A stretch of 44,450 nucleotides of DNA, from the sequence record MZ234012.1. One strand, written 5' to 3'. The notes under the pieces are model-generated. The model saw only the letters and a program-made list of their open reading frames with translations. It did not search any database and had not been told where the DNA came from. Source of the stretch: Escherichia phage vB_EcoP-101101UKE1. The position numbers were made by a program, and so were the translations under genes. Below are positions 1-44,450 of this stretch, piece by piece; position 1 is the first letter of the stretch, and the number at the start of each line of letters is the position of its first letter.

Positions 1-924
1 ATGACTACTGAAAACATCCTCCTGTCTGTCCGTGAAGCTGCAACCGCTGAGATTAAGCAGCATTTGGATAATATCGGCACTTCTTACATCAAAGTTGGCG
101 CTTGTCTGAATGAATTACGCGGTGATTTCGAAGGTCAAAAAGACTTTTTAGCTTATGTAGAATCAGAGTTCGGCATCAAGAAAGCACAATGCTACAAGCT
201 GATGAGTGTAGCCCGTGTCTTTGAAGGAGACGAACGCTTTAAAGGTGTGGCTATGCGTGTAATGCTGGCGCTTGTTCCTTTCGCTGATGAAAATATGATC
301 ATGGAGAAGGCCGCAGAACTCGCCGCAGAGGGCAAGCTGGACACTAACGCCGTAAACGCCCTGATTGATCCTAAGAAAGAGACAAAGGCCGAGACGGTAC
401 AACCTAAGGTTGAGTCGGTAAAACCGCAGGAGAACGCGACTGAGGCCGCAGAAACTAGGCAAGGACATGCAACCTTTGAGGATTTCATATTAGAGAAGGC
501 GAAAGAGGAGCTACAAAGTGTGCCGCCAGCAAGTGAGTCGGATGACGACAAATCAGCACCGTGGGAAGAGGAAAGCAAGCCGGAAGCGCCAAAGGCCGCG
601 CCACTGGACAACACGGCTAACACCGAGAGTGCCGCTATTGCTGGCCTTCTGGCACAAATTAAAGCACTGACTGAGCAATTACAGGCAGCCAATGACCGCA
701 TCGCCTCCTTAAGTAGCGCACGCGAAAGCAAGAAGGCAGCCGCGCCTATGCTGCCGCAATTCAAATCTTCCTGCTTCTATGCTCGCTTAGGTTTAAGCGC
801 TGAGGAGGCAACGAAGAAAACAGCAGTTAACAAGGCACGCCGCGAACTGGTTAAGCTAGGCTACGGCGAAGGCCATGAAGCATGGCCCTTAATCTCTGAG
901 GCAGTAGAAGAATTAACTAAGTAA
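1..924 (+). CDS. hypothetical early protein immediately upstream of the RNA polymerase gene (307 aa; Ala/Glu-rich low-complexity middle)
   Basis: Long ORF starting at ATG 1, preceded at the end of the window (circular junction) by aaggtga spaced as an RBS. It occupies the slot that holds host-takeover genes before gene 1 in T7-like phages. No catalytic motif recognised. Confidence 0.5.
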   Translation: MTTENILLSVREAATAEIKQHLDNIGTSYIKVGACLNELRGDFEGQKDFLAYVESEFGIKKAQCYKLMSVARVFEGDERFKGVAMRVMLALVPFADENMIMEKAAELAAEGKLDTNAVNALIDPKKETKAETVQPKVESVKPQENATEAAETRQGHATFEDFILEKAKEELQSVPPASESDDDKSAPWEEESKPEAPKAAPLDNTANTESAAIAGLLAQIKALTEQLQAANDRIASLSSARESKKAAAPMLPQFKSSCFYARLGLSAEEATKKTAVNKARRELVKLGYGEGHEAWPLISEAVEELTK

Positions 925-987
925 CCTTATCGGTGGCATCTTCTTAGGTGTCACCTATTAAGGTTTCTTTCACTAGGAGTAAACAAG

Positions 988-3615
988 ATGCAAGACCTAC
1001 ACGCTATTCAACTTCAACTTGAAGAAGAAATGTTTAACGGTGGTATCCGTCGCTTTGAAGCGGACCAACAACGCCAGATTGCATCCGGTAATGAATCAGA
1101 CACGGCATGGAATCGCCGCTTATTGTCCGAGTTAATCGCGCCAATGGCTGAAGGTATTCAGGCTTATAAGGAAGAGTACGAAGGCAAGCGCGGTCGTGCA
1201 CCACGTGCATTGGCTTTCATTAACTGCGTAGAAAATGAAGTGGCAGCGTATATCACGATGAAGATCGTAATGGATATGCTTAACACTGATGTAACCTTGC
1301 AAGCTATCGCTATGAATGTAGCTGACCGCATCGAAGACCAAGTGCGCTTCAGTAAACTAGAAGGCCATGCAGCTAAATATTTTGAGAAGGTCAAGAAGTC
1401 ACTTAAGGCAAGTAAGACTAAATCATATCGCCATGCGCACAACGTAGCGGTCGTGGCTGAGAAGTCAGTAGCTGACCGTGACGCTGATTTCTCTCGCTGG
1501 GAAGCGTGGCCTAAAGATACCTTGCTACAAATTGGGATGACCTTGCTTGAAATCTTAGAGAATAGCGTATTCTTCAACGGGCAACCTGTCTTCCTCCGCA
1601 CCTTGCGCACTAATGGCGGCAAACATGGTGTTTACTACCTACAGACTAGTGAACACGTAGGTGAGTGGATAACTGCATTTAAAGAACATGTAGCGCAACT
1701 TAGTCCAGCCTATGCACCTTGCGTTATTCCTCCGCGTCCGTGGGTATCACCCTTTAACGGTGGGTTTCATACTGAGAAAGTAGCAAGCCGTATTCGTCTG
1801 GTAAAAGGCAATCGTGAGCACGTCCGCAAGCTGACCAAAAAGCAAATGCCAGCGGTTTACAAGGCTGTTAACGCTTTGCAGGCTACTAAGTGGCAGGTTA
1901 ATAAAGAGGTTTTACAGGTTGTGGAGGACGTTATACGTCTAGACCTCGGCTATGGTGTACCTTCCTTTAAACCACTCATCGACCGTGAGAACAAGCCAGC
2001 TAATCCGGTGCCGTTAGAGTTCCAGCACCTGCGAGGCCGTGAACTGAAAGAAATGCTTACGCCGGAACAATGGCAAGCCTTTATCAACTGGAAAGGTGAA
2101 TGTACTAAGCTGTACACCGCTGAAACTAAGCGCGGAAGCAAATCGGCGGCAACCGTTCGCATGGTTGGTCAGGCCCGTAAATATAGCCAGTTCGACGCAA
2201 TCTACTTCGTGTATGCACTGGACAGCCGCAGCCGTGTATACGCGCAATCTAGCACACTCTCACCGCAATCAAATGACTTGGGCAAGGCCTTGCTCCGTTT
2301 TACCGAAGGGCAGCGTCTTGATAGCGCTGAGGCGCTTAAGTGGTTTTTGGTGAACGGGGCGAATAACTGGGGTTGGGATAAGAAAACTTTTGACGTGCGC
2401 ACCGCTAACGTGCTGGATGGCGAATTTCAAGACATGTGCCGCGACATTGCAGCGGATCCGCTGACCTTCACTCAATGGGTAAATGCCGACTCCCCTTACG
2501 GCTTCCTTGCATGGTGCTTTGAATATGCGCGTTATCTGGATGCACTGGATGGAGGCACGCAAGACCAATTCATGACGCACCTCCCAGTCCATCAAGATGG
2601 TAGTTGTTCTGGTATCCAGCACTACAGTGCTATGCTACGCGATGCAGTAGGTGCGAAAGCAGTAAACCTTAAGCCCTCTGACTCTCCTCAAGATATTTAT
2701 GGTGCCGTTGCGCAGGTAGTAATTCAGAAGAATTATGCATACATGAATGCAGAGGATGCGGAAACCTTCACTTCTGGCAGCGTGACTTTAACAGGTGCGG
2801 AGCTGCGTAGTATGGCTAGTGCGTGGGATATGATAGGAATCACTCGCGGCCTGACCAAAAAGCCCGTAATGACACTACCTTATGGCAGCACACGTCTAAC
2901 CTGCCGTGAGTCAGTGATTGATTATATCGTTGATTTAGAAGAAAAAGAGGCCCAACGGGCTATTGCGGAAGGGCGTACCGCCAATCCTGTACACCCTTTT
3001 GATAATGACCGTAAGGACAGCCTGACACCTAGCGCAGCTTATAACTATATGACAGCTTTAATCTGGCCTTCTATTTCGGAAGTGGTTAAAGCTCCTATAG
3101 TGGCAATGAAAATGATTCGTCAGCTTGCACGTTTCGCAGCTAAAAGGAATGAAGGCTTAGAGTACACCTTGCCTACTGGCTTCATCTTGCAACAAAAGAT
3201 AATGGCGACAGATATGCTCCGCGTATCTACTTGCTTGATGGGAGAAATCAAGATGAGTCTACAGATTGAAACGGACGTAGTGGATGAAACGGCTATGATG
3301 GGCGCTGCTGCCCCTAACTTTGTGCACGGTCATGATGCCAGTCACCTTATCTTAACGGTCTGCGACCTTGTTGATAAAGGGATTACATCTATCGCAGTAA
3401 TTCATGATTCTTTTGGCACTCATGCAGGTCGCACCGCAGACCTACGTGATAGTCTAAGGGCAGAAATGGTGAAGATGTATCAAGGCCGTAACGCTCTGCA
3501 AAGCCTGTTAGATGAGCATGAAGAACGCTGGTTAGTAGACACCGGAATCCAAGTGCCAGAGCAAGGAGAGTTTGACCTTAACGAAATCTTAGTATCTGAC
3601 TATTGCTTCGCATAA
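988..3615 (+). CDS. single-subunit DNA-dependent RNA polymerase (T7/SP6 type), 875 aa
   Basis: RBS aggagt 7 nt upstream. Contains the motif B-like stretch [11 protein letters not shown] and motif C IHDSFGTH. Size matches SP6-type RNAPs (~875 aa). Confidence 0.95.
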
Positions 3616-3622
3616 TATTAAT

Positions 3623-3655
3623 AGGCCATTCCTTCGGGAGTGGCCTTTTCTTTTA
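3623..3655 (+). terminator. rho-independent terminator after the RNAP gene
   Basis: Hairpin aggccattcc-TTCG-ggagtggcct (10-bp stem with one G-U pair, UUCG tetraloop) followed by tttcttttt. Confidence 0.75.
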
Positions 3656-3688
3656 CCTACTACCGGTAACATTTCATTAACATAAAGT

Positions 3689-3704
3689 GTCTCACATGTG
3701 AGAC
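3689..3704. promoter_or_regulatory. conserved 16-bp palindrome GTCTCACATGTGAGAC (copy 1 of 6)
   Basis: Perfect inverted repeat immediately upstream of the phage promoter at 3707. Confidence 0.6.
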
Positions 3705-3706
3705 TT

Positions 3707-3729
3707 ATTTACCGGACACTATAGGATAG
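3707..3729 (+). promoter_or_regulatory. phage RNAP promoter (ATTTACCGGACACTATAGGATAG)
   Basis: Matches the recurrent element ATTTACYGGACACTATAGAAG found about 12 times in the window, which is close to the SP6 promoter ATTTAGGTGACACTATAGAAGAG. Confidence 0.75.
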
Positions 3730-3870
3730 CCGTCGGAGACGGGAAAGAAAGGGAAGATAAAGGATATAAAAGGAAGTAATAGGTATTAAAGGTTATATAG
3801 GTTATCTAGGAATACCTATTACCTTCTCCCTTCCTCTTATTACTACTTAGAGGAAGGGCAGATCTAGGTT

Positions 3871-3886
3871 GTCTCACATGTGAGAC
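3871..3886. promoter_or_regulatory. conserved 16-bp palindrome GTCTCACATGTGAGAC (copy 2 of 6)
   Basis: Perfect inverted repeat immediately upstream of the promoter at 3892. Confidence 0.6.
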
Positions 3887-3891
3887 TTCGT

Positions 3892-3914
3892 ATTTACCGG
3901 ACAGTATAGATAAG
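3892..3914 (+). promoter_or_regulatory. phage RNAP promoter variant (ATTTACCGGACAGTATAGATAAG)
   Basis: Consensus-like element with a C-to-G change in the CACTATA core (CAGTATA), upstream of the gp1.1-like gene. T7 likewise has promoters directly before gene 1.1. Confidence 0.55.
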
Positions 3915-3939
3915 ACTAACTTACTTTGGAGATTTAACC

Positions 3940-4068
3940 ATGCGTAACTTTGAGAAGATGACCCGTAAAGCTAACCGTTTTGACATGGAAGAAGGGCAGA
4001 AGAAAGGCAAGAAGCTGAATAAACCTGTCCGTGACCGTGCATCTAAACGCGCTGCGTGGGAGTTCTAA
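3940..4068 (+). CDS. T7 gp1.1-like small basic protein (42 aa, MRNFEKMTRKANRFDMEEGQKKGKKLNKPVRDRASKRAAWEF)
   Basis: Short ORF below the six-frame track cutoff. N-terminus MRNFEKMT and overall length and basic character match my recollection of T7 gene 1.1, and it sits directly after the RNAP gene as in T7. Confidence 0.6.
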   Translation: MRNFEKMTRKANRFDMEEGQKKGKKLNKPVRDRASKRAAWEF

Positions 4069-4071
4069 GTT

Positions 4072-6060
4072 ATGGCTATTATTCAGAATGTACCGTGTCC
4101 TGCCTGTCAAAAGAATGGACATGATATTACTGGCAACCATCTTATGATATTTGACGACGGAGCAGGATACTGTAACCGTGGTCACTTCCATGATAACGGT
4201 AAACCTTATTACCACAAGCCAGAGGGTGGCATCGAGATAACCGAATTGCCTATTACTGGCAATATCAAATATACACCTTCTCAATTCAAAGAAATGGAGA
4301 AGGAAGGGAAGATAAGCGACCCTAAGCTACGCGCCATCGCTCTTGGTGGTATGCGTATGAAAGACCGTTGGGAGGTCATGAATGAGCAAGAAAGGGCAGA
4401 CCAAGAAGCAGAGTGGAAACTTGATGTTGAATGGTTCCTCACGCTTAAGCGTAAGAACCTTGTTTCCCGACACATTCGCGGCGACATTTGCGCATTGTAT
4501 GATGTACGTGTTGGGCACGATGAAGAGGGTAGAGTCTCACGGCATTACTATCCGCGCTTCGAAAAAGGTGAGCTAGTAGGCGCTAAATGTCGCACATTAC
4601 CTAAAGATTTTAAGTTTGGTCATTTAGGTAAACTCTTTGGTATGCAAGATCTTTTCGGTATGAATACTTTGTCTCACGTGTTAGACAAGGGAAGACGAAA
4701 GGATTGCTTGCTTATTGTGGGTGGGGAACTGGATGCACTAGCAGCGCAGCAGATGCTCCTTGATTCTGCCAAGGGCACTAAGTGGGAAGGCCAGCCATAC
4801 CATGTATGGTCTGTCAACAAAGGCGAGTCTTGCCTTGAAGAGATAGTGCAGAACCGTGAGCATATCGCCCAATTCAAGAAGATTATATGGGGTTTTGATG
4901 GAGATGAGGTAGGGCAGAAGCAGAATCAGCAAGCGGCTCGCCTGTTTCCTGGCAAATCCTATATCCTTGAATACCCCTCTGGTTGCAAAGATGCTAACAA
5001 GGCATTGATGGCTGGCAAGGCTAAAGAATTTGTAGATGCATGGTTTAATGCCAAGTCATCTGATGAAGTCTTTGGTAGCCAGATTAAATCTATCGCATCT
5101 CAAAGGGATAAGCTCAAGGCTGCACGTCCAGAGCAAGGACTATCATGGCCTTGGCCTAAGCTGAACAAGGTAACGCTAGGTATTCGTAAGAATCAGCTTA
5201 TCATTGTAGGTGCAGGGTCTGGTGTAGGTAAGACTGAGTTCCTTCGTGAAGTAGTTAAGCACCTCATTGAAGAACACGGTGAATCTGTAGGCATCATTTC
5301 TACAGAAGACCCGATGGTCAAGGTGTCCCGTGCTTTTATCGGCAAGTGGATTGATAAGCGTATTGAGTTGCCGCCAACCAACGACCCGAAAGAAGATGGA
5401 TACCGTGAGGTGTTCGACTACACCGAGGAAGAAGCTAACGCCGCCATTGATTATGTAGCTGATACAGGTAAGCTGTTTGTAGCTGACCTAGAGGGTGACT
5501 ATTCGATGGAAAAGGTAGAGCAAACTTGCCTAGAGTTTGAGGCTATGGGTATTTCTAATATCATCATTGATAACTTAACGGGGATTAAATTAGATGAGCG
5601 TGCTTTTGGTGGGAAGGTTGGTGCACTTGATGAATGCGTCAAGCGGATTGGTACTATCAAAGACCGACACCCGGTTACTATATTCCTTGTATCACACCTT
5701 ACACGTCCTCCGGCAAACCGTACCCAACACGAAGAAGGTGGCGAAGTTATCCTTTCTGACTTCCGAGGCTCAGGCGCTATCGGATTCTGGGCATCTTACG
5801 CCTTGGGGATTGAGCGTAATACAAGAGCTGAAACGCTTGACGAAAGGACTACCACGTACATCTCATGTGTCAAAGACCGCGACCAAGGTATCTGGACTGG
5901 AACCAAGGTCATGCTTAAGGGTGACATTCAAACCGGACGTTTAATGGAACCACAAGCCCGTACTAAGTCATTTGACACCGGCGAAGCAAGGCAACAAGAA
6001 GTACCGGATTTACCGGACACTATAGAAGAGACTAACTTCGATGAAGAAAGTGAGTTCTGA
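4072..6060 (+). CDS. DNA primase/helicase (T7 gp4-like), 662 aa
   Basis: N-terminal zinc ribbon CPACQKNGHD...CNRGH, helicase Walker A GAGSGVGKT, and an acidic C-terminal tail ending DEESEF. Confidence 0.92.
   Translation: MAIIQNVPCPACQKNGHDITGNHLMIFDDGAGYCNRGHFHDNGKPYYHKPEGGIEITELPITGNIKYTPSQFKEMEKEGKISDPKLRAIALGGMRMKDRWEVMNEQERADQEAEWKLDVEWFLTLKRKNLVSRHIRGDICALYDVRVGHDEEGRVSRHYYPRFEKGELVGAKCRTLPKDFKFGHLGKLFGMQDLFGMNTLSHVLDKGRRKDCLLIVGGELDALAAQQMLLDSAKGTKWEGQPYHVWSVNKGESCLEEIVQNREHIAQFKKIIWGFDGDEVGQKQNQQAARLFPGKSYILEYPSGCKDANKALMAGKAKEFVDAWFNAKSSDEVFGSQIKSIASQRDKLKAARPEQGLSWPWPKLNKVTLGIRKNQLIIVGAGSGVGKTEFLREVVKHLIEEHGESVGIISTEDPMVKVSRAFIGKWIDKRIELPPTNDPKEDGYREVFDYTEEEANAAIDYVADTGKLFVADLEGDYSMEKVEQTCLEFEAMGISNIIIDNLTGIKLDERAFGGKVGALDECVKRIGTIKDRHPVTIFLVSHLTRPPANRTQHEEGGEVILSDFRGSGAIGFWASYALGIERNTRAETLDERTTTYISCVKDRDQGIWTGTKVMLKGDIQTGRLMEPQARTKSFDTGEARQQEVPDLPDTIEETNFDEESEF
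6008..6030 (+). promoter_or_regulatory. phage RNAP promoter (ATTTACCGGACACTATAGAAGAG)
   Basis: Exact consensus, embedded in the 3' end of the primase/helicase coding sequence. Confidence 0.75.
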
Positions 6061-6081
6061 TTAGTGTACTTATCAGGGCTT

Positions 6082-6097
6082 GTCTCACACGTGAGAC
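6082..6097. promoter_or_regulatory. conserved palindrome GTCTCACACGTGAGAC with extended arms (copy 3 of 6)
   Basis: Lies inside a longer imperfect hairpin gggcttGTCTCACACGTGAGACaggctc followed by ttatt, just after the primase/helicase stop. Confidence 0.6.
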
Positions 6098-6136
6098 AGG
6101 CTCTTATTAAGTACATTAAATAACTGGAGATTGATT

Positions 6137-6820
6137 ATGTATAAATTAGTATTGAATGTAGGTGATTATGTTCGTAACATCAATGTAACCTCACGTAGAT
6201 ATCGTTGCCGTGGTACTGTGACTAATGTAAGTGAAAACAGCTACTATGTAGAGTACAGTAATGGTATTAGACAGGCTTATCAAAAGGAATCAGCACATAA
6301 CTACCTTGAGAAGATTGGAGAGGTAAGCAATCAATGTAAGTGCGTACACGATGAGGTTTGCGATAAGTGTGCCCGCCAGCTGCATAAAATGCTATTATAC
6401 CCTCTTCGCTATGGTGCTGGTGTTCAAACATTAGCAGAGGCATATGGCAAAAGTAAGATCACACTCAAGAAAGAGCGCCGCAATGTAATCACTGGTAAGA
6501 CTCAAAGTGAAATGATTAAACTATGTGGCACTGCATTAGGTGTTACGCAGTTTAATACTCGTTCATTGGGTAAATCCACAGGGCAAGCTATGGTAAAGAT
6601 TGGCGAAGCCATGATGCATCCAAATGTACCTGTACGAATCATGGATGTTGACCATGCAATCACAGAACACGGTACGCAACGACGTGTAATTAATAAGCAT
6701 TTTGCCGACACTATAGAAGGTATTATTCGTAAGCAAGAGTTGAAGGGTCTTCACATCTTAAATGGTGAAGAATTACTGTACCTACCTATCGTTACTGAAG
6801 AAACATACGTGAATATCTAA
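6137..6820 (+). CDS. hypothetical protein (227 aa)
   Basis: ORF with RBS ggaga 6 nt upstream of ATG 6137 (the track's 6131 start is a TTG). No motif recognised. Confidence 0.5.
   Translation: MYKLVLNVGDYVRNINVTSRRYRCRGTVTNVSENSYYVEYSNGIRQAYQKESAHNYLEKIGEVSNQCKCVHDEVCDKCARQLHKMLLYPLRYGAGVQTLAEAYGKSKITLKKERRNVITGKTQSEMIKLCGTALGVTQFNTRSLGKSTGQAMVKIGEAMMHPNVPVRIMDVDHAITEHGTQRRVINKHFADTIEGIIRKQELKGLHILNGEELLYLPIVTEETYVNI
6699..6720 (+). promoter_or_regulatory. possible weak phage promoter (ATTTTGCCGACACTATAGAAGG)
   Basis: Core GACACTATAGAAGG is perfect but the upstream specificity region has 3 mismatches. It lies inside the 6137..6820 ORF. Confidence 0.35.
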
Positions 6821-6830
6821 GGAGTTAATC

Positions 6831-7049
6831 ATGACTAAGGTATTAATTTATATGCGTGGACCTCATAAATGCTATGCAGTTGTAGCACCAAATGGTGTTA
6901 AGCCCTATAGTACTTCAAAAGGATTGGCATTAATAGGTGCTAGTAGTAGTGCAAGTTTCCAAATGGAACTTTTTGGTCATTGGACTGAATGGCAATTCCG
7001 TGAGGATTTTAAAGTCATTGGCAGCTTCATGGTGAAACATGCAGAATAA
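6831..7049 (+). CDS. hypothetical protein (72 aa)
   Basis: Strong RBS taaggag upstream of ATG 6831. Confidence 0.45.
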   Translation: MTKVLIYMRGPHKCYAVVAPNGVKPYSTSKGLALIGASSSASFQMELFGHWTEWQFREDFKVIGSFMVKHAE

Positions 7050-7225
7050 ACATAGTCTTAAAATGTTCGATGGTCATGAAGACCTGCAAGCCAAGATTAC
7101 TAACCAAGCCTTCCTGTTCGCACAGTTAACTATGGCTGAAGCAAAGAAGAATAGCCTGACGCGTGAACAGGTTATCAAGGAAAGTGAAGTGAAACGTAAG
7201 ATTCGCAGTCGATAAGTCAAGGGTT

Positions 7226-7241
7226 GTCTCACACGTGAGAC
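7226..7241. promoter_or_regulatory. conserved palindrome GTCTCACACGTGAGAC with extended arms (copy 4 of 6)
   Basis: aagggttGTCTCACACGTGAGACagccttt forms a roughly 12-bp imperfect stem followed by a T-rich stretch. Confidence 0.6.
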
Positions 7242-7272
7242 AGCCTTTCATCATATTGATTGGAGGTGCATT

Positions 7273-7380
7273 ATGCCACGTGATTATGATTCTGATTGGG
7301 ATTTCCAAGATTCAATGAATCCAAAACCAGAACGTTCAGATGATTACTACGAAACAGAGGCAATGTATGAAGACTATTAA
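7273..7380 (+). CDS. small acidic protein (35 aa, MPRDYDSDWDFQDSMNPKPERSDDYYETEAMYEDY)
   Basis: Strong RBS ggaggtg before ATG 7273. Below the ORF-track size cutoff. Confidence 0.35.
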   Translation: MPRDYDSDWDFQDSMNPKPERSDDYYETEAMYEDY

Positions 7381-7585
7381 ATTAAGCAAGGTTTGCTCTT
7401 GCGGTAAAGGTTATCGCAGTCGTATTGATGGTAAGTGTGGGCATTGCAGGTCTAAGAAAGAGGCTGCTTTGTTTGATAAGTACCACAATGAATTAGCATA
7501 TAACTATCCTCATCTAACACCTAATTCTTTATTAGGACTTGGTTATAGGGTTAAATACTTTGGAGCAATCTATGAAATCAATTGA
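7367..7585 (+). CDS. small zinc-ribbon protein (CxxC...CxxC)
   Basis: Internal start MKTIKLSKVCSCGKGYRSRIDGKCGHCRSKK with RBS agagg. Its 3' end overlaps the DNA polymerase start. Confidence 0.4.
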   Translation: MKTIKLSKVCSCGKGYRSRIDGKCGHCRSKKEAALFDKYHNELAYNYPHLTPNSLLGLGYRVKYFGAIYEIN

Positions 7586-10118
7586 TTGGAAGAAGGAGGC
7601 AGAAGGTCGTATCCTCGTGATGGATGCGGAAGCTAAAGGACTCCTTGACGCTATCCGATATGGACACCGTGAAGATGTGCATATCATTTGCTGCATGGAT
7701 TTGCTTACTACCGAGGAGTTTCTCTTCTTTGACCCGTATGAGATGCGTGACCCTGAAGCAAGAGAACGCCTGAAGGAATGGGAAGGTCATCAAGACGGAA
7801 CCTTGGTTGATGGTGTTAACTTCCTGAAGCATTGTGAAGCTATTGTGTCACAGAACTTACTAGGGTATGACGGACTTCTCTTTGAGAAAGCATTCCCTGA
7901 TATTTGGAAGGGCTTTAACTATACCGAGAAGCGCGGTAAGGGCAGACTCCGTGCTGACCTGTGTCCGGTGCGAGTCATGGATACGCTGGTGATGAGTCGC
8001 CTGTTAAACCCCGATAGACGCCTTCCTCCGCAAGCATATGCCAAAGGTATGGGTAACGTCGCCCCTCACTCAATTGAGGCGCACGGCATCCGTATAGGCC
8101 GCTATAAACCGGAGAACGAGGACTGGTCTAAACTAACTGACCACATGGTTCACCGTGTACGTGAGGACGTGGCGATTGGTCGTGACTTGTTCCTCTGGCT
8201 CTTTAACGGGGAATGGATGGAGCACAAACGCCGTGGCGTGAATAAACGCACTGGCCTAGGTATTGAGACAGCCTTCCACATGGAGTCCATTGTGGCGCTG
8301 GAGATGAGCCGTCAGGCAGAGCGTGGATTCCGTCTGGATATTGACAAAGCACTAGCGCGATGCGAAGAACTGGACGCTAAGATTGACGAGACAGTCGCAG
8401 CGTTCCGCCCTCACATGCCTATGCGTATCAAGTCTAAGCCTTTTAAACCGGAAGAAAAGAATGAAGTATGCCAACGCGCAAATGAGTATGGAGCTAGCAA
8501 CAATATACCTACTGTCCTTGACCCCTCACACTTTCTTCATGCCGAGAGACGAGGAGATCGCAAGACAGTATGGAGTGTCACTACTAAGTCTGGTGATTGG
8601 TCGGCTAGTGTCAAGAAAGACTTTCCTCACCTTAGAGGAAACCGTAATGACACGCCAAGCATCAAGTGGATTGGCGCTTACTCGCCTGTTACTTTCGAAG
8701 AGATTCCCTTGGGTAACAGGGATACAGTTAAGCAAGTGCTCTATGATTATGGATGGAAAGGTGTTGAATTTAACGATACCGAGCAAGCGCATCTCGATGA
8801 GCACGGAGTGTTACCCAAACCTTGGAGTGGTAAGATAAATGAAAAGTCCCTTACTTTATGGCAAGAGAGAGCCGCACGTGAAGGTAAAACAGTCCCTGAT
8901 TGGTGCTTGGGTATCGCTGCATGGTACATACTCGTATCCCGTCGTGGTCAGATACTCAACCGTGGTGACGTTGAAGCCTTCAACGAGAAGGGAACGTGGC
9001 CCTCGCAGGCTGGTGTACGAAAGTGTCGCGGCCTTGTACCTGTAGCATTCAACAAGGAGCTAGGAATCAATGCGCAGCAATACTACGAGAGGTACGGATG
9101 TTGGCCTACGTCTGACAAAGATGATGGAGAGTGGCGTGTTCCAGCTGTTGCTATTAGCATTGGCACTTCTACGTTCCGTATGCGTCATCGTAACGTGGTC
9201 AATATTCCTGCCCGTGGCTTGTATCCTTTACGTGATTTATTCATAGCAGGGAAAGGCAAGCTAATCCTTGGTTGTGACGGTGCAGGTCTTGAACTGCGTG
9301 TCCTGTCTCACTTCATGAATGACCCTGAGTACCAAGAGATTGTACTGCACGGTGATATTCATACGCATAACCAGATGAAGGCTGGTCTTCCTAAGCGTGA
9401 TATGGCGAAGACGTTTATATACGCCTTCCTCTATGGCTCTGGTATAGCCAACCTTGCAGCAGTATGTGGTGTTACTGAGGAAGAAATGAAGGAAGTTGTG
9501 GCAAGATTCGAGATTGAACTGCCGTCTCTTGCACGTCTTCGTGAGAATGTTATCGCACAAGGTAACAAGTTTGGCTACCTGCAAGCACCTGATGGGCATT
9601 GGGGTCGCATCCGCATGTCTGGTGGTGAACTTAAAGAGCACACGATGCTTAACGTATTACTCCAGATGACTGGCTCTTTGTGTATGAAATATGCATTAGT
9701 CAAGGCATTTGCAGTAATGCGCAAGGAAGGTGTAGCCTTGGATGCTATGGGAAATCCTTGTGGTGTGGCTAACGTGCATGATGAAATCCAGATGGAAGTT
9801 CCTGAAGAGGAGGTCTTGTATCTTAACTACGACCTACCTTTCACCTTAGATGGGTTCGAAACAGAGAAGGCTGCCGTGAAGGCAGTGTTCGATGCAGAGG
9901 AGAAACGTGTTCATGTGGATTCTGAAGGACGTATGTGGTCTGCTGCAAACCTCGTTAGTGTTGATGCTGATGCTGGTGTATTGCATTGCCAGCGCCGTTA
10001 TCACCGTGCAGGTCATATCATTGCCGACGCCATGACTTGGGCAGGGCAGTATCTGAAGATGCGTTGCCCGATGGCAGGCGAATATAAGATTGGCGCAAGT
10101 TGGAAGGAAACACACTGA
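7572..10118 (+). CDS. family A DNA polymerase with 3'-5' exonuclease domain (T7 gp5-like)
   Basis: Exo I motif ILVMDAEAKG, pol motif A DGAGLELRVLSHF, motif B KTFIYAFLYG and motif C VHDEIQ. Start chosen at ATG 7572 (RBS tggag); the track ORF opens at 7539. Confidence 0.92.
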   Translation: MKSIDWKKEAEGRILVMDAEAKGLLDAIRYGHREDVHIICCMDLLTTEEFLFFDPYEMRDPEARERLKEWEGHQDGTLVDGVNFLKHCEAIVSQNLLGYDGLLFEKAFPDIWKGFNYTEKRGKGRLRADLCPVRVMDTLVMSRLLNPDRRLPPQAYAKGMGNVAPHSIEAHGIRIGRYKPENEDWSKLTDHMVHRVREDVAIGRDLFLWLFNGEWMEHKRRGVNKRTGLGIETAFHMESIVALEMSRQAERGFRLDIDKALARCEELDAKIDETVAAFRPHMPMRIKSKPFKPEEKNEVCQRANEYGASNNIPTVLDPSHFLHAERRGDRKTVWSVTTKSGDWSASVKKDFPHLRGNRNDTPSIKWIGAYSPVTFEEIPLGNRDTVKQVLYDYGWKGVEFNDTEQAHLDEHGVLPKPWSGKINEKSLTLWQERAAREGKTVPDWCLGIAAWYILVSRRGQILNRGDVEAFNEKGTWPSQAGVRKCRGLVPVAFNKELGINAQQYYERYGCWPTSDKDDGEWRVPAVAISIGTSTFRMRHRNVVNIPARGLYPLRDLFIAGKGKLILGCDGAGLELRVLSHFMNDPEYQEIVLHGDIHTHNQMKAGLPKRDMAKTFIYAFLYGSGIANLAAVCGVTEEEMKEVVARFEIELPSLARLRENVIAQGNKFGYLQAPDGHWGRIRMSGGELKEHTMLNVLLQMTGSLCMKYALVKAFAVMRKEGVALDAMGNPCGVANVHDEIQMEVPEEEVLYLNYDLPFTLDGFETEKAAVKAVFDAEEKRVHVDSEGRMWSAANLVSVDADAGVLHCQRRYHRAGHIIADAMTWAGQYLKMRCPMAGEYKIGASWKETH

Positions 10119-10234
10119 TGGATAGGCTTGACATTGTTTACCTATTCTTCACTTTCTTTCTTACACTCCTTATGCTTGCTTGTTATGGGAGTATGAGACT
10201 AGATATATCTGATGAAGAAGAGGGTTACGACTAA
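10118..10234 (+). CDS. small hydrophobic peptide (38 aa, MDRLDIVYLFFTFFLTLLMLACYGSMRLDISDEEEGYD)
   Basis: ATG overlaps the polymerase stop (TGATG). One predicted transmembrane helix plus an acidic C-terminus. Confidence 0.3.
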   Translation: MDRLDIVYLFFTFFLTLLMLACYGSMRLDISDEEEGYD

Positions 10235-10332
10235 TGCAAACTGCTTTTATTATTCTTGGTATCATATTATTTATGGTAGTATTCTGGGCTTTCTCTGGCA
10301 TTGACCCAGATTGTGATGGTAACTACGACTGA
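10234..10332 (+). CDS. small hydrophobic peptide (32 aa, MQTAFIILGIILFMVVFWAFSGIDPDCDGNYD)
   Basis: TAATG-coupled to the preceding peptide, with the same architecture (TM helix plus acidic tail ending YD). Confidence 0.3.
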   Translation: MQTAFIILGIILFMVVFWAFSGIDPDCDGNYD

Positions 10333-10391
10333 GTTATACTCAAGGTCACTTACGAGTGGCCTTTATGAATAACTTAACTGGAGGAAATATA

Positions 10392-10949
10392 ATGAATGAA
10401 CTGAACACTAAGATGCTCAAGAAAGTTTATAATCTTGTATATAGTATCACGGGCCTACACTTCTACCCTGTAGGCGGTGCGGTTCGTGACACCCTGTACG
10501 GATTAACACCTAAAGACTATGATATGGTGTTGCCTGTAGGGTCTATGGCAGATTCTCAGGCGCACGAAATCATGGAAAATATCTCTGAAGAGATGGCAAT
10601 TATGGGATTTAGTACCAAACTCTACCAATCATACGGTATCAATTTAGGTTATGAAATCAACCCTACCTCTTTTCAGGCTATGTTCCTTAGCTGCATGAAA
10701 GTGCAGATGCGTAATTGCCAACTTGATTTGCTTCTTTCTAAGGCTGAAACCATCCAAGATCATGTACGTAAGCACGATTGCAATATGAATATGGTGTGGT
10801 TCGATGGTAAAGATATCAAGTGGGAGCACGGCGGTGTTACTCCTTTCGTTCCTGTGTTAGAGTTCAACCCTGACGGATGTGATCGTCGCATTGCTTACAT
10901 GGACAAGAAGCGCCATGAACTTATCCGTCACAAATTAATGCATCTTTGA
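10392..10949 (+). CDS. minimal Pol-beta-superfamily nucleotidyltransferase with CCA-adding-enzyme/poly(A)-polymerase head motif
   Basis: Motif VGGAVRDTLYGLTPKDYDMV (GGxVRD followed by DxD) matches the class II CCA-adding enzyme head signature. RBS ggagga 7 nt before ATG 10392. Protein is only ~185 aa. Confidence 0.6.
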   Translation: MNELNTKMLKKVYNLVYSITGLHFYPVGGAVRDTLYGLTPKDYDMVLPVGSMADSQAHEIMENISEEMAIMGFSTKLYQSYGINLGYEINPTSFQAMFLSCMKVQMRNCQLDLLLSKAETIQDHVRKHDCNMNMVWFDGKDIKWEHGGVTPFVPVLEFNPDGCDRRIAYMDKKRHELIRHKLMHL

Positions 10950-10970
10950 TTTACCGGACACTATAGAAGG
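10949..10970 (+). promoter_or_regulatory. phage RNAP promoter (ATTTACCGGACACTATAGAAGG)
   Basis: Consensus match. Confidence 0.75.
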
Positions 10971-11035
10971 AAGTCCTAGGTAATCTAGGTTTATAAGGTA
11001 GTATAGGTAATTAAGTAAATATAGGAGATATAAAC

Positions 11036-11413
11036 ATGTCTATGGTAACTACTCTGGTATTTGTAGCTCAATACTTTCGTGGTCTGGCTAATAAGTTCAA
11101 GTCCAAGGCTATCAAAGCTATTGAGTCTCGCATCGAGGCAGTACAGGCAGAGCAAGTTAAAGTTGAAGAACATCGTAGTTCTCAAATGATTGACTGCCAT
11201 AACCGCTACTATGCATCTCGTGATGACCTTAATGCACGCCAAGTCAAAGAGGTTGAAGAGATGCTGGCACGTCACCAGCAAGAGCGCGACAGCCTGAAAG
11301 CTGAATTTGAAGAGAACAAGGCATCCATCGCCCTTGTACATCAAGCCGCATCTGACAACCTGAAGAAAGAGATTGTTATGCTGGAAATTGAGTTAGACAA
11401 CCTGACCAAATAA
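11036..11413 (+). CDS. hypothetical membrane-anchored coiled-coil protein (125 aa)
   Basis: RBS aggag. N-terminal hydrophobic segment MSMVTTLVFVAQYF followed by heptad-like charged sequence. Confidence 0.45.
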   Translation: MSMVTTLVFVAQYFRGLANKFKSKAIKAIESRIEAVQAEQVKVEEHRSSQMIDCHNRYYASRDDLNARQVKEVEEMLARHQQERDSLKAEFEENKASIALVHQAASDNLKKEIVMLEIELDNLTK

Positions 11414-11434
11414 TTACTGGACACTATAGAACAA
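11412..11434 (+). promoter_or_regulatory. phage RNAP promoter (AATTACTGGACACTATAGAACAA)
   Basis: Consensus match. Confidence 0.7.
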
Positions 11435-11490
11435 TAGGTCGGCTTAGTTCGGCCTATGATTGTGTAGTGTAACAATAGGAGACTAAATAA

Positions 11491-12297
11491 ATGGCACGTG
11501 GTGATTTTGATTTTGGTGCTCAGGTTACTAAAGCTGAAGGTAAGGTTTTTAAGAACCCTGAAGTTGGTGATCATGAAGCAGTAATCTCTGGCATCATTCA
11601 TGTGGGTTCCTTCCAAGATATCTTTAAGAAAGGTAATACCACTGAAGTTAAGAAGCCAGCAAACTTTGTTCTTGTTAAGATTGTACTGATGGGTGACGAT
11701 GACAAGAACGAAGATGATTCTCGCATGGAACAGTGGATGGCTGTGCCTCTGAAGTCTGGTGACAAGGCAACCTTGACTAAGTTCCTGAATGCAGTTGACC
11801 CTAAAGAGCTGCTTGGTGGTTTCGATGACTTCATCGGTGAATGCCTGACTGCAACTATGGTTGGCTCTGGCGACAAGAATGATGATGGTACTTTCAAGTA
11901 TGTTAACTGGAAAGGCTTTGGCGGTATGCCTGATAAGTTGAAGAAGCTTGTACTGGCTCAGGTAGAAGAGGAAGGTCTGTCTATGACAGGTCATATCACC
12001 TTCGACAAGCTGACCAAAGAAATCCTTGATGACATTCCTGCTAACTTGGTGCGTCAATACTTCCTTAATGAAACACCTCGTGGTAAGAACCTGTCTGTTG
12101 CTGGTTCTCACGTAGAAGCAATCATTAAAGCTGCTCGTGAAGAAGACCCAGAGTGGAAGAAAGCCAAGAAGAAAGATGACGAGGATGCTACTCCAGCTAA
12201 TCGTAAGTCTCTGGATACTGGCGAGTCTGTTCCACAGGAAGTACCTGAAGCAGAAGATACTCCTGCACCGGAGATGGATGAGGACGCGGAATATTAA
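11491..12297 (+). CDS. putative single-stranded DNA-binding protein (gp2.5-like), 268 aa
   Basis: Own promoter, strong RBS aggag, highly biased codon usage, and an acidic C-terminal tail ending DEDAEY (T7 gp2.5 has an acidic tail ending in F). The assignment is tentative. Confidence 0.45.
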   Translation: MARGDFDFGAQVTKAEGKVFKNPEVGDHEAVISGIIHVGSFQDIFKKGNTTEVKKPANFVLVKIVLMGDDDKNEDDSRMEQWMAVPLKSGDKATLTKFLNAVDPKELLGGFDDFIGECLTATMVGSGDKNDDGTFKYVNWKGFGGMPDKLKKLVLAQVEEEGLSMTGHITFDKLTKEILDDIPANLVRQYFLNETPRGKNLSVAGSHVEAIIKAAREEDPEWKKAKKKDDEDATPANRKSLDTGESVPQEVPEAEDTPAPEMDEDAEY

Positions 12298-12306
12298 GGA
12301 GAAAGG

Positions 12307-12525
12307 ATGAAAGTACAAATCGTAACTCTGCACTGCAAGAAAGGTATCACAACGCTCGGAGGTAGCACTTTCCACTCTTTCTCCGAAGGGGAGATTTATG
12401 CTGACCTGCACTACATCTGGCGCGACGGACAGCACGTGGTGAACTACAGCGACCCCGCTACGGGGAAGCGCCACGGCGTATCGCTTCCGGCGCATGACAT
12501 TGCTCAGGTGAACACAGTTTTATAA
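12307..12525 (+). CDS. hypothetical protein (72 aa)
   Basis: Strong RBS taaggagaaagg before ATG 12307. Confidence 0.4.
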   Translation: MKVQIVTLHCKKGITTLGGSTFHSFSEGEIYADLHYIWRDGQHVVNYSDPATGKRHGVSLPAHDIAQVNTVL

Positions 12526-12526
12526 A

Positions 12527-12542
12527 GTCTCACGTGTGAGAC
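12527..12542. promoter_or_regulatory. conserved palindrome GTCTCACGTGTGAGAC (copy 5 of 6)
   Basis: Immediately after the stop of 12307..12525 and 15 nt upstream of the promoter at 12558. Confidence 0.6.
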
Positions 12543-12557
12543 AAATCGGTGTCCGGT

Positions 12558-12580
12558 ATTTACTGGACACTATAGAAGAG
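12558..12580 (+). promoter_or_regulatory. phage RNAP promoter (ATTTACTGGACACTATAGAAGAG)
   Basis: Exact consensus. Confidence 0.8.
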
Positions 12581-12629
12581 AAGAATTTTAATCGGCGATA
12601 ATGCCACAACTAACAAAGGAGAATTTAAT

Positions 12630-13010
12630 ATGTTCAAGATTGAAACTATCGTAAACCGTGTTGTTAAAGGTGCTGCTCTGGTATCCGTTGAGTCTTTCAT
12701 TATCGTCGATGAAGCTGATCAACTGGTAGCTGGTACTAAGGCTTACGATACCCGTGAAGAAGCTCAGGCTAAGATTGACAGCATGGGTAACTTCGCTGCT
12801 GGTCTGGAGTTCGCTCGCGCTTGCTTCCCTGAGCAGGCTGACAAAGCTCAGATTGGTAAGGCTAATATCGTAGCTGAATATCTGGATTGGATTGCTGCTG
12901 GTAAGCCGGTGAAAGAAGTTAAGTCTGCTGAAGAAGCTGAATCTCAGGCAGTAGAAGAAGAAGTAGCTGCACCGGTAGATGCTCCGGTAAGCGAAGAGGA
13001 AGAGTTTTAA
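12630..13010 (+). CDS. abundant acidic protein (126 aa) with C-terminal acidic tail ending SEEEEF
   Basis: Strong RBS aaaggag, own promoter, codon usage like the capsid gene, and a terminator directly downstream. Confidence 0.5.
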   Translation: MFKIETIVNRVVKGAALVSVESFIIVDEADQLVAGTKAYDTREEAQAKIDSMGNFAAGLEFARACFPEQADKAQIGKANIVAEYLDWIAAGKPVKEVKSAEEAESQAVEEEVAAPVDAPVSEEEEF

Positions 13011-13012
13011 TT

Positions 13013-13047
13013 GATGCCCTGTCTGCCTTAGTGTAGGCAGGGTCTTT
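13013..13047 (+). terminator. putative rho-independent terminator
   Basis: Imperfect hairpin gccctgtctgcc...ggcagggtc followed by ttttg. Confidence 0.45.
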
Positions 13048-13074
13048 TGCGTAATAGTTATTGGAGAATGAATT

Positions 13075-13380
13075 ATGCCGACTATTAAATCTCGTTTAGT
13101 AGCAGACTATGTGTATGGTCGTGACTTAAAGTTAATGCAAGATTACTTTAAAGTAATCATCCTGCTGGATGGAGAAGTGTTTCACACTAAAACATTCACC
13201 CTTCCTGAATTGTTTGATTTAGGTTATTGGGGTTATACATATCAGGCCATAGCAGACAAGGTGCTACTCAGTGTATTAGAGGAGTGGCCTACATGCGACC
13301 AAACTTCGACTTCGGAGCTACAGTATCGGAAGACAATAACCTGTTGCTGTGGCCAACTGAAGGTAATAGAATCGCTTTAA
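13075..13380 (+). CDS. hypothetical protein (101 aa), 3' end overlapping the exonuclease gene
   Basis: RBS ggaga before ATG 13075. Overlaps the exonuclease gene out of frame. Confidence 0.3.
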   Translation: MPTIKSRLVADYVYGRDLKLMQDYFKVIILLDGEVFHTKTFTLPELFDLGYWGYTYQAIADKVLLSVLEEWPTCDQTSTSELQYRKTITCCCGQLKVIESL

Positions 13381-14321
13381 TAGATGCTGACATGTTACCC
13401 TACATCGTAGGTTATACAATCAGTGACATGACTTATGTACGAGCCACAACTCGTGTTAAGTCAGGACAAGTCCCATCAATCAAAGATACACCTGAGTGTA
13501 AGCAAGCGTGTGACCGTGTGAACTCCTTGCTCAACTCTTGGGTGTATGCAGCAGAGTGTGATGCAGCTAAGTTATTCATGACGAAATCAGAAGCTAACTT
13601 CCGTGTTCGCCTAGCCTTCACCAAGCCTTATAAGGGTCAACGTAAGACCGAGAAGCCTCCGTTCTTCTATGAATTGCGAGAGCATCTCTTAGAGGTTCAT
13701 GGTGCAATCTTGGCAGATGGAGAAGAGGCTGATGACCTCATGAGCATTGCACAATGGGACAGCCACCGCCGCTTCCAGCAAGATACAGGTAACGAGTTCC
13801 CTATCGGTAGTCCAGAGCATAAAGCATTCTCTGATACTTGCATCGTTTCCTTAGATAAGGATTTGATGATTGTTCCCGGTTGGCATCTTCAGCCGGGTCA
13901 AGAGAAGAAATGGGTAGAGCCTATGGGTTGGCTTGAGCTACGCCGTAAGGCTAATGGTCAGGTTAAAGACCTTAAAGGTGCTGGCCTCATGTTTCATTAT
14001 GCACAGATGATTATCGGTGATGATATTGATAACTATGCTGGCATACCTGGACGTGGTGCTAAATACGCCTATGATCTTCTCAAAGATTGTAAGACAGAGA
14101 AAGAGTTGTACATGGCAGTGCTTGGTGCTTACAAGGCTAAGTTCGGACATGGACAAGTTAAGATTAAGAATTACCGAGGTGGTTATCGTATCGGCAAGTC
14201 TTTTGACCTGATGCTCGAATGTGGTCGCCTAGCTCACATGGCAAGATTCAAAGGTGATATATGGCGAGCCGATAAGAACCCAATCTTGTGGGGAGATGAT
14301 GCGAAATGGTTAGCAAATTAA
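13293..14321 (+). CDS. 5'-3' exonuclease (T7 gp6-like, FEN family)
   Basis: Motifs IVSLDKDL and GDDIDNYAGIPGRG resemble T7 gp6 CDKDF and GDITDGYSGIAGWG. Start at ATG 13293 with RBS gaggagtgg; the track ORF opens at 13227. Confidence 0.85.
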   Translation: MRPNFDFGATVSEDNNLLLWPTEGNRIALIDADMLPYIVGYTISDMTYVRATTRVKSGQVPSIKDTPECKQACDRVNSLLNSWVYAAECDAAKLFMTKSEANFRVRLAFTKPYKGQRKTEKPPFFYELREHLLEVHGAILADGEEADDLMSIAQWDSHRRFQQDTGNEFPIGSPEHKAFSDTCIVSLDKDLMIVPGWHLQPGQEKKWVEPMGWLELRRKANGQVKDLKGAGLMFHYAQMIIGDDIDNYAGIPGRGAKYAYDLLKDCKTEKELYMAVLGAYKAKFGHGQVKIKNYRGGYRIGKSFDLMLECGRLAHMARFKGDIWRADKNPILWGDDAKWLAN

Positions 14322-14716
14322 AATCATCGGAGGTAGCAGCTTATAAGAGGGAATTGCTAGAGAAGCAAGGGTGGAAGTGCCCACTATGTGGCGGCAGTCT
14401 CAAGGCTGTTACTCCTATAAACCGTGTACTTGACCATGACCATGAGACAGGATTCTGCCGTGCTGTTGTATGCCGAGGCTGCAATGGTGCAGAAGGAAAG
14501 ATTAAGGGTGTTATCTCTGGTTACGGTAAGGCTGGTAACAACCGTTACTTCCAGCTTCAATGGTTAGAGCGACTATATGAATACTGGAAGTTACATAGTA
14601 CGCCTCAGACAGATAAGTTATATCACAAACATCAAACGGAGGCAGAGAAGCGCGAGGCTAAGAACCGTAAGGCACGCCTTGCTTATGCAAGAAAGAAGGA
14701 GGTTAAAGTTGGGTAA
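14306..14716 (+). CDS. endonuclease VII-like Holliday junction resolvase
   Basis: Zinc-binding signature CPLCGG...LDHDHETGFCRAVVCRGCNGAEGK, typical of the T4 endonuclease VII family. Confidence 0.8.
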   Translation: MVSKLKSSEVAAYKRELLEKQGWKCPLCGGSLKAVTPINRVLDHDHETGFCRAVVCRGCNGAEGKIKGVISGYGKAGNNRYFQLQWLERLYEYWKLHSTPQTDKLYHKHQTEAEKREAKNRKARLAYARKKEVKVG

Positions 14717-15716
14717 GCTTCGCAGCTTGTACAAAGACTCCGAGGTACTTGATGCAATCGAGCAAGCTACCGACGAGAAAGGTAATGTTAATTATAATGA
14801 GATGGCACGTGTATTATCGTGTCACCCTGTGGGTAAGAAGATTACCCGCCAGTTGGCTCGATACTGGCATGGTCAATTCAAGAAGACCAAGAAGAAAGGT
14901 GATTATTACCAGACCCTTCTGCAAGAAGATAAGCGTATCAAAGAAGAGCGTAAGCTCAGGACTCCTGACCGCTACGAGGATTTGGCTATTGTACCATTGC
15001 CTGACTCGCCTCATCGAAGTGTACTGGTAATCCCTGATACTCATGCACCTTATGAGCATCCAGATACCTTAGAGTTCCTTGCAGCAGTCGCGGCACGTTA
15101 CCGTCCAGATACAGTGGTTCACTTAGGAGATGAGGCAGATAAACACGCCCTCTCCTTCCATGACTCTGACCCTAATCTGGATAGTGCTGGCATGGAGCTA
15201 GAGAAGGCTCGTGTCTTCATGCACAAGTTGCACAAGATGTTCCCTGTGATGCGCCTGTGTCATTCTAATCACGGCTCTATGCACTTCCGTAAGGCAAGCG
15301 CCAAGGGTATTCCAGTGCAATATCTTCGCACCTACCGTGAAGTCTTTTTCCCAAATGGAGGTGGCGACCAGTGGGATTGGCAGCATACACATGTTCTTGA
15401 GTTGCCGAATGGTGAACAAGTGGCATTCAAGCATCAACCTGCTGGCTCTGTCCTAGCAGATGCAGCGCATGAGCGTATGAACCTTGTGTGTGGTCACTTG
15501 CACGGTAAGATGTCTGTGGAGTACGCACGTAATACACATGAACAGTATTGGGCTGTGCAAGGTGGCTGCTTAATTGATGAGTCATCCCGTGCATTTGCCT
15601 ATGGTCGTGAGTCTAAATACAAGCCAGCATTAGGTTGTGTGGTCATTCTGGAGGGTGTGCCTCACATTGTCCCGATGCAAACCAATAGCGACAACCGTTG
15701 GATTGGCAAGATTTAG
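14709..15716 (+). CDS. calcineurin-like metallophosphoesterase with ~100-aa N-terminal extension
   Basis: Phosphoesterase motifs IPDTHAPYEHPD (DxH), HLGDEAD (GD), HSNHG (NH) and CGHLHG (GHxH). Probable TTG start at 14709 after RBS aaggagg; the track ORF opens at 14577. Confidence 0.75.
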   Translation: MGKLRSLYKDSEVLDAIEQATDEKGNVNYNEMARVLSCHPVGKKITRQLARYWHGQFKKTKKKGDYYQTLLQEDKRIKEERKLRTPDRYEDLAIVPLPDSPHRSVLVIPDTHAPYEHPDTLEFLAAVAARYRPDTVVHLGDEADKHALSFHDSDPNLDSAGMELEKARVFMHKLHKMFPVMRLCHSNHGSMHFRKASAKGIPVQYLRTYREVFFPNGGGDQWDWQHTHVLELPNGEQVAFKHQPAGSVLADAAHERMNLVCGHLHGKMSVEYARNTHEQYWAVQGGCLIDESSRAFAYGRESKYKPALGCVVILEGVPHIVPMQTNSDNRWIGKI

Positions 15717-15734
15717 TTGACACTATAGAACAAA
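15711..15734 (+). promoter_or_regulatory. phage RNAP promoter (ATTTAGTTGACACTATAGAACAAA)
   Basis: One mismatch from the SP6 promoter core ATTTAGGTGACACTATAGAA. Overlaps the phosphoesterase stop codon. Confidence 0.75.
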
Positions 15735-15816
15735 GGGTTAGGTAAGACTTTATCGGCTGGCGTATCCAAATGATATTGCACTAGCCCTTGATTGTATAGT
15801 GAATGGAGGATTCAAT

Positions 15817-16320
15817 ATGTCACACTATGAATGTAAGAAGTGTCATAAGCGTTATGATTACTGTACTTGTGGTCAAGAGAAAACATCTTTTAAAGTTGGA
15901 GACAAGGTATTTCGTAATGAAAAAGATTCGATTCCTTGGAATCAATACTGCAAAGAAGCTGGTATTGACCCTGATAACCCTGTAACCATAGATGATATTG
16001 ATGGCATTAACTTGTGCTTTCGTGAGGTGAGAGGTACAGGTTGGGATTCCAAAAAATTCAAACTTGCATCTGATAAGTTAGACAACAATATGGTAACTCA
16101 GCCTAAGCACTACGAGTTCTTTGATGGTGTAGAGGCAATCACTATCATTGCCCGCAGTATGACTGAAAAGCAATTCGCTGGGTACTGCATGGGTAATGCC
16201 CTTAAGTATCGCCTGCGTGCAGGTAAGAAGTTCAATACTGAAGAAGACTTGAAGAAGGCAGACTATTATAAAGAGTTATTCCAGAAGCATCGTCACGAAT
16301 GTATTGATGAGGATATTTAA
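15817..16320 (+). CDS. conserved phage protein with N-terminal zinc ribbon (possibly DUF3310-like)
   Basis: CxxC...CxCG ribbon YECKKCHKRYDYCTCG, then PKHY...GNALKYRLRAGKK. RBS ggagga 6 nt before ATG 15817. Confidence 0.5.
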   Translation: MSHYECKKCHKRYDYCTCGQEKTSFKVGDKVFRNEKDSIPWNQYCKEAGIDPDNPVTIDDIDGINLCFREVRGTGWDSKKFKLASDKLDNNMVTQPKHYEFFDGVEAITIIARSMTEKQFAGYCMGNALKYRLRAGKKFNTEEDLKKADYYKELFQKHRHECIDEDI

Positions 16321-16321
16321 T

Positions 16322-16495
16322 ATGGAAGGTAAACTGTATAGAGGGTGCTTCGGTAACTTATATAAAGTAAGCCCTCGCGGTTTTGTATTGACCTCTGATG
16401 ATGAAGGTGCAATGTGGCACCTAAGTGCATATGGTTCTAACTTAGCATACTTTAAAGAGGCAATAGTCAAAGGTGTGATGAAGGAGGTGAAATGA
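16322..16495 (+). CDS. hypothetical small protein (57 aa)
   Basis: RBS gagga. Its stop overlaps the ligase start (ATGA). Confidence 0.3.
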   Translation: MEGKLYRGCFGNLYKVSPRGFVLTSDDEGAMWHLSAYGSNLAYFKEAIVKGVMKEVK

Positions 16496-17439
16496 ACATC
16501 TTCCAATTCCTAGGTCTTCCAGAAGACCACCGCAATCATCCATTCATGCTGGTGAAGCATCGCGGTGAAGTTCCTGAGAAGAAACTTACTTTTCCATGTT
16601 ATGCACAGGTGAAACGAGATGGAATATTCAGTGCTGTTGTGGTGCGCAATGATGGTGCTGTTGCCATCTTTGGTCGTACTGGTAAGAAGCTCGCAAATGT
16701 TGAATCCTTGGAAAAGACGTTTAGTGTATTTCCTGTCGGGTTGTATCTTGGTGAGTTGCAATCTATGGCTGTTGATGTTTATCTTGAAGCTCTGTCAGGA
16801 GTGGTAAACCCTAATCGTACAGAGCCACTTGACTTCATAGGCCAGCAGATTAAAGACAACCTGTATATCGACTTCTTCGATATGTTAACTATTAAGGCAT
16901 TCCATGATGGATTCACTGATGTTTCTTATCTCAAACGTTACGATGCTTTACATCGTCGTATCGGCACTCATCTTAGCGGGTGCAACGCTATCCTTCCTAT
17001 CACTCCTTGCCATAATGAGCGAGAAGTTGAAGCGTTTGCGCAAGAGCAAATAGATGCAGGACGTGAGGGTGCTGTATTCAAACTGGACTGCGATTATGAA
17101 GCAGGACACAAAGGTTATCGTCAGACTAAAGAAGTCCGTAAGGTAACTTATGACCTTACTTGTATTGGCTTTGAAGAAGGTAAAGGTAAATACAAAGGTA
17201 AGGTAGCTAACCTCATTTTCAAGTGGAAAGGGGGCAAGACAATCAAAGCTATGCTCGGTAAAGGGTGGACTCATGCAGATGCAGAACAGATGTTCCACGA
17301 TATTAAACATGGCGGACGGTTGAATGTCATTGGTAAAATCTTTGAAGTCAAAGGTCTTCAGGATTCAAGCAAGGGCAACATTCGTCTGCCCAAAGCGGGA
17401 GAATTAAGACATGACAAAGATGAACCAGATTTCTTTTGA
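16492..17439 (+). CDS. ATP-dependent DNA ligase
   Basis: Adenylation motif QVKRDGIF (KxDG), size 315 aa, and position after the exonuclease/endonuclease block. Confidence 0.85.
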   Translation: MNIFQFLGLPEDHRNHPFMLVKHRGEVPEKKLTFPCYAQVKRDGIFSAVVVRNDGAVAIFGRTGKKLANVESLEKTFSVFPVGLYLGELQSMAVDVYLEALSGVVNPNRTEPLDFIGQQIKDNLYIDFFDMLTIKAFHDGFTDVSYLKRYDALHRRIGTHLSGCNAILPITPCHNEREVEAFAQEQIDAGREGAVFKLDCDYEAGHKGYRQTKEVRKVTYDLTCIGFEEGKGKYKGKVANLIFKWKGGKTIKAMLGKGWTHADAEQMFHDIKHGGRLNVIGKIFEVKGLQDSSKGNIRLPKAGELRHDKDEPDFF

Positions 17440-17626
17440 TAGCATGAAGGCAACTCGTGCAGTTGAGGTAGCAGAAGCTATCTTTGAAACTTTATCATGT
17501 GGCATGGAAGTGCCATATACTTTACTTGCTGATGCAGAAGAACTTGGTCTTTCTGTAGAAGCTATCCAAGAGAAGGTTGACGAATTATATGGTACAGACG
17601 AAGAAGAAACCGACGATTTCATTTGA
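17411..17626 (+). CDS. small acidic protein (71 aa)
   Basis: RBS ggaga. Strongly acidic, ending DEEETDDFI. Confidence 0.4.
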   Translation: MTKMNQISFDSMKATRAVEVAEAIFETLSCGMEVPYTLLADAEELGLSVEAIQEKVDELYGTDEEETDDFI

Positions 17627-17764
17627 AGGAATGGAGATGCTTGAGATGATTCTCAAGCCTTCTTCTCCGAAGGTGACTAAGACTCATGAAGAGTTAATCG
17701 TTGATGAAGTGAAGCGTTACATCATGGATTGTGTCAGAGCACAACTGGTGGTCCAATGATACGT

Positions 17765-18217
17765 CCAGCTTCCTTCCTAGATATTCCTGAGATTATAAAC
17801 CTTGGGAATAAATATGTGGAAGAGGAAGTCAAGGTAGTGGCCCATCACTCAGCATCATGGAATGCAGAACAAAGCGCACATAACCTTTGCGCATCTCTTA
17901 GTAGGGAAGATTTATTCCTATGGGTTGCTGTAGATGAAGGGCGGATTGTAGGGTTCCTGTGGGCTGGCTATCACGAGTTGGCCCCTTGGACACCTGTAAG
18001 GGTTGCCTCTGACATTCTCTTTTATATTATACCAGAGAAGCGAGGAACACTACTTGGTATGCGTCTCATCAAAGCCCTAAAGCAATGGGCTAGTGATAAT
18101 GAATGCCCTGAGGTTCGCCTGTCTATCGCCTCTGGTATTAATGAAGAACGTGTCGGACGTATGTATAAGCGACTTGGCTTTGAACCGTTTGGCACTGTGT
18201 ATAACCTGAAGTTCTAA
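17765..18217 (+). CDS. GNAT-family N-acetyltransferase
   Basis: Acetyl-CoA-binding-like stretch RGTLLGMRLIKALKQWA and C-terminal RMYKRLGFEPFG. Start ATG 17765; the track ORF opens at 17729. Confidence 0.7.
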   Translation, partial: PASFLDIPEIINLGNKYVEEEVKVVAHHSASWNAEQSAHNLCASLSREDLFLWVAVDEGRIVGFLWAGYHELAPWTPVRVASDILFYIIPEKRGTLLGMRLIKALKQWASDNECPEVRLSIASGINEERVGRMYKRLGFEPFGTVYNLKF

Positions 18218-18226
18218 GGAGACAAC

Positions 18227-18436
18227 ATGGGTGTTGTAAAGAAAGCATTTAAGGCTATCGGTCTTGCTCAAGATGCACCACGTATTGAAGCCAAAGTCCC
18301 AGCACAGCAGCTTGAGCGTAAGCCTGAGACTGAAGCTGAAGATATTCAAATTGGTGCAGGTGGTGATGATGCGACTGCATCTGCAAAAGGTAAGCGCGGC
18401 CTTGTCCGTCCGGTAGCTTCTAGCTTGAAGGTGTAA
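18227..18436 (+). CDS. small protein upstream of portal (69 aa), possibly virion-associated
   Basis: Strong RBS taaggag. Placement analogous to T7 genes 6.7/7.3. Confidence 0.35.
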   Translation: MGVVKKAFKAIGLAQDAPRIEAKVPAQQLERKPETEAEDIQIGAGGDDATASAKGKRGLVRPVASSLKV

Positions 18437-18437
18437 T

Positions 18438-19988
18438 ATGAAACAGAGCACAGATTTGGAGTATGGAGGTAAGCGGTCTAAGATACCTAAGCTATGGGAG
18501 AAGTTCTCCACTAAACGTAGCTCTTTCCTTGATAGGGCGAAGCATTACTCCAAATTAACCTTGCCCTATCTGATGAATGACAAAGGTGATAACGAGACTT
18601 CGCAGAATGGATGGCAAGGTGTAGGTGCTCAGGCAACTAATCATCTAGCCAACAAGCTAGCGCAAGTACTATTCCCTGCACAGCGTTCCTTCTTCCGTGT
18701 AGACTTAACTGCACAAGGTGAGAAGGTTCTTAATCAGCGTGGCCTGAAGAAGACAGAGCTAGCTACCATCTTCGCTCAAGTGGAAACACGGGCAATGAAA
18801 GAGTTAGAGCAACGTCAATTCCGGCCTGCTGTAGTGGAAGCATTCAAGCATCTTATTGTTGCTGGTAGCTGTATGCTATACAAGCCGAGCAAAGGTGCAA
18901 TCAGTGCTATCCCAATGCATCACTACGTAGTTAACCGTGATACCAATGGCGACCTGTTAGACATTATCTTGCTACAAGAGAAAGCCTTACGTACCTTTGA
19001 CCCAGCTACACGTGCTGTAGTAGAGGTTGGCCTGAAAGGTAAGAAGTGCAAGGAAGATGACAGCGTTAAGCTGTACACACATGCTAAGTATCTTGGTGAT
19101 GGATTTTGGGAACTCAAGCAATCTGCGGATGATATCCCTGTGGGTAAGGTGAGTAAAATCAAATCAGAAAAGCTACCTTTCATCCCATTAACTTGGAAGC
19201 GAAGCTATGGTGAGGATTGGGGTCGCCCTCTTGCAGAGGATTACTCCGGTGATTTATTCGTTATCCAATTCTTATCTGAAGCGGTTGCCCGTGGTGCTGC
19301 GCTGATGGCAGATATCAAGTACCTGATTCGTCCGGGTGCTCAAACTGATGTTGACCACTTTGTTAACTCTGGCACTGGTGAGGTTGTCACTGGTGTAGAA
19401 GAAGACATCCATATTGTACAGTTAGGTAAGTACGCAGACCTCACACCTATTAGCGCGGTTCTAGAGGTATACACTCGCCGTATCGGTGTTGTCTTTATGA
19501 TGGAGACAATGACACGCCGTGACGCCGAACGTGTTACTGCTGTAGAAATCCAGCGAGATGCGTTAGAGATTGAGCAGAACATGGGTGGTGTATACTCCCT
19601 CTTTGCTACTACTATGCAATCGCCAGTAGCGATGTGGGGTCTGCTGGAGGCAGGGGAGTCCTTCACTAGTGACCTAGTGGACCCTGTGATTATCACAGGT
19701 ATTGAAGCTTTAGGACGCATGGCTGAGTTGGATAAACTGGCTAACTTTGCCCAGTATATGTCACTGCCATTACAATGGCCTGAGCCTGTCCTAGCTGCTG
19801 TGAAATGGCCTGACTATATGGATTGGGTGCGTGGTCAAATCTCTGCTGAACTGCCGTTCCTTAAATCGGCTGAAGAGATGGCACAAGAACAGGAAGCACA
19901 GATGCAAGCACAGCAAGCACAGATGCTTGAAGAAGGTGTGGCTAAGGCCGTGCCGGGTGTAATTCAACAAGAACTTAAGGAGGCGTAA
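18438..19988 (+). CDS. portal (head-tail connector) protein
   Basis: 516 aa, RBS gaaggtg, immediately upstream of scaffold and capsid genes as in T7 gene 8. Confidence 0.8.
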   Translation: MKQSTDLEYGGKRSKIPKLWEKFSTKRSSFLDRAKHYSKLTLPYLMNDKGDNETSQNGWQGVGAQATNHLANKLAQVLFPAQRSFFRVDLTAQGEKVLNQRGLKKTELATIFAQVETRAMKELEQRQFRPAVVEAFKHLIVAGSCMLYKPSKGAISAIPMHHYVVNRDTNGDLLDIILLQEKALRTFDPATRAVVEVGLKGKKCKEDDSVKLYTHAKYLGDGFWELKQSADDIPVGKVSKIKSEKLPFIPLTWKRSYGEDWGRPLAEDYSGDLFVIQFLSEAVARGAALMADIKYLIRPGAQTDVDHFVNSGTGEVVTGVEEDIHIVQLGKYADLTPISAVLEVYTRRIGVVFMMETMTRRDAERVTAVEIQRDALEIEQNMGGVYSLFATTMQSPVAMWGLLEAGESFTSDLVDPVIITGIEALGRMAELDKLANFAQYMSLPLQWPEPVLAAVKWPDYMDWVRGQISAELPFLKSAEEMAQEQEAQMQAQQAQMLEEGVAKAVPGVIQQELKEA

Positions 19989-20908
19989 TGTCTTTCTCAT
20001 TTACTGAACCGTCAACCACTCACCCTACTGCTGAAGAGGGTCCGGTAGAAACCAAGGAGGTAACAACTGATGCTGCTACTACTGATGTTCCTGCTGACGC
20101 TGGCACTGCTGTACAAGATGACAATGCTGGTGCACAACCTACTGAAGACACCGGAGGAGAAGCTTCTGGACAGCCTTCAGGAAAAGGAGACAATGGCGGA
20201 GAGAATGGTGAACCTAAGCCAGATGATACCGCGACCGACACTGAGGAAGTGCAATACTTCTTCGGAGAACATGAAGTAACAGTAGACATCCCACAGGATG
20301 TAACTGACAGCCTTAAAGAGAAAGGCATTGATGCCAAGCAGGTTGCCAAGGAACTCTATTCCAAAGGTGGCAAGTTTGAACTGTCAGATGCAACCAAGCA
20401 GAAATTGTATGATGCTTTTGGCAAGTTTGCGGTAGATGCTTACCTGTCAGGTCTTAAGGCTCAAAATGAAGCCTTCTTCCTGAAAGAAGCCAACGCAGCT
20501 AAAGAGTTGGAAGCAGCTAACACCCAACGCTTCTCTGATGTTTCTAAGGAAATTGGTGGCGAAGAAGGCTGGTCCCGTCTTGAGGAGTGGGCGCTTGAAA
20601 CGCTATCAGATGACGAACTCACGGCATTCAATGCGGTGATGGAGTCTGGCAACCAATACCTTCAGCAATATGCTGTGCGTGAACTAGAAAGCCGCCGGAA
20701 AGCTGCACAGGGTGATGACAAGCCAAACTTGATTGAACCCTCTGCACCTGCTGCTGCGTCTGAAGACAACGGCCCACTATCGCGTGAGCAGTACCTGCGT
20801 GAGATGATGACCCTTAGCTCTCGTTTCGGTACAGACAAGAAAGCGGCTGCTGAGTATCAGGCTAAACTGGATGCTCGCCGTCGTGCGGGGATGGCTCGCG
20901 GACTCTAA
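19988..20908 (+). CDS. capsid assembly scaffolding protein
   Basis: 306 aa, acidic and Ala/Glu-rich, RBS aaggagg, between portal and capsid. Confidence 0.7.
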   Translation: MSFSFTEPSTTHPTAEEGPVETKEVTTDAATTDVPADAGTAVQDDNAGAQPTEDTGGEASGQPSGKGDNGGENGEPKPDDTATDTEEVQYFFGEHEVTVDIPQDVTDSLKEKGIDAKQVAKELYSKGGKFELSDATKQKLYDAFGKFAVDAYLSGLKAQNEAFFLKEANAAKELEAANTQRFSDVSKEIGGEEGWSRLEEWALETLSDDELTAFNAVMESGNQYLQQYAVRELESRRKAAQGDDKPNLIEPSAPAAASEDNGPLSREQYLREMMTLSSRFGTDKKAAAEYQAKLDARRRAGMARGL

Positions 20909-20913
20909 TCAGT

Positions 20914-20936
20914 ATTTACTGGACACTATAGAAGGG
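20914..20936 (+). promoter_or_regulatory. phage RNAP promoter upstream of the capsid gene (ATTTACTGGACACTATAGAAGGG)
   Basis: Consensus match. A strong promoter before the capsid gene is typical of T7-like phages. Confidence 0.8.
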
Positions 20937-20984
20937 AGAAATGTCTCCCTAAAATATCACTTTGATTTATAAGGAGGTTTATTA

Positions 20985-22187
20985 ATGTCTACACCGAATA
21001 CTCTGACCAACGTTGCAGTCTCCGCTTCCGGTGAGGTAGACAGCCTGCTCATTGAGAAATTCAATGGTAAGGTGAATGAGCAGTACCTGAAAGGTGAGAA
21101 CATCATGTCCTACTTTGATGTTCAGACTGTTACTGGTACTAACACTGTAAGCAACAAATATTTGGGTGAAACCGAGTTGCAGGTTCTGGCACCGGGACAG
21201 TCTCCGGCTGCAACTTCTACTCAGGCCGATAAAAACCAACTGGTAATCGATGCCACTGTTATTGCTCGTAACACGGTTGCTCACCTGCATGATGTACAGG
21301 GTGACATTGATAGCCTGAAGCCGAAGCTGGCTACTAACCAAGCGAAGCAGCTGAAGAAGATGGAAGATGAAATGCTGATTCAGCAGATGCTGCTGGGCGG
21401 TATTGCCAACACTCAGGCTGAGCGTACTAATCCGCGTGTTAAAGGCCATGGCTTCTCTGTCAACGTAGAAGTTGCAGAAAGTGAAGCACTGGTCAACCCG
21501 CAGTATGTAATGGCGGCTGTAGAGTTTGCTCTGGAGCAGCAGCTTGAGCAGGAAGTAGACATCTCTGATGTAGCTATCCTGATGCCGTGGCGCTACTTCA
21601 ACGTACTGCGTGATGCAGACCGTATCGTTGACAAGAGCTACACAATTAGCCAGTCTGGTGCAACCATTCAGGGTTTTGTTCTGTCTTCTTACAACTGCCC
21701 TGTTATCCCGTCTAACCGCTTCCCTAAATACTCTGCTGGTCAGAAACATCACCTGCTGTCAAATGAAGACAACGGTTATCGTTATGACCCGACTGCAGTA
21801 ATGAATGGCGCTATCGCTGTACTGTTCACTGCTGATGCGCTGCTGGTTGGTCGTTCTATTGATGTAACCGGTGATATCTTCTATGAGAAGAAAGAGAAGA
21901 CCTATTACATTGACACCTTTATGTCTGAAGGTGCAATCCCTGACCGTTGGGAGGCAGTGTCTGTAGTTACCACCAAGCGAGAGACAAATGGCACGCCTAC
22001 CACTACTGCAACTCAGGCCGCACAGCATACTCAGGTTCTGAACCGTGCACAGCGTAAGGCTGTCTACGTCAAGAACGCTGCTCCGGCTGCCGCTGCTGCA
22101 AACCTGTCTGCTGAAGACTTGGTTGCTGCTGTTCGTGCTGTCATGGCTAATGACATTAAGCCGACTGCAATGAAGTCTGCTGAGTAA
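20985..22187 (+). CDS. major capsid protein
   Basis: 400 aa, strong RBS taaggagg, highly biased codon usage, own promoter upstream and terminator downstream. Confidence 0.8.
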   Translation: MSTPNTLTNVAVSASGEVDSLLIEKFNGKVNEQYLKGENIMSYFDVQTVTGTNTVSNKYLGETELQVLAPGQSPAATSTQADKNQLVIDATVIARNTVAHLHDVQGDIDSLKPKLATNQAKQLKKMEDEMLIQQMLLGGIANTQAERTNPRVKGHGFSVNVEVAESEALVNPQYVMAAVEFALEQQLEQEVDISDVAILMPWRYFNVLRDADRIVDKSYTISQSGATIQGFVLSSYNCPVIPSNRFPKYSAGQKHHLLSNEDNGYRYDPTAVMNGAIAVLFTADALLVGRSIDVTGDIFYEKKEKTYYIDTFMSEGAIPDRWEAVSVVTTKRETNGTPTTTATQAAQHTQVLNRAQRKAVYVKNAAPAAAAANLSAEDLVAAVRAVMANDIKPTAMKSAE

Positions 22188-22195
22188 TACCTATG

Positions 22196-22228
22196 CCCTA
22201 TCTACCTTGCGTAGGTAGGGTTCTTTTT
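22196..22228 (+). terminator. rho-independent terminator after the capsid gene (T-phi-like position)
   Basis: Hairpin ccctatctac...gtaggtaggg followed by ttcttttt. Confidence 0.7.
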
Positions 22229-22241
22229 GTTAGGAGGATTC

Positions 22242-22979
22242 ATGCCTGTAATTAAACAAACCAGTAAAGTAGGACACATGATGGAAGATGTGGCCTTCCA
22301 GATTATTGATAGCAAGCTTGAAGCGGTCAACTTGTGTATGCGAGCTATTGGTCGTGAGGGTGTGGATTCTCTCGACTCAGGCGATCTTGATGCAGAAGAT
22401 GCAAGTAAGATGATTGATATTGTATCCCAGCGCTTCCAGTATAACAAAGGCGGTGGCTGGTGGTTCAATCGTGAACCTAACTGGCAGCTTGCACCAGACA
22501 CGAACGGTGAGATTAACTTGCCTAATAACTGCCTAGCTGTATTGCAGTGCTACGCATTGGGTGAGAAGAAAGTGCCTATGACTATGCGTGCAGGTAAGCT
22601 TTACTCCACATGGAGTCACACCTTTGATATGCGCAAGCATGTTAATGCTAATGGCATGATTCGTCTTACCTTACTCACCTTACTACCCTACGAGCATCTA
22701 CCTACAAGTGTAATGCAGGCTATTGCCTATCAAGCTGCTGTAGAGTTTATTGTGTCTAAGGATGCAGATCAGACTAAGCTAGCCACTGCGCAGCAGATAG
22801 CCACTCAGCTTCTTATGGATGTACAATCTGAGCAAATGTCACAGAAGCGATTAAACATGCTGGTACATAACCCCACTCAGCGTCAGTTTGGTATCATGGC
22901 TGGTGGCTCTCAGAATGTACCTGCTTACTCTCATTCACCTTATGAAAGTTGGGCGCTCCGTCCGTGGGAGGATCGTTAA
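22242..22979 (+). CDS. tail tubular protein A (gp11-like)
   Basis: Position after capsid. RBS aggagga before ATG 22242; the track ORF opens at 22227. Confidence 0.7.
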   Translation: MPVIKQTSKVGHMMEDVAFQIIDSKLEAVNLCMRAIGREGVDSLDSGDLDAEDASKMIDIVSQRFQYNKGGGWWFNREPNWQLAPDTNGEINLPNNCLAVLQCYALGEKKVPMTMRAGKLYSTWSHTFDMRKHVNANGMIRLTLLTLLPYEHLPTSVMQAIAYQAAVEFIVSKDADQTKLATAQQIATQLLMDVQSEQMSQKRLNMLVHNPTQRQFGIMAGGSQNVPAYSHSPYESWALRPWEDR

Positions 22980-25381
22980 TGGAAGTACAAGGTTCATTAG
23001 GTAGACAAATCCAAGGTATTAGCCAGCAGCCGCCAGCGGTACGCTTGGATGGTCAGTGCACAGCTATGATTAATATGATACCTGATGTAGTGAATGGTAC
23101 TCAATCACGCATGGGTACAACTCATATTGCAAAGATACTTGATGCGGGGAATGATGACATGGCTACTCATCATTATCGCAGAGGTGATGGTGATGAAGAG
23201 TATTTCTTCACGTTGAAGAAAGGACAAGTTCCTGCGATATTTGATAAGTATGGGCGCAAATGTAATGTGACTTCACAAGATGCACCTATGGCTTACTTGG
23301 CTGAGGTGATAAACCCAAGAGAAGATGTGCAATTTATGACGATAGCTGATGTTACTTTCATGCTTAACCGCAGGAAGGTAGTTAAAGCTAGTAACAGAAA
23401 GTCACCCAAAGTTGGAAACAAAGCCATTGTGTTTTGTGCATATGGTCAATACGGTACATCTTATTCCATTGTAATTAATGGGGCCAACGCTGCTAGTTTT
23501 AAAACACCGGATGGTGGAAGTGCAGACCATGTTGAACAAATTCGAACTGAACGTATCACTTCTGAATTGTACTCTAAGTTACAGCAATGGAGCGGTGTGA
23601 GTGACTATGAAATACAAAGAGACGGTACTAGTATATTTATCGAGAGACGGGATGGTGCTAGCTTTACAATAACAACCACCGATGGTGCAAAAGGTAAGGA
23701 TTTAGTGGCTATCAAGAATAAAGTTAGCTCTACTGACCTACTCCCTTCTCGTGCGCCTGCGGGTTATAAAGTGCAAGTGTGGCCTACTGGCAGCAAACCT
23801 GAGTCTCGTTACTGGCTGCAAGCTGAGCCTAAAGAGGGAAACCTTGTATCTTGGAAAGAAACAATAGCTGCCGATGTATTACTTGGGTTTGATAAAGGCA
23901 CAATGCCTTATATCATTGAACGTACAGGTATCGTAGACGGCATAGCTCAATTCAAGATAAGACAAGGCGATTGGGAAGATCGTAAAGTAGGAGATGACCT
24001 GACTAACCCTATGCCTTCTTTTATTGATGAAGAAGTACCTCAGACAATAGGTGGGATGTTCATGGTGCAGAACCGCCTATGCTTTACAGCAGGTGAAGCT
24101 GTTATTGCTTCTCGTACATCATACTTCTTCGATTTCTTTCGTTATACGGTTATCTCTGCATTGGCAACTGACCCATTTGATATTTTCTCAGATGCTAGTG
24201 AAGTCTACCAGCTAAAACATGCAGTGACCTTAGATGGCGCTACCGTGTTGTTCTCTGATAAGTCACAATTCATACTGCCAGGAGATAAGCCTTTAGAGAA
24301 GTCAAATGCATTGCTTAAGCCTGTTACAACATTTGAAGTGAACAATAAAGTGAAGCCAGTAGTAACTGGTGAATCGGTAATGTTTGCCACTAATGATGGT
24401 TCTTACTCTGGTGTACGAGAGTTCTATACAGACTCTTATAGTGACACTAAGAAGGCACAAGCAATCACAAGTCATGTGAATAAACTCATCGAAGGTAACA
24501 TTACCAACATGGCAGCAAGCACCAATGTCAACAGGTTACTTGTCACTACCGATAAGTATCGTAACATAATCTACTGCTACGATTGGTTATGGCAAGGAAC
24601 AGACCGTGTACAATCAGCATGGCATGTATGGAAGTGGCCTATAGGTACAAAGGTGCGAGGTATGTTTTATTCTGGCGAATTACTTTACCTGCTCCTTGAG
24701 AGAGGTAATGGTGTCTATCTGGAGAAGATGGATATGGGTGATGCATTAACCTATGGTTTAAATGATCGCATCCGAATGGATAGACAGGCAGAGTTAATCT
24801 TCCAGCATTTCGAAGCAGAAGATGAATGGGTATCTGAACCGCTACCTTGGGTTCCTACTAACCCAGAACTTTTAGATTGCATCTTAATCGAGGGTTGGAA
24901 TTCATATATTGGTGGTTCTTTCCTATTCAAATACAACCCCGGTGATAACACCTTGTCTACAACCTTTGATATGCATGATGATAGCCACGTAAAAGCGAAG
25001 GTTATTGTTGGTCAGATTTACCCTCAAGAGTTTGAACCAACACCTGTAGTTATCAGAGATAGGCAAGACCGTGTATCCTATATTGATGTACCTGTTGTGG
25101 GATTAGTTCACCTTAATCTTGATATGTATCCTGATTTCTCCGTGGAGGTTAAGAATGTGAAGAGTGGTAAAGTACGCAGGGTGCTAGCGTCAAACCGGAT
25201 AGGTGGTGCTCTCAACAATACAGTAGGTTATGTTGAACCAAGAGAAGGTGTCTTCAGATTCCCACTGAGAGCTAAGAGTACGGATGCTGTTTATCGTATT
25301 ATTGTAGAATCACCTCACACATTCCAGCTTCGTGATATTGAGTGGGAAGGGAGCTACAATCCAACCAAAAGGAGGGTCTAA
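22979..25381 (+). CDS. tail tubular protein B (gp12-like)
   Basis: ~800 aa, TAATG-coupled to the tail tube A gene. Confidence 0.75.
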   Translation: MEVQGSLGRQIQGISQQPPAVRLDGQCTAMINMIPDVVNGTQSRMGTTHIAKILDAGNDDMATHHYRRGDGDEEYFFTLKKGQVPAIFDKYGRKCNVTSQDAPMAYLAEVINPREDVQFMTIADVTFMLNRRKVVKASNRKSPKVGNKAIVFCAYGQYGTSYSIVINGANAASFKTPDGGSADHVEQIRTERITSELYSKLQQWSGVSDYEIQRDGTSIFIERRDGASFTITTTDGAKGKDLVAIKNKVSSTDLLPSRAPAGYKVQVWPTGSKPESRYWLQAEPKEGNLVSWKETIAADVLLGFDKGTMPYIIERTGIVDGIAQFKIRQGDWEDRKVGDDLTNPMPSFIDEEVPQTIGGMFMVQNRLCFTAGEAVIASRTSYFFDFFRYTVISALATDPFDIFSDASEVYQLKHAVTLDGATVLFSDKSQFILPGDKPLEKSNALLKPVTTFEVNNKVKPVVTGESVMFATNDGSYSGVREFYTDSYSDTKKAQAITSHVNKLIEGNITNMAASTNVNRLLVTTDKYRNIIYCYDWLWQGTDRVQSAWHVWKWPIGTKVRGMFYSGELLYLLLERGNGVYLEKMDMGDALTYGLNDRIRMDRQAELIFQHFEAEDEWVSEPLPWVPTNPELLDCILIEGWNSYIGGSFLFKYNPGDNTLSTTFDMHDDSHVKAKVIVGQIYPQEFEPTPVVIRDRQDRVSYIDVPVVGLVHLNLDMYPDFSVEVKNVKSGKVRRVLASNRIGGALNNTVGYVEPREGVFRFPLRAKSTDAVYRIIVESPHTFQLRDIEWEGSYNPTKRRV

Positions 25382-26127
25382 TGGCTATAGGTTCAGCCGT
25401 TATGGCTGGTATGTCTTCTATTGGTAGTATGTTTGCAGGTAGCGGTGCAGCAGCCGCTGCTGGGGGTACTGCCGCAGCAGCAGGAGGGACAGCCGCCGCA
25501 GGTGGCGGAGGTTTGCTTGGCTCCCTTGGTAGTTTCTTAGGAGGTTCTTCTGCTGGCTTCTCTAATGCAGGGCTGCTTAGTGCAGGTATGCAAGGTCTTG
25601 GGCTTCTAGGCAATCTTTTTGGTGGAAGTGATGAAGCCAAAGCTATGAAGAAAGCTCAGGAGGAGCAATGGCGGCAGCAGTTAATTGCTACACAAGAAGC
25701 ATATAAGACAGTAGCAGATGCAGAACGCTCTGCTGCTAAACAGTATCATGCGGATGCAATAAGCAATCAGGCTTCACTGCTACAGCAAAGAGCGCAGGTT
25801 GCACTACTTGCAGGTGCAACTGGCACTGGTGGTAACTCTGTATCTTCTATGCTGAATGACTTAGCAGCAGAGGGCGGGAGGAACCAGAGTACAATTATTG
25901 ATAACTATGAGAATCAGAAGATTAACTTCACCAATCAGCTTAAGTCTATCCAGCGAGGTGGACAGATGCAGATGCGTGAGTTTAAGAAGCCTTCTGCCGT
26001 GAGCACCTTGGTGCAAGGTATACCGAGTCTGGCATCTGCCTATGTAACAGGTAGTAAGTCCGGCATGGCTTTAGGTAAAGCTTTAACTGACTCTCGTACA
26101 TATTCATCTGGAACAAGAGGTATTTAA
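25381..26127 (+). CDS. internal virion protein A (Gly/Ala-rich N-terminus)
   Basis: TAATG-coupled to the previous gene. First of three consecutive genes in the T7 gp14-16 position. Confidence 0.6.
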   Translation: MAIGSAVMAGMSSIGSMFAGSGAAAAAGGTAAAAGGTAAAGGGGLLGSLGSFLGGSSAGFSNAGLLSAGMQGLGLLGNLFGGSDEAKAMKKAQEEQWRQQLIATQEAYKTVADAERSAAKQYHADAISNQASLLQQRAQVALLAGATGTGGNSVSSMLNDLAAEGGRNQSTIIDNYENQKINFTNQLKSIQRGGQMQMREFKKPSAVSTLVQGIPSLASAYVTGSKSGMALGKALTDSRTYSSGTRGI

Positions 26128-29075
26128 TGGCAATTGAGCGACAAGCAGTACAAGGTCTGCCACAAGTGCAGGCCACTTCTCCTAATGTCATGACCTTTGC
26201 ACCTCAACAAGTGGGAGGTGTGGAGGCTGGCGTGGCTTCTACCTCCGGTAGTAGATTTATCGAAGACCTTATTCGTGCAGCCAGCAGCGTGGCTGATGTT
26301 ACCACTGGTATCCTTAATCAGAAGATTGAGGAAGATAAGGTTATTCAAATGGAGCGGGCATATAATGGATTAATGCCTTCTGAGGATGCAACTCGTGGTG
26401 GCGCTCGTGCTAACATGCTTGTCAAAGCTCAACTGCTAGCTAATGATGAAGCAGCACGAATGAAAGACATGGCTACTCGTTTCCAAGGGACGGATGACGA
26501 GTGGACACAACTTATGGTTGACTCTCGTAATGAGATGCAGAATAAGCTGTTCCAGCAATACCCTGAGTTGCAAGGTGACAAAGACACTATGCGTATGGTC
26601 ACTAATGTCTTCCAAGAACAGCAGCCTCAGATTTGGGCTACACGAACCCAGCATAAACTTGACCGTGAACAAGCAGACCGTGAGGATACCTTTGACGGGC
26701 GAGTGGCTTCTACTTGGGATTCTAATATTGACCCTGAAGCCTCTGGCTATGCTTTACAGGAACGAATCCGCGAAGGTCTTACTCAAGGATTACTACCTGA
26801 ACAGATGCACAAGAAGTTAGTCCAGCGAGCAATTTCACTTGCACAAGGCGGTGATGTTAGCATGGCTGAAGCCCTGAAGTATGTGAAGGACGATAAGGGT
26901 GTTTCTGTTTATGCTAAGAACCCACAGCTTATCACAGCCATCACTAGTGGTAATGCAGTTTGGGCTAGGAATAATGTAGCTGATGTAACTCGTATGTCTT
27001 TCGAGGTTAAAGAATCCTACCTTGCAGGTGATTTAACTGATGAAGAATTGTTGGAACGAGCACAGCACATTAATAATCTTACAGGTAACTCTGTCTTCTC
27101 TAATCCAGAACTAGAGGCACTGATGCGCCAACGGGCTAAGCAGAATGCAGAGCTAGGTGCAATGCAGGATATGCGACGTGAGCTTTACTCCGATCGCCTG
27201 ACTGGCTTCCAAGGTAAGACTGATAAAGAGAAGAAGGCTTACATTGATGTTATCAAACAAGATAGCCAACTTTATGCAGACCAGCAAATCAAACAACGTG
27301 GCTTGGACCCTTACAGTCAAGAGGCTGAAGCTATTCGTGGTGCAGTGGAAGTGCAGCGCCTGCAATTCATGAACTCCAAAGGCTTAGTGGATGATACCTT
27401 TGAGTCTCGTATCAAAGCCATGGAATCTATACTATCGCCTGAGCACTTTGCCAAGGGCGAACCACAAGAGTTGATGACTATTCGCCAGTTGTGGGAACAG
27501 TTGCCAGAAGAGAGCCGAGGTGTCTTTGGTGACACGGTGAATGGCTACATGGATAACTACAACACTGCACTACAAATGGGAGAGACACCTTTGCAGGCTG
27601 CAAGGTTTGCGCGTGAAGCACAGCAGAAATTCTCTCGTACTGAGAAGGAAACCAAGAAGTTCAACTCAGCTATTGGAGATGCACTGGATGAGGTATCTGG
27701 TGCTGGCTGGTTCGATGGTAAAACCGAAGTGTCAGACTTAGGTAAAGCTATTGCAGAAGAGGAGTTACGAGCTAAGGCTAATATGCTGTGGTCTAGTGGT
27801 ATGCGTAACATGGATTCCATCAAGAAGGCTTTAATTACTTGGGGCAGTAAACGCTACACTCAATCAGAGGATGCAAAGACTTCCGGTGGCTATTTCATTA
27901 AAGGTGATTACACTTCTGCATCTGATATGCTTATGTCAGTTGGGAAAGGCGTAAACCCTACCGATGTACCTCTGGCGCTTGGTAGGTATGTAGAAACACA
28001 GATGCCAGAATTGAAGAAGGAGCTTCAAGAGTGGGAAACTAAAGATGATATATACATTGATTACAATGAACAGAAAGGAACTTTTGTGATTCGTGCTGGT
28101 GCAGCAGGTCGCCCTCTTTCTGGAGTAATCCCTGTAACCTCTTTAGATACCACTTCACTACTAGATTCTGCCTATCAGAAGAAAGTAGAGGCACGAGATA
28201 AAGGCGAGTATGTTCACCCGTATCGTACAGATATTGGTGCACAAGAGCCTATGCCAGCTAAACCAACTGCCAAAGATATTGGTAAATTTGGACTAGCTAA
28301 CTTCCTCATGTCTTCTGCTTTTGCTTCTGGTGAGAATCTGCCTTCTAACTTCGAGATTAACTATCGAGGTAATATGCAACAATTCTATGACAAGCTAGCT
28401 ATGGATGAGAATAAAGATAAAGTTGGCTTTAATAAGGCAACTGGAACCTTTACTCCATATAAAGACGCTCGCGGTGAGTCTATCGGTTACGGTCATTTCT
28501 TAACGGAAGAAGAGAAGCGAAACGGGTATATTAAGATTGGTGATGAACTAGTTCCCTATCGAGGGTCTATGTCTCAGCTTACAGAGAGCAAGGCTCGCGC
28601 TCTTATGGAGCAAGATGCTAAGAAGCATGTGCCTCCTACTCGTGACTGGAAGATTCCGTTTGACCAGATGCATCCTGCACAGCAACGTGGCTTAATGGAT
28701 TTAACCTACAATTTAGGTAAAGGTGGAATCCAGAACTCACCGCGTGCTCTTGCTGCATTCAAAGCTGGTAGGCTTACGGAAGGCTTTATCGAAATGCTGG
28801 GTACTGCATCAAGTGAAGGTAAGCGTATTCCGGGCCTACTGAAGCGACGCGCTGAGGCATACAATATGGCATCTGCTGGTGGTGTGCCTAAGATTACCGA
28901 AGTGGAGACTCGTGAAGATGGCTCCATGTGGGTTAGGTTTGGTGGACCTATGCCAGCAGGTTCTGTCTCGGCATGGACTCATAAACGTATTGGCGCGGAT
29001 GGTTGGTATCAGGTTTATGAGGCTGCACCTACCAAGTTAGCTAAAGGTTCTAAGGTGGGTAAATTTAAGTTGTAG
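26127..29075 (+). CDS. internal virion (ejection) protein B with C-terminal lysozyme-like domain
   Basis: 982 aa. C-terminal region ...ESIGYGHFLTEEEK...LMDLTYNLGKGG... resembles T4-type lysozyme folds. Confidence 0.7.
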   Translation: MAIERQAVQGLPQVQATSPNVMTFAPQQVGGVEAGVASTSGSRFIEDLIRAASSVADVTTGILNQKIEEDKVIQMERAYNGLMPSEDATRGGARANMLVKAQLLANDEAARMKDMATRFQGTDDEWTQLMVDSRNEMQNKLFQQYPELQGDKDTMRMVTNVFQEQQPQIWATRTQHKLDREQADREDTFDGRVASTWDSNIDPEASGYALQERIREGLTQGLLPEQMHKKLVQRAISLAQGGDVSMAEALKYVKDDKGVSVYAKNPQLITAITSGNAVWARNNVADVTRMSFEVKESYLAGDLTDEELLERAQHINNLTGNSVFSNPELEALMRQRAKQNAELGAMQDMRRELYSDRLTGFQGKTDKEKKAYIDVIKQDSQLYADQQIKQRGLDPYSQEAEAIRGAVEVQRLQFMNSKGLVDDTFESRIKAMESILSPEHFAKGEPQELMTIRQLWEQLPEESRGVFGDTVNGYMDNYNTALQMGETPLQAARFAREAQQKFSRTEKETKKFNSAIGDALDEVSGAGWFDGKTEVSDLGKAIAEEELRAKANMLWSSGMRNMDSIKKALITWGSKRYTQSEDAKTSGGYFIKGDYTSASDMLMSVGKGVNPTDVPLALGRYVETQMPELKKELQEWETKDDIYIDYNEQKGTFVIRAGAAGRPLSGVIPVTSLDTTSLLDSAYQKKVEARDKGEYVHPYRTDIGAQEPMPAKPTAKDIGKFGLANFLMSSAFASGENLPSNFEINYRGNMQQFYDKLAMDENKDKVGFNKATGTFTPYKDARGESIGYGHFLTEEEKRNGYIKIGDELVPYRGSMSQLTESKARALMEQDAKKHVPPTRDWKIPFDQMHPAQQRGLMDLTYNLGKGGIQNSPRALAAFKAGRLTEGFIEMLGTASSEGKRIPGLLKRRAEAYNMASAGGVPKITEVETREDGSMWVRFGGPMPAGSVSAWTHKRIGADGWYQVYEAAPTKLAKGSKVGKFKL

Positions 29076-29092
29076 TATCTAACTCAAGGCTT

Positions 29093-29108
29093 GTCTCACA
29101 TGTGAGAC
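29093..29108. promoter_or_regulatory. conserved palindrome GTCTCACATGTGAGAC with extended arms (copy 6 of 6)
   Basis: aaggcttGTCTCACATGTGAGACaggtcttt, between internal virion protein genes B and C. Confidence 0.6.
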
Positions 29109-29139
29109 AGGTCTTTATGATAGGCACTATGGAGGAATT

Positions 29140-32100
29140 ATGGAACAAGACATTAAGACTAATTGGGCTGGATATGTCCAGTCTACTCCTGAGCCGTTTT
29201 CTATTGAGGCGGCTCCGGTATCGGCTCCTACGATACGCCAGCGTAATGAGTTACAAGAGCAAGTTCTTGAAGCTAAAGCTGATGCTGATATCTTAGGTGC
29301 TGTAGGTGCTGCCTTCCAGAATGAGTGGTTGGCATTCGGAGGCAAGCGGTGGTATGACCGTGCCACTGCTGATTTCACACCTCAACCAGACTTCGAGATA
29401 CAACCTGAGCAACGTGAAGCACTACGTTTCAAATATGGTACAGATATGATGCAGACAATCACTGAGGGTGTTCGTTCTGAGGATGAATTGAACTTCCGTA
29501 TTCAGAATGCTGATGAAGACCTTGAGCGCAATAAGCGCATTGCTCAGGCTGGCTGGGTTGGCTCTGTGGCGACGATTGGCGCTGCTGTGCTTGACCCAGT
29601 GGGTTGGGTTGCCTCTATCCCAACTGGCGGTGCAGCCAAAGTCGGCCTCGTAGGTCGTGCCGTGCGTGGCGCTATCGCCGCTGGCGTGAGCAATGCCGCT
29701 ATTGAATCCGTATTGGTCCAAGGTGACATGACTCGTGATTTAGATGACATTATGGTAGCACTAGGTTCCGGTATGGCTATGGGTGGCGTTATTGGCGCTG
29801 TAGCGCGTGGTAGGGCCACTAAGCTCAGTGAGCAAGGGGATGACAGGGCTGCGAGCATTGTGCGCAGTGCAGACGCAGGGGACCGCTATGTGCGTGCTGT
29901 TGCTGATGACAGTATCGGTGCGATGCGTGTTAAGGGCGAAGAGGTACTCACTGAGGGCGCATTTGATATATCTAGTAAAGGCGAAGACTTGCTGAAAACA
30001 TTGCAGAGGGAGGGGAACTCTATTGATATGACCCCTCGCCGCTGGGCCGGAACCATGTCTGCCCTTGGGACTGTCGTGCACTCCTCTCATGATGCTAGTG
30101 TTCGTGGCCTCGGTGCTCGCCTGTTTGAGTCTCCGCAAGGTTTAGGTATGCAAAAGGCATCTGCCAGTCTTATGCAGAATACCAACTTGAATCGACTGAA
30201 GTCTGCTGATATGAACCGTTTCAATGACGGGTTTGACTTATGGCTCAAAGAAAATAATATCAATCCAGTTGCAGGCCATACTAACTCTCACTATGTGCAG
30301 CAATATAATGAGAAGGTATGGGAAGCTGTACGCATCGGTATGGATGAGTCTACGCCTAAGTCTATCCGTATGGCAGCAGAGGGGCAGCAAGCTATGTACC
30401 GAGAAGCCTTAGCTTTAAGGAAGCGCTCCGGTGAAGCTGGCTTTGAAAACATTAAAGCAGATAGTAAGTATATGCCTGATATCTTTGACACTATGAAAGC
30501 TCGCCGTCAATTTGATAGGATAGGAAAGGATATAGATAAAGAAGATATCATTGAGTTATTCTCTCGTGCTTATCAGAACGGCGCTCGTAAAATTCCAAAA
30601 GAAGTAGCGGATGAAATTGCACGAGCACAAGTAAACCGTGTTGTGGATGCCACTCTGACAGGACGTATGAGTTTCGAAAAGGCTATGTCTGGTCAGACTA
30701 AAGCCGAGTATGAAGCAATAATGCGCAAGGCAGGATTCAGTGATGAAGAAATTGAAAAGATGGTAGAAGCTCTGGATAACAAAGAAACCAGAGATAACAT
30801 CTCTAACCGAGCTAAAATGAGTTTAGGACTAGATGTTACTCAAGAATACAATGGTATTCGTATGCGTGACTTCATGAATACCAACGTGGAAGAGCTAACA
30901 GATAACTATATGAAGGAGGCAGCAGGTGGCGCTGCATTGGCCCGTCAAGGATTCTCTACCTATCAGGCTGCACTTAATGCAATTGACCTTGTAGAGCGAA
31001 ATGCACGAAACGCGGCTAAGGATAGCAAGGCTAGCTTAGCACTAGATGAAGAGATTCGTCAAATGCGAGAAGGGCTTCGCTTGATTATGGGTAAATCTAT
31101 CGATGTAGACCCACAGGCTTTGTCTACTAAAATGCTGCGACGTGGTCGTGACATTACAGGTGTACTTCGCTTAGGTCAGATGGGCTTCGCACAGCTAGGC
31201 GAACTTGCTAACTTCATGGGTGAGTTTGGTATTGCTGCAACCACTATAGCTTTAGGTAAGCAATTCCGCTTTACATCTAAGGCTTTGCGGAGCGGTGATG
31301 GCTTCTTTCGAGATAAGAACTTGGCAGAAGTAGAGAGAATGGTAGGTTACATTGGTGAGGATAACTGGCTAACAACCAAGGGTGCACGTCCAGATGAGTT
31401 TGGTGATGTAACCACAGTAAAAGGAATGATGGCTCACTTTGACCAATCCATGAACTCAATACGTCGTGCTCAGACCAACCTATCACTTTTCCGCATGGCG
31501 CAGGGTTCTCTGGAGCGAATGACCAATAGGCAAATAGCTTTGTCTTTCATTGACCACCTTGAAGGCAAGAAGATTATTCCTCAGAAGAAACTGGAGGAAC
31601 TTGGTCTTACTCAGGAGTTCATGACTAATCTACAGAAGCACTATGATGCTAACTCTAAAGGTTCTGGCTTGCTTGGCTTTGATACAATGCCTTATGCCAT
31701 GGGTGAAACTTTAGCTAATGCTATTCGTCGTAAGTCAGGTCTAATTATCCAACGTAACTTCATTGGTGATGAAGGTATCTGGATGAACAAAGCACTAGGT
31801 AAGACATTTGCACAGCTTAAGTCATTCTCTCTTGTATCTGGTGAGAAGCAATTTGGTCGAGGGATTCGCCACGATAAAATCGGTCTTGCTAAGAAGACAG
31901 CTTACGGGTTTGCTTTGGGTTCAATAGTGTATGCGGCAAAAGCCTATGTGAACTCTATTGGGCGAGAAGACCAAGATGAATATTTGGAAGAGAAGTTATC
32001 TCCTAAAGGGTTGGCCTTTGGTGCAATGGGTATGATGAGTACAACTGCTGTATTTAGTCTAGGTGGAGATTTCTTAGGTGGCCTAGGTGTTCTACCTTCT

Positions 32101-32337
32101 GAATTAGTACAATCCCGTTATGAGGCTGGCTTTCAGACTAAGGGTTTGATAGACCAAATACCACTAGTAGGTGTTGGTCAAGATGCATATCGTTTAGCAG
32201 ATTCTATAACTAAATATGCAGAGGGTGATACAGAAGGTGTAGATGTGGCACGTAGGGCTTTACGCTTAGTGCCTCTAACTAATGTAATAGGAATCCAGAA
32301 CGCATTGCGTTATGGCTTAGATGAACTGGAGGATTGA
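29140..32337 (+). CDS. internal virion (core/ejection) protein C
   Basis: 1065 aa, RBS ggagga, in the T7 gp16 position. Confidence 0.7.
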   Translation: MEQDIKTNWAGYVQSTPEPFSIEAAPVSAPTIRQRNELQEQVLEAKADADILGAVGAAFQNEWLAFGGKRWYDRATADFTPQPDFEIQPEQREALRFKYGTDMMQTITEGVRSEDELNFRIQNADEDLERNKRIAQAGWVGSVATIGAAVLDPVGWVASIPTGGAAKVGLVGRAVRGAIAAGVSNAAIESVLVQGDMTRDLDDIMVALGSGMAMGGVIGAVARGRATKLSEQGDDRAASIVRSADAGDRYVRAVADDSIGAMRVKGEEVLTEGAFDISSKGEDLLKTLQREGNSIDMTPRRWAGTMSALGTVVHSSHDASVRGLGARLFESPQGLGMQKASASLMQNTNLNRLKSADMNRFNDGFDLWLKENNINPVAGHTNSHYVQQYNEKVWEAVRIGMDESTPKSIRMAAEGQQAMYREALALRKRSGEAGFENIKADSKYMPDIFDTMKARRQFDRIGKDIDKEDIIELFSRAYQNGARKIPKEVADEIARAQVNRVVDATLTGRMSFEKAMSGQTKAEYEAIMRKAGFSDEEIEKMVEALDNKETRDNISNRAKMSLGLDVTQEYNGIRMRDFMNTNVEELTDNYMKEAAGGAALARQGFSTYQAALNAIDLVERNARNAAKDSKASLALDEEIRQMREGLRLIMGKSIDVDPQALSTKMLRRGRDITGVLRLGQMGFAQLGELANFMGEFGIAATTIALGKQFRFTSKALRSGDGFFRDKNLAEVERMVGYIGEDNWLTTKGARPDEFGDVTTVKGMMAHFDQSMNSIRRAQTNLSLFRMAQGSLERMTNRQIALSFIDHLEGKKIIPQKKLEELGLTQEFMTNLQKHYDANSKGSGLLGFDTMPYAMGETLANAIRRKSGLIIQRNFIGDEGIWMNKALGKTFAQLKSFSLVSGEKQFGRGIRHDKIGLAKKTAYGFALGSIVYAAKAYVNSIGREDQDEYLEEKLSPKGLAFGAMGMMSTTAVFSLGGDFLGGLGVLPSELVQSRYEAGFQTKGLIDQIPLVGVGQDAYRLADSITKYAEGDTEGVDVARRALRLVPLTNVIGIQNALRYGLDELED

Positions 32338-33299
32338 TGAGTTATACTTTCACAGAACATATAGCCAACGGTACGCAAGTAACCTATCCCTTTAGATTTG
32401 CTGGCAGGGATAAAGGCTATCTTCGTGCCTCAGATGTGATAGTGGAATCTCTTCAAGGTAACACTTGGATTGAAGTTACATCTGGCTGGCAACTAACTGG
32501 CACGCACCAGATTACTTTTGATGTAGCACCAGTTGCAGGTTTGAAGTTCCGTATTCGAAGGGAAGTACAAAAGGAGTATCCATACGCTGAGTTTGACCGT
32601 GGTGTTACCTTGGATATGAAGTCTTTAAATGGTTCTTTCATTCATATACTGGAGATTACACAGGAGTTACTTGACGGGTTTTATCCAGAAGGATACTTCA
32701 TTAAACAGAATGTAAGCTGGGGCGGCAATAAGATTACTGATTTGGCTGATGGCACAAATCCTGGAGATGCAGTAAATAAAGGGCAGCTTGATGCCATCGA
32801 CAAGAAGCATACAGATTGGAACGCCAAACAGGACATTGAGATTGCTGGCCTTAAGGCTGGTATGACTTCTGGTATTGCGCACAGAACTGTTCCTTGGTAC
32901 ACGATAGCCAAAGGTGGTGAGATTTCCGTAAAACCACCTTATGAGTTTCAAGATGCACTAGTTTTCCTTAATGGGGTGTTGCAGCACCAAATTGTAGGCG
33001 CATACTCTATAAGCAACAACACTATCACTTTCGCAGAGCCGCTTGTGGCGGGTACAGAGGTGTATGTGCTGATTGGTAGTCGTGTGGCTACATCTGAACC
33101 TAATATTCAGTTAGAGTTGAACTTTGACTTAATAGAAGGCCAACAAGTAGTACAGATTGGCTCTGCATTTAAGTACATTGAGGTCTACCTTGATGGATTA
33201 TTACAACCTAAACTTGCTTACCAGGTAGACGGTGACATTGTTACTTTCTCAGAAAGAGTACCAGAATGCCGGATGACTGCTAAGATTATCACAGCATAA
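32337..33299 (+). CDS. tail fiber-like adaptor protein (T7 gp17 N-terminal-domain-like)
   Basis: ~320 aa, in the gene 17 position before the holin. Too short to be a full fiber, and distal tailspikes are encoded separately at the right end. Confidence 0.6.
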   Translation: MSYTFTEHIANGTQVTYPFRFAGRDKGYLRASDVIVESLQGNTWIEVTSGWQLTGTHQITFDVAPVAGLKFRIRREVQKEYPYAEFDRGVTLDMKSLNGSFIHILEITQELLDGFYPEGYFIKQNVSWGGNKITDLADGTNPGDAVNKGQLDAIDKKHTDWNAKQDIEIAGLKAGMTSGIAHRTVPWYTIAKGGEISVKPPYEFQDALVFLNGVLQHQIVGAYSISNNTITFAEPLVAGTEVYVLIGSRVATSEPNIQLELNFDLIEGQQVVQIGSAFKYIEVYLDGLLQPKLAYQVDGDIVTFSERVPECRMTAKIITA

Positions 33300-33308
33300 G
33301 GAGGTGGG

Positions 33309-33503
33309 ATGATTAACTCCGAACTGGTAGATAGTGGTGTGAAGCTTGCGCCACCTGCACTCGTATCAGGTGGGTACTTCCTCGGTATCAGTTGGGATAA
33401 TTGGGTGTTAATAGCAACATTCATTTATACCGTGTTGCAAATTGGGGACTGGTTTTATAATAAGTTCAAGATTTGGAGGGAGAAGCGTGAGCGTACACAA
33501 TAA
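33309..33503 (+). CDS. class II holin (T7 gp17.5-like)
   Basis: 64 aa. FIYTVLQIGDW resembles T7 gp17.5 IAYTVVQIG. RBS taaggagg. Confidence 0.65.
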   Translation: MINSELVDSGVKLAPPALVSGGYFLGISWDNWVLIATFIYTVLQIGDWFYNKFKIWREKRERTQ

Positions 33504-33786
33504 ACATGCAGCTACAGAGGATGAGGTTGGCATTCTGCATGGTGCTATTACCAAAATCTTCAATAAGAAAGCACAGGCAATACTGGACACTATAGAAGAA
33601 GACCCTGATGCAGCATTACATTTAGTGTCTGGTAAGGATATTGGTGCGATGTGTAAGTGGGTTCTTGATAACGGCATTACCGCCACACCTGCTGCACAGC
33701 AGGAAGAGTCCAAGTTATCTAAGCGCCTCAAGGCTATCCGAGAGGCATCCAGTGGCAAGATTATTCAGTTTACAAAAGAGGAGTGA
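33487..33786 (+). CDS. putative terminase small subunit (assigned by position)
   Basis: GTG start after RBS ggaggg, located between the holin and the HNH/large terminase genes as for T7 gene 18. No motif recognised. Confidence 0.4.
   Translation: MSVHNKHAATEDEVGILHGAITKIFNKKAQAILDTIEEDPDAALHLVSGKDIGAMCKWVLDNGITATPAAQQEESKLSKRLKAIREASSGKIIQFTKEE
33579..33600 (+). promoter_or_regulatory. phage RNAP promoter variant (AATACTGGACACTATAGAAGAA)
   Basis: Core ACTGGACACTATAGAAG is perfect. It lies inside the putative small terminase gene, upstream of the HNH and large terminase genes. Confidence 0.55.
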
Positions 33787-33787
33787 T

Positions 33788-34231
33788 ATGCATAGATGGT
33801 GTGAATCTCAAGGTTATACCATCTTACCTTCTGGTGTCATCCTTTCAAAGGGTGGCACCCCTCTCAAACCATTCAAGGCGGGTAGGGGTTATTTAGCAGT
33901 TAAAATTAAAAATAAAGAAGGTAGATGGCGTAATGTCTATGTTCATCAATTAGTGGCTTATAAGTATTTACCTAAAACTAATAATGAAGTAAACCACAAA
34001 GACGGCGATAAGCACAACAATGATGTTAGCAACTTGGAGTGGGTAACAAGAAGCGAGAATAACTATTTAAAATGCAATGGAAATGATAGGAGTACCTTAA
34101 ATAGCTATTTAGCAAGATTAAAAGATTGCTTCTTGCAAGGTAAGGGTGTAGCAGAAACCGCTAGACTTACTGGTAAAAGTGAACCAAGAGTTTCTTCTCT
34201 CTTTAAGGAGTGGCGAAATGGCAAAGGCTAG
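33788..34231 (+). CDS. HNH homing endonuclease
   Basis: HNH motif VNHKDGDKHNNDVSNLEWVTRSEN. AT-rich compared with its neighbours. Start ATG 33788 with RBS aagaggag; the track ORF opens at 33641. Confidence 0.8.
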   Translation: MHRWCESQGYTILPSGVILSKGGTPLKPFKAGRGYLAVKIKNKEGRWRNVYVHQLVAYKYLPKTNNEVNHKDGDKHNNDVSNLEWVTRSENNYLKCNGNDRSTLNSYLARLKDCFLQGKGVAETARLTGKSEPRVSSLFKEWRNGKG

Positions 34232-36116
34232 AGAATCACAGGCAGAGGCATTAAAGCGGTGGGAAAACCTTAAAGAACTACAAGACACTTTTAAATATAC
34301 AGCGGAAGGTTTGCTTCTCTTTGCAGATACAGTTATTCATAACTTAATTGCAGGCAACCCTCATCTGATTCGTATGCAGGCTGATATCTTGAAGTTCCTA
34401 TTTTACGGACACAAGTACCGCCTCATCGAAGCGCCTCGTGGTATCGCTAAGACAACACTATCAGCAATCTATACGGTATTCCGTATTATTCATGAACCGC
34501 ATAAGCGTATCATGGTTGTGTCCCAAAACGCCAAGCGAGCAGAGGAAATCGCAGGTTGGGTAGTTAAAATCTTCCGTGGCTTAGACTTTCTTGAGTTTAT
34601 GCTGCCGGATATCTACGCTGGGGACCGTGCATCCGTTAAGGCGTTTGAGATTCATTACACCCTACGTGGTAGTGATAAGTCTCCTTCTGTATCCTGTTAC
34701 TCAATCGAAGCAGGTATGCAGGGTGCTCGTGCTGATATTATTCTAGCGGATGACGTAGAGTCGATGCAGAATGCTCGTACGGCAGCGGGCCGTGCCTTGC
34801 TTGAGGAACTGACTAAGGAGTTTGAATCTATCAACCAGTTTGGGGATATCATTTACCTTGGTACACCTCAGAACGTAAACTCTATCTACAACAACCTACC
34901 TGCTCGTGGTTACTCTGTTCGTATCTGGACTGCGCGTTACCCTTCAGTAGAGCAAGAGCAATGTTATGGCGACTTCCTTGCACCTATGATTGTTCAAGAT
35001 ATGAAGGACAACCCAGCACTTCGCTCAGGGTACGGGTTGGATGGTAATAGTGGTGCACCTTGTGCCCCTGAAATGTATGATGATGAAGTCCTGATTGAGA
35101 AGGAAATCTCTCAGGGTGCTGCTAAGTTCCAGCTTCAGTTCATGCTTAACACTCGCATGATGGATGCTGACAGATACCCATTACGCCTGAACAATCTAAT
35201 CTTCACCTCGTTTGGTACAGAGGAAGTCCCTGTGATGCCTACGTGGAGTAATGATTCCATAAACATCATTGGTGATGCACCTAAGTATGGTAACAAGCCT
35301 ACGGATTTCATGTACAGACCTGTAGCTCGCCCATATGAATGGGGCGCTGTCTCCCGCAAGATTATGTATATTGACCCTGCGGGTGGTGGTAAGAACGGAG
35401 ATGAGACGGGTGTAGCCATCGTATTCCTGCACGGCACATTCATTTATGTGTATCAGTGCTTTGGTGTACCTGGCGGATACCGAGAGTCGTCCCTGAATCG
35501 CATTGTGCAAGCCGCAAAGCAGGCGGGTGTTAAAGAGGTATTCATTGAGAAGAACTTTGGTCATGGCGCGTTTGAGGCGGTAATTAAGCCGTACTTTGAA
35601 CGAGAGTGGCCTGTAACTCTGGAAGAGGATTACGCCACCGGACAGAAAGAGTTGCGTATCATTGAGACGCTGGAGCCGCTCATGGCAGCACATAGGCTTA
35701 TCTTCAATGCAGAGATGGTGAAGTCAGACTTTGAGTCGGTACAGCACTATCCGCTTGAACTACGCATGTCCTACAGTCTTTTCAATCAAATGTCGAACAT
35801 AACGATTGAGAAGAACAGCCTCCGGCACGATGACCGCCTAGACGCCCTGTATGGCGCTATACGGCAATTAACTTCTCAGATAGACTATGACGAGGTTACA
35901 CGGATTAATCGCCTCAGAGCGCAGGAGATGCGCGATTACATCCATGCTATGAATACACCTCATTTACGCAGGGCAATGCTATATGGAGATTACGGTACTG
36001 AGCGAAGAGTGACCAACACTTCCGTAGCGATGCAGCAGCGAGTTTACGGGCAGAACTACCGAAATAAATCGGCAAGCAGAAATACACTTTCTGCAAGGAT
36101 TTCAAGGACTTATTAA
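34218..36116 (+). CDS. terminase large subunit (T7 gp19-like)
   Basis: Walker A-like PRGIAKTT and Walker B-like ILADDVE. Probable start ATG 34218 (RBS aaggag); the track ORF opens at 34179. Confidence 0.9.
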   Translation: MAKARESQAEALKRWENLKELQDTFKYTAEGLLLFADTVIHNLIAGNPHLIRMQADILKFLFYGHKYRLIEAPRGIAKTTLSAIYTVFRIIHEPHKRIMVVSQNAKRAEEIAGWVVKIFRGLDFLEFMLPDIYAGDRASVKAFEIHYTLRGSDKSPSVSCYSIEAGMQGARADIILADDVESMQNARTAAGRALLEELTKEFESINQFGDIIYLGTPQNVNSIYNNLPARGYSVRIWTARYPSVEQEQCYGDFLAPMIVQDMKDNPALRSGYGLDGNSGAPCAPEMYDDEVLIEKEISQGAAKFQLQFMLNTRMMDADRYPLRLNNLIFTSFGTEEVPVMPTWSNDSINIIGDAPKYGNKPTDFMYRPVARPYEWGAVSRKIMYIDPAGGGKNGDETGVAIVFLHGTFIYVYQCFGVPGGYRESSLNRIVQAAKQAGVKEVFIEKNFGHGAFEAVIKPYFEREWPVTLEEDYATGQKELRIIETLEPLMAAHRLIFNAEMVKSDFESVQHYPLELRMSYSLFNQMSNITIEKNSLRHDDRLDALYGAIRQLTSQIDYDEVTRINRLRAQEMRDYIHAMNTPHLRRAMLYGDYGTERRVTNTSVAMQQRVYGQNYRNKSASRNTLSARISRTY

Positions 36117-36136
36117 TTACTGGACACTATAGAAGG
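36115..36136 (+). promoter_or_regulatory. phage RNAP promoter (AATTACTGGACACTATAGAAGG)
   Basis: Consensus match, overlapping the terminase stop codon. Confidence 0.75.
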
Positions 36137-36272
36137 AAGGCCCAGATAATAAGAGAAAATAATAGGTAATATATAGGTTAACCTAGGTTATATAGGTATG
36201 CCTTAGTATGGGTGTACTCTGTACACCCTATTCCTTACTACCTTACTATATTTACATAATAGGAGAGAGACA

Positions 36273-36551
36273 ATGGCTAATGATTATAGTAGTCAACCAT
36301 TAACAGGTAAGTCTAAGAGAAAGCAGGTACAACCTGTAAGTGAAGCACTAATGCTTCCGGTAATCTCAAAAGAGGAAGCTAGTAAGAAAATCAATGTTAT
36401 TAATGATGCCACCAAATCAGGTAAACAGAAAGGGGCCATGGTGTGCCTTGAAGTGGAAGATGGCGTATTGAAGATTGCTATCGCGGTTGATGGCAAAGAA
36501 GATTCAGAGTGGAAGTTAGTGACAGTGGAACCAACTGTTACCCCAGTTTAA
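36273..36551 (+). CDS. small protein, paralog 1 (92 aa)
   Basis: RBS ggagagag. Shares SGKQKGAMV...IAVA with the next ORF. Confidence 0.5.
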   Translation: MANDYSSQPLTGKSKRKQVQPVSEALMLPVISKEEASKKINVINDATKSGKQKGAMVCLEVEDGVLKIAIAVDGKEDSEWKLVTVEPTVTPV

Positions 36552-36569
36552 GAGAAGGAGGAAGATTAC

Positions 36570-36863
36570 ATGGCTAAATATGGTACTACAGGTTCTGTTA
36601 CTGGTCAGGCTTTTCGAGTAAAAGCAGTACAAACTATTGCAACGGCAATCCCGATGCCTGTTGTTAAAGAAGCAGACCTTAAGGATAAAGATCACCCTAT
36701 CAACATCAAACACCTGTCAGGTAAGCAGAAAGGTGCAATGGTTGCTGTTGAGAGAGGTGACACAACCATGCATATTGCTGTTGCACGTGGTAGTGAACCA
36801 ACAGACTCTTGGGATGTAACTGGTATGGAATCGTCAGCCATTACTCTAGCAGGTGGAGAATAA
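36570..36863 (+). CDS. small protein, paralog 2 (97 aa)
   Basis: RBS gaaggagg. Shares the SGKQKGAMVAVE...IAVA core with 36273..36551. Confidence 0.5.
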   Translation: MAKYGTTGSVTGQAFRVKAVQTIATAIPMPVVKEADLKDKDHPINIKHLSGKQKGAMVAVERGDTTMHIAVARGSEPTDSWDVTGMESSAITLAGGE

Positions 36864-37207
36864 TGCTTAACAAATACTTCAAGCGCCGTGAGTTCGCTTG
36901 CCGTTGTGGGTGCGGTACATCCACTGTTGATGCTGAATTACTACAGGTAGTCACAGATGTGCGTGAGCACTTTGGTTCTCCTGTAGTTATCACTTCTGGG
37001 CACCGCTGTGCTAAGCACAATGCTAATGTAGGAGGAGCTAAGAACTCCATGCATCTTACTGGTAAGGCTGCTGACATTAAGGTACGAGGCATCTTACCTT
37101 CTGATGTACATAAGTATCTTACTGATAAGTACCAAGGCAAATATGGGATTGGTAAGTATAACTCCTTTACTCATATTGATGTACGTGACTGGTGTGCACG
37201 ATGGTAG
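36863..37207 (+). CDS. endolysin, peptidase M15-type (L-alanyl-D-glutamate peptidase)
   Basis: Motif SGHRCAKHNANVGGAKNSMHLTGKAADI (zinc-binding H...D...H of M15 peptidases). TAATG-coupled start at 36863. Confidence 0.85.
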   Translation: MLNKYFKRREFACRCGCGTSTVDAELLQVVTDVREHFGSPVVITSGHRCAKHNANVGGAKNSMHLTGKAADIKVRGILPSDVHKYLTDKYQGKYGIGKYNSFTHIDVRDWCARW

Positions 37208-37315
37208 GTTGTGTTGCATGGTGTGAACGCATGGTTGCTAAGGCTTCAGAGGAAGGCAACTATGAAGATTGGCAGAACTACTCAACTTTATTAGCTCAAT
37301 GGAAAGGGAGATGCA

Positions 37316-37465
37316 ATGAAAAAGCTGTTCAAATCTAAGAAGGTTGTAGGTGCACTAGTTGCATTGGCAATTGCTCTTGTTTCTGTAGGTCTTGGTGTAG
37401 ACCTTGGCTCTGGCACGGAATCCTCTGTGACAGATGTGGTCTGCCAAGTGATCACCTGTGAATAA
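37316..37465 (+). CDS. small membrane protein (49 aa), possible holin or antiholin
   Basis: MKKLFKSKKVVGALVALAIALVSVGLGV has one TM helix. RBS gggag 6 nt upstream. Lies between the endolysin and the spanins. Confidence 0.35.
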   Translation: MKKLFKSKKVVGALVALAIALVSVGLGVDLGSGTESSVTDVVCQVITCE

Positions 37466-37679
37466 GTTTCTAGAAGTTCTGGCAGGTCTTATTGGCCTGC
37501 TTGTCTCTGCTAAGAAGAAACAAGAAGAGAAGGAGGCACAAAGTGAAGCGAATCATGTTAGTGACAACCCTTCTGATTGGTTCGCTGACCACTTCCGGGT
37601 GTCAGCAGGCGTTACCAGAGAAAGCAATGGTGAAACCTCTGAGGCCGACGCTGACGGAAGTTTACGAGGTAGACGATAA
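37458..37679 (+). CDS. putative i-spanin (Rz-like), unusually short
   Basis: N-terminal TM segment FLEVLAGLIGLLVSA. Contains the o-spanin start in the +1 frame. Confidence 0.35.
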   Translation: MNKFLEVLAGLIGLLVSAKKKQEEKEAQSEANHVSDNPSDWFADHFRVSAGVTRESNGETSEADADGSLRGRR

Positions 37680-37752
37680 GGTCTGCTTTAGTAAGCCTGA
37701 CGCTACAAAATTAGGTTTGTATATTCTTTCGCTAGAACGCGGATATAATTAA
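37555..37752 (+). CDS. putative o-spanin (Rz1-like outer-membrane lipoprotein)
   Basis: Lipoprotein signal MLVTTLLIGSLTTSGC with a lipobox Cys, then a Pro-containing mature region. Overlaps the i-spanin ORF out of frame. Confidence 0.55.
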   Translation: MLVTTLLIGSLTTSGCQQALPEKAMVKPLRPTLTEVYEVDDKVCFSKPDATKLGLYILSLERGYN

Positions 37753-37781
37753 TACATAGCTTTATGTATCAGTGTCTTACG

Positions 37782-37805
37782 ATTTACTGGACACTATAGA
37801 AGAGG
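37782..37805 (+). promoter_or_regulatory. phage RNAP promoter upstream of the tailspike genes (ATTTACTGGACACTATAGAAGAGG)
   Basis: Exact consensus. Confidence 0.8.
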
Positions 37806-37883
37806 TAAGATAGCGCCGTTCTTTTGAGCGGCCTATTACTAGCCAATCTTCATAGGGAGGGTTGGAAAGTAATAGGAGATAGC

Positions 37884-39782
37884 ATGGCTAAATTAACCAA
37901 ACCTAATACTGAAGGAATCTTGCATAAAGGACAATCTTTGTATGAGTACCTTGATGCGAGAGTTTTAACATCAAAGCCGTTTGGTGCTGTAGGTGACGCC
38001 GCTACTGATGATACGGAGGTTATAGCTGCTTCATTAAACTCTCAGAAAGCTGTCACAATCTCAGACGGTGTATTCTCTAGCTCTGGTATTAATAGTAATT
38101 ACTGTAACTTAGACGGTAGAGGTAGTGGGGTGCTAAGTCACCGTTCCAGTACAGGTAACTACTTAGTATTTAACAATCCACGTACAGGTCGCTTAAGTAA
38201 TATTACGGTAGAAAGTAATAAGGAGACTGATACAACTCAGGGACAGCAGGTATCTCTTGCGGGTGGAAGTGATGTTACTGTAAGTGACGTTAACTTCTCA
38301 AACGTTAAAGGTACTGGTTTCAGTTTAATCGCATACCCTAATGATGCGCCACCTGATGGACTTATGATTAAAGGCATTCGAGGTAGCTATTCCGGCTATG
38401 CTACTAATAAGGCAGCCGGATGCGTACTTGCTGACTCATCAGTTAACTCCCTCATAGATAACGTCATTGCTAAGAACTACCCTCAGTTCGGAGCAGTAGA
38501 GTTGAAAGGTACAGCCAGTTACAACATAGTCAGTAATGTTATAGGGACAGATTGCCAGCATGTAACTTACAACGGCACTGAAGGGCCAATAGCTCCTTCT
38601 AATAACCTTATCAAGGGGGTGATGGCTAATAACCCTAAGTATGCAGCGGTTGTTGCAGGCAAAGGAAGTACGAACTTGATCTCAGACGTGCTCGTAGGTT
38701 ACTCAACTTCTGATGCTAGGCAGGTTCATGGTGTTACCGTAGAAGGATCTGATAACGTCATAAATAATGTGCTTATGTCAGGATGTGATGGTACTAACTC
38801 TTTAGGACAAAGGCAGACTGCTACAATTGCACGCTTTATAGGTACAGCTAATAACAACTATGCGTCTGTATTTCCTAGCTACAGTGCTACAGGTGTTATT
38901 ACTTTCGAATCCGGCTCTACCCGTAACTTCGTAGAGGTAAAGCACCCTGGCAGGAGAAACGACCTTCTCAGTTCTGCTAGTACTATTGACGGTGCAGCTA
39001 CTATTGACGGCACTAATAATAGTAACGTAGTGCACGCACCTGCCTTAGGGCAGTACATAGGTAGTATGTCAGGTAGGTTCGAATGGCGGATTAAGTCCAT
39101 GTCACTCCCTTCAGGCGTTCTTACTTCTGCTGATAAGTACAGAATGCTTGGGGATGGTGCTGTATCATTAGCTTTAGGTGGGGGTACTTCTTCTCAAGTT
39201 CGCCTATTTACTTCTGATGGTACTTCTCGGACAGTGTCCCTCACCAACGGTAACGTGCGTCTTTCTACCAGTAGCACAGGCTATTTGCAGTTAGGTACTG
39301 ATGCAATGACCCCAGATAGTACTGGTACATACGCATTAGGTTCCGCCAGTCGAGCATGGTCTGGCGGTTTTACTCAAGCAGCATTCACTGTTACATCAGA
39401 TGCTCGGTGTAAAACAGAACCTCTTACTATCTCAGATGCCTTACTGGATGCTTGGTCTGAAGTTGACTTTGTGCAGTTTCAGTATTTGGATCGTGTTGAG
39501 GAGAAGGGTGCAGACTCAGCTAGATGGCACTTCGGTATCATCGCTCAGCGAGCTAAGGAGTCTTTCGAACGTCACGGTATAGATGCACATCGCTATGGCT
39601 TCTTGTGCTTCGACAGTTGGGATGATGTATACGAGGAAGATGCCAATGGCTCTCGTAAACTGATTACACCAGCAGGTTCCCGCTACGGTATTCGTTACGA
39701 GGAAGTGCTGATATTAGAGGCTGCGTTGATGCGGCGGACTATTAAGCGTATGCAGGAAGCACTAGCTTCCCTGCCTAAGTAA
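37884..39782 (+). CDS. tailspike 1: beta-helix depolymerase with C-terminal intramolecular chaperone (peptidase S74) domain
   Basis: N-terminal FGAVGDAATDDTEVIAA is pectate-lyase-like. C-terminal SDARCKTEP...WHFGIIAQRAKESFERHGIDAHRYGFLCFDSWDD matches the auto-cleaving chaperone domain of endosialidases, K5 lyase and the T5 L-shaped fiber. Start ATG 37884. Confidence 0.85.
   Translation: MAKLTKPNTEGILHKGQSLYEYLDARVLTSKPFGAVGDAATDDTEVIAASLNSQKAVTISDGVFSSSGINSNYCNLDGRGSGVLSHRSSTGNYLVFNNPRTGRLSNITVESNKETDTTQGQQVSLAGGSDVTVSDVNFSNVKGTGFSLIAYPNDAPPDGLMIKGIRGSYSGYATNKAAGCVLADSSVNSLIDNVIAKNYPQFGAVELKGTASYNIVSNVIGTDCQHVTYNGTEGPIAPSNNLIKGVMANNPKYAAVVAGKGSTNLISDVLVGYSTSDARQVHGVTVEGSDNVINNVLMSGCDGTNSLGQRQTATIARFIGTANNNYASVFPSYSATGVITFESGSTRNFVEVKHPGRRNDLLSSASTIDGAATIDGTNNSNVVHAPALGQYIGSMSGRFEWRIKSMSLPSGVLTSADKYRMLGDGAVSLALGGGTSSQVRLFTSDGTSRTVSLTNGNVRLSTSSTGYLQLGTDAMTPDSTGTYALGSASRAWSGGFTQAAFTVTSDARCKTEPLTISDALLDAWSEVDFVQFQYLDRVEEKGADSARWHFGIIAQRAKESFERHGIDAHRYGFLCFDSWDDVYEEDANGSRKLITPAGSRYGIRYEEVLILEAALMRRTIKRMQEALASLPK
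39406..39779 (+). other. intramolecular chaperone / peptidase S74 auto-processing domain within tailspike 1
   Basis: Begins at the conserved Ser of the SDARxK motif. Predicted self-cleavage immediately before this Ser. Confidence 0.7.
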
Positions 39783-39788
39783 GCAACA

Positions 39789-39812
39789 GGCAGTGCGTAA
39801 GCACTGCTTTTC
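39789..39812 (+). terminator. rho-independent terminator-like hairpin between the two tailspike genes
   Basis: gcagtgc-GTAA-gcactgc (7-bp perfect stem) followed by ttttc. Confidence 0.55.
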
Positions 39813-39867
39813 ACGCAACTTTTCTTAAAGGTTATCATGGTGGTAGCCTTTCAGAAAAGGAGGTTAC

Positions 39868-41580
39868 ATGCTTCAAAGATTAAGTGCTTACTTGGTGAAG
39901 TACAAGAGTAAACTAACAGGTACTATTGAGCGCCTGCTATCTGATAAACTATCGGATACTATAGATGTTGCGGATTTTGGAGTTAATCCCTCTTCTAATG
40001 ACAACAGGCAAGCCCTTCAAGCTGCATTTAATGCGGTCAGATTGCTAGGCGGTGGTACTGTATCAGTCACTAAGGCTGGCGAATATAAACTAAGTGGTAC
40101 TGTTGAGATATTTGCTAATACACACTTCAAGGTTGCTAAAGGTGTAACATTTGTACGTGACTACGAAACAGGAGATACGCTATTCAGATTATCACAAGGG
40201 CAAGCTAGTAATGTAACAGTCAGTGGAGGTGTCTATGAAGGCAATGGTCACACTAAAGGAGATACACCTTTTGTAGTATTTGCATCTACTAGTAATAATG
40301 ATTTGAAGTTTGAAGGCATAATAGTTAACAATGTAGTGGACTACCACGCCATAGATTTAGCAGATTGGAACAACGTAGTTATTCGTGATTGTAAATTCCT
40401 AGGGTTTAAGAATACAGGCAGTCGTAACTTCTCAGAGGCTATACAGTTAGACCCAGGACTTATTACAGTAGGTCGCTATGTGCAGTCTAGTGGTTTACTG
40501 GTAGAGAATTGCTATGCTGGCCCAAACCTTGATTCTGGATTTGGCGGGTATGGTGCTCTAGTAGGAAATCATGCATCAGCTTATGGTGTTCAAGATAACA
40601 ACATTAGAATCCTAAATTGCACTACAGATGGTGCGCTCTTTGCAGGTGTACGTGTATTTAACTGGAAAAACTGGATAGTACGTGGTTGCACATTTAGAAA
40701 TTCTAATGCAAGAGGTGTTCATGTTACACCTGTCTCCTCTCAAACTAAACCGCAAGGAACTCGACAAGGTAGTGTTGTAGATTGTACTTTTGATGGCGTA
40801 AGAACACCAGTGCTAATTGCTGCACCATCTTGGCCTTTTACCGATATTAGTGACATTTGGCATGACCATATTGAAATTTCTAATAATACTATGATCCTCA
40901 CAGAGGATGTATCCTATGGTGTAGATGCAAGGTGGTGTAAGAATTTAATTGTAAAGGGTAATACAGGCTCTGGTGGCTTAGGGTTAATCGGTTTACGCTT
41001 TGGGACAAAATACCACATAGAAGGTAATACTTGGGAAAACGGAAGAGGTAGTGGGATTTGGTTAGGTGAGTCTGATGCTACTACATTCATTGGTACTGGA
41101 TTATCGGGCGAAGGTATACTTAGTCGTAATATCCTCTCTAAATTAGGGCAATATGGTATTCATGTAAACTGCAAGGTTGGCGGTCTAGTGATTAAGGCTA
41201 ATAATATGAAGGAAGTATCTACAGCTGAAGCAGGTAGGCACTTCATTAGCATAGACACAGGAGCTAACAACATCCTAGTAGAAGGTAATATTGGAGTAGA
41301 TGGAGAAAGCCCTAACAAGCCAAGCCTTGGTATTCGTGTTACTTCTTCTTGTTCCAATATTAAACTCATTGGCAATGATTGCTATGGTACACAGGCGCCT
41401 CAGAATAACCAAGGAGTCGGTTCTAGTACGGTGATTGTTTATGGACTAAATGGCGATCCTACAACTTTAGGCGTAGGTGCACCTGTAGGCTCTTTAGCAA
41501 CTGATATCAATGGGTCTGGTGGTAGTACATTGTACGTTAAAGAATCTGGTACATCTGCTCAAGGTTGGGTTGCAAAGTAG
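39868..41580 (+). CDS. tailspike 2: pectate-lyase-like right-handed beta-helix protein
   Basis: RBS aaaggagg. DVADFGVNPSSNDNRQALQAAFNA is typical of pectate-lyase-superfamily tailspikes, and Gly/Asn/Val-rich repeats follow. Confidence 0.75.
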   Translation: MLQRLSAYLVKYKSKLTGTIERLLSDKLSDTIDVADFGVNPSSNDNRQALQAAFNAVRLLGGGTVSVTKAGEYKLSGTVEIFANTHFKVAKGVTFVRDYETGDTLFRLSQGQASNVTVSGGVYEGNGHTKGDTPFVVFASTSNNDLKFEGIIVNNVVDYHAIDLADWNNVVIRDCKFLGFKNTGSRNFSEAIQLDPGLITVGRYVQSSGLLVENCYAGPNLDSGFGGYGALVGNHASAYGVQDNNIRILNCTTDGALFAGVRVFNWKNWIVRGCTFRNSNARGVHVTPVSSQTKPQGTRQGSVVDCTFDGVRTPVLIAAPSWPFTDISDIWHDHIEISNNTMILTEDVSYGVDARWCKNLIVKGNTGSGGLGLIGLRFGTKYHIEGNTWENGRGSGIWLGESDATTFIGTGLSGEGILSRNILSKLGQYGIHVNCKVGGLVIKANNMKEVSTAEAGRHFISIDTGANNILVEGNIGVDGESPNKPSLGIRVTSSCSNIKLIGNDCYGTQAPQNNQGVGSSTVIVYGLNGDPTTLGVGAPVGSLATDINGSGGSTLYVKESGTSAQGWVAK

Positions 41581-41589
41581 TAGGATTGC

Positions 41590-41739
41590 ATGCCAATAAT
41601 CAAATCAGTTAAGCAAAGTGCTGTACGCCAGAACACAGAAGAGCTTATTCAATCAGGCCGTGACCCTAAGCAAGCTTATGCCATTGCCAAGGATGTACAA
41701 CGTCGTGCCTTGAAGAAACCTTCTGCATCTTCTGCGTAA
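41590..41739 (+). CDS. small basic protein (49 aa)
   Basis: ORF directly after tailspike 2 with a weak RBS. Confidence 0.3.
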   Translation: MPIIKSVKQSAVRQNTEELIQSGRDPKQAYAIAKDVQRRALKKPSASSA

Positions 41740-42045
41740 GCAGGTTAATATCTTAGTGTACACAAGGGCAGACCTAGGTTTGCTCTTAGTGTATTTACAA
41801 TGGAGGTCTTATGTATATACCTATGGAAGCAATAGTAGGTTGCCTGTGTTTGTTGGTAGGCTTCATTATAGGCTTAATAGCAAACCCTTAGTGTAATCCA
41901 AGGAGGTAACATGCAAGAAGAGAATTGGGATGTGTAATATTGGGTTTGGAGGAGGTTGAACCTTAGTCCTGTACAAGGATTAACCAAAGTCAAAATTTTG
42001 ATATATGCGTGTGTCAGTTCTCTCGCCCTCGCCCTCGCCGGGTTG

Positions 42046-42066
42046 CCCCCCCCCCCCCCCCCCCCC
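42046..42066. repeat. 21-nt poly(C) homopolymer
   Basis: Uninterrupted run of 21 C, preceded by (CGCCCT)x3 and followed by TATAGGG. Confidence 0.9.
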
Positions 42067-42326
42067 TATAGGGTGGCCTGAGGGAATCCGTCTTCGACGG
42101 GCAGGGCTGATGTACTCCTTGGATAGTACAAGGGAGGCGGAGGGAACGCCTAGGACGGCCTAGGGAATGGCTTAGTGGTGGACAAGGTGATTACCTTAGT
42201 GAAGCCTCTTAGTGCATTCCTGAGGCCATTCAGGGCGTTTATGAGGGATTGACAGGGTGAATGGGTGTGGGCTATCTGTTCGTTTCGTTCACTCCGCTTG
42301 CGCTCCGTTCACTCGCTCACGTGTAC

Positions 42327-42453
42327 CTTAGGTTATTACTTGATGGATAGCTTAGGTTAACCTTAGTGGAATGCCTTAGTTAAAGACTTAGTGCTTATCT
42401 TAGTAACAGCTTAGTAGTGTACCTTAGTTGGTCTTAGTGAATAGCCTTAGTGA
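42327..42453. repeat. array of about 10 CTTAGT short repeats with 10-13-bp spacing
   Basis: CTTAG occurs at 42327, 42351, 42362, 42375, 42387, 42399, 42410, 42423, 42433 and 42446. Further copies at 42171, 42196, 42208 and between 42590 and 42775. Confidence 0.85.
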
Positions 42454-42648
42454 TTGCACATGCAAGAATGTAAGATGCCAATAGGTCGCGGTCGGTAGAC
42501 CGCTAAAGAGAGAGAATAGTAATAAGATGCAGTAGGAGGAACACCAGAAACCTAGCCAACCTAGCCTATCCTAGCTCTGTATCTATTGCTTTTCCTTAGT
42601 CTAACATGTGAGACAACCTAGATTTATCTTAGTGATGATATCTTAGTG

Positions 42649-42677
42649 TTGACAAGGCCATCTCAATATAATACTAT
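42649..42677 (+). promoter_or_regulatory. candidate sigma70 early promoter (TTGACA-17-TACTAT)
   Basis: Perfect -35 hexamer, 17-bp spacer and a good -10, upstream of the first early gene. Confidence 0.55.
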
Positions 42678-42820
42678 TCATCACGTAGGCAGCACTGAGG
42701 TGCTTAGTAGCCAGCTAGTAAGGCATACGAAGAGACTAGCGCTTACATTGCTCTTTAACAATTTGCTTAGTGTAACCTATGTATGCCGTGGTCAATTACT
42801 TATTGAATGAGGAATTAACT

Positions 42821-43000
42821 ATGACATTAAACAACCGTGAACTGTCCGTTCTCTTCACTCTGTTGTGCTACATGATTCGTAACAACGAATTACTTACAGA
42901 CGATGAGTTAGCCTTGTATCACCGCTTTCTTAACGAAGGTTGGACCGATACAGTTAATCAATACCGTAACATGATAGATGAGTTGAGGGAGGGTAAATAA
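42821..43000 (+). CDS. early hypothetical protein (59 aa)
   Basis: RBS gagga 8 nt before ATG 42821; the track ORF opens at 42779. Confidence 0.4.
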   Translation: MTLNNRELSVLFTLLCYMIRNNELLTDDELALYHRFLNEGWTDTVNQYRNMIDELREGK

Positions 43001-43224
43001 TGTATCAGCATGAGGTTTTCTTTGAGTCAGCTAGTGAAGCTATCCGCTTCCTTGAAGATATGCTACAAGCTGGCGTAGGTGTTGATGTACATCACTTCCT
43101 ACTAGATTACGACACTGAATATCACCGAGTTACCTTAGTATCTGAGTATGACAACCAAGTCATTACTGAGTACCTAGGCAGTGAAGATTACGATTACGAT
43201 GAAGTAATCACGACAAATCTCTAA
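43000..43224 (+). CDS. early acidic protein (74 aa, Asp/Glu/Tyr-rich)
   Basis: TAATG-coupled to the preceding gene, RBS gagggagg. Strong net negative charge. Confidence 0.4.
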   Translation: MYQHEVFFESASEAIRFLEDMLQAGVGVDVHHFLLDYDTEYHRVTLVSEYDNQVITEYLGSEDYDYDEVITTNL

Positions 43225-43232
43225 ATTAACTG

Positions 43233-43261
43233 TTGACAGCCACGGCATACAAGGTTACATT
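43233..43261 (+). promoter_or_regulatory. candidate sigma70 early promoter (TTGACA-17-TACATT)
   Basis: Perfect -35 hexamer with a 17-bp spacer. Confidence 0.45.
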
Positions 43262-43353
43262 AAGCATCAAGACGGCGACGTCTTTAAACATCCCGCTCTT
43301 TAACAATACGGTTTGTGTCTTGATAGGCTAACTAACTAACTAAGGTAATTATC

Positions 43354-43464
43354 ATGAAAGGTTTAATTTGTGTAGAACGTATGGTCAATGGTAAACTTGA
43401 AATATTACCACTGGAAAACCAATCTAGCTTCAAAGAGTGGTATGGCTGTTTCTCACTGATTTAA
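43354..43464 (+). CDS. early small protein (36 aa)
   Basis: ORF after the TAACTAACTAA stop cluster with a weak RBS. Confidence 0.3.
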   Translation: MKGLICVERMVNGKLEILPLENQSSFKEWYGCFSLI

Positions 43465-43614
43465 GGTAGAGGCTGGCACTAGTCAGCCTATCAAGGCGCA
43501 AACCAAGCTCTTTAACAATTTGGATAAAGCTTCTTAGTCTGGATAGGTTAAACCTAGGAGATTCTCTTGAGTCTCCTATAATGTAACCTAACTAACTAAA
43601 TGAGGATTAATAAC

Positions 43615-43968
43615 ATGGCTATGTCTAATATGACTTACTCTCAGGTTTACAACACCGCTCATGCTGCATTAGTTGAACGTATCTGGAATGATGATATTGA
43701 TTGTATCGATAACGCACATGATGCAATCCATGATGCGGCGGATAGCGCTGTACCAATCTATTATGCTGACATCTTCTCCGTGATGGCGAGTGAAGGTATT
43801 GATCACTTCTTCGAAGACTCCGGCCTGATGCCAGATACTAAGGATGTAACGGTCGTACTACAAGCCCGTATTTATGAACAACTCACCATTGATTTATGGG
43901 AACGTGTTCAAGATATGATTGTTGAGTACACCACTTACGCTGAGTATTCAGAAGAAGAGGAAGAATAA
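43615..43968 (+). CDS. ocr: Ocr-like DNA-mimic anti-restriction protein (T7 gene 0.3 homolog)
   Basis: MAMSNMTY..., [43 protein letters not shown] and [15 protein letters not shown] closely match my recollection of T7 Ocr. 117 aa with an acidic C-terminus. RBS gagga 7 nt before ATG 43615. Confidence 0.8.
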
Positions 43969-43969
43969 G

Positions 43970-44083
43970 ATGGAAAAGCTATACAACTTCATCTTTTCAG
44001 ACGGTGTAACCCTGAAGTGTTCCCTACGATTCGCACAAATTCGTGAGGAAGTACTAGGCACTACATACAAACTATTTAGCTGA
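43970..44083 (+). CDS. early small protein (37 aa)
   Basis: Begins 2 nt after the ocr stop, in the slot of T7 gene 0.4. No sequence similarity recognised. Confidence 0.3.
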   Translation: MEKLYNFIFSDGVTLKCSLRFAQIREEVLGTTYKLFS

Positions 44084-44098
44084 CACTATAAGAGAAGG
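44074..44098 (+). promoter_or_regulatory. degenerate phage-promoter-like element (ATTTAGCTGACACTATAAGAGAAGG)
   Basis: Strong resemblance to the consensus but with TATAAGAG in place of TATAGAAG. Confidence 0.3.
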
Positions 44099-44159
44099 CT
44101 TAACAAGGCGTTGCTACGGTAGCGCCTGATTAAACTTTCACTTACTAGGAGTTAAGACT

Positions 44160-44387
44160 ATGGATTTAGATAGCATCATTATGGCATTTGCTCTTATTGG
44201 CTTAAGCTGGTGCTCCTATCACCTTTACCGTGAGTTCTTATTTGATAAAGCTAAACGCAAACTAAGAAAGGAAGGCGGCAATTACCTTTGTGTAAGAGGT
44301 GGGCTTGTAGAATACATTGCACCTAACGGCACGGAATGCGCCATTAGCAAAGATGCATTTATAGAAACGTGGCATTACATCAAGTAA
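44160..44387 (+). CDS. early membrane protein (75 aa)
   Basis: RBS aggag. N-terminal TM helix IIMAFALIGLSWCSY. Confidence 0.4.
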   Translation: MDLDSIIMAFALIGLSWCSYHLYREFLFDKAKRKLRKEGGNYLCVRGGLVEYIAPNGTECAISKDAFIETWHYIK

Positions 44388-44421
44388 CTAGCCTATAGTC
44401 TACCTGAGTGGGCTATGTGAT

Positions 44422-44446
44422 ATTTACTTACACTATATAAGGTGAC
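44422..44446 (+). promoter_or_regulatory. degenerate phage-promoter-like element (ATTTACTTACACTATATAAGGTGAC)
   Basis: Partial match to the consensus, immediately upstream (across the circular junction) of the ORF at 1. Confidence 0.25.
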
Positions 44447-44450
44447 TATT

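Follow-up and report, generated by a model that had tools for sequence, protein, structure and literature searches.

A short gene of the Vectrevirus genome analysed here encodes a nucleotidyltransferase that, judging by its sequence and its predicted fold, is a class II-type catalytic core, and that represents a new member of the known, uncharacterised PHROG_1614 family. The core has an intact metal site and a partly kept NTP site. The protein is small (185 aa, 21 kDa), and the activity preferred here, which is put forward tentatively and falls somewhat short of an even chance, is the transfer of NMPs to RNA 3' ends, which would include the upkeep of tRNA 3' termini (CCA or its last A).

The gene and its locus

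The window, that is, the whole 44.45-kb stretch of DNA under analysis, is a near-complete Vectrevirus genome (Autographiviridae, Molineuxvirinae; SP6/K1E/K1-5 group). Over the queried region, its identity with Escherichia phage vB-Eco-KMB47 (OR424385), in which the same gene is labelled 'hypothetical protein', amounts to 99.9%. The main features of the locus are collected in Table 1. The coordinates of the preliminary description (10392-10949, an ORF on the + strand with 185 aa plus stop) are exact, and its view that the gene occupies an accessory slot after the DNA polymerase gene, behind two coupled micro-ORFs, was borne out, the gene being variable among relatives. The micro-ORFs (10118-10234 and 10234-10332) are coupled by TGATG and TAATG overlaps, match phrog_15860 and phrog_4539, and carry the label 'TMD N in C out' in phage LL11. 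All neighbouring genes match PHROGs of unknown function or doubtful name and offer no functional hint.

Table 1. Features of the nucleotidyltransferase locus, with positions in the window
Feature	Position	Strand	Remarks
Family-A DNA polymerase gene	7572..10118	+	OR424385 annotation mapped onto the window
Two coupled micro-ORFs, 38 aa and 32 aa	10118..10332	+	One transmembrane segment each
Conserved RNA hairpin, left cassette boundary	10330..10376	+	MFE -17.5 kcal/mol, z -3.5, 0/200 shuffles as stable
Shine-Dalgarno GGAGG	10380..10384	+	7 nt ahead of ATG; read from the sequence; part of the inserted cassette
Nucleotidyltransferase CDS	10392..10949	+	185 aa plus stop; predicted class II-type head and one C-terminal helix
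Motif A, first part: P26-VGGAVRD-33 (GGxxRD)	10467..10490	+	Pairs with GGAVRD of canonical enzymes
Motif A, second part: D42-Y-D44 (DxD metal-binding carboxylates)	10515..10523	+	D42 and D44 in 148/148
D112, probable third catalytic carboxylate	10725..10727	+	139/148; predicted strand 110-116 (model)
Motif-B-like H128-DCNMNMVW-136, counterpart of RRDxTINA	10773..10799	+	Placed on RRDLTINA by hhalign
C-terminal helix of residues 164-184; R166 in it (nt 10887-10889) is near-invariant	10881..10943	+	DSSP on the model
Phage promoter (presumed SP6-type), right cassette boundary	10948..10972	+	Just downstream of the gene

When LL11 and fTuEco01, two relatives without the gene, are aligned with the window, a cassette composed of the ribosome-binding site and the ORF (~10377-10947) replaces a spacer of ~25 nt. 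The hairpin on its left side is possibly an RNase III site or a terminator-like element. On the right side, the promoter core GACACTATAGAAG (10957-10969) is present in 10 copies in the window, all of them on the + strand, against 0.07 expected; we take the outer limits of the whole promoter to be those of Table 1 and its sequence to resemble the SP6 consensus. Both hairpin and promoter are also found in relatives without the nucleotidyltransferase gene. Since the cassette lies between these two elements, the gene is the last cistron of the DNA polymerase transcription unit.

A protein at least 90% identical is encoded in 8 records, and the flanking DNA is shared by ~90. The same slot is used in other Molineuxvirinae (PM116, K13PH07C1S, and VyarbaL). 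This pattern fits an old gene that was lost from most Vectreviruses, or one that was re-acquired by recombination between conserved flanks. As most close relatives are without it, the gene is dispensable. Its GC content is 42.3% vs 45.1% in the window (24th percentile), and thus base composition gives no sign of a recent foreign origin. Among close relatives, its dN/dS is 0.11-0.19.

Fold, family and catalytic motifs

The protein matches the PHROG_1614 'nucleotidyltransferase' profile over residues 19-174 (E 5e-39, 135.6 bits). Of the two Pfam families proposed for a check in the preliminary description, PolyA_pol (PF01743) was matched, with 23.5 bits vs a gathering score of 23 and over residues 25-84 only, and no other Pfam family, NTP_transf_2 included, gave a match at E up to 10. 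The NCBIfam models of CCA-adding enzymes (PRK13296, PRK10885, PRK13297, TIGR02692) and of pcnB reach 11-25 bits vs cut-offs of 305-702, in matches confined to the motif-A region, and a PDB sequence search returned CCA-adding enzymes and PAP as weak matches, also via motif A. When a profile of 39 family sequences was compared with 17 canonical class II heads, E. coli Cca among them, the alignment covered residues 8-150 (hhalign probability 98.1%, E 7.5e-14). The PolyA_pol, PHROG_1614, and profile-profile matches go well past what chance would give.

The AlphaFold2 model, made from a 24-sequence alignment (pLDDT 90.9, pTM 0.86), consists of a compact single alpha/beta domain, to which a long helix at the C-terminus (residues 164-184) is appended. 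Structure prediction had been suggested beforehand as a further check and it yielded a Pol-beta / class II nucleotidyltransferase fold; because such a fold was found, the fold and family assignment hold. In a Foldseek search, 34 of the 34 top PDB matches are class II enzymes, with query-normalised TM-scores that are modest (0.40-0.48), and no solved phage homologue appears among the PDB structure matches. In the fold comparison, class II enzymes score about twice as high as MNT, antibiotic nucleotidyltransferases, CD-NTases, and MenT. Of three more specific assignments that were tried, two are not supported by the markers examined: that to the bona fide CCA-adding enzymes (EC 2.7.7.72), given the lack of EDxxR and of body and tail and the NCBIfam scores below cut-off, and that to MNT / NTP_transf_2, given the lack of a PF01909-type match and a motif that is GGxxRD, not GS-type. 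The third, to a defence or anti-defence nucleotidyltransferase family, was rejected, given the lack of a PADLOC match and the halved CD-NTase and MenT fold scores.

The best structural match of the model is a PAP, which speaks for a PAP-like tailing activity. Such an enzyme would extend RNAs of the host or the phage by untemplated tails, of A or of mixed composition, and alter their stability, for example by marking host mRNA for 3'-exonuclease decay, and it would not be specific for tRNA. This alternative is unlikely, albeit by no means far-fetched. E. coli PcnB (3aql) and the Aquifex A-adding enzyme (4wby, 1vfg) are 16-18% identical to the phage protein and, in contrast to it, have their own neck, body, and leg RNA-binding regions.

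The class II CCA-adding enzymes (for instance, E. coli Cca, B. stearothermophilus 1miv, and T. maritima 3h37) differ as follows: the phage protein has 185 aa vs ~365-415 aa, and it is devoid of body, tail, HD domain, EDxxR, and the RR of motif B. No match to PF12627 (PolyA_pol_RNAbd) or PF13735 (tRNA_NucTran2) was found in the 185-aa protein, and the neck beyond the C-terminal helix is likewise absent, as is the HD domain. The initial statement that neck, body, and tail are all missing is therefore right for body and tail, but the protein is not strictly head-only, as it ends in the C-terminal helix, which aligns weakly with the first neck helix. A bacterial protein, the 191-aa stand-alone 'CCA-adding enzyme head domain' protein of S. 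pneumoniae (NP_344798.1, PDB 2la3), lies farther from the phage protein than the full-length class II enzymes do, both in structure and in sequence (14% identity); we know of no function reported for it. The family is acidic (median pI 5.1, with 96% of members below 7). Canonical class II heads are often acidic too, and the chief message of this feature is therefore that the phage family has not gained a basic region for RNA binding.

Conservation was counted in 148 family representatives of 150-235 aa, one per 50%-identity cluster. The stretch of the protein with motif A reads FYPVGGAVRDTLYGLTPKDYDMV. G28 and G29 are, like D42 and D44, present in 148/148, followed by D33 (144/148), R166 (141/148), D112 and D129 (139/148 each), N133 (137/148), and R32 (134/148). 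The motif reported in the preliminary description as VGGAVRD-x9-DYD is present with another spacing, since 8 residues (TLYGLTPK) separate D33 from D42; this is the spacing of E. coli Cca (GGAVRDALLGLPVKDRD). D112 is not paired with the canonical glutamate by hhalign; by analogy with the architecture of the Pol-beta superfamily, it is the natural candidate for, and probably is, the third metal-binding carboxylate.

Motif B of the canonical enzymes, RRDxTINA, recognises the ribose and the triphosphate of the NTP. In the alignment of K127-H128-D129-C-N-M-N133-M with RRDLTINA, D129 and N133 are kept, unlike the two arginines: at position 128, 97 of the 148 representatives have F and 40 have H. The class II head signature recognised at first sight stands for motif A; in motif B (RRDxxxN), K/H-type residues take the place of the RR. 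In CCA-adding enzymes, motif D (EDxxR) is the amino-acid template that chooses CTP and ATP, and it is carried on the first neck helix. The canonical EDxxR is absent from the 185-aa protein. A permissive hhalign alignment of low confidence places F158, R166, Y/R169, and M170 on F..EDPLRxLRxxRF with a one-residue deletion; P160-D161 then falls on the E-D of motif D, C163 on the templating Arg, and R166 on the next Arg of EDPLRxLR. On this account, the C-terminal helix probably corresponds to the first neck helix. The alignment gives no clear sign that the templating arginine is kept, and the nucleotide and acceptor specificity of the enzyme cannot be read from the canonical motifs.

A different kind of target has also to be considered, namely a protein, a small molecule, or a nucleotide immune signal, in which case the enzyme would be a counter-defence or host-takeover factor. 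The MNT antitoxins, which AMPylate HEPN toxins, provide a model for a protein target, and the phage protein is small, acidic, and encoded in a cassette-like fashion. Nevertheless, GGxxRD and DxxxN mark the class II family, whose members extend RNA 3' ends, and are not the motifs of MNT, antibiotic nucleotidyltransferases, or CD-NTases; moreover, the missing NTP_transf_2 and PADLOC matches and the structural scores at about half the class II level go against this possibility, which is decidedly unlikely.

Distribution of the family and proximity to the DNA polymerase gene

An exhaustive profile search recovered 211 clusters at E up to 0.001. Nearly all of the best 150 of these 211 have 160-230 aa, which indicates that small size is the family norm and not the result of truncation. 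Among the longer representatives, two are ordinary CCA/PAP enzymes, and the others contain no extra Pfam domain. The small members were found solely on phage records and phage-sized contigs. By tblastn, 199 phage records carry the gene, nearly all of them from Autographiviridae, and the BFVD structure matches agree with this distribution. The hosts of these phages are Pectobacterium, Klebsiella, Vibrio, Proteus, Aeromonas, Erwinia, Providencia, Yersinia, and, in few cases, Escherichia. A pattern-based scan of bacteria (one genome per species) found no member of the small family; it returned canonical full-length Cca-type enzymes, with at most 31% identity over the head, and other rows matching in the motif-A stretch alone.

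It might be suspected that a CCA-adding enzyme is in decay here, or that the protein is what is left of one after the loss of any enzymatic role, given that it is shorter than the canonical enzymes and that most close relatives have lost the gene. Across the PHROG_1614-type family, however, the three carboxylates and the NTP-site residues are kept down to ~20% identity; this conservation, together with the low dN/dS (0.11-0.19), the uniform size in the best 150 of the 211 clusters, and the compact, confident model, makes such a remnant extremely improbable. Purifying selection and the kept residues point to a protein that is very probably active as an enzyme.

The family includes, among others, Proteus phage PM116 gp16, Pectobacterium phage PP47 gp29, PPWS2 gp24, Vibrio phage VP93 gp16, and a protein of Drulisvirus VLCpiA1m. 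With identities from 53% (PM116) down to ~27%, these proteins have equal size, equal conserved residues, and usually the polymerase as neighbour; the difference is that in Vectrevirus the gene is rare (~8/~90 related records). Many of the 199 phage records already label the gene 'nucleotidyltransferase'. In the literature, a tRNA nucleotidyltransferase was noted in 37 of 46 Pectobacterium Autographiviridae and in ~60 of >500 others, and the putative enzyme was modelled on its bacterial counterparts (Evseev et al., 2020, PMC7693777); the annotation as putative tRNA nucleotidyltransferase is repeated in PMC9145550. These are annotation-level mentions, and the searchable literature holds no functional study of any family member. 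The novelty for T7-type phages claimed in the preliminary description was therefore overstated, PHROG_1614 being already annotated in many Autographiviridae.

The genomic context was examined in 18 Autographiviridae loci of ~10 genera; four divergent members used as queries gave 0-1 loci. In 17 of the 18, no more than ~750 nt separate the nucleotidyltransferase gene from that of the family-A DNA polymerase. The nucleotidyltransferase gene is downstream of the polymerase gene in Molineuxvirinae, Slopekvirinae, and Maculvirus, and upstream, often overlapping its start codon, in Pektosvirus PP47, Melnykvirinae, and Corkvirinae; in the remaining locus (L134) the two genes are 3 kb apart. Accessory genes are known to gather around the polymerase gene. 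For this reason, and because the loci are phylogenetically non-independent, the adjacency is a lead and not a proof.

The lead would be towards replication, with the enzyme acting on the 3' ends from which the phage replisome works. Its task could be to produce, lengthen, or cap short oligoribonucleotide primers, modify tRNA 3'-ACCA primers, or extend DNA 3' ends. The persistent adjacency, on either side and often with overlap, agrees with such a role; a head without tRNA-binding domains would suit small acceptors, and an enzyme without the motif-B arginines might be less selective for the sugar. The tRNA 3'-ACCA end matches the T7 primers, and the T7 replication proteins can prime with such ends. 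T7 gp5.5, which is encoded right after the T7 DNA polymerase, reportedly binds tRNA and masks the priming of T7 replication by tRNA (cited in PMC3897749). In PP47 the polymerase gene is flanked by a gp5.5-like gene and the nucleotidyltransferase gene. On the other hand, gene order in these phages is collinear, so that in an accessory hotspot and in loci that are not independent the adjacency may be merely historical; the gene of L134 is distant, most Vectreviruses replicate without the gene, and no replisome known to us uses a class II nucleotidyltransferase. Altogether, a replication-linked role is clearly improbable.

Possible action on RNA 3' ends

The reading preferred here remains the transfer of NMPs to RNA 3' ends. 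According to it, the protein would descend from the class II family of CCA-, A-, and CC-adding enzymes and poly(A) polymerase I, would have retained from its ancestor the head (GGxxRD-x8-DxD, D112, motif-B-like DxxxN) and a helix with R166, and would be an active metal-dependent, template-independent nucleotidyltransferase. The class II homology, which runs from motif A through motif B, speaks for this reading, as do the active-site residues kept in 137-148 of the 148 representatives and the low dN/dS. Transcription of the gene would take place together with that of the middle genes (DNA metabolism) and would start at promoters ahead of the DNA polymerase gene, which presupposes read-through of the hairpin at 10330-10376, and the gene would be translated from its own ribosome-binding site; the presence of its own SD and its placement inside a + strand transcription unit are consistent with such expression. 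The likeliest chemistry would be the addition of one or few NMPs from NTPs to the free 3'-OH of an RNA. As to its use, the likeliest one, suggested more weakly, would be to keep host tRNA 3' ends intact during infection, besides the host Cca, a task that would matter when these ends are eroded or attacked. The uses proposed in the preliminary description, namely the repair of tRNA ends damaged by host defence nucleases or action on another target, are plausible.

In canonical enzymes, the tRNA elbow is gripped by neck, body, and tail, which also restrict what is added to CCA; the built-in ruler that stops them at CCA should be missing from the phage protein. Having neither body nor tail and being acidic, it therefore probably binds the 3' end alone or needs a partner. 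These features also count against tRNA repair: there is no tRNA-binding body or tail, motif D is absent in its canonical form, motif B is without its RR, and the acidic protein offers no evident platform for RNA. Further points against tRNA repair are that a Cca is already present in the host, that the gammaproteobacterial hosts encode CCA in their tRNA genes, that the phage is without tRNA genes, and that most relatives do without the nucleotidyltransferase gene; the steady adjacency to the polymerase gene is left unexplained by it. The maturation of phage-encoded CCA-less tRNAs was rejected, since ARAGORN detected no tRNA genes in the 44.45 kb of the window, and thus in practically the entire genome.

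Toxins of toxin-antitoxin and defence systems that act on the tRNA 3'-CCA end include MenT and the toxSAS CapRel and FaRel2 (PMC11559606), and the full-length CCA-adding enzymes of jumbo phages have been read as tools of tRNA-end repair (PMC7824862). MenT1 is described as a toxin of the nucleotidyltransferase type whose site of modification is the 3'-CCA end of tRNA (PMC11559606), and its solved chains have about 184-195 residues; it follows that a nucleotidyltransferase can be small, stand alone, and still act on the 3' ends of tRNA. MenT and AbiEii-type toxins belong to another branch of the superfamily, without GGxxRD, and have cognate antitoxins, whereas the phage nucleotidyltransferase gives no PADLOC match and is a lone gene.

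In a more speculative and rather unlikely, though still arguable, proposal, the head-only class II enzymes of T7-like phages would be a dedicated tool for short RNA 3' ends, in replication or in counter-defence, and not for tRNA housekeeping. If this were true, in the replication setting CCA-type oligoribonucleotide or tRNA primers would be made, extended, or blocked for the polymerase and the primase-helicase; in the counter-defence setting, the enzyme would rebuild or re-tail tRNA 3' ends altered by immune effectors such as toxSAS pyrophosphokinases, MenT-type nucleotidyltransferases, or 3'-trimming HEPN RNases.

For the window, the main gain is a better annotation, the change from 'hypothetical protein' to a PolyA_pol-head nucleotidyltransferase of PHROG_1614. 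More broadly, a compact, conserved relative of the CCA-adding enzymes is present in ~200 sequenced phages of the T7 supergroup, and many of its carriers are candidates for therapy against Klebsiella, E. coli, Proteus, Vibrio, and Pectobacterium. Its acceptor and nucleotide specificity would show how much class II enzyme catalysis needs when the tRNA-binding scaffold is absent, whether phages repair or rewrite RNA 3' ends in the course of infection, and why the gene stays beside the DNA polymerase gene.

Position relative to the DNA polymerase gene

Of the 18 Autographiviridae loci compared (L002, L045-L051, L125-L133 and L134; 7572-10949 is the corresponding span in the window), 17 have the small nucleotidyltransferase gene within about 750 nt of the gene for a family-A DNA polymerase. 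The exception is L134, in which 3 kb separate the two genes. The side of the polymerase gene on which it is placed varies by subfamily, being downstream in some and upstream in others, and in the upstream-type loci the nucleotidyltransferase gene often overlaps the polymerase start.

The profile of the small family also matches one or several stretches in a few very long proteins, namely P0084 (1455 aa), P0089 (1347 aa) and P0122 (1312 aa), and residues 202-392 of P0106 (397 aa), which are preceded by roughly 200 aa of additional N-terminal sequence. A Pfam scan of this extension, P0106 being the only one of these four proteins scanned, returned no domain.

Neighbouring genes

The features surrounding the nucleotidyltransferase gene are collected in the table. 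Each micro-ORF product contains one transmembrane segment and has an acidic C-terminus, with ...EEGYD or ...DGNYD as the final residues. Both micro-ORFs are conserved among Vectreviruses. Three relatives from IMG/VR, L045, L047 and L048, have a gap of just 63 nt between the polymerase and nucleotidyltransferase genes, which is too short for the micro-ORFs.

PHROGs and RefSeq (LL11, among others) give the phrog_7450 protein the name 'polysaccharide chain length determinant protein', and in the related phage KMB47 it is labelled 'hypothetical protein'. For so short a protein, the former name looks like a propagated annotation. In Escherichia phage fTuEco01 (locus L005), the nucleotidyltransferase gene is absent and an extra 98-aa ORF is present (2575-2871). 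This ORF lies one gene beyond the nucleotidyltransferase position in the downstream direction, flanked by the homologues of window genes 11036-11413 and 11491-12297, so that the region has two variable slots.

Features around the nucleotidyltransferase gene and promoter cores in the window
Feature	Position	Description
Micro-ORF 1	10118-10234	38 aa, phrog_15860; translationally coupled to micro-ORF 2
Micro-ORF 2	10234-10332	32 aa, phrog_4539
RNA hairpin	10330-10376	directly after the micro-ORFs; stable, conserved; -17.5 kcal/mol, z -3.5
Conserved gene	11036-11413	125 aa, phrog_7450
SP6-type promoter core GACACTATAGAA(G/C)	6016, 6707, 10957, 11420, 12566, 15719, 20922, 33586, 36123, 37790	+ strand

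Expression signals

The SP6-type promoter core occurs ten times, always on the same strand, against 0.07 copies expected by chance, and the predicted transcription units of the phage RNA polymerase are mapped by these ten sequence matches. Relatives without the nucleotidyltransferase gene keep the hairpin as well. It may serve as a site for RNase III processing or as a terminator-like element, and would in that case control the expression of the nucleotidyltransferase.

Follow-up and report, generated by a model that had tools for sequence, protein, structure and literature searches.

The analysed stretch of DNA, referred to here as the window, comprises 44,450 nucleotides of Escherichia phage vB_EcoP-101101UKE1 (MZ234012.1) and represents a complete Vectrevirus genome, to which vB-Eco-KMB47 is 99.9% identical. 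The gene under study encodes a metallophosphoesterase (MPE) with an N-terminal helix-turn-helix (HTH)-like domain and follows the genes of a 5'-3' exonuclease and an endonuclease VII, the exonuclease stop codon overlapping the endonuclease VII start, as listed in Table 1. A first-pass annotation had placed the gene between an endonuclease and a ligase; its location in a DNA-metabolism module behind the endonuclease holds, but the gene directly 3' of it encodes a gp1.7-like DUF3310 nucleotide kinase, and the ligase comes only further downstream.

Table 1. Features at and around the MPE gene (positions are those of the window).
Feature	Position	Strand	Details
Nearest upstream SP6/K1E-type promoter core, GGACACTATAGAA	12564..12577	+	Pattern scan
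5'-3' exonuclease, T7 gp6-like	13293..14321	+	PHROG 107, E 1.9e-73; exonuclease in KMB47 and VEc3
Endonuclease VII (junction resolvase)	14306..14716	+	Pfam Endonuclease_7, E 1.5e-12; PHROG 423, E 2e-47
Shine-Dalgarno AGGAGG	14697..14702	+	6 nt 5' of the MPE TTG; read from the sequence
HTH-metallophosphoesterase (MPE) CDS	14709..15716	+	335 aa + stop; ORF and translation, PHROG 221 match
Three-helix HTH-like domain	14709..14882	+	aa 1-58, pI 9.25
Basic structured linker	14883..15017	+	aa 59-103, pI 9.4; alignment A1
Binuclear MPE catalytic domain	15018..15713	+	aa 104-335, pI 6.5; without capping domain
Motif I and family-specific extension	15036..15065	+	D110-T-H112-A-P114-Y-E-H117-P-D119
Motif II and family-specific extension	15126..15161	+	G140-D141-E142-A-D144-K-H146-A-L-S149-F-H151
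Motif III variant	15264..15290	+	S186-N187-H188-G189-S190 ... R194; invariant in A1
Motif IV histidine H242	15432..15434	+	Invariant in A1
Motif V	15492..15503	+	G262-H263-L-H265; invariant in A1
Exact SP6/K1E-type promoter core	15717..15730	+	Zero mismatches; directly after the MPE stop
ATP-dependent ligase	16492-17439		Two genes beyond MPE

The MPE start codon is a TTG at 14709, as proposed at first pass, and the same AGGAGG/TTG context was observed in VEc3 and K1E; the annotations of VEc3, K1E (gp22) and KMB47 agree with the window in coordinates, start codon and upstream sequence, and homologues of 332-340 aa start at the residue equivalent to that of the window protein. The start overlaps the endonuclease VII stop codon (14714-14716), and since it sits within the last codons of that gene, translational coupling between endonuclease VII and MPE is suggested. 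A longer in-frame start at ATG 14577 (379 aa) was dismissed because its overlap with endonuclease VII would amount to 140 nt and the N-termini of homologues do not support it. In BFVD the K1E gene is split into two entries (104 aa and 237 aa), and a genuine split was ruled out by the intact gp22 of the original K1E record.

MPE is near certainly an orthologue of K1E gp22 and SP6 gp23 and a member of PHROG 221. The 'metallo-phosphoesterase' profile of PHROG 221 matched the full length of the protein (residues 1-334, E 3.5e-105), and the motifs PYxHxD, GDExDxHAxSxH and SNHGS..R are invariant; the match to Pfam Metallophos PF00149 was borderline, its 21.6 bits (E 3.4e-4) barely clearing the cut-off of 21.5. 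Members of PHROG 221 / VOG1606 include K1E gp22, SP6 gp23, KP34 gp23 (annotated as SP6 gp23-like) and PhiM1 gp27, with an architecture and genomic position equal to those of the window MPE and no differing feature. A search for homologues returned 2804, which, along with the translation, the annotation in relatives and the profile match, confirms the open reading frame as real, and the family carries the 'metallo-phosphoesterase' annotation in 642 phage records. The gene is carried by K1E/K1-5, SP6 and KP34-like podoviruses of Klebsiella, Proteus, Aeromonas, Vibrio and Pectobacterium, the catalytic domain is 100% identical in VEc3, G3A1 and Sem2, and crAss-like phages and large marine phages carry relatives as well. 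It is already catalogued in hundreds of SP6/K1E/KP34-like phage genomes and is no discovery; the literature found on PHROG 221 members, two decades on from the sequencing of SP6 and K1-5, consists of genome-annotation mentions, with no functional study or assay among them, and PDB sequence searches with the MPE protein and with the 55-sequence profile gave no meaningful match. Among the records searched, the family was seen solely in phage and phage-like contigs. A scan of bacterial genomes with the alignment of 55 homologues (A1, identity down to 47%) returned only 10 MAG contigs, the longer ones in the phage-genome range, which counts against a cellular origin or prophage reservoir as far as the narrow search patterns reach.

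The protein exhibits the usual architecture of its family, with an N-terminal HTH followed by a linker and then the catalytic domain. The basic N-terminal extension of about 100 residues described at first pass is present and basic (pI 9.5 vs 6.5 for the catalytic part), but instead of a tail it comprises a folded HTH-like domain and a structured linker. The helices of the HTH-like domain span residues 10-20, 29-37 and 47-57, its residues L36, L49, Y52 and W53 are invariant, and the structural neighbours of the N-terminal model are Myb/homeodomain-like proteins, GcrA and small terminase. Conserved residues of the linker in alignment A1 are K61, G64, Y67, N74, R81 and R84, and its pLDDT of 86-95 in the full model (pTM 0.84) suggests that it is packed against the catalytic domain. 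A classic N-terminal HTH was observed in 23 of 36 metagenomic family loci and is absent from the other 13, so that DNA tethering would be optional; the N-termini of long family members match Pfam HTH_23, HTH_SB, HTH_29, HTH_38, HTH_psq and HTH_8. An HTH at the N-terminus is thus a common feature of the family and no peculiarity of the window phage. HTH-enzyme fusions may also act as autoregulators, such as BirA and NadR.

The catalytic domain displays the five ordered motifs of the binuclear MPE superfamily (DxH, GD, (G)NH(D/E), H and GHxH), and its predicted structure has the alpha/beta sandwich fold, in line with the calcineurin-type assignment made earlier. The peptides quoted for that assignment were all located, namely IPDTHAPYEHPD (D110, H112), HLGDEAD (G140, D141), HSNHG (N187, H188), CGHLHG (H263, H265) and KITRQLARYWHGQFKKTKKKGDYY. 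In alignment A1, residues D110, H112, P114 and H117 of motif I are invariant and D119 is present in at least 90% of the sequences, and the motif II residues G140, D141, E142, D144, H146, S149 and H151 are invariant, the motif being followed by a conserved DPNLDSAG..EL loop. The low pLDDT (62-66) of residues 141-160 suggests that this part of the model is a flexible loop. Motif III reads SNHG in place of the usual GNH(D/E). The seven metal ligands and the catalytic His are invariant across the 55 homologues, and stand-alone MPE relatives also keep the core catalytic residues invariant, including the equivalent of H242 (H144 of P0155) in their alignment A3. The full conservation of the catalytic residue set points to two-metal catalysis, and judged by its sequence MPE looks active.

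Differential similarities were observed between MPE and characterised enzymes. Mre11/SbcD nucleases (T4 gp47, T5 D13) have GDxxH in motif II, the His at the +3 position being conserved in Mre11 and needed for nuclease activity, and GNHD in motif III, whereas the window MPE has GDEADKH, with the invariant Asp144 at +3, and SNHG. It also has no C-terminal capping domain, as nothing follows the MPE sandwich in the model, which stops at residue 335, and the annotation of the 99.9%-identical genome lists no SMC-like (Rad50/SbcC) ATPase. The best NCBIfam match is the ssDNA endonuclease PdeM (TIGR04123), far under the cut-off (21.9 bits vs 150, E 9e-5, 33 residues aligned). PdeM of P. putida is a Mn-dependent ssDNA endonuclease from an Lhr-MPE-Exo-ligase repair operon (PDB 6NVO), and it resembles the window MPE as a small, monomer-type binuclear MPE with no capping domain, with an exonuclease gene adjacent, an ATP-dependent ligase gene near and a motif III His able to serve as general acid. 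The two differ in the spacing of their ligands (His124/His146/His158 vs H242/H263/H265), in the HTH-like domain that PdeM lacks, in the Lhr helicase gene, none of which was found in the annotation of the 99.9%-identical genome, and at the +3 position of motif II (GDxxH), where PdeM has a His81 that is essential for DNA cleavage (PMC7826289) and the window MPE has Asp144.

Nucleases do not stand out in the fold search, with YfcE and MJ0936, diesterases of a small-molecule or generic type, scoring level with DP1, the 3'-5' proofreading exonuclease that forms the PolD small subunit; all three share 11-14% sequence identity with MPE. The OB-fold and polymerase-binding parts of DP1 are missing from the window MPE, and YfcE and MJ0936 are minimal phosphodiesterases of 160-180 aa without the loops PYxHxD and HAxSxHxxDPxLxSAG and without an HTH. 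T5 A1 is a metallophosphatase-like protein of 556 aa with a large N-terminal region; T5 requires it, along with the DNA-binding protein A2, to degrade host DNA, and its pre-early gene is limited to Demerecviridae (bioRxiv 10.64898/2026.04.02.716235). Both T5 A1 and the window MPE are phage-specific MPE-type proteins tied to a DNA-binding module, which is a protein of its own in T5 and part of the same chain in MPE, and T5 A1 resembles MPE at the motif level (ESNH....R and D..D..S..H). Profile comparisons with T5 A1 and with A2 were both non-significant (hhalign with T5 A1, probability 0.3%, E 0.19), and the motif-level lead alone was retained.

The order exonuclease, endonuclease VII and MPE, with abutting or overlapping stops and starts, was observed in three Autographiviridae subfamilies, including Vp670 and Achelous (Colwellvirinae) and ISAO8 and phiAS7 (Melnykvirinae), and the three genes are listed in the same order for PhiM1-like phages (PMC6115819); in KP34-like phages the MPE gene is relocated away from endonuclease VII. 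The promoter-core pattern scan of the window gave 18 matches against 5.5 expected by chance. The nearest core upstream of MPE probably drives a unit of exonuclease, endonuclease VII and MPE, and the predicted promoter directly after the MPE stop would start a kinase/ligase transcription unit.

The first-pass annotation offered four functions, namely those of a nuclease, a protein phosphatase, a nucleotide-signal hydrolase and a repair enzyme; context and architecture favour a nucleic-acid-directed enzyme, and the signature residues of a protein phosphatase are absent. We tentatively read MPE as a Mn-dependent, DNA-directed phosphodiesterase or nuclease that partners the adjacent nucleases, and consider this reading to have somewhat less than an even chance of being right. 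D110, H112, D141, N187, H242, H263 and H265 would coordinate two divalent metals, probably Mn2+, and a metal-bridged hydroxide would attack the phosphoester, with the leaving group protonated by H188, which D144 probably orients. The activity could be that of a single-strand or structure-specific endonuclease, or of a 3' exonuclease or end-processing nuclease, and the basic HTH and linker would keep the enzyme on DNA. Presumably co-produced with endonuclease VII and the 5'-3' exonuclease of gp6 type, MPE may add a single-strand or 3'-end nuclease activity absent from an endonuclease VII-type resolvase, for a joint role in recombination-dependent replication, in concatemer or branch processing, or in the breakdown of host DNA to nucleotides. 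Speaking for this reading are the conserved catalytic set, the DNA-binding architecture, the gene order, the weak PdeM hit, an equally weak match of one family member to PHROG 7339 'DNA repair exonuclease', intein-like insertions in orthologues and the precedent of T5 A1. Counting against a nuclease are the fold search without preference for nucleases, the possible autoregulatory use of an HTH, the Asp at the +3 position of GDEADKH, the missing capping domain and Rad50/SbcC partner, the nucleotide-pool neighbours, the loci without an HTH and the relocation in KP34-like phages.

Nucleotide-metabolism enzymes are enriched around the 36 diverse family loci. Sampled metagenomic relatives with and without an HTH mostly adjoin genes of nucleotide-pool enzymes (MazG-like, ThyX, nucleotide kinases, NT5C and dUTPase), and dATP/dGTP pyrophosphohydrolases, DUF3310 kinases, DUF4406, RNR and guanylate kinase were also found near the 36 loci. 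Together with the gp1.7-like nucleotide kinase as the next gene in the window, and with YfcE, MJ0936 and Ap4A hydrolases among the closest folds, this speaks for a phosphodiesterase or pyrophosphatase that feeds host breakdown products into phage DNA synthesis, a function that we regard as unlikely. It would act on 2',3'-cyclic or 3'-nucleotides, dinucleoside polyphosphates, NDPs/dNDPs or ADP-ribose, with the HTH regulating or localising it. A defence-associated calcineurin-like enzyme hydrolyses dADP (bioRxiv 10.64898/2026.01.15.699771), and MPEs are therefore able to target nucleotide pools. However, such a neighbourhood does not discriminate, because phages keep replication and nucleotide-metabolism genes in one module; the recurrent N-terminal HTH would have no evident role in a small-molecule enzyme, and MPE is most tightly syntenic with two DNA nucleases.

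The genes downstream of MPE also bear on a role in healing polynucleotide ends. Resembling the MPE module of bacterial Pnkp, the enzyme would then be a 2',3'-cyclic phosphodiesterase or a 3'-phosphatase that readies broken DNA or RNA ends, for example after attack by host nucleases, for the phage ligase. A kinase-like gene and an ATP-dependent ligase lie less than 2 kb downstream in the window, Vp670 and Achelous, a HAD_PNKP phosphatase and a P-loop ATPase are encoded directly 3' in phiAS7, and the lambda phosphatase (NinI) and Pnkp clade likewise consists of binuclear MPEs with Asp at the +3 position of motif II; cyclic phosphodiesterase activities have published precedent in lambda phosphatase and CthPnkp (PMC2190708). 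This role appears decidedly unlikely, as the Arg of GDxxDR is not conserved, SNHG stands in place of GNHE, the kinase of the window is of the gp1.7 nucleotide-kinase type and no polynucleotide kinase, and T7-like phages carry a kinase and a ligase without an MPE gene. In phiAS7 it would moreover be redundant, since a HAD 3'-phosphatase adjoins MPE.

An anti-defence function by hydrolysis of nucleotide immune messengers would make MPE a third fold class beside Acb1 (2H) and Apyc1 (MBL), with cyclic di- or trinucleotides, cyclic mononucleotides, cyclic ADP-ribose isomers or cyclic oligoadenylates as substrates, and we consider it more doubtful still. MPE belongs to neither of those two families, its fold being calcineurin-like with no Pfam Acb1 or Lactamase_B domain. 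A single lineage of viral contigs (L008, L013 and L016) has a homologue of Acb1 (Pfam Acb1, E 1e-34) beginning right after the HTH-MPE stop, and this adjacency, along with the occurrence of the family solely in phage and phage-like contigs, would be accounted for if MPE were a counter-defence enzyme. The adjacency was first accepted as support and then downgraded, because the three MPEs are 81-90% identical to one another and represent a single evolutionary event. T4 acb1, too, sits among nucleotide-metabolism genes. MPE is a syntenic, core-like gene of a DNA-metabolism operon across subfamilies, unlike the variable accessory genes of anti-defence, its predicted promoter would place it with the middle (DNA-metabolism) rather than the early genes, and the HTH is left unexplained. 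PADLOC, whose library holds defence and not anti-defence proteins, gave no match, and no mention of MPE was found in the anti-defence literature; the nucleotide-signal option raised at first pass draws on the one Acb1-adjacent lineage, set against this null PADLOC result. No characterised orthologue was found, and the orthology to a housekeeping phosphatase named at first pass as evidence against its reading was therefore not observed. A lambda NinI-type protein Ser/Thr/Tyr phosphatase reversing host or phage protein phosphorylation, as the label 'protein phosphatase 2a-like' on orthologues in some GenBank records would have it, is very improbable, given that the PPP-type motifs GDxHG, GDxxDRG and GNHE are replaced by PDTHAP, GDEADKH (without the conserved Arg, the +4 position varying among K, N, M, H, G and Q) and SNHG, a difference already recognised at first pass, that PDB phosphatases are unmatched by sequence and that the HTH and nuclease operon context fit poorly.

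Many phages with a use, or a proposed use, in therapy carry this conserved and apparently active enzyme, and learning its role would supply a missing piece of DNA metabolism in those Autographiviridae that lie outside the T7 group. As a nuclease it would form a new DNA-targeted clade within the metallophosphoesterase superfamily, and as a degrader of immune signals a major new and very widespread anti-defence family.

Insertions at active-site motifs I and II were also observed in some MPE orthologues. They are termed intein-like only, because LAGLIDADG_3 (Pfam) was detected in just two of the five insertion-bearing orthologues tested, one of them below the cut-off, and a PDB sequence search returned no match. 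Conserved enzymes of replication, repair and nucleotide metabolism are the typical hosts of inteins.

The window represents a complete Vectrevirus genome (Autographiviridae, Molineuxvirinae; K1E/K1-5/SP6-like group), and its whole-length alignment against Escherichia phage vB-Eco-KMB47 (OR424385) revealed the same genome with a circular permutation of 1908 nt. The 2.2-kb region around the metallophosphoesterase (MPE) gene displays 99.9% identity to KMB47 and >95% identity to 34 phage records. The 335-aa frame and TTG start proposed in the first-pass annotation were borne out: AGGAGG precedes the start, which sits within the final codons of the endonuclease VII gene (stop 14714-16), VEc3, K1E (gp22) and KMB47 are annotated with this start and do not differ from the window in the sequence upstream of it, homologues of 332-340 aa have their N-terminus at the equivalent residue, and every quoted peptide was located in the translation. 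An alternative in-frame ATG (379-aa ORF) entails a 140-nt overlap with endonuclease VII and is unsupported by homologue N-termini or annotation. PHROG 221 'metallo-phosphoesterase' covers the protein end to end (E 3.5e-105), and the Pfam Metallophos match is borderline (21.6 bits vs a cut-off of 21.5). The gene is real and conserved, and is an already catalogued core-like phage gene (K1E gp22/SP6 gp23) rather than a new entity. One K1E proteome lists it as two proteins (BFVD A0A2I4Q1Z7, 104 aa; A0A2I4Q1Y4, 237 aa), split exactly at the boundary between helix-turn-helix (HTH)/linker and catalytic domain; gp22 is intact (335 aa) in the original K1E record AM084415, and the listing may reflect a lab-stock frameshift, or else an error of sequencing or an artefact of gene calling. 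Elsewhere in the window, a 55-nt segment matches two consecutive KMB47 positions, so that a short tandem repeat there appears to differ in copy number. In the annotation of the 99.9%-identical KMB47 (35695-36138), the genes for the two terminase subunits, small and large, are separated by one for an HNH homing endonuclease.

Coordinates of the features discussed
Feature	Sequence	Position	Strand	Remark
Promoter core	window	12564		
Acidic 126-aa ORF	window	12630-13010		
Terminator-like hairpin	window	13016-13043		11 bp stem, then T-run
Exonuclease	window	13293-14321	+	stop/start overlap with next gene
Endonuclease VII	window	14306-14716	+	stop/start overlap with exonuclease and MPE
Alternative ATG frame	window	14577-15716		rejected start
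AGGAGG	window	14697-14702		
MPE CDS	window	14709..15716	+	335 aa
Motif I insertion, after DLH	window equivalent	~15044		homologue P0159
Motif II insertion, after GDE	window equivalent	~15134		homologues P0121, P0132, P0153
Promoter core	window	15717		zero mismatches
HNH homing endonuclease	window	~33787-34230		
Tandem-repeat segment	window	39971-40025		55 nt
A1	phage T5 (L096)	1706-3376		
HAD_PNKP-type phosphatase	phiAS7 (L100)	3518-4057		E 1.3e-15
P-loop ATPase	phiAS7 (L100)	4053-4649		
Acb1 homologue	IMG/VR L008	7730-8233		
Acb1 homologue	IMG/VR L013	7730-8227		
Acb1 homologue	IMG/VR L016	7730-8233		

The MPE fold carries a complete catalytic set. Across 55 aligned homologues with identity down to 47%, none of the seven metal ligands of the canonical set (D110, H112, D141, N187, H242, H263 and H265) varies, and neither does H188, the histidine of motif III. 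Several family-specific features are invariant as well: P114-Y-x-H117-x-D119 right behind motif I; G-D-E142-x-D144-x-H146-A-x-S149-x-H151, with a DPxLxSAGxEL loop next to it; S186-N-H-G-S190, replacing GNH(D/E); and R194. The protein is a bona fide, probably active metallophosphoesterase. Fold searches gave scores for PolD DP1 exonuclease (13.5), YfcE (13.5), MJ0936 (13.4), LpxH (11.5), Mre11/SbcD (10-11.4), ApaH-like (10.4), PP5 (10.1), Rv0805 (9.7) and CthPnkp (9.5). Since no subfamily was prominent among these neighbours, sequence identities were 6-21%, and PDB sequence and profile searches returned nothing, the MPE falls outside every characterised subfamily; that it failed each membership test for such a subfamily is one of the additions of this analysis. 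Mre11 and PdeM possess a GDxxH histidine where the MPE has Asp144 (PdeM-defining residues from PMC7826289); unlike Mre11/SbcD, it has no capping domain and its genome no Rad50/SbcC gene, and its match to the PdeM NCBIfam profile reaches 21.9 bits vs a cut-off of 150.

Insertions of 300-320 aa break up several orthologues precisely at motifs of the active site, such as the motif II insertion of P0153, a 635-aa Proteus phage RS8pmA-like protein. The junctions show Cys on the N-terminal side and ...GN|C on the C-terminal side, the motif I insertion contains a LAGLIDADG_3 domain (E 6e-7), and the two positions look like independent intein insertion sites. Inteins target conserved sites in replication, repair and nucleotide-metabolism enzymes. 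The placement of these intein-like insertions, which the present analysis adds, argues that the MPE is catalytically important.

The extension of about 100 aa ahead of the catalytic domain had been described as a basic region; it is present, but represents an HTH-like three-helix domain with a basic structured linker. Residues 1-103 are conserved among Autographiviridae orthologues, with L36, L49, Y52 and W53 invariant in the alignment; modelled on its own (pLDDT 91), this part shows helices 10-20, 29-37 and 47-57 followed by the linker, and its pI is 9.5 vs 6.5 for the catalytic part. The decisive evidence on its nature is comparative. Profile searching across 1.8 billion cluster representatives yielded 3162 relatives, in which the catalytic module either stands by itself (about 235 aa) or follows N-terminal extensions of other kinds. 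These extensions are classic HTH domains: Pfam HTH_23 in 8 of 45 long members, with HTH_SB, HTH_29, HTH_38, HTH_psq and HTH_8 also matching, and a recognisable '..SWRKIAE.LG..KSTVSDYLRK..' HTH opens 23 of 36 IMG/VR loci about 60 residues ahead of motif I. By this sequence comparison, HTH-linker-MPE is therefore the prevailing family architecture, a further addition of this analysis, with the extension in the window a divergent, longer version; the HTH-like domain is family-typical.

The placement between endonuclease and ligase holds on the upstream side, where endonuclease VII overlaps the MPE; downstream, the neighbour is a DUF3310 (T7 gp1.7-like) nucleotide kinase, with the ligase two genes further. 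The phage promoter core GGACACTATAGAA occurs before the exonuclease and directly 3' of the MPE stop codon, the latter copy being the sole exact match to the TTGACACTATAGAA variant. Scanning the window for the SP6/K1E-type core (T/G)GACACTATAGAA with <=3 mismatches gave 18 matches vs 5.5 expected by chance, 17 of them on the + strand, spanning 3713-44093 (e.g. 6014, 6705, 10955, 11418, 12564, 15717, 20920, 33584, 36121, 37788). A single middle-gene transcription unit probably ends with exonuclease, endonuclease VII and MPE. A strong terminator-like hairpin, downstream of an acidic ORF and between the 12564 promoter and the exonuclease gene, may attenuate transcription into this operon. The same order, with abutting or overlapping stops and starts, was observed in Vp670 and Achelous (Colwellvirinae) and ISAO8 and phiAS7 (Melnykvirinae), and is listed for PhiM1-like phages (PMC6115819); in KP34-like phages the MPE is relocated to just after the DNA polymerase gene. 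Several subfamilies show the MPE in tight linkage with two DNA nucleases, and this conserved, probably translationally coupled unit is likewise new here.

Full-text literature searches yielded no assay, knockout or defence phenotype for the gene and encountered it solely in annotation tables. The first reading of the sequence was correct overall and its functional options reasonable; among them we tentatively favour, at somewhat below an even chance, a DNA-directed enzyme of DNA replication/processing or host DNA breakdown. Such an MPE would perform Mn-dependent two-metal phosphoester hydrolysis, most likely on DNA, with H188 as general acid probably oriented by D144, and would serve in recombination-dependent replication, in the processing of branches or concatemers, or in breaking down host DNA; it may supply single-strand or 3'-end nuclease activity alongside the 5'-3' exonuclease and junction resolvase. 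One precedent is Pseudomonas putida PdeM, a small ssDNA endonuclease that depends on Mn and whose gene accompanies those for an exonuclease, a helicase and a ligase (PMC7826289). The other comes from T5, where host DNA degradation needs the metallophosphatase-like A1, with a putative nuclease activity of its own, together with the DNA-binding protein A2 (bioRxiv 10.64898/2026.04.02.716235). A1 and the MPE family have in common unusual ESNH....R (motif III) and D..D..S..H (motif II) patterns, and a very distant link may exist; their profile comparison was not significant (probability 0.3%).

A nucleotide-pool hydrolase is rather unlikely; in its favour, nucleotide-pool enzymes are enriched near 36 metagenomic relatives with and without the HTH (MazG-like and dATP/dGTP pyrophosphohydrolases, ThyX, DUF3310 kinases, NT5C, DUF4406, RNR, dUTPase); HNH homing endonucleases occur at the same loci, as do endonuclease VII and an exonuclease. 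An end-healing 2',3'-cyclic phosphodiesterase or 3'-phosphatase partnering the ligase is improbable; in phiAS7, a HAD_PNKP-type phosphatase annotated 'polynucleotide kinase' directly follows the MPE with stop/start overlap, itself overlapped by a P-loop ATPase, which looks like a split Pnkp-like end-healing pair beside it. An anti-defence hydrolase of immune nucleotide signals appears decidedly improbable: homologues of Acb1, an anti-CBASS 2H phosphodiesterase (Pfam E about 1e-34), begin at the base right after the HTH-MPE stop in three loci on IMG/VR contigs of 45 and ~183 kb, and because these MPEs are 81-90% identical, the loci are one lineage and a single event. A protein phosphatase is hardly to be expected, as GDxHG, the Arg of GDxxDRG and GNHE of PPP/lambda phosphatases are all missing, a difference already recognised from the motifs. 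The MPE is an ordinary-looking enzyme, and simple biochemistry could settle its substrate.

The catalytic domain matches 642 phage records (tblastn), such as SP6/K1E-like (Molineuxvirinae), KP34-like (Slopekvirinae; KP34 gp23 bears the annotation 'similar to SP6 gp23') and PhiM1-like phages, Colwellvirinae and Melnykvirinae, many Pseudomonas, Aeromonas, Vibrio and Proteus podoviruses, and the crAss-like Cellulophaga phage phi14:2; T7-like (Studiervirinae) phages and T5 were absent from the sampled matches. Under narrow search patterns, 185,579 bacterial and archaeal species (one genome each) gave 10 loci only; every one lay on a MAG contig, and the longer of these contigs were phage-genome-sized. 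So far as these patterns reach, the family seems restricted to phages, most of them virulent. This restriction to phages and phage-like contigs is also added here; the IMG/VR matches sit on contigs of 30-45 kb, 80-95 kb and about 183 kb.

Follow-up and report, generated by a model that had tools for sequence, protein, structure and literature searches.

Which function is encoded by the 167-codon gene that lies upstream of the DNA ligase gene of Escherichia phage vB_EcoP-101101UKE1, and which part of its product carries that function? The genome (sequence record MZ234012.1), which we analysed as a single window of 44,450 nucleotides, is that of a K1-5-like coliphage of the genus Vectrevirus (Autographiviridae), and the list of open reading frames confirms a 167-aa ORF at 15817-16320 (+).

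The gene and its expression signals

The gene is genuine and probably well expressed, but it is ordinary and already known, and the gene call itself adds nothing new. Bases 15600-16500 match 86 phage records at high identity, with Escherichia phage vB-Eco-KMB47 being 99.9% identical over this interval, and the KMB47 protein WPK27944.1, which carries the GenBank label 'nucleotide kinase Gp1.7', is identical to the ORF product at 166 of 167 positions (99%). K1-5 gp23 and other Vectrevirus 'nucleotide kinase' genes, such as that of KMB47, correspond to this gene in both identity and location, with essentially no difference (97-99.9% DNA and 99% protein identity), and many Vectrevirus records include near-identical genes under this label, named after T7 gp1.7 and annotated as gp1.7-type kinases. 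The local gene order is exonuclease, endonuclease, phosphoesterase, the 167-aa ORF, a small ORF, and DNA ligase, which places the gene, with a phage promoter upstream, in the middle (DNA-metabolism) block; this context supports a DNA-precursor role. The small ORF is variable, being found in KMB47 and absent from R4596, where the ligase gene directly follows the putative kinase gene; its ATG is one base past the kinase stop codon (16318-16320), such that the two may be translationally coupled.

The AAPEc6 homologue is annotated as two ORFs (A0A1P8BK44 and A0A1P8BK45 in BFVD), one for the N-terminal portion (87 aa, 92% identical) and one for DUF3310 (92 aa, 98% identical). The gene may be split in nature, or the division may stem from a frameshift or an error in sequencing.

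The promoter upstream of the gene (Table 1) fits the phage's own promoter family, ATTTAC(C/T)GGACACTATAGAAG, about 12 good copies of which are distributed across the 44,450-nt genome, all on the plus strand; allowing up to three mismatches, the core motif occurs 18 times, compared with 5.5 occurrences expected by chance. Transcription would start at G15728, a position that we presume from the SP6 promoter, and the message would then have an 89-nt leader. The preliminary description of this locus, prepared from the DNA letters, had proposed that the gene has its own promoter 80 nt upstream and a strong ribosome binding site; both signals are borne out, the latter as a GGAGG 7 nt before the ATG, with the distance corrected to the 89 nt of the predicted leader rather than ~80. 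Neither sigma-70 promoters nor terminators are enriched in its surroundings. The metallophosphoesterase gene upstream ends with a TAG (15714-15716) that falls within the promoter ATTTAGTTGACACTATAG (15711-15733), so that coding requirements constrain the sequence of the promoter.

The leader can be folded into a long, imperfect hairpin (15733-15789; -24.7 kcal/mol) that is not significantly more stable than shuffled sequences (z -1.5), and an Rfam search of the leader matched no family. The hairpin could be a candidate site for RNase III, such sites being known from T7-like phages. At the equivalent position in R4596 the depositors annotated a putative terminator.

Table 1. Coordinates of features at the gp1.7-family locus, numbered from the first base of the window.
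Feature	Coordinates	Strand	Evidence
Promoter for the phage RNA polymerase, SP6/K1-5 type, ATTTAGTTGACACTATAGAACAA	15711..15733	+	Exact core TTGACACTATAGAA; ~12 sibling promoters
5' leader, 89 nt (predicted), with possible hairpin 15733-15789	15728..15816	+	RNA folding
Shine-Dalgarno GGAGG, 7-nt spacer to ATG at 15817	15805..15809	+	Sequence
CDS, gp1.7-family (DUF3310) putative nucleotide kinase, 167 aa	15817..16320	+	ORF list, WPK27944.1 identity, Pfam and PHROGs
Cys4 module, aa 6-18, presumed zinc knuckle	15832..15870	+	Identical Cys spacing in homologue clusters
Putative SH3/KOW-like small beta-barrel, aa 24-83, motif FKVGDxVxR...W...C...F.V	15886..16065	+	
Low-confidence, disordered linker, aa 84-92	16066..16092	+	pLDDT <50 at aa 87-90; coincides with downstream recombination breakpoint
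DUF3310 domain, short strand then three helices; conserved to C162	16093..16302	+	Pfam, T7 alignment, AlphaFold2, conservation
Small ORF, 57 aa, variable, separate from the kinase gene	16322..16495	+	ORF list; comparison with KMB47

A DUF3310 domain shared with T7 gp1.7

The C-terminal part of the protein (aa 93-152) matches the Pfam profile PF11753 (DUF3310) with an E value of 3.1e-25 and a score of 88.4 bits, well over the gathering cut-off of 24, and the alignment covers profile positions 1-59 of 60. This is the sole Pfam match in the 167-aa protein, and a search of it against NCBIfam gave no match. The two motifs PKHY (aa 96-99) and GNALKYRLRAGKK (aa 126-138) are both inside the domain. 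The preliminary description had suggested DUF3310 as a possibility, to be checked by an HMM search against the Pfam DUF families, and this assignment stands.

DUF3310 is also the domain that is shared with T7 gp1.7 (NP_041967.1), which scores on the profile at aa 122-184. BLASTP aligns the two proteins at 64% identity over 73 aa (E 9e-31) and aligns nothing outside aa 93-162 of the Vectrevirus protein, the N-terminal 90 aa being unrelated; the two agree at all positions that are invariant in the family alignment. Three PHROGs labelled 'nucleotide kinase' (1689, 2585, and 236) match at E values of 5e-44 to 1e-22. According to the secondary literature, T7 gp1.7 phosphorylates dTMP and dGMP with no need for a divalent cation, and is unrelated to other nucleotide kinases (PMC7693777, PMC11897194, PMC12846349). 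Assignment to the gp1.7 family thus largely overturns the view in the preliminary description that the core has no known function: gp1.7 is a characterised kinase, PHROGs and GenBank both use the name 'nucleotide kinase', and membership of a well-characterised housekeeping family, which that description had named as the outcome that would count against it, is largely what was found.

Conservation was assessed in 144 sequences, comprising the domain itself and 143 representatives of clusters formed at 50% identity. The near-invariant residues are P96, H98, Y99, E106, G122, C124, G126, N127, K130, Y131, R132, R134, G136, K138, K147, Y151, and C162, and the signature P-x-H-Y...G-x-C-x-G-N-x-x-K-Y-R-x-R-x-G-x-K...K-x3-Y is complete in our protein, with each position conserved in at least 133 of the 144 sequences. 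The cluster of basic residues within it is a plausible phosphate-binding site, and H98, Y99, E106, N127, K130, R132, R134, K138, and K147 are candidates for the active site.

Three of these residues, C124 (16186-16188), C162 (16300-16302), and H98 (16108-16110), which lie within DUF3310 or immediately beyond it, are conserved in 133-139 of the 144 sequences. They could form a second metal site or a disulphide, or include a catalytic residue; the papers that we examined describe nothing on C124, C162, or H98.

An AlphaFold2 model built with 103 homologues (mean pLDDT 80) predicts that the C-terminal unit is a short strand followed by three helices (aa 100-161). Searches of the PDB with the protein sequence and with the family profile gave no significant match, and a fold search with the DUF3310 domain identified no significant solved relative; fold matches in BFVD are to proteins named 'Nucleotide kinase', 'DUF3310 domain-containing', and 'SaV-like'.

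The family is large. We found 218 homologues at E values of 1e-5 or better, an exhaustive search yielded 4181 DUF3310 clusters at 50% identity, and tblastn located the family in 1373 of 50,697 phage records. In almost all members the domain forms the C-terminus, located behind unrelated N-termini of 0 to ~270 aa, and in 10 of 143 and 4 of 121 cases it is essentially alone, with fewer than 25 aa preceding it. DUF3310 thus appears from these comparisons to be an autonomous domain. These data also bear on whether the ORF or the Cys motif within it could have arisen by chance or be a remnant without function, for which the single favourable observation is the two-ORF annotation in AAPEc6, showing that the gene can be disrupted. 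The numbers of homologues, clusters, and phage records, the strong purifying conservation, and the presence of a dedicated promoter and ribosome binding site all argue against it; the conservation refutes the idea, and we give it practically no weight.

T7 gene 1.7 offers a further view of where the function is located. It contains an internal AAGGAG followed after 8 nt by an in-frame ATG at codon 42 (L001 781-792), consistent with a second, N-terminally shortened form of gp1.7 that does not include its CxxC...HxC motif. Tran et al. reportedly described in 2012 a shorter gp1.7 that lacks the Cys motif and is equally active, within the studies of the nucleotide kinase by Tran, Richardson, and co-workers (2008-2014). 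Reading of the Vectrevirus gene reveals no evident counterpart of the internal start at T7 codon 42. The location of DUF3310 behind unrelated N-termini, its occurrence alone, and the T7 internal start indicate that the function is probably in the DUF3310 domain.

We therefore consider it rather probable, by analogy with gp1.7, that the 167-aa protein is a dNMP kinase with accessory N-terminal modules and supplies precursors for phage DNA synthesis. The C-terminal three-helix DUF3310 domain (~75 aa) would be the functional core, phosphorylating dTMP and dGMP to the diphosphates without a divalent metal, and the enzyme would help to recycle deoxynucleoside monophosphates set free from host DNA into phage DNA synthesis, with the phage RNA polymerase transcribing the gene from its own promoter in the middle block. 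The proposed reaction (dNMP to dNDP) is of the same class as that of the classical P-loop NMP kinases (Tmk, Gmk, and T4 gp1), but there is no similarity to these in sequence or fold; the Walker A motif that is typical of them is absent, and for gp1.7 independence of metal has been reported (PMC7693777). Neither Walker A (GxxxxGK[ST]) nor another known nucleotide-binding motif is present in the 167-aa sequence, and no kinase family in Pfam or NCBIfam and no kinase fold in the structure search was matched. We hold the kinase interpretation with restraint because the homology is limited to the C-terminal 73 aa, there is no nucleotide-binding motif, no report in the literature that we found maps the kinase active site to DUF3310 or describes a structure, and other phenotypes are associated with DUF3310 proteins, including the defence-related roles of gp1.7. 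The measurements of kinase activity are those on T7 gp1.7.

Modules and exchange at the N-terminus

The N-terminus of the protein contains the motif C6-x2-C9-x6-C16-x-C18. Among 121 homologue clusters, 35 start with M-S-H-Y-x-C-x2-C-x6-C-x-C with all four cysteines equally spaced (consensus MSHYxCxxCxxRxDxCxC), so that the Cys4 motif is a true conserved module and did not arise by chance. In some homologues (P0036, P0090, and P0100) it is joined directly to DUF3310 with no intervening barrel. The two knuckles, C6-x2-C9 and C16-x-C18, supply four putative metal ligands that are invariant in the 35 clusters, and the module presumably binds zinc. The AlphaFold2 model assigns aa 1-20 a pLDDT of ~73 and almost no regular structure, with isolated bridge residues and one short turn, and none of the zinc-ribbon families in Pfam was matched at E values up to 10.

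We considered a classical zinc ribbon for this segment and rejected it. The ligands span 13 aa, compared with a typical minimum of 20-30, and neither the hairpins nor the three-stranded sheet of a ribbon is seen; four cysteines within 13 residues are too short for such a fold, and 'Cys4 zinc knuckle' is thus the better label. The preliminary description was therefore correct in proposing a Cys4 module fused to DUF3310 and not in calling it a zinc ribbon, and its two-part layout missed a third element, a predicted SH3-like barrel that separates the Cys module from DUF3310.

This small barrel (aa 24-83) is predicted by AlphaFold2 with a pLDDT of 80-88, and a fold search shows some resemblance to KOW, Tudor, and L24-type folds. 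Other homologues, such as P0078, have two or three barrels in tandem. Searches for other protein contexts using the N-terminal 91 aa and the SH3-like profile returned either DUF3310 proteins only or nothing. A search of the PDB with the SH3-like profile yielded only matches, among them chains 8vvi_A and 7z15_I, to the TEV site and Strep-tag (ENLYFQG...WSHPQFEK) of recombinant constructs; these are an artefact of the tags, not homology, and were discarded.

The barrel and the Cys4 module raise the question of whether the protein is mainly a regulatory or structural one, binding nucleic acid or the replisome through these two modules and using DUF3310 for oligomerisation. The conservation of the Cys4 motif, the apparent similarity of the barrel to KOW, Tudor, and L24-type folds, which are often RNA or protein binders, and the position of the gene among replication and recombination genes would all suit such a role, which we nonetheless judge to be quite unlikely. 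In the dNMP kinase interpretation that we favour, the Cys4 knuckle and the SH3-like barrel would be accessory, exchangeable modules, probably acting in partner or nucleic-acid binding or in assembly, and not in catalysis.

The 167-aa protein and T7 gp1.7 both have a C-terminal DUF3310 and, towards the N-terminus, a motif rich in Cys (CxxC...CxC in the former, and an analogous CxxC-x10-HxC at aa 21-35 in the latter), and both genes are in a DNA-metabolism region near the ligase gene and are transcribed by the phage polymerase. In contrast, the N-terminal 90-120 aa of the two are non-homologous, and T7 gp1.7 lacks the SH3-like barrel, carrying instead a second Cys cluster, CGILCSNVPCHLC.

Among related phages, 66 cluster representatives share 90% identity or more with the C-terminal 77 aa of the 167-aa protein. 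Grouped at 50% identity, their N-terminal halves form at least 10 types, and in types other than that of the 167-aa protein the barrel region has only 18-38% identity to its own; DUF3310 is mostly 94-100% identical among related phages while the N-terminus is swapped, and in other Vectrevirus genomes this domain is preceded by other N-terminal cassettes. At the DNA level, R4596 shows ~90% identity as far as 15871 and from 16088 onwards, and the homology of PDP21P6 runs to 15822 and resumes, at 96%, from 16070, such that the segment between these breakpoints (15822/15871 and 16070/16088) is replaced in both. R4596 has retained the Cys4 knuckle and has exchanged the barrel for a second Cys-rich segment. 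An exchangeable cassette (15823-16087) thus makes up the N-terminal half of the gene; the swapping is ordinary phage mosaicism, sharply confined to one half of one gene. Mosaicism at the level of domains is the one feature of the locus that is not obvious from existing annotation.

Links to host defence and toxicity

Several DUF3310 proteins have been described in contexts other than nucleotide metabolism. SaV of the lactococcal phages is a DUF3310 protein that determines sensitivity to AbiV, and is an early protein that binds AbiV and is toxic in both L. lactis and E. coli (PMC8306868, PMC13064643). In screens by overexpression, DUF3310 proteins of mycobacteriophages rank with the most cytotoxic, with Waterfoul gp47 and Hammy gp54 being among the strongest growth inhibitors (PMC9339283, PMC10700055). 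T7 gp1.7 is an activator of the NADase EfAvs5 (PMC11897194), carries mutations in T7 escapers of retron Ec48 (10.1101/2020.06.21.156273), and is among the ORFs chosen for follow-up with wild ECOR E. coli in a trigger-screen preprint (10.1101/2025.07.02.662641).

These phenotypes suggest that the protein could instead be mainly a host-takeover or toxic factor like SaV, which binds a host target or perturbs nucleotide pools, and in which kinase activity is absent or secondary. SaV shares DUF3310 with the 167-aa protein and is likewise an early or middle phage protein, and 'SaV-like' proteins are among the fold matches (the 167-aa model matches them in BFVD at E 5e-6). However, SaV, whose known properties are toxicity and the binding and triggering of AbiV and do not include kinase activity, belongs to a distant subfamily without the Cys4 and SH3-like modules, and the domain in our protein is far closer to T7 gp1.7 (64%) than to SaV-type members. 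Toxicity on overexpression would also be expected of a reversible nucleotide kinase that unbalances pools, and gp1.7 alone gave no significant inhibition of E. coli growth in the EfAvs5 study (PMC11897194). We regard a primary role of this kind as unlikely, and retain the gp1.7-type kinase as the preferred interpretation.

Since the conserved half of the protein is a known defence trigger, the exchange of the other half can be interpreted as the product of an arms race, an idea that we regard as decidedly speculative and quite unlikely. The DUF3310 core would be a recurrent pattern that is sensed by host defences (EfAvs5 and AbiV), with the inhibition of certain wild E. coli strains by gp1.7 as a further example, and the N-terminal cassettes (a Cys4 knuckle, one to three SH3-like barrels, or a second Cys cluster) would mask the core from sensors or retarget it to other partners, leaving the essential kinase core unchanged.

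Two points of interest belong to the family and not to this locus. One is how a helical domain of 75 aa would act as a nucleotide kinase that needs no metal, neither a solved structure nor a mapped active site of DUF3310 having come to light in our searches. The other is that family members recur as defence triggers: the combination of abortive-infection triggering and N-terminal swapping could inform how these phages trade off enzyme function against visibility to immunity.

Follow-up and report, generated by a model that had tools for sequence, protein, structure and literature searches.

We find that the 153-residue protein encoded just ahead of the portal gene in Escherichia phage vB_EcoP-101101UKE1 is a GNAT-fold N-acetyltransferase orthologous to gp27 of SP6, K1-5 and K1E, that its gene is a core gene of SP6/K1-5-like phages rather than an accessory insertion, and that it is remotely homologous to Rac (gp28) of Pseudomonas phage LUZ19. 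The explanation that we favor, with a probability of roughly 0.45, is that gp27 is a protein acetyltransferase, dependent on acetyl-CoA and produced at the middle-to-late switch, which would modify host (and possibly phage) proteins in a takeover of the kind described for Rac. The gene itself is routine, with an acetyltransferase annotation in dozens of K1-5/SP6-like genomes; the interest lies in the target of a core gene kept by purifying selection in K1-capsule phages that are therapeutic candidates, and in the connection to Rac and to gene 7 of T7. The window referred to below is the whole stretch of DNA analysed, 44,450 nucleotides from sequence record MZ234012.1, and gp27 denotes its GNAT protein unless another phage is named.

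The reading frame of the GNAT gene is free of stops from 17729 to 18217, the latter being its end with the stop codon included. Translation starts at the ATG at 17756 (MIRPASFLDIPE..., MIRPASF...), which gives an N-terminus conserved across 40 aligned homologues; a GGTGG Shine-Dalgarno-like motif lies upstream, and an ATGA at 17756-17759 overlaps the start codon with the stop of the preceding ORF. An earlier reading of the window from its letters, made without database searches (the sequence-only reading), had placed the gene at 17765-18217, correctly at its end and three codons downstream of the true ATG at its start. Its proposal of a ~150-aa GNAT-fold acetyltransferase is borne out by Pfam, PHROG 1249, an AF2 model and Foldseek. 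Three Pfam GNAT models score above their gathering cut-offs, namely PF00583 (Acetyltransf_1; 38.1 bits against 20.7), PF13508 (35.8 against 27) and PF13673 (24.0 against 23.6). The PHROG 1249 'acetyltransferase' profile matches over the full length (residues 1-151, E 2.4e-53), and this match, along with the conserved position (ligase, small ORFs, GNAT, small ORF, portal), places gp27 in that family. Pairwise dN/dS is 0.134 against SP6 (dS 1.37) and 0.127 against K1-5, and the gene is therefore under purifying selection. It is a real gene, already annotated as 'acetyltransferase' or 'GNAT family N-acetyltransferase' in the GenBank records of near-identical phages. Three minus-strand ORFs (144, 72 and 57 aa) had no match in a PHROG search, and an Rfam search of 15500-21000 matched no family.

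Table 1. Features around the GNAT gene, in positions of the window.
Feature	Position	Strand	Evidence
Phage-RNAP promoter (ATTTAGTTGACACTATAGAAC), nearest upstream of GNAT	15711..15731	+	exact ACACTATAG site; PWM
ATP-dependent DNA ligase, 315 aa	16492..17439	+	PF01068 and PF14743, both above cut-offs
gp25 homologue, 71-aa acidic protein	17411..17626	+	phrog_5860, E 2.4e-41; pI 4.05
gp26 homologue, conserved 56-aa ORF	17589..17759	+	phrog_6507, E 2.1e-37, full length; gene 26 in K1-5
GNAT-fold N-acetyltransferase, SP6/K1-5/K1E gp27 orthologue, 153 aa	17756..18217	+	Pfam, PHROG, AF2 and Foldseek, homologue alignment, dN/dS
Motif A, putative pyrophosphate-binding loop between β4 and α3 (R96-G97-T98-L99-L100-G101)	18041..18058	+	alignment to PDB 4j3g RGGGIG
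gp28 homologue, gp7.3-like small virion ('wedge') protein, 69 aa	18227..18436	+	phrog_9033, E 1.1e-12; phrog_1320 (T7 gp7.3 family), E 1.9e-11
Portal (head-tail connector), 516 aa, start of recognisable structural module	18438..19988	+	PF12236, E 7.7e-88
Next phage promoter (ATTTACTGGACACTATAGAAG), ahead of major capsid gene	20914..20934	+	highest-scoring promoter site in the window

The genes on either side of GNAT are closely packed (Table 1). The ligase is the last recognisable DNA-metabolism gene ahead of it, and its 3' end is overlapped by the start of the gene for the gp25 homologue, a protein with 18 D/E against 4 K/R residues. The sequence-only reading had described this protein as acidic, which it is, and as directly upstream of the acetyltransferase, which it is not, because the 56-aa gp26 homologue, missed earlier, lies between the two. 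The gp26 homologue shares 38 nt, read in a different frame, with the 3' end of the acidic gene, and its TGA overlaps the GNAT ATG. Downstream, the AAGGAG ribosome-binding site of the gp28 homologue overlaps the GNAT stop codon; the portal and then the scaffold gene follow, and the location just upstream of the structural module is thus as first described. The gp28 homologue itself is laid out as a basic terminus, an A/Q/P-rich centre, an acidic stretch and a second basic terminus, an arrangement described for portal-preceding gp7.3-like 'wedge' proteins (bioRxiv 10.64898/2026.05.18.726046). By this layout and its phrog_1320 match, it resembles the T7 gp7.3-like 'ejection wedge' proteins. We dismissed a hairpin at 17639-17658 that resembles a terminator, as it lies inside gp26 and has a poor T-tail.

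Eleven exact ACACTATAG sites in the window share a common 21-nt consensus; these are the 11 strong phage promoters, and they have ATTTACTGGACACTATAGAAG in common. A weight matrix built from the 11 sites found no promoter in 15800-20800, where the best score is 2.1 compared with 30-44 for real sites. Since no promoter lies between the two listed in Table 1, GNAT is co-transcribed with the kinase, ligase, gp25, gp26, gp28, portal and scaffold genes, in a unit that the upstream promoter heads and that runs in the order kinase-ligase-gp25-gp26-GNAT-gp28-portal-scaffold. The phage RNA polymerase would transcribe GNAT from this promoter, with a contribution from upstream read-through, and the tightly packed string from gp25 to the portal is probably translationally coupled, so that gp27 should appear as the infection passes from DNA metabolism to morphogenesis. 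Two weaker promoter-like sites, each with one mismatch in the ACACTATAG core, occur at 3901-3909 and 44083-44091 (matrix scores of 25.5 and 24.6). We also note a strong terminator-like hairpin at 22195-22221 (an 11-bp stem, then TCTTTTTGTT) just after the major capsid gene, comparable to Tφ of T7.

The window comes from a podovirus of the K1-5/K1E/SP6 type (Autographiviridae, Molineuxvirinae, Vectrevirus). Over the 2 kb compared (17000-19000) it matches Escherichia phage vB-Eco-KMB47 at 100% identity and dozens of Vectrevirus genomes at 97-99.7%, and gp27 is 95-99% identical to Vectrevirus proteins and 76% identical to that of SP6. The gene 27 products of SP6, K1-5 and K1E have the same length and position as the window protein, with nothing material to separate them, except that a 66-nt imperfect tandem duplication in the K1-5 reference record, absent from the window, gives 175 aa instead of 153. 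This duplication in K1-5 gene 27 (L001:3757-4284), which reads HHSASWNAEQSA...ITFVHLLIET...HHSASWNAEQSA, is perhaps a genuine variant, perhaps an artefact of assembly; K1-5 is the only one of the 30 records listed whose match is split into two pieces.

Conservation of the gene extends to its surroundings. The order ligase-gp25-gp26-GNAT-gp28-portal is kept in all 28 related IMG/VR loci wherever the flank is covered (the sequence does not extend far enough upstream for two, leaving 26 in which the ligase could be counted), in a scan that used a narrow alignment and returned SP6-like loci only. In SP6-type loci, the identity to the window is 76% for GNAT, 81% for the ligase and 87% for the portal, indicating that GNAT diverges at about the rate of its neighbours. 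By tblastn, the family is found in 248 phage records, many already annotated as acetyltransferase, with hosts that include Escherichia, Klebsiella, Salmonella, Proteus, Erwinia, Pectobacterium, Vibrio, Aeromonas, Pseudomonas syringae and Marinomonas. Era103 (Molineuxvirinae) and phi-A318 and Alpheus (both Colwellvirinae) share the local order of the window, with the ligase upstream of GNAT, and the GNAT position is likewise kept in PM93 and VLCpiA2a. Outside Autographiviridae, Roseobacter phage SIO1 (Zobellviridae) has a phrog_1249 GNAT (L006:2474-2935, E 2e-36) amid tail genes, adjoining a 'tail appendage' gene.

The AF2 model of gp27, built on 40 homologues, has a mean pLDDT of 89.5 and a pTM of 0.86, and its elements follow the order β1-α1-α2-β2-β3-β4-α3-β5-α4-β6-β7, which is the canonical full GNAT topology. 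A Foldseek search with this model returned 862 PDB chains at E<=1e-3; the best 50 of the 862 are acetyltransferases without exception, and TM-scores are 0.7-0.8, with a maximum of 0.81 among the matches listed. GNAT proteins carry a motif A signature, Q/R-x-x-G-x-G/A, in the β4-α3 loop. In the phmmer alignment to PDB 4j3g, the gp27 residues R96-G97-T98-L99-L100-G101 fall on the RGGGIG of the β4-α3 pyrophosphate loop, keeping the first and last positions of the signature and replacing the central Gly with Leu. Across the 188-sequence family alignment, R96 is present in 98%, G97 in 89% and D86 in 80% of the sequences, and the most conserved positions are R3, D9, E23, G66, A84, D86, P93, R96, G97, L104, W111, A112, G127, G141 and G146. 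The narrow-family alignment additionally keeps Y90, C117, S123 and the S126-G127-I128-N129 stretch leading into α4. The usual α4 tyrosine (Y136 in gp27) is Tyr or Phe across the family. These patterns of conservation suggest that gp27 is probably an active enzyme with a slightly atypical P-loop.

A GNAT of ~150 aa directly before a gp7.3-like protein and the portal is found in four Autographiviridae subfamilies and one unplaced genus, the groups concerned being Molineuxvirinae, Colwellvirinae, Krylovirinae (with LUZ19 Rac), Waewaevirus and Ghunavirus. In LUZ19, the order is gp27 (small), gp28 (GNAT, 157 aa), gp29 (small virion protein), portal, scaffold, promoter and capsid, and the same order is seen in Axy23, LIMEzero (Waewaevirus) and the Ghunavirus phages AH05 and Henninger (Studiervirinae). 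The GNATs of LUZ19 and of these four phages belong to PHROG 3986 and not to 1249. The window protein has no phrog_3986 match and shares with that family its position, immediately upstream of a small virion protein and the portal. Rac (gp28 of LUZ19 and phiKMV) is likewise a single-domain GNAT of ~150 aa and occupies the identical slot, flanked by a small ORF on one side and by the small virion protein with the portal on the other, and differs in its host and in having no pairwise similarity to gp27: BLASTP finds no similarity between the two, and a narrow gp27 profile finds nothing in the single Rac sequence.

Profiles bring the two families together. A comparison by hhalign of the 188-sequence profile of the window family with a 6-sequence Rac-family profile, the latter assembled from phage tblastn hits, gave a probability of 96.5% and an E-value of 8.4e-10 over 126 co-linear columns, within a set of profile-profile comparisons that covered the gp27, Rac and T7 gp7 families. 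Rac-family members also match phrog_1249 directly (Axy23 2e-6, Rac 4.9e-4, LIMEzero 2e-3), and QYV, the stretch of β4 that was mutated in Rac, lines up with F89-Y90-I91 of gp27. We conclude that gp27 and Rac represent sister GNAT families in one genomic slot, and the data are compatible with a specific sister relationship between them. With pairwise similarity nil, the link is one between sister families, whose substrates need not be the same.

Rac is the only characterised member among the GNATs of this slot. It is toxic when expressed in P. aeruginosa and raises lysine acetylation (PMC7552054). The C-terminal domain of the host RNA polymerase α subunit is lost or cleaved in the presence of Rac only when its acetyl-CoA pocket is intact, and Rac itself has no protease activity (PMC7552054). 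The homologue at the Rac locus of LKA1 causes no α cleavage (PMC7552054), and the phenotype is therefore genus-specific even within Krylovirinae.

In the mechanism that we favor, gp27 would be a GNAT acyl-CoA N-acyltransferase that is folded and probably competent for catalysis. By general GNAT chemistry, acetyl-CoA would occupy the cleft between β4 and β5 and place its pyrophosphate on the 96-RGTLLG-101 loop, the acceptor amine would enter via the α1-α2 and β6-β7 face, and the base would be a conserved acidic residue, either E23 or D86 on β4. One or more proteins of the infected cell would be the likeliest acceptor, which would make gp27 a host-takeover enzyme that shares its ancestral gene line with LUZ19 Rac. 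A structural role is argued against by a phiKMV-like virion atlas, in which the structural proteins number 14, the gp7.3-like wedge among them, and an acetyltransferase is lacking. Speaking against the favored mechanism are the imperfect motif A, the non-invariant Y136, the many small-molecule enzymes (PAT/BAR, ArsN, polyamine and AAC(6') acetyltransferases) among the best structural and sequence neighbours, the nil pairwise similarity to Rac and the lack of α cleavage with the LKA1 homologue.

The slot also admits a reading that looks to its downstream side. The gp7.3-like gene with the portal is the sole constant neighbour of GNAT across the four subfamilies and the unplaced genus, while the upstream neighbour varies (ligase, RNA polymerase, exonuclease), and in every locus the 3' end of GNAT overlaps or abuts the start of the gp7.3-like gene, here with the AAGGAG on the stop codon. 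The occupant of the slot in T7 is gene 7, labelled 'host range' and placed downstream of φ6.5 with 6.7, 7.3 and 8, and the SIO1 homologue has tail genes around it. Each of these points would suit a function in morphogenesis and host range, whereby GNAT acetylates, or chaperones non-catalytically, a phage protein made alongside it (the gp7.3-like wedge, an ejection protein or a tail protein) and so tunes the host-specific infectivity of the virion. We regard this as unlikely, if a serious contender. Rac works on host targets, and GNAT is missing from the phiKMV-like virion proteome as well as from the atlas, although a transient modifying role would still be compatible with that absence. Gene order is collinear throughout Autographiviridae, and adjacency alone is therefore weak evidence for such a function. 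Moreover, the 'host range' of T7 gene 7 is a GenBank label, and our literature search found no paper on a gene 7 phenotype and nothing on T7 gp7 as a GNAT.

The range of acceptors handled by the structural neighbours of gp27 raises the possibility of a small-molecule acetyltransferase, which would acetylate a metabolite such as a polyamine, an amino-acid analogue or toxin, or an aminoglycoside-like compound, and thereby adjust the intracellular milieu or detoxify it. The best 50 of the 862 fold matches include the small-molecule enzymes PAT/BAR, ArsN, DpA, SSAT and AAC(6'), and acetyltransferases for phosphinothricin, bialaphos and arsinothricin rank among the best neighbours in PDB and NCBIfam, as do SSAT, AAC(6') and the polyamine acetyltransferase DpA. 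The same 50 include the protein N-terminal acetyltransferases Naa60, Ard1 and RimI-like enzymes, which rank as high, so that the acceptor classes represented are protein N-termini, amino-acid analogues, polyamines and aminoglycosides. RimI, PAT/BAR/ArsN, SSAT/SpeG/DpA, AAC(6') and Naa60 resemble gp27 in fold and in the layout of the cofactor site, with TM-scores of 0.7-0.8, but differ from it in sequence, with identities of 15-26% and subfamily scores below the cut-offs.

Indeed, an HMM search for the GNAT subfamily, a check proposed with the sequence-only reading, found every NCBIfam match far below its cut-off, the best being PRK03624 with 29.8 against 124 bits. RimI (TIGR01575) scores 21.4 against 86.4 bits, the phosphinothricin and arsinothricin N-acetyltransferase models NF040503 and NF040504 score 26.5 against 170 and 22.8 against 210 bits (ArsN1 being the one at 26.5 against 170), and among the aminoglycoside 6'-N-acetyltransferase models NF043067 scores 22.8 against 140 bits and the others <=16 against 225-320. 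A phmmer search of PDB sequences gave as its best match an uncharacterised Brucella GNAT (E 3e-5), and no acceptor-site signature is common to gp27 and cellular GNATs of defined function. The substrate is not readable from sequence because no subfamily can be assigned, and with so mixed a set of structural neighbours the sequence-only reading was justified in calling it an open question; our literature search likewise found no published function for any member of the SP6/K1-5 gp27 family. A small-molecule acceptor seems to us improbable, given that the scores of 22-30 bits compare with cut-offs of 124-210 and that Rac, the only characterised relative, is linked to protein acetylation.

T7 offers a view of what may become of a GNAT in this slot. 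Its gene 7 (NC_001604 19130-19531; L011:2131-2532) occupies the position in the order 6.7, 7, 7.3, 7.7, 8, downstream of promoter φ6.5, and its 133-aa product belongs to phrog_2746 (E 3e-51), also called 'host specificity protein A'. A Pfam search of T7 gp7 gave no GNAT match and no match at all. An AF2 model of a 98%-identical protein (pLDDT 90.6) has the order β1-α1-α2-β2-β3-β4-α3-β5-β6, which is a GNAT without α4, and all 50 of the PDB fold matches listed for it are GNAT-superfamily proteins (best E 8e-6). In BFVD, the neighbours of T7 gp7 beyond its own family are Autographiviridae GNATs, Axy23 included, and Rac-family proteins match phrog_2746 (Axy23 3e-8, LIMEzero 4.8e-6, Henninger 1.4e-5). 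Alignments by hhalign of the T7 gp7 family with the gp27 and Rac families are weak and co-linear (E 0.006-0.007). Unlike gp27, T7 gp7 has neither helix α4 nor the R-G of motif A, and gp27 does not belong to the T7 family, as it has no phrog_2746 match and aligns with it at a probability of 5% (hhalign E 0.007). We conclude that T7 carries a protein of predicted GNAT fold at the slot, which is probably non-catalytic and not an acetyltransferase. The initial statement that this gene is not part of the T7 core set holds for the gp27 sequence family and needs qualifying for the slot and the fold, since T7 gene 7 sits in the same slot with a GNAT-fold model. In the T7 gp7 family, H74, C113 and H121 are invariant and C119 nearly so, and these residues might form a metal site at the cofactor position.

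The conservation of the T7 counterpart despite its loss of α4 and of the motif A R-G bears on whether gp27 could itself be catalytically dead and use its fold as a scaffold, as apparently in T7 gp7, to bind a host or phage partner. The imperfect motif A (RGTLLG) and the non-invariant Y136 would fit such a binder. However, gp27, unlike T7 gp7, retains α4, R96-G97 and the SGIN stretch, and it exceeds the cut-offs of three Pfam GNAT models over motifs A and B, and we consider a dead enzyme decidedly improbable. Weaker again is the proposal that gp27 is an anti-defence acetyltransferase inactivating a host immune protein by acetylation of a key lysine in the manner of AcrVA5, formally a sub-case of a protein acetyltransferase, for which that mobile-element GNAT is a precedent (cited in PMC7552054). 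We think it very improbable: typical anti-defence genes turn over fast, whereas this is a slowly evolving core gene that holds one position in phages of widely differing hosts (Escherichia, Klebsiella, Proteus, Erwinia, Vibrio, Pseudomonas, Marinomonas), it lies in a middle-to-late rather than an early unit, and its only match to PADLOC anti-phage defence profiles (PDC-M11A, E 0.04, 10.8 bits) is not meaningful. AcrVA5 does not figure in the best 50 of the 862 PDB fold matches.

Returning to the favored protein acetyltransferase, the slot that gp27 has in common with Rac, with its shut-off of the Pseudomonas host RNA polymerase, and with T7 gene 7, with its decades-old 'host range' label and truncated-GNAT model, provides a concrete handle. 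A bolder extension, which we hold to be rather unlikely, is that SP6/K1-5 gp27, LUZ19 Rac and T7 gp7 all derive from one ancestral Autographiviridae GNAT fixed before the gp7.3-like wedge and the portal. Its conserved job would be to acetylate, as morphogenesis begins, a conserved protein target, which would be an ejection or virion protein or else a host factor, in a shut-off like that of Rac. The outcome would set which hosts are productive and so account for the old 'host range' label given to T7 gene 7, with T7 keeping a non-catalytic remnant. If the three proteins share both ancestry and type of target, a single acetylome experiment in a tractable E. coli phage could explain all of them and would add a second documented case of protein acetylation directed by a phage.

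Fused domains were set aside as a clue to function, as the longer distant relatives of gp27 are tandem GNATs or carry no other Pfam domain. Among distant relatives of the family (P0065, P0068, P0075 and P0088), several proteins of 318-385 aa match the family profile twice, which suggests tandem GNAT fusions.

Follow-up and report, generated by a model that had tools for sequence, protein, structure and literature searches.

A probable homing endonuclease cassette of the I-HmuI type at the terS/terL boundary of Vectrevirus phages

The window analyzed here is the whole 44,450-nt stretch of Escherichia phage vB_EcoP-101101UKE1 (sequence record MZ234012.1). It is 99.9-100% identical to Escherichia phage vB-Eco-KMB47 of the genus Vectrevirus, in whose record the gene of interest is already annotated "HNH homing endonuclease". 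This gene lies between the genes for the small (terS) and the large (terL) terminase subunit, and the locus comprises the following features:

33309-33503: holin gene, overlapping terS by 17 nt
33487..33786, + strand: terS (small terminase, T7 gp18-like), 99 aa, from GTG 33487 to TGA 33786
33579..33600, + strand: predicted SP6/K1-5-type phage RNA polymerase promoter inside terS, reading AATACTGGACACTATAGAAGAA
33756..33786, + strand: upstream flank with a variable putative co-conversion boundary, the last ~10 terS codons
33778-33783, + strand: Shine-Dalgarno GAGGAG for the HNH gene, within the terS 3' flank
33784-33786, + strand: terS stop
33787..34217, + strand: inserted DNA relative to the empty site, from junction alignments
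33788..34231, + strand: predicted free-standing HNH_3 homing endonuclease gene, 147 aa, ATG 33788, TAG 34229-34231
34205..34210, + strand: Shine-Dalgarno AAGGAG for terL in the 3' end of the HNH ORF, 7 nt before ATG 34218, read from the sequence
34218..36116, + strand: terL (large terminase, T7 gp19-like), 632 aa, start ATG 34218
34218..34297, + strand: recoded 5' block of terL (candidate immunity allele), travelling with the HNH gene

The terS product matches PF11123 (T7-type small terminase/DNA packaging, E=3.6e-16) and the terL product PF22530 (T7 terminase RNaseH-like domain, E=1.5e-35). The terS gene model is that of K1-5 gene 39, with a protein 98-100% identical to those of K1-5, LL11, and EC120, and the identical terS/HNH/terL gene model is found in the annotations of VEc3, AAPEc6, and EC120. 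The original prediction had placed an HNH gene between the two terminase genes with an overlap of 14 nt into terL. These coordinates were verified (HNH stop at 34231, terL ATG at 34218), and the Pfam matches of all three products, including PF13392 for the HNH protein, are in agreement with the gene assignments. In HNH-less phages, the terL Shine-Dalgarno AAGGAGG sits in the terS 3' end instead. The insertion appears "polite", in that the translational coupling from terS via the HNH gene to terL would be kept and a new terL Shine-Dalgarno supplied.

PF13392 (HNH_3) is the sole Pfam match of the HNH protein and spans aa 50-92 (E=2.6e-11, 43.4 bits with a cut-off of 24.8); PHROG_59 'HNH endonuclease' is matched with E=6e-29. 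An N-terminal beta-sheet and a beta-beta-alpha-Me nuclease make up aa 1-96, and a C-terminal three-helix HTH occupies aa 101-143 (34088-34216). The motif residues are N69, H70, N82, and N91, the codons of H70 and N91 being 33995-33997 and 34058-34060, respectively. Among 61 aligned homologues, H70 and N82 do not vary and N91 hardly varies. Position 94 is His in 57 of the 61 but Leu in the lineage at the terS/terL junction (the window, P0001, and P0002), and the activity of the enzyme could thus be altered. The aligned residue of I-HmuI is Asn, likewise not His. Leu94 is also present in a 58%-identical orthologue on an SP6-like contig and is therefore old, which is compatible with persistence of the gene.

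A structural model of the protein was built with AF2 from the 61-sequence MSA (pLDDT 92.4); it superseded a single-sequence AlphaFold model that was unusable with a pLDDT of 39.7. Foldseek against the PDB returned I-HmuI (1U3E) as the only significant match (E=2.7e-6, TM 0.56, probability 1.00), with weak HTH matches only for the C-terminal helices, and I-HmuI was likewise the only significant match of a PDB sequence search (E=6.9e-6). The protein contains no CxxC and three Cys in total (positions 5, 96, and 114). From sequence and model, its architecture is predicted to be I-HmuI-like, composed of an HNH_3 nuclease and a C-terminal HTH. An Rfam scan of 33000-35000 matched no family, group I introns included, and the gene is thus regarded as free-standing.

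The AT-richness noted in the original prediction is confirmed by the composition of the insert. The insert-only DNA (430 nt) has a GC content of 37.7% compared to 45.1% in the window; only 0.8% of windows of this size are as GC-poor, and the lowest GC value of the genome (36.3%) is located inside the HNH gene. GC3 amounts to 33% in the HNH gene versus 48% in terL. By these measures, the gene is compositionally foreign. It is intact and under purifying selection, with a dN/dS of 0.12-0.18 across three diverged alleles and an uninterrupted ORF in 17 of 17 records. The Logan contig L021 carries a copy with two 1-nt deletions; both are located in A-runs and may be assembly errors, so they were not counted as decay.

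All 17 of these public phage records have the HNH gene at the terS/terL junction, with 90-100% identity at the protein level. Among the matches listed, K1-5 and at least 20 further close relatives lack it. HNH-less phages include, besides K1-5, LL11, EEc2/4, Sem1-4, KMB14, G9, CrRp3, ULINTec6/7, and P433.1, as well as PSK8, SHAK7163, NTNC80A, and 6949. Because most close relatives do without it, the HNH gene is dispensable. In the empty site of K1-5, the terS stop and the terL start overlap by 1 nt as TGATG, and the terS and terL starts are 299 nt apart versus 731 nt in the window, so that the locus here exceeds that of K1-5 by 432 nt. Correspondingly, the alignments of HNH-less records break into two pieces and span 1069 nt versus 1501 nt. 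Thus, the gene is neither found in all relatives nor matched to its surroundings in composition. The KMB47 paper makes no mention of the HNH gene, and 'extra HNH endonucleases' in a relative of K1-5 are all that a 2026 preprint reports.

The difference between HNH-carrying and HNH-less phages extends beyond the insert. Of 21 fixed differences between the two groups, 20 are located at 34223-34294, within 77 nt of the terL start region, and position 33783 is the sole one upstream. Compared to K1-5, 20 of 28 codons in this block are changed, by 15 synonymous changes and five replacements (A13K, M17N, Q19K, Q23D, and P26K) in the TerL N-terminus; four of the five are changes to charged residues. 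Divergence between the groups is 28% in the block and 5-7% in the remaining terL. For KMB47 and K1-5, terL is 0.3% diverged over 1.2 kb past the block, and the window is 99.7% identical to HNH-less K1-5 from 34300 to 35500. Over the recoded stretch, identity to K1-5 is 65.5% for the block versus 77.4% for SP6, a member of a different genus. GC3 of the block is 33%, like that of the HNH gene.

A blastn search with word size 11 and the 83-nt block as query recovered the recoded block in exactly the 17 HNH-carrying records and nowhere else, and found no donor lineage for it. Since the first ~77 nt of terL are included, the mobile unit is larger than the HNH ORF. The recoded block is a candidate immunity allele, i.e., it may represent a diverged recognition or cleavage region, and we infer the location of the HNH target site solely from its position. 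In the SP6-like contig L019, the 58%-identical HNH orthologue is located beside a terL start of ordinary protein sequence, and thus a strongly recoded block is not universal in this homing endonuclease family.

On the upstream side, an alignment of the junctions of nine HNH-carrying and nine other genomes reveals boundaries that differ between genomes. Variants of the cassette type reach back to 33756 in KMB47, EC120, T147P9, LI10P5, and PDP21P6, but start later in VEc3 and Mt1B1_P10 (about 33763) and in AAPEc6 (about 33769), while PhiNW-E1 is of the HNH-less type up to the terS stop. Among seven HNH-carrying genomes, the HNH DNA is 0-0.5% diverged and the adjacent terL is up to 6-7% apart; for several of the seven, the nearest terL relatives are HNH-less phages. 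Near-identical cassettes on such backgrounds indicate a recent spread, faster than the divergence of the flanks. Related arrangements are seen at this and the adjacent junction: mutPK1A2 contains a 44%-identical HNH at the terS/terL junction, and EC120, ULINTec4, and 6948 contain a related HNH at the adjacent holin/terS junction. Together with the orthologue in the SP6-like contig, these genes mark the junctions as recurrent landing sites for homing endonuclease genes.

The locus thus displays a homing signature: a diverged target-side allele is linked to the gene, co-conversion tracts vary in extent, and one cassette occurs on different backgrounds. With a probability of roughly 80%, we interpret it as a free-standing I-HmuI-like HNH homing endonuclease cassette at the terS/terL boundary that spreads by intronless homing in Vectrevirus (K1-5-like, T7 supergroup). 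The horizontal acquisition suggested in the original prediction is supported by sporadic presence, deviant composition, and the linked recoded terL block, and its choice left open between a selfish insertion and a packaging helper is clearly decided by the comparison in favour of the selfish reading, as the gene is present in 17 records at one site and absent from K1-5 and at least 20 relatives.

According to this interpretation, upon co-infection with an HNH-less relative the enzyme would be transcribed late, from upstream promoters including the pre-existing one in terS, and its translation would be coupled to terS. It would then bind and nick or cut the HNH-less genome at or near the terL start, and the break would be repaired by recombination with the HNH-carrying genome as template. 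Repair would copy in the HNH gene and the recoded beginning of terL, together with a terS 3' tract of varying length, and because of the recoded block, the genome of the carrier itself would be a poor substrate for the enzyme. PMC2988022 reviews free-standing endonucleases along with marker exclusion and co-conversion, and PMC2790892 describes MobE as an HNH example. In principle, the complete linkage could also stem from a single ancient acquisition whose flanks then recombined, rather than from repeated active homing.

Another reading holds that the cassette entered once, is now inert or weakly active, and owes its spread to ordinary homologous recombination; with the terL ribosome-binding site located in the HNH 3' end, it would be unlikely to be lost precisely and would therefore persist. 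Consistent with this, both the Shine-Dalgarno and the start of terL lie inside the HNH ORF, the nearly invariant His94 is replaced by Leu, Vectrevirus genomes are visibly mosaic hereabouts, and an HNH gene at the same site, that of mutPK1A2 and regarded as unrelated, is split into two ORFs. The contig copy with two deletions would fit as well, but for the possible assembly errors in its A-runs. However, the dN/dS and the intact ORF in all 17 records argue for continuing selection on the protein, the Leu94 replacement is shared with the 58%-identical orthologue and thus old, and the near-identity of cassettes contrasts with the divergence of their backgrounds. We therefore consider an inert remnant unlikely.

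The linkage between the HNH gene and the TerL N-terminus might alternatively reflect co-adaptation at the protein level, where an I-HmuI-type enzyme without His94 came to assist a T7-type terminase by nicking or binding DNA. We regard this as quite improbable; if true, HNH-terminase cooperation would have arisen a second time, independently, in a phage without cos packaging.

Still less probable is a role as packaging cofactor, where the HNH protein aids the terminase in genome maturation like HK97 gp74, the cos-site HNH endonucleases, and Skunavirus HrdP. The gene does adjoin both terminase genes and is translationally chained to them, it is completely linked to a TerL variant with five N-terminal substitutions, and terminase-adjacent HNH genes are needed for packaging in some cos phages (PMC3592412, PMC12967558). 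Yet most close relatives lack the gene, including the type phage K1-5 with a terL 99.7% identical beyond the first 80 nt, whereas hrdP is 'highly conserved' in Skunavirus. Furthermore, the protein belongs to a different HNH subfamily (PF13392 as sole Pfam match, I-HmuI-like fold, [CxxC]2 zinc site absent), the terminase is of the T7 type by PF11123 and PF22530 and not of the HK97/cos type, and an SP6-like phage has an orthologous HNH beside an unaltered TerL N-terminus.

The promoter-like element that the original prediction had located at 33579..33600 in the small-subunit gene stood up to scrutiny. Its core ACACTATAG occurs at 11 sites in the window, all on the + strand, compared to 0.46 expected from shuffles, and 0 of 100 shuffles reached 11 sites; the 22-mer has four relatives within 3 mismatches, with 0 expected. 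From -12 to +6 it equals the consensus exactly, and only its AT-rich upstream end sets it apart from the remaining ten sites (CAATAC versus ATTTAC/AATTAC). By the SP6 promoter convention, +1 is predicted at G33595. Across 18 genomes, no variation is seen at six successive third-codon positions (33582-33597), compared to 59% variable third positions in terS (hypergeometric P~0.004, for related sequences and with a longer invariant run elsewhere in terS). SP6 DNA, checked directly, has no promoter in terS. A scan of 32300-36400 for sigma-70 promoters and terminators returned nothing above shuffle expectation; PMC4837284 gives sigma-70 predictions only.

This element lies about 190 nt before the HNH start, closer to the HNH gene and terL than any other upstream phage promoter. 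It might thus be thought to have arrived with the HNH gene or to have evolved for it, but this is refuted by the identical 22-mer in HNH-less K1-5 and LL11 and by the core kept in 18 of 18 Vectrevirus loci examined. Being shared with HNH-less Vectrevirus, it predates the insert and is unconnected with the insertion, and it would normally serve terL.

As such, the HNH cassette is an ordinary finding, a tidy example of a selfish "homing" gene that raises no new question. For the T7 supergroup, it offers a clear natural case of a homing endonuclease gene that is free-standing, and its practical value is modest. The limits of the mobile unit can be set with nucleotide precision (HNH ORF plus the recoded 77-nt terL start), which yields a concrete candidate target site. 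In phage-therapy cocktails of Vectrevirus, mixed infections of HNH-carrying and HNH-less phages should bias inheritance of the terS/terL region. For annotation, terminase proximity alone is no ground for naming an HNH protein a packaging factor.

Among known systems, I-HmuI of Bacillus phage SPO1 (PDB 1U3E) shares the Pfam family HNH_3 and the layout of an N-terminal beta-sheet, an 'H-N-N' beta-beta-alpha-Me nuclease, and a C-terminal helical/HTH DNA-binding part. Its residues H75, N87, and N96 align with H70, N82, and N91, although identity is only ~27% and the metal-binding Asp74 corresponds to N69 here. The I-HmuI gene resides within a group I intron in a DNA polymerase gene, while the HNH gene described here is free-standing between two genes. 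The nicking activity of I-HmuI is reportedly known from experiment (Shen et al. 2004), whereas any such activity of the present protein is putative.

The genetic arrangement resembles that of the T-even endonucleases MobE, SegF, and SegG (HNH/GIY-YIG), which likewise are free-standing between conserved genes, occur sporadically among relatives, and co-convert flanking markers. For these, cleavage is expected in the neighbouring essential gene of endonuclease-less phages (PMC2988022, PMC2790892). They belong to another phage group, as opposed to the T7 supergroup and Molineuxvirinae in the present case, and T4 cleavage sites can be hundreds of bp off, whereas the diverged block directly adjoins the insertion here.

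In HK97 gp74, the cos zinc-ribbon HNH, and Skunavirus HrdP, an HNH-superfamily nuclease gene likewise adjoins the terminase genes. These genes are conserved and, in the cases tested, essential in siphophages of the cos type (PMC3592412, PMC12967558), and the cos-associated enzymes carry a [CxxC]2 zinc site (PMC3592412). Unlike them, the present gene is dispensable in nature, is of the HNH_3/I-HmuI type without CxxC, and resides in a T7-type phage.

Further counterparts are other HNH_3 genes at late-gene junctions of Molineuxvirinae, namely mutPK1A2 p49/p50, the holin/terS insert of EC120, ULINTec4, 6948, K1E, and ACG-C91, and the gene on L019. These show 34-58% identity, encode ~143-147 aa, and are located at the same or the adjacent junction, but represent different alleles. 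In mutPK1A2, nuclease and HTH are encoded by separate ORFs of the split HNH gene, and the terL start stays K1-5-type. The EC120-type insert is found at the preceding junction, where it is the holin C-terminus that is recoded.

Over approximately 1.5 kb around the HNH gene, the window matches Escherichia phage vB-Eco-KMB47 (OR424385.1) at 100% identity, a K1-5-like member of the genus Vectrevirus (Molineuxvirinae, Autographiviridae), and its first 25 kb share 99.9% identity with the same record. The window start, with an ATG at position 1, is offset by about 1908 nt from the KMB47 record, and no terminal redundancy was found between the window ends (1 versus 44450); the window appears to be a near-identical genome that has been rotated or trimmed. 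The KMB47 record already labels the ORF 'HNH homing endonuclease', and the paper describing this phage leaves the gene undiscussed. The local gene order is as follows.

29140-32337: gp16-like internal virion protein
32334-33299: tail-fibre adaptor (PF03906, T7 tail fibre N-terminal)
33309-33503: class II holin (PF10746)
33487-33786, + strand: small terminase gene, terS (PF11123)
33788-34231, + strand: HNH ORF (PF13392)
34218-36116, + strand: large terminase gene, terL (PF22530)

The HNH ORF, which had been proposed from the sequence alone, runs from ATG 33788 to TAG 34231 (147 aa) and was confirmed by matches to Pfam HNH_3 (E=2.6e-11, far over threshold) and PHROG_59 (E=6e-29). The anticipated 14-nt overlap with terL (ATG 34218) was likewise recovered, and the annotations of VEc3, AAPEc6, and EC120 independently give the identical HNH/terL gene model. 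The gene is AT-rich as described: the insert has a GC content of 37.7% versus 45.1% for the window, ranks in the bottom 0.8% among equal-sized windows, and contains the genome-wide GC minimum.

At 90-100% identity, the HNH protein occurs in 17 records of the phage collection, every one a Vectrevirus with the gene at the terS/terL junction, while the next-best protein matches reach at most 43% identity and lie at different loci. Among the matches listed, the gene is missing from at least 21 close relatives, some phages being counted twice as GenBank and RefSeq records: K1-5, LL11, EEc2, EEc4, Sem1-4, KMB14, G9, CrRp3, ULINTec6/7, P433.1, PSK8, SHAK7163, NTNC80A, and 6949. Their alignments to the query are broken into two segments, which span 1069 nt rather than 1501 nt. 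Their empty site is TGATG, an overlap of the terS stop with the terL start; occupation of the site adds 432 nt. The original prediction had left selfish insertion and assistance in packaging undecided; this distribution supports the former.

The putative mobile unit extends beyond the HNH ORF. An alignment of nine HNH-carrying loci and nine others revealed 21 positions with no base common to both sets, 20 of which lie at 34223-34294, within the initial 77 nt of terL; only 33783 lies outside. Divergence between the sets amounts to 28% in the first 100 nt of terL versus 5-7% in the rest; inside the HNH-carrying group it is approximately 1-2% in these 100 nt, roughly 1-8% in individual 50-nt bins as far as 35170, and higher further downstream. 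KMB47 and the HNH-less K1-5 differ by just 0.3% over 34300-35500. In this recoded block (34218-34297), 20 of the first 28 terL codons are changed, 15 synonymously and five by replacement (A13K, M17N, Q19K, Q23D, P26K), with an AT-rich codon choice like that of the HNH gene (GC3 33%; terL 48%). Over this stretch the block is 65.5% identical to K1-5, and SP6, a member of another genus, 77.4%. A sensitive search matched exactly the 17 HNH-carrying records and found the block in no others. The linked tract upstream is short, and its endpoint varies between genomes.

Ends of the upstream tract in HNH-carrying genomes
33756: KMB47, EC120, T147P9, LI10P5, PDP21P6
about 33763: VEc3, Mt1B1_P10
about 33769: AAPEc6
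no tract: PhiNW-E1

In seven genomes the HNH DNA is 0-0.5% diverged, with adjacent terL diverged by up to 6-7%, and the closest terL relatives of several of these seven are HNH-less phages, namely K1-5 for KMB47, VEc3, EC120, and AAPEc6, and ULINTec6 for LI10P5 and T147P9. Therefore, one cassette resides on several backgrounds. We infer four steps of spread: the enzyme would recognise genomes without the HNH gene and nick or cut them at the start of terL or close to it; the HNH gene would be copied in during repair; the recoded block would be co-converted on every occasion, because a recipient retaining the old sequence would stay cleavable; and the carrier would be protected by this block. 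The insertion keeps its essential neighbour expressed. The terS stop is separated by 1 nt from the HNH ATG, which is preceded by a GAGGAG Shine-Dalgarno sequence (33778-33783), and AAGGAG (34205-34210) lies within the HNH 3' end, 7 nt upstream of the terL ATG.

The promoter-like element noted inside terS (33579-33600) proved to be one of 11 sites containing ACACTATAG, all on the + strand versus 0.46 expected (window 3716, 6017, 6708, 10958, 11421, 12567, 15720, 20923, 33587, 36124, and 37791). The consensus common to these phage-RNAP promoter cores is ATTTACTGGACACTATAGAAGAG. One promoter begins at the terL stop codon (36116-36137), and weaker variants occur at 44084 and 44431, close to the window end. 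The terS promoter is a genuine sequence element without connection to the insertion: the 22-mer is unchanged in the HNH-less K1-5 and LL11. Its core is invariant in 18 of 18 Vectrevirus loci, six consecutive third-codon positions included, where 59% of third positions vary across terS; since these loci are close relatives, the invariance is suggestive and falls short of decisive. SP6 terS has no corresponding site. The promoter presumably adds late transcription for terL and now also for the HNH gene; no sigma-70 promoter or terminator signals above chance were found in the region.

The terS/terL and neighbouring late-gene junctions are recurrent landing sites of HNH_3 genes. At the same junction, mutPK1A2 (L002:1994-2424) carries a different, 44% identical HNH that is split in two: a nuclease ORF of 110 aa overlaps an HTH ORF of 37 aa, and their sum of 147 aa equals the length of the window's HNH protein. 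This split HNH occurs in that phage only, upstream of a K1-5-type terL start. This junction also holds a 58%-identical orthologue in a 45-kb, SP6-like contig from metagenomic data. Between the holin gene and terS, an unannotated 143-aa HNH_3 ORF is present in EC120 (L003:1798-2229), ULINTec4 (L010:~2500-2930), and 6948, with a recoded, longer holin C-terminus (74 versus 64 aa) and a TTG start of terS; thus, EC120 has HNH genes flanking terS on both sides. Relatives (77% DNA identity) are present in this holin region in ACG-C91, where the copy adjoining the holin is annotated as HNH endonuclease, and in K1E.

Two Logan contigs show further variants. In the SP6-like SRR35867463_28995 (L020:2700-3460), about 650 nt interrupt terL exactly at the nuclease motif YIDPAG|GGKNGDETG. 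They include an ORF of 177 aa whose N-terminus is GIY-YIG-like (…GYIGVT…REH…); either an intron or a homing endonuclease has probably inserted here, in the region of the terminase active site. In ERR4564195_3579 (L021:4001-4743), a KMB47-type cassette has two single-A deletions in A-runs (window 33774 and 33908), which join terS to the N-terminus of HNH and leave HNH truncated; they could be true decay or assembly error.

The sole solved sequence relative of the protein is I-HmuI (1U3E, E=6.9e-6), also the only significant PDB fold match (E=2.7e-6, probability 1.00, TM 0.56) of a confident AlphaFold model (pLDDT 92.4) built on a 61-sequence alignment of database homologues. I-HmuI, an HNH homing endonuclease of phage SPO1, is intron-encoded, whereas an Rfam scan of the HNH region gave zero family matches, group I introns included. 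Invariant in the alignment are Y35, H53, H70, D72, N77, N82, L83, E84, and W85, with N69 and N91 close to invariant; H70/N82/N91 pair with I-HmuI H75/N87/N96. Residues 101-143 form three C-terminal helices with weak HTH-type matches. Codon 94 (34067-34069) encodes Leu, where 57 of the 61 homologues have His; Leu94 is restricted to the junction-resident lineage (the window, the protein cluster P0001, and 58%-identical P0002). This residue would suit a stranded, inactive gene, which is nevertheless unlikely given the recent spread and the purifying selection on HNH, with dN/dS of 0.12-0.18 from three diverged alleles (KMB47, AAPEc6, PhiNW-E1); the ORF is intact in 17 of 17 records.

Because of Leu94, inactivity is still somewhat likelier than a packaging cofactor working with the adjacent terminase, a very improbable role: passages in PMC3592412 and PMC12967558 describe terminase-adjacent HNH proteins as required for packaging in HK97-like cos phages and Skunavirus and conserved within their own phage groups, and a passage in PMC3592412 assigns [CxxC]2 zinc sites to the cos-site enzymes, whereas the window's HNH gene is naturally dispensable, its protein sequence has no CxxC motif and belongs to the I-HmuI subfamily, and its partner terminase is T7-type. 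From the comparative evidence, we regard the element as a well-delimited yet ordinary, previously uncharacterised cassette of a putative free-standing homing endonuclease, whose features fit spread via intronless homing or marker exclusion, the route established for seg and mob genes of T4 (PMC2988022, PMC2790892).

Follow-up and report, generated by a model that had tools for sequence, protein, structure and literature searches.

The window analyzed here, the whole 44,450-nt stretch of Escherichia phage vB_EcoP-101101UKE1 (MZ234012.1), comes from a Vectrevirus (K1-5/SP6 group) phage and was 99.9% identical to vB-Eco-KMB47. Its lysis genes, all on the plus strand, occupy two loci and are the ordinary, previously catalogued set of a K1-5/SP6-type coliphage. 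The first locus, flanked by the tail-fibre adaptor gene and terS, holds a 64-aa holin of the T7 gp17.5 family (33309–33503), with a single hydrophobic segment and a basic C-terminus, that matched Pfam Phage_holin_2_2 (PF10746, E 1.5e-27) and PHROG holin phrog_920 (E 5.8e-28) and is named holin in the KMB47, LL11, and K1-5 annotations. The second locus closes a late unit headed by a phage-RNAP promoter (36119–36137, two mismatches to consensus ACTGGACACTATAGAAGAG) directly after the terL stop (36116) and limited downstream by the next promoter (37786–37804, exact match), after which the tailspike gene follows. The consensus was derived from the window itself, which contained nine such sites versus 0.01 expected by chance. 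This unit ends with an M15 endolysin and four closely spaced small genes with coupled translation, here termed p48, p49, p73, and the 69-aa lipoprotein, all of which evolve as coding sequence according to dN/dS at related loci (24 distinct related sequences). All five lysis elements listed in a first-pass annotation of this DNA were recovered where it had placed them, and its description of a split lysis system was correct as to the split, but the arrangement is not special: it is common to K1-5, LL11, SP6, KMB47, and phD2B, and is also usual in T7.

The endolysin (36863–37207, 114 aa) is a zinc peptidase of the Peptidase_M15_3 family (PF08291, E 4.9e-33; phrog_894 endolysin, E 2e-44) with an H-x6-D sequence, a later H within THID, and a dN/dS of 0.12. 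We detected no signal or SAR sequence and no hydrophobic N-terminus in this protein, in which all hydrophobic windows scored <1.6. The interval of ∼108 nt that separates the endolysin from the 49-aa ORF is only an apparent gap and is occupied by the conserved p48 (37201–37338), encoding a small soluble protein with a CxxWC motif (phrog_1312, E 4e-18). This protein has 45 aa from ATG 37201 or 48 aa from GTG 37192; the gene overlaps the endolysin stop on one side and the start of p49 on the other. Its dN/dS was 0.14 in its own frame versus 1.2–1.3 in the other frames, and homologues lie 3′ of the endolysin in SP6 (gene 55), Koku, Nufs112, and JSF38. The KMB47 and K1-5 records carry no p48 annotation.

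The next gene, p49 (37316–37465, preceded by GGGAG 5 nt upstream), encodes a 49-aa type II protein with five Lys among residues 1–9, a single transmembrane domain (TMD) of 19 uncharged hydrophobic residues (Kyte-Doolittle 19-window 2.64), and an acidic 21-aa C-terminal tail with two Cys as CxxxxC, for which we predict an N-terminus inside and the tail outside. It evolved under constraint in the proposed frame (dN/dS 0.18) and matched phrog_4712, annotated as holin (E 3e-27). T7 gp19.5 resembles it in length (49 aa), basic N-terminus, TMD, and C-terminal CxxxxC motif, and its gene follows terL behind a late promoter (phiOR), paralleled here by the unit starting at 36119. The two proteins were reciprocal best HMM matches and were also linked by BLASTP (E 2e-4) and hhalign (E 7e-5), although the link was weak under HMMER (E 0.2 and 0.018); Pfam DUF5465 did not match p49. 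Gp19.5 has been genetically implicated as a secondary holin, in which A24D makes up for holin deletion and E38G appeared independently in two studies (PMC2680503, PMC8365609). The p49 protein also aligned to the N-terminal two thirds of a family of two-TMD holin-like proteins from distant phages (hhalign probability 64.5%, E 6e-5, 41 columns; reversed controls 1–2.5% probability), and the HMM of this family ranked p49 first among 871 window ORFs (E 5.6e-5; runner-up 0.95). The suggestion that the 49-aa protein is a second holin or antiholin thus gains support from its resemblance to gp19.5 and to the two-TMD family, while a pure pinholin, the third role proposed for it, is unlikely to suffice for an endolysin without a signal or SAR domain. 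From these comparisons, p49 is plausibly a holin-related equivalent of T7 gp19.5 rather than an i-spanin.

The GTG start of p73 (37458–37679, 73 aa; phrog_9219, E 5e-32) overlaps the p49 stop (GTGAATAA), and its translation is coupled to that of p49. Constraint was confined to codons 1–48 (37458–37601), a core with two helices, the N-terminal one weakly hydrophobic or amphipathic and the other charged, plus a P-x-x-W-F-x-x-H-F motif; an AF2 model placed helices at residues 3–28 and 38–45 and left the remainder disordered. In the 77 nt unique to p73, dN/dS was 0.25 (alternative frames, 1.6 and 3.3) and the 24 sequences were free of stop codons and indels, and across the lipoprotein signal peptide p73 was the constrained frame (0.13 vs. 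0.80). Codon-position diversity was 0.22/0.06/0.34, and an exhaustive HMM search yielded 51 clusters with the motif, nearly all 58–83 aa long. The tail (37602–37679) is unconstrained read-through across the lipoprotein gene (dN/dS 0.94, premature stops present).

The last gene of the unit, in the +1 frame relative to p73, encodes a 69-aa outer-membrane lipoprotein of o-spanin type (37543–37752). Its Shine-Dalgarno sequence AAGGAGG (37530–37536), read from the sequence, lies within p73, six nt upstream of GTG 37543. The o-spanin candidate had initially been started at ATG 37555; lipoprotein character and overlap were upheld, but the start was replaced, since from GTG 37543 the signal MKRIMLVTTLLIGSLTTSG, cleaved before C, includes the basic n-region that a lipoprotein signal requires and that is missing from the ATG 37555 form. 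The 69-aa form is also used in K1-5, LL11, and SpaninDB, where K1-5 and K1E show an identical Shine-Dalgarno sequence. The mature protein has 50 aa, with a variable Pro-rich linker followed by a conserved C-terminal domain that contains a single Cys; Asp occurs at position +2 in none of the relatives. It matched phrog_8971, an Rz-like spanin (E 7e-38), falls within the K1-5 o-spanin family of SpaninDB, had a dN/dS of 0.09 in its unique part, and had homologues in 156 phage records (tblastn). Among lipobox ORFs in the window, it was the only credible one; neither a second lipoprotein nor an Rz-like ORF was found there.

The trio of p49, p73, and lipoprotein, the latter in the +1 frame, is kept in SP6, Proteus PM116, Klebsiella Koku, Vibrio JSF38, Erwinia VL73, Pantoea Nufs112, and Pectobacterium PP99, and persists even where the endolysin is of a different type. 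In these relatives p73 begins either adjacent to the preceding gene's stop or overlapping it, and distant members of the p73 family start with an ATG that is coupled to the stop upstream. More distant cassettes (L057–L064) consist of an endolysin, a two-TMD holin-like protein, a p73-like protein, and a lipoprotein in the +1 frame, whereas in L065 the two-TMD protein precedes a 170-aa Rz-like gene in which an Rz1-like lipoprotein ORF is embedded; the latter was identified by sequence features, and family assignments across L057–L065 were confirmed. The two-TMD proteins, which sit at the p49 position directly 5′ of the p73-like gene, align to p49 over the basic stretch at the N-terminus, the first TMD, and the D-L-G loop, but have a second TMD and a basic C-terminal tail in place of the CxxxxC tail, and contain no Cys. 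They matched PHROG holin families 34682, 297, and 962 weakly, and they may not be the holin in these phages, since the distant cassettes carry an additional holin-like gene 5′ of the endolysin.

The same split occurs across the wider T7 supergroup; in T7 itself, the tail fibre gene is followed by a holin gene of the same family (17.5), then by terS, and then by the spanins. The T7 spanins, encoded between terS and terL, are a 143-aa i-spanin and an o-spanin embedded in its gene (18.5/18.7), whereas the corresponding interval of the window has an HNH gene and no Rz-like gene, and neither the p73 family nor the lipoprotein showed similarity to gp18.5 or gp18.7. The T7 endolysin is the gp3.5 amidase, encoded far upstream, unlike the M15 peptidase, which adjoins the small lysis genes. 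As in lambda Rz/Rz1, the lipoprotein gene is in the +1 frame of a preceding small gene beside the endolysin; however, Rz1 is fully embedded, while the lipoprotein gene extends 73 nt beyond the p73 stop, and the 153-aa Rz is anchored by 23 uncharged residues and extends ∼130 residues of coiled coil into the periplasm, versus a 12-residue uncharged stretch in p73, followed by ∼30 constrained residues with no coiled coil or Cys. Phage P2, with the order K (endolysin), lysA, lysB, lysC, has a small membrane protein affecting timing after the endolysin, then an overlapped i-spanin/o-spanin pair, of which LysB is a full-length i-spanin. The resemblance of the cassette to P2 is one of gene order.

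The first-pass annotation had read p73 and the lipoprotein as an overlapping i-spanin/o-spanin pair, a reading that is well founded for the lipoprotein and for the +1 overlap. On the other hand, p73 lacks the membrane anchor of an i-spanin, as its hydrophobic segment comprises 12 uncharged residues (family median 11 in 49 sequences). The N-terminal helix lacks the length of a standard anchor and too frequently carries charges, and p73 is not a canonical i-spanin, given that its family is usually without a real transmembrane segment. Together with the absence of Cys from p73, the short stretch makes it doubtful as an N-in/C-out periplasmic protein, and a cytoplasmic p73 could not contact the lipoprotein until the holin fires. 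The suspicion of a non-canonical spanin architecture was borne out, although this is the norm for the family and had been flagged in SpaninDB ("Too small?", "Too short"). In SpaninDB (Kongari et al., 2018; PMC6139136), the lysis regions of K1-5, K1E, SP6, and UAB_Phi78 have identical genes and order, and the 49-, 73-, and 69-aa proteins of K1-5 are 98–100% identical to those of the window, with no material sequence difference. The i-spanin assignment for these phages is inconsistent, as the 49-aa protein is entered, with doubts, as a "separated" i-spanin for K1-5, K1E, and SP6, and the 69-aa p73 homologue as an "overlapped" one for UAB_Phi78; the SP6 GenBank record names the p73-frame ORF "o-spanin". 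The predicted partner of the lipoprotein in outer-membrane disruption would be one of two candidates, p49 or p73.

We favor, at roughly even confidence, a normal K1-5/SP6-type late lysis apparatus spread over two loci. The gp17.5-type holin would open the inner membrane, the signal-less endolysin would escape and cleave peptidoglycan, and p73 and the lipoprotein, as the putative Rz/Rz1 counterpart by gene order and overlap, would remove the outer membrane, while p49, as a second holin or antiholin, would adjust the timing of membrane permeabilization. Counting against this scheme, SpaninDB and the SP6 (AY288927.2) and LL11 GenBank records name p49 the i-spanin. If these curators chose correctly, which we consider unlikely but the most serious alternative, p49 is a minimal i-spanin whose "separated" partner is the lipoprotein; the C-terminal segments of the two would pair, possibly via disulfides, and so bridge the periplasm, and p73 would be an accessory protein with an unrelated or regulatory function. 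Of the proteins here, p49 alone combines a robust N-in/C-out anchor with conserved Cys in the periplasm, and ICP3_2007_A (VP4 i-spanin family of SpaninDB) was likewise given a 47-aa separated i-spanin in that catalogue. Phage phD2B, which has neither p73 nor lipoprotein, has a p49-like protein without both Cys, a pattern that hints at a possible tie of the p49 tail to the p73/lipoprotein module. However, the periplasmic tail of p49 has only ∼21 residues, the combined 71 residues were marked "Too short" by the SpaninDB curators themselves, T7 has the probable p49 homologue gp19.5 besides full-length Rz/Rz1, and in L057–L064 the protein at the p49 position is Cys-free while the lipoprotein keeps its internal Cys. 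The constant nesting of p73 with the lipoprotein gene would also be left unexplained.

Somewhat less probable still is a non-canonical partner on the inner-membrane side, either as a three-part unit of p49, p73, and lipoprotein, or as a cytoplasmic amphipathic p73 that enters the periplasm only via holin lesions, like the endolysin, which likewise needs large holin holes, and then engages the lipoprotein and membrane. The three genes co-travel across genera and are translationally coupled, and the p73 family, without a conserved TMD, keeps the amphipathic helix and the P-x-x-W-F-x-x-H-F motif. Yet this proposal is purely inferential, physical interaction does not follow from gene clustering alone, some family members, including that of the window, could insert as short anchors, and to our knowledge such a spanin partner has no precedent.

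It is improbable that the lipoprotein is a surface-modifying or superinfection-exclusion protein with no role in lysis and p73 an unrelated small protein. Such phage lipoproteins exist, T5 Llp and Cor among them, and the spanin role of this family is a prediction. Nevertheless, the gene follows the endolysin in every relative, even with another endolysin type; its +1 nesting resembles overlapped spanin pairs (T5 in SpaninDB), with T7 gp18.7 as a fully embedded +1 parallel; the lipoprotein follows the two-TMD protein in L057–L064, where L065 has its Rz/Rz1-like pair; and these phages offer no alternative spanin candidate. Finally, p73 is very improbable as a chance frame opened by the overlapping lipoprotein gene and upstream spacer: its last 25 codons are unconstrained with length varying from 61 to 73 aa, but the constraint on its unique part and over the signal peptide, its codon-position diversity, its intact frame, the 51 motif-sharing clusters, and the coupled ATG starts of distant members refute this to the extent that sequence analysis allows. 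The K1-5 and LL11 records leave p73 unannotated.

Megablast with the segment 33200–37900 of the window gave 139 phage records. Escherichia phage vB-Eco-KMB47 ranked highest, with 99.9% identity across the full query (100%), ahead of AAPEc6, VEc3, LL11, and K1-5 at 95–97%. These five phages represent Vectrevirus (Autographiviridae, Molineuxvirinae), which forms the K1-5/K1E branch within the SP6 group. The window and its annotated relatives share one gene order: tail-fibre-like adaptor, holin, terS, terL, two small paralogues, endolysin, small ORFs, and tailspike. The split lysis layout highlighted in the first-pass annotation is present as described, but it is nothing special, as T7 has the same split. 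Every component listed there (holin, M15 endolysin, the 49-aa and 73-aa ORFs, and the overlapping lipoprotein) was found, with a revised start for the lipoprotein. Such a layout is textbook for this well-sequenced phage group, its genes are already in GenBank and in the spanin catalogue SpaninDB (Kongari et al., 2018; PMC6139136), and the locus, on present evidence, does not represent a new type of system. Between terS and terL, the window and KMB47 carry an HNH homing endonuclease gene (33788–34231; Pfam HNH_3, E = 4e-11) that is missing from K1-5 and LL11, where terS abuts terL; in Lelliottia phage phD2B, terL is instead split by a homing endonuclease. The paralogues ahead of the endolysin (36273–36551, 92 aa; 36570–36863, 97 aa) belong to phrog_2725. 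Their RefSeq name, "acetyl-CoA acetyltransferase", looks like a propagated mislabel, and Klebsiella phage Koku has a longer homologue, labelled as a Hoc-like head decoration protein.

The 64-aa protein at 33309–33503 (+ strand; phrog_920 holin) scored 95.5 bits against Phage_holin_2_2, the T7 gp17.5 family (E = 1.5e-27; Pfam cut-off 25.4 bits), which identifies it as a T7 gp17.5-type holin with predicted permeabilizing activity. The endolysin (36863–37207, + strand; phrog_894 endolysin) scored 113.9 bits against Peptidase_M15_3 (E = 4.9e-33; threshold 23.2 bits), and its translation contains the zinc-ligand motifs H-x6-D (HLTGKAAD) and a later His (THID). No hydrophobic N-terminus was found in this protein, so it would need a hole-forming holin to exit the cytoplasm. 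Four small + strand ORFs follow, p48 (37192/37201–37338), p49 (37316–37465), p73 (37458–37679), and a lipoprotein ORF (37543–37752), none of which matched Pfam or NCBIfam. In the reading that we prefer, and on which our judgment is evenly poised, the gp17.5-type holin would open the inner membrane, the soluble M15 peptidase would break down the wall, the p73/lipoprotein module would finish lysis at the outer membrane, and p49 would adjust timing as a second holin or antiholin. The weakest step of this package is p73, which would have to meet its periplasmic partner without a convincing anchor or export signal. The papers retrieved in a literature search reported no experiments with these small proteins of SP6-like phages.

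The 49-aa protein p49 comprises MKKLFKSKK, a 19-residue uncharged hydrophobic stretch (Kyte-Doolittle 2.64), and an acidic 21-residue tail ending in VVCQVITCE. The product of T7 gene 19.5 likewise has 49 aa, a basic N-terminus, a single TMD, and the C-terminal motif VVCSILTCSD, so that length and C-terminal motif are common to both, and the gene occupies the same location, past terL behind promoter phiOR. The two proteins matched in BLASTP (E = 2e-4), and their small families aligned in hhalign with 62% probability (E = 7e-5; reversed control ∼1%). They were weak reciprocal best HMM matches (E = 0.2 among 871 window ORFs; E = 0.018 among 77 T7 ORFs), and the p49 family ranked second among PHROGs for T7 gp19.5 (E = 0.03). 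Pfam DUF5465 (PF17553), which recognized T7 gp19.5 at E = 6.5e-11, did not match p49 or seven p49 homologues at a cut-off as loose as E ≤ 10, and word-index searches were narrow, retrieving only close relatives with p49 and only six near-identical sequences with T7 gp19.5. We regard homology of p49 and gp19.5 as probable, short of proven. In experimental evolution, deletion of the holin gene (17.5) was compensated by gp19.5 A24D, and loss of lysin function was followed by E38G; the authors put gp19.5 forward as a second holin (PMC2680503). An independent line lacking the holin again showed E38G, with raised 19.5 mRNA (PMC8365609). Because T7 has a full Rz/Rz1 pair, gp19.5 is not needed there as an i-spanin.

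Labels for p49 differ, being "holin" in RefSeq and PHROGs and i-spanin in LL11 (MH729818), SP6 (AY288927.2), and SpaninDB. The SpaninDB model, in which p49 is a minimal i-spanin, agrees with the topology of the protein: five Lys, the 19-residue stretch, and the acidic tail form the N-in/C-out anchor expected of an i-spanin, and the curators reported a good TMHMM match. The same curators remarked "Too small?" of a protein with only ∼20 periplasmic residues, and the 71 periplasmic residues of p49 plus lipoprotein (21 + 50) are marked "Too short", though the shortest accepted pair has 62. We regard this model as unlikely.

The lipoprotein matched 156 phage records in tblastn, from phages of Escherichia, Klebsiella, Salmonella, Proteus, Edwardsiella, Pectobacterium, Aeromonas, Vibrio, Pantoea, and Erwinia. 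A p49-like gene, a p73-like gene, and a lipoprotein gene in the +1 frame are conserved in SP6, Proteus phage PM116, Koku, Vibrio phage JSF38, Erwinia phage VL73, Pantoea phage Nufs112, and Pectobacterium phage PP99, including those whose endolysin belongs to another type; in PP99, VL73, Nufs112, and JSF38, p73 has an ATG start, adjoining or overlapping the p49 stop. The exception is phD2B, with a p49-like protein devoid of Cys and neither p73 nor lipoprotein. In this single genome, the Cys-less protein has 45 aa and lies past the endolysin, and an unannotated 38-aa ORF (L023 2385–2501) with the lipoprotein signal MRRLVLAIVLCFSLSS|C and a mature part of 22 aa ends at the endolysin start.

Distant cassettes (L057–L064), found via one distant p73 member, consist of an endolysin, a 64–69-aa two-TMD protein, an ATGA-coupled p73-like gene (phrog_9219, E = 9e-13), and a lipoprotein gene in the +1 frame (phrog_8971, E = 3e-15). 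In L065, the same two-TMD protein precedes a gene for a 170-aa Rz-like protein, within which, as judged by sequence features, an Rz1-like lipoprotein ORF is embedded. This order suggests that p73/lipoprotein holds an Rz/Rz1-like place and that p49 sits at the position of the two-TMD holin-like protein. The two-TMD proteins aligned in register with the PHROG of p49 (E = 0.011, 0.065, and 4.6e-4), their family aligned to p49 in hhalign with 64.5% probability (E = 6e-5, 41 columns), and their HMM ranked p49 first of 871 window ORFs (E = 5.6e-5; runner-up 0.95). These matches point to p49 as a relative, with one TMD, of holin-type proteins. The earlier proposal that it is a second holin or antiholin is made plausible by probable gp19.5 homology and by resemblance to the two-TMD proteins. 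Shared Cys residues had been considered as evidence for pairing of p49 with the lipoprotein; this argument is weakened by the two-TMD cassettes, which keep the internal Cys of the lipoprotein while the upstream protein is Cys-less. Three of the distant cassettes also encode, 5′ of the endolysin, a small one-TMD protein with a coiled-coil-like segment (L057 430–600, L058 152–406, L064 1254–1526), and these phages may have a separate primary holin besides the two-TMD protein.

Nesting of p73 with the lipoprotein gene is classic spanin gene architecture, and this part of the first-pass "i-spanin/o-spanin pair" stands; at the protein level p73 does not look like an i-spanin. By hydropathy (standard tables), it lacks a convincing N-in/C-out transmembrane anchor: no uncharged run exceeds 12 residues (E6 to K19), with a Kyte-Doolittle 19-window value of 1.25, against runs of 23 in Rz, 19 in T7 gp18.5, and 19 in p49. 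Basic residues immediately follow the helix, and a short atypical anchor may exist in the window p73. An exhaustive HMM search with the p73 profile gave 51 clusters at 50% identity, nearly all of 58–83 aa. Common to them are the N-terminal helix, the motifs K-x-E-Q-x-x-A-Q-x-E-A-D and P-x-x-W-F-x-x-H-F-(x)-G-V, and a tail of low complexity. Across the family the median uncharged run is 11 (n = 49), reaching at least 17 in only 3 of 49 members, and many of the helices are plainly amphipathic (e.g., MRAFVELLNRILALLESALRRRE). AlphaFold2 with the family alignment placed a helix at 3–28, a short helix at 38–45, and disorder beyond, at low confidence (mean pLDDT 59). The protein has no Cys, and the UAB_Phi78 homologue (69 aa) is filed in SpaninDB as an "overlapped" i-spanin. 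No similarity was found that would make p73 a shortened T7 gp18.5. A cleavable Sec signal (…VSA|KKK) at the start of p73 was considered and rejected for the charged residue in the h-region, the three Lys right after the putative site, and the lack of conservation of the A-x-A-like site in the family. The protein P0106 (95 aa) resembled a fusion of a p49-like TMD with a p73-like domain; the L057 DNA has two overlapping genes there, and the fusion is a gene-call artefact and not a Rosetta-stone protein. Two distant members, P0095 and P0112, retrieved no loci when used as queries in IMG/VR.

That p73 acts in a three-part unit, or is released through holin lesions, would accommodate its lack of a convincing anchor and the conserved p49–p73–lipoprotein order; we find such arrangements doubtful. 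Equally doubtful is a broader proposition, that the p73/lipoprotein phages (SP6/K1-5 and many others) have no membrane-anchored i-spanin and breach the outer membrane with the lipoprotein and a small amphipathic p73 core (∼48 aa). The core would then remain cytoplasmic until holin lesions release it, like the endolysin, or would need p49 or the two-TMD protein as membrane partner. [quoted passage not shown] A GTG start at 37543, six nt past AAGGAGG, yields the signal MKRIMLVTTLLIGSLTTSG|C, with a basic n-region and lipobox Cys by our own PROSITE-type rule, so that the lipoprotein signal expected of an o-spanin candidate is indeed predicted. The resulting 69-aa form is also used by K1-5, LL11, and SpaninDB. 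By the same rule it is the only credible lipobox ORF in the window, and no other spanin candidates were found there. The lipobox Cys is invariant in all relatives examined, and their position +2 is taken by Q, S, G, A, V, T, or L, never D, which agrees with outer-membrane sorting. In E. coli, the Lol system sorts lipoproteins without Asp at +2 to the outer membrane. The gene starts 336 nt past the endolysin stop and 85 nt into p73, in the +1 frame, with an overlap of 137 nt; this, by sequence, is the overlapping architecture of spanin genes, and every relative examined has it too. The lipoprotein sequence had no match in the PDB, and no similarity was found to T7 gp18.7, of which it had been considered a relative. 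A non-lytic role for the lipoprotein is very improbable beside its spanin-type nesting. Elsewhere in the window, a 38–44-aa ORF in the early/middle region (10118–10234, + strand) has a hydrophobic core and a lipobox-like LMLAC and could encode a small membrane protein or lipoprotein.

IMG/VR yielded 37 loci with endolysin relatives. Constraint was assessed in an alignment of the 24 distinct SP6-like sequences, the window among them, by Nei-Gojobori dN/dS in all three frames per zone. Own-frame values were 0.14 for p48 (others 1.2 and 1.3), 0.18 for p49 (1.4 and 2.4), 0.25 for the 77-nt non-overlapped part of p73 (1.6 and 3.3), and 0.09 for the lipoprotein-only zone (1.2 and 12.7). The non-overlapped part of p73 had no stops or indels in the 24 sequences, and its nucleotide diversity by codon position (0.22/0.06/0.34) has the pattern of a coding frame. 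From dN/dS, the intact frame, and codon-position diversity, we infer that all four small ORFs are genes; the view that p73 is no gene, to which its frequent lack of annotation might lend colour, is effectively refuted. Where p73 overlaps the lipoprotein signal peptide, dN/dS was 0.13 in the p73 frame and 0.80 in the lipoprotein frame; over the mature lipoprotein it was 0.94 in the p73 frame, with premature stops, and 0.52 in the lipoprotein frame. In this latter overlap, the length of the p73 product varies between 61 and 73 aa. The functional part of p73, as these patterns indicate, is residues 1–48, and the tail is read-through over the lipoprotein gene. Because only residues 1–48 are constrained and the tail is variable in length (dN/dS 0.94), p73 has no long helical periplasmic domain with a constrained C-terminal region of the i-spanin kind.

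The "gap" thought to follow the endolysin is not empty; it is filled by p48 (probable start ATG 37201), a conserved ORF for a small soluble protein with a CxxWC motif (phrog_1312, E = 4e-18). This gene is annotated in SP6 (gene 55) and Koku and not in KMB47, K1-5, or LL11. In one compared locus (L022 2787–3104), a one-base difference joins the p48-like and p49-like frames into a 105-aa ORF, either a sequencing error or a natural fusion; in PM116 (L045 839–1163), the two genes are separate and overlapping.

The phage promoter consensus occurs at nine sites in the window, against 0.01 expected by chance. One promoter lies at 36119, three nt past the terL stop, and another at 37786, directly past the lipoprotein gene, so the endolysin and the four small genes close one late unit. 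Within it the genes are coupled: p48 overlaps the endolysin stop, p49 the end of p48, and p73 the p49 stop with its GTG start (GTGAATAA), and a strong SD for the lipoprotein sits inside p73. A GC-rich 8-bp stem-loop (GGGTGTAC TCT GTACACCC; 36210–36228), ∼75 nt 3′ of promoter 36119 and ahead of all genes of the unit, has a possible role in RNA processing or stabilization.

The sequence, the layout, and the split shared with T7 are already known and catalogued, and the shortness of the i-spanin candidates was noted by experts in 2018; as a genome feature the layout carries little weight, and its remaining value is practical. A literature search found no earlier description of the constrained 48-residue core of p73 and its wide family generally without a transmembrane segment, of the conserved three-gene module, or of the proposed p49–gp19.5 equivalence, and these results yield a refined annotation and defined experiments. 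If that equivalence is true, the p49 family becomes linked to the T7-supergroup genetics on a "second holin", the only such data. The comparative results give a consistent gene model and turn the curators' "too short" doubt into the question of which partner the lipoprotein has and whether that partner needs an anchor. Phages of the K1-5/SP6 type serve in therapy and in engineering, yet annotation of their four small genes is contradictory, with one protein called holin, i-spanin, or hypothetical depending on the record, p48 and p73 often unannotated, and the true lipoprotein gene absent or mislabelled in some records. KMB47 has p73 annotated and the lipoprotein unannotated. In SP6, the true lipoprotein ORF (MKQIWLAMTLLIGSLTISGC..., L042 1201–1410) is unannotated, and record AY288927.2 labels as "o-spanin" a 65-aa ORF in the p73 frame that begins at an internal GTG (L042 1137–1334).

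Follow-up and report, generated by a model that had tools for sequence, protein, structure and literature searches.

Genes 41 and 42 of a K1-5-like Escherichia phage are anciently diverged paralogs that most probably encode small structural proteins of the virion

The closest described relatives of the genes studied here belong to Klebsiella phage Kp7. In the Kp7 record (GenBank ON148527), the slot between the large terminase and the endolysin holds gp45 (88 aa), gp46 (88 aa), and gp47 (178 aa). Their label is 'minor capsid protein', extended for gp47 to 'minor capsid protein with Ig-domain'. These three proteins, along with gp32, were identified by mass spectrometry in visible bands cut from silver-stained gels of purified virions (10.1101/2024.05.19.594906, section 3.4). 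The Kp7 authors named all four 'minor capsid proteins', and the T7-like phages Kp9 and Kp11 lack them (10.1101/2024.05.19.594906). Presence in the virion is thus reported, and the place on the capsid is asserted. The Protein Data Bank (PDB) holds the major capsid protein of Kp7 (7y3t, seven chains). Among PDB chains of known sequence, none matches Kp7 gp45, gp46, gp47, or gp32, or the family profile built here, so the 'capsid' label is the depositors' assertion. Besides the Kp7 preprint, we found no structural or genetic study in the literature of K1-5 gp41/gp42, SP6 gp42-44, or their homologs.

More distant systems offer partial comparisons. Phage PhiM1 has an Autographiviridae capsid with two small decoration paralogs, alpha-claw and alpha-paw, which have a common anchor motif and a 5:2 ratio; one paralog has an extra arm, and the two occupy distinct lattice sites (PMC11440229). 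This pair is a precedent for paralogs that share out non-equivalent sites. The PhiM1 proteins are helical dimers at two-fold axes (PMC11440229), whereas the family described here is predicted to be beta-rich and its profile has no PDB match. Lambda gpD and the SHP protein of phage 21, trimeric decoration proteins of the beta-tulip type, are alike in their size of ~10 kDa and their flexible N-terminal arm. They serve as a working analogy only, for the probable trimer and the proposed three-fold sites of our pair on a T=7 capsid of the HK97 fold. T5 pb10, T4 Hoc, and the phi29 head fibre gp8.5 resemble the family in joining an N-terminal capsid anchor to an outward Ig-like or fibre module. They differ in that their sequences are unrelated to the anchor domain of this family and that the pair studied has no outward module. 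Both pb10 and Hoc bind hexamer centres as monomers, unlike the trimer we favour for this family. An Ig-bearing 'outer capsid protein' has been predicted in phage Arno160 (PMC7246868); its ORF45 is cited here as Ig-bearing, not as a family member.

We analysed a stretch of 44,450 nucleotides (the window) from Escherichia phage vB_EcoP-101101UKE1 (MZ234012.1), a Vectrevirus of the K1-5/SP6 group. Positions 36100-37300 share 99.5% identity with Escherichia phage vB-Eco-KMB47 and 92% with phage K1-5, and all close matches of this region are Vectrevirus or other SP6-like Autographiviridae of ~44 kb. The original prediction, made from the letters of the window, was of two adjacent ORFs of 92 and 97 aa, each with a strong ribosome-binding site, between the terminase and the endolysin. 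Both ORFs lie on the plus strand exactly where it had put them, AGGAG and AAGGAGG can be read upstream of them, and the flanking genes are confirmed by matches to PF22530 and PF08291. The features of the locus are as follows.

33442-33786, terminase small subunit (PF11123)
34179..36116, plus strand, T7-type terminase large subunit, the upstream neighbour (PF22530, E=1.6e-35)
36123..36135, plus strand, putative SP6/K1-5-type late promoter core GACACTATAGAAG, just after the terminase stop
36210..36228, plus strand, perfect 8-bp stem with a 3-nt loop, GGGTGTAC-TCT-GTACACCC, in the 5' leader of gene 41, 3' of the promoter core
36261..36265, plus strand, Shine-Dalgarno AGGAG of gene 41, 7 nt before the ATG at 36273 (sequence reading)
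36273..36551, plus strand, gene 41, type-A paralog, 92 aa, 9.9 kDa (ORF list)
36555..36561, plus strand, Shine-Dalgarno AAGGAGG of gene 42, 8 nt before the ATG at 36570 (sequence reading)
36570..36863, plus strand, gene 42, type-B paralog, 97 aa, 10.2 kDa (ORF list)
36863..37207, plus strand, Peptidase_M15_3 endolysin, the downstream neighbour (PF08291, E=4.9e-33; phrog_894, E=2e-44)

The two ORFs are K1-5 genes 41 and 42 (RefSeq gp44 and gp45), which occupy the slot between the terminase large subunit and the endolysin in that phage as well. Both are real genes. Gene 41 has 104 homologous 90%-identity clusters and gene 42 has 109, and the long contigs among them are ~44 kb, as expected of phage genomes. 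Minus-strand ORFs that overlap the gene 41/42 region have no support. Compared with the orthologs of SP6, Kp7, K1-5, and RoP3a, the window genes have a dN/dS of ~0.2-0.5; the least-diverged pair, gp41 and its K1-5 counterpart, gives 0.82 from very few substitutions. Selection therefore appears purifying but relaxed, a pattern expected of exposed accessory structural proteins.

The promoter core is a repeated element. Its 13-mer occurs in 8 exact copies in the window, all on the plus strand and several of them upstream of genes, and with up to two mismatches 16 sites are observed against 1.35 expected. By analogy with the known SP6-type consensus, the copy at 36123-36135 probably acts as a promoter for genes 41 and 42 and the lysis cassette. 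The stem at 36210-36228 was called 'terminator-like' by a consensus scan and is possibly an RNA processing or stability element. The stability of the gene 41 leader overall is not unusual (z=-0.35), and Rfam has no match in the gene 41/42 region including the leader. After the stem, at 36233-36248, stands a tandem repeat, CCTTACTA CCTTACTA.

Other features of the neighbourhood were recorded alongside. An HNH_3 homing-endonuclease ORF (33641-34231, plus strand; PF13392, E=4e-11) lies between the small- and large-subunit terminase genes, which abut in K1-5 with no gene between them; on L006, a metagenomic T7-like contig, the equivalent place also holds an HNH_3 gene. The M15 endolysin is context and lies outside the paralog system. 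Downstream of it the lysis cassette (37192-37752, plus strand) holds a 48-aa ORF with no assigned function (phrog_1312), a 49-aa holin (phrog_4712), and a 73-aa ORF, probably the i-spanin (phrog_9219), in which an Rz1-like o-spanin (phrog_8971, lipobox LTTSGC) is embedded in another frame. Upstream of the terminase genes, at 33309-33503, lies a second holin gene, of the T7 type (PF10746). A tailspike ORF (37824-39782, plus strand) follows an exact phage promoter core at 37790-37802 and carries at its C-terminus an intramolecular-chaperone domain, Peptidase_S74 (PF13884, E=7e-14). The listed TTG start of this ORF probably lies too far upstream; translation from an internal ATG (MAKLTKPNTEG...) would give a product of 632 aa, the length of the first K1-5 tailspike.

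Judged by sequence comparison, gp41 and gp42 are true paralogs. BLASTP aligns them with 34% identity across 87 residues (E=3e-14), and their Smith-Waterman score of 120 stands far outside chance (z=19 against 5000 shuffles with a mean of 26.4, sd of 4.9, and maximum of 56). Both match phrog_2725 (gp41, E=5e-38; gp42, E=5e-43). The common core noticed at the outset, SGKQKGAMV(C/A)(L/V)E...(K/H)IA(I/V)A, is seen in both proteins, as SGKQKGAMVCLE...KIAIA in gp41 and SGKQKGAMVAVE...HIAVA in gp42. Given the 87-residue alignment, the shuffle scores, and the common PHROG, the likeness is one of whole proteins and not of the SGKQKGAMV motif alone.

The pair had been read as a local duplication. The paralogy holds, but the duplication is neither recent nor local, because each copy has its own orthologous lineage. 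In a score matrix, window gp41 falls with Kp7 gp45 and SP6 gp42 (type A), and window gp42 with Kp7 gp46 and SP6 gp43 (type B). Type C consists of SP6 gp44 and the third gene (238 aa) of Raoultella phage RoP3a. Kp7 gp47 is also a third paralog, with no clear grouping with type C. Since each copy has a separate ortholog lineage and belongs to a large family, the duplication must be older than the divergence of the SP6-like phages. A search of all window ORFs with the family HMM (hmmsearch) found no third domain copy. In RoP3a, UTI89UKE2/3, fTuEco01, and other near relatives, a type-C gene of ~700 bp sits exactly between gene 42 and the endolysin, and in some relatives the third lineage bears a C-terminal extension. 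At 3229-3942 of the Raoultella phage vB_Ro_P3a locus (L002), the third paralog of ~238 aa consists of the family domain and a C-terminal part of ~140 aa. Among otherwise >92% identical Vectrevirus genomes, this gene is a clean indel of ~700 bp. The variable C-terminal part is ~30% identical between phage groups and has no Pfam match.

The domain that defines the family is ~85 residues long. Neither protein matched a Pfam or NCBIfam family above threshold, and PDB sequence and profile searches gave no credible match; a short match of gp41 to Plexin-A2 (E=0.012) was set aside as chance. An alignment of 23 sequences has the invariant columns M1, T11, G12, P30, N45, S50, G51, K52, Q53, A56, A72, and W81, and gp41 and gp42 carry every one of them (T-G ... 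P ... N ... S-G-K-Q ... A ... A ... W). The family signature also includes a C-terminal (V/I)TP; gene 42 ends in ITLAGGE and not in VTPx.

A profile of both paralogs was searched against 1.84 billion cluster representatives (50% identity), which yielded 239 matches at E<=0.001 and 88 at E<=1e-10. Among the best 150 of the 239, 94 are short single-domain proteins. In 26 others, three tandem domains are detectable within a single chain of 260-320 aa. Two domains are detectable in 15 more, most of whose chains are also 260-320 aa long, and in 13 an N-terminal domain is followed by an extension. No chain among these 150 representatives has more than three copies. A word-index protein search with the three-domain alignment returned 6 proteins. 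The family is carried by 187 records of deposited phages (~190 genomes), and all of those listed are 38-47 kb. Three separate paralog genes occur in each of Kp7, SP6, RoP3a, and MGD2; a strict rule of three genes per genome was rejected, as the copy number ranges from 1 to 3. On the metagenomic T7-like contig L004, a fourth domain copy 3' of the three-domain gene (10855-11453) is split over two frames, with profile positions 15-48 in one and 49-85 in the following frame. A pseudogene with a frameshift, an error in sequencing, or programmed frameshifting could explain the split.

Some members bear additional modules. An Ig-like domain is found on Kp7 gp47 and P0291 (PF13927, E=2.5e-8 to 3e-7; also PF07679), a tail-needle knob of the Sf6 type on P0286 (PF16532, E=1.7e-30), and a tail-fibre-like motif on P0339. 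The Ig domain of Kp7 gp47 matches the 'Decoration protein' chains of 8zvi and 5lxk (E=6e-17 and 3e-16), which we take to be T5 pb10; a match to a T5-like entry, 'N5: decoration protein', fits this identity. Neither gp41 nor gp42 has an Ig match in Pfam, and the window pair is without an outward module. Fusion to the Ig-like and knob modules, which are typical of virion surfaces, counts in favour of a structural role.

Gene order points in the same direction. The family lies directly 3' of a T7-type large terminase gene wherever the context was examined (~12 Autographiviridae and similar contigs), including K1-5, Kp7, SP6, Vp670, MR4, Njord, PP99, phiEa1H, MGD2, and metagenomic contigs. At the sampled loci of Molineuxvirinae, Colwellvirinae, and Gajwadongvirus it always follows the terminase and usually precedes the endolysin. 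The three-domain genes of metagenomic T7-like contigs also come directly after the large terminase gene. At all loci examined the family thus keeps its place beside the late structural and packaging module, which likewise supports a structural role.

Predicted structures give a partial picture of the module. In the AlphaFold2 monomer of gp42 (mean pLDDT 64), residues 1-16 fall below pLDDT 50 and form a disordered N-terminal arm, and the core is a small four-stranded beta sheet. Such a model would suit a protein that gains order only once bound to its partner. An AlphaFold model of a three-domain member has a pLDDT of 69 and a pTM of 0.69 with 43 disordered N-terminal residues; that pTM, reached despite the disordered N-terminus, suggests packing of the three domains against one another. 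A Foldseek search of BFVD gave mostly uncharacterised family members, and other named proteins matched weakly. With models of moderate quality, the fold has no recognisable solved relative. Likeness to lambda gpD was not found when the family alignment was compared with gpD by hhalign (probability 0.04, E=0.9), with the gpD sequence checked against PDB 7vii and 1c5e.

The strongest pointer to function is orthology to Kp7 virion proteins. Window gp41 is 45% identical to Kp7 gp45 (E=8e-22), and gp42 is 49% identical to Kp7 gp46 (E=7e-20). Together with gp47, these are true homologs of the window pair with the invariant motif in common. Like the window proteins, gp45 and gp46 are small members of a paralog set in the slot between terminase and endolysin; Kp7 differs in having a third member with a C-terminal Ig-like domain. 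A role in virion decoration, one of two that had been suggested for the pair, gains support here, as the Kp7 orthologs in the equivalent slot are purified-virion proteins deposited under the name 'minor capsid protein'. The products of genes 41 and 42 are predicted to be small virion structural proteins, most probably on the outside of the T=7 head as decoration or minor capsid proteins.

We put forward the following scheme. Genes 41 and 42 would be transcribed late, from the phage-polymerase promoter directly after the terminase gene, and with this promoter and the strong ribosome-binding sites both proteins would be made in large amounts. Each would have a conserved flexible N-terminal arm of ~28 residues (TG..R.K.VQ....A...P.V), then a small beta-sheet domain with the invariant signature N....SGKQ..A...A......W. 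Three such domains would form the unit, as a homo- or heterotrimer. We argue for a trimer as the working unit because of the three domains per chain, the three-paralog sets of several phages, and the fusion to a knob that is obligately trimeric in the Sf6-type tail needle. A strict heterotrimer of three gene products cannot be general, since the window has two paralogs and the copy number varies. The trimer may dock on the lattice of the mature capsid, with three-fold or quasi-three-fold positions as the most plausible sites, and its arms would gain order there on the major capsid protein. In relatives the module would anchor outward add-ons such as the Ig-like domain, the TNF-like knob, or other beta domains, and the window pair would be the bare, anchor-only forms. 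An anchor docking on the major capsid protein lattice agrees with both the flexible, conserved arm and the modular additions at the C-terminus. That genes 41 and 42 encode abundant late capsid-surface proteins, assembled as trimers from anciently diverged paralogs, is in our judgement somewhat more probable than its negation.

The same module could instead serve as a trimeric anchor elsewhere on the virion (neck, portal, or tail), such as at the base of whiskers or auxiliary fibres, with the window pair as anchor-only forms or as plugs for unused sites. In P0339 and P0286 the domain precedes fibre- or knob-like parts, neighbouring genes in PP99 and MR4 are annotated 'tail needle knob', and Kp7 mass spectrometry gives presence in the virion and not location. 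Owing to the fibre-like C-terminal parts and a BFVD relative that is named 'tail fiber protein', such a location retains some probability, although we think it unlikely. The Kp7 authors and GenBank speak of capsid proteins, and SP6-like phages already have a dedicated spike tail adaptor (K1-5 gp37, Kp7 gp41). Proteins of 9-10 kDa that are visible as silver-stained bands also suggest more copies than the number of tail sites. The matching Ig domain says little either way, since it occurs on head-decoration and many Hoc-like proteins but also on whisker, tail-tube, and tail proteins. A different possibility, which we rate as distinctly unlikely, is that the proteins are non-structural late products, such as assembly or maturation chaperones or anti-defence or exclusion factors, and were carried over into the Kp7 virion preparation. 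Phage genes that are small, variable, and paralogous often serve counter-defence, and the fold of this family has no known relative. Carry-over would nonetheless have to account for three different family members in discrete gel bands from purified virions. The Ig-like and knob fusions are hallmarks of exposed virion proteins, and the fixed place at the end of the structural and packaging module, in every locus examined, is unlike that of mobile accessory genes. No PADLOC-type or other defence annotation emerged from the Pfam, NCBIfam, and PHROG searches.

The other role suggested at the outset was one in lysis, and it was not borne out. The TAATG overlap that prompted it is there (gene 42 TAA at 36861-36863, endolysin ATG at 36863-36865), the pair has a transcription unit in common with the endolysin, holin, and spanins, and the endolysin follows the family in many relatives. 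A regulator, antiholin, or endolysin partner is still very improbable. Neither protein has a transmembrane segment or lipobox; the maximum Kyte-Doolittle means over 19 residues are 1.47 and 1.12, with charged residues inside the segments. Their PHROG matches are phrog_2725 and PHROGs with no assigned function only, whereas the true holin and spanins downstream do match lysis PHROGs. The three-domain loci L004, L006, and L008 keep the terminase adjacency, and their next genes are small ORFs in which no endolysin domain was called. Where a third paralog is present, that gene and not gene 42 abuts the endolysin, and the orthologs are virion components. With the lysis role unsupported, the overlap is best read as ordinary compact packing of phage genes. 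The database name, acetyl-CoA acetyltransferase, is effectively refuted. Its sole basis is a label propagated over phrog_2725, SP6 genes 42/43, and K1-5 gp44/gp45. Thiolases have ~390 aa; these proteins have 92-97 aa, no thiolase match in Pfam or NCBIfam, and no enzyme among solved structures, and their invariant columns contain no conserved Cys or His of catalytic type.

Capsid-surface trimers, the reading we prefer, would be no surprise for the field, as small decoration proteins are common in tailed phages. The genes are already in databases, and homologs are already called minor capsid proteins. What appears to be undescribed is the definition of the domain family, the three-domain fused form, the use of the domain at the N-terminus to anchor Ig and knob modules, and the wrong annotation. 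The two genes and their homologs in ~190 deposited phage genomes are labelled 'hypothetical protein' or, wrongly, 'acetyl-CoA acetyltransferase'; small virion protein or minor capsid protein would be a name that can be defended. A bolder and rather doubtful extension is that the SGKQ module of ~85 residues is a structurally new, trimer-forming capsid anchor and display platform, wide in the Autographiviridae. Its paralogs, or three fused copies, would then make up pseudo-three-fold units whose chemically different subunits fit the non-equivalent quasi-three-fold sites of a T=7 head, the optional Ig, knob, or fibre add-ons would make the head adhesive, and gp41 and gp42 would be the minimal two-component version. 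K1-5/SP6-like phages are candidates for therapy, and capsid-surface proteins affect stability, immunogenicity, and adherence to mucus and surfaces. A small anchor that naturally tolerates C-terminal Ig, knob, and other domains would give these phages a ready display scaffold. As the domain has neither a Pfam entry nor a solved relative, one cryo-EM map could define a new family of decoration proteins.
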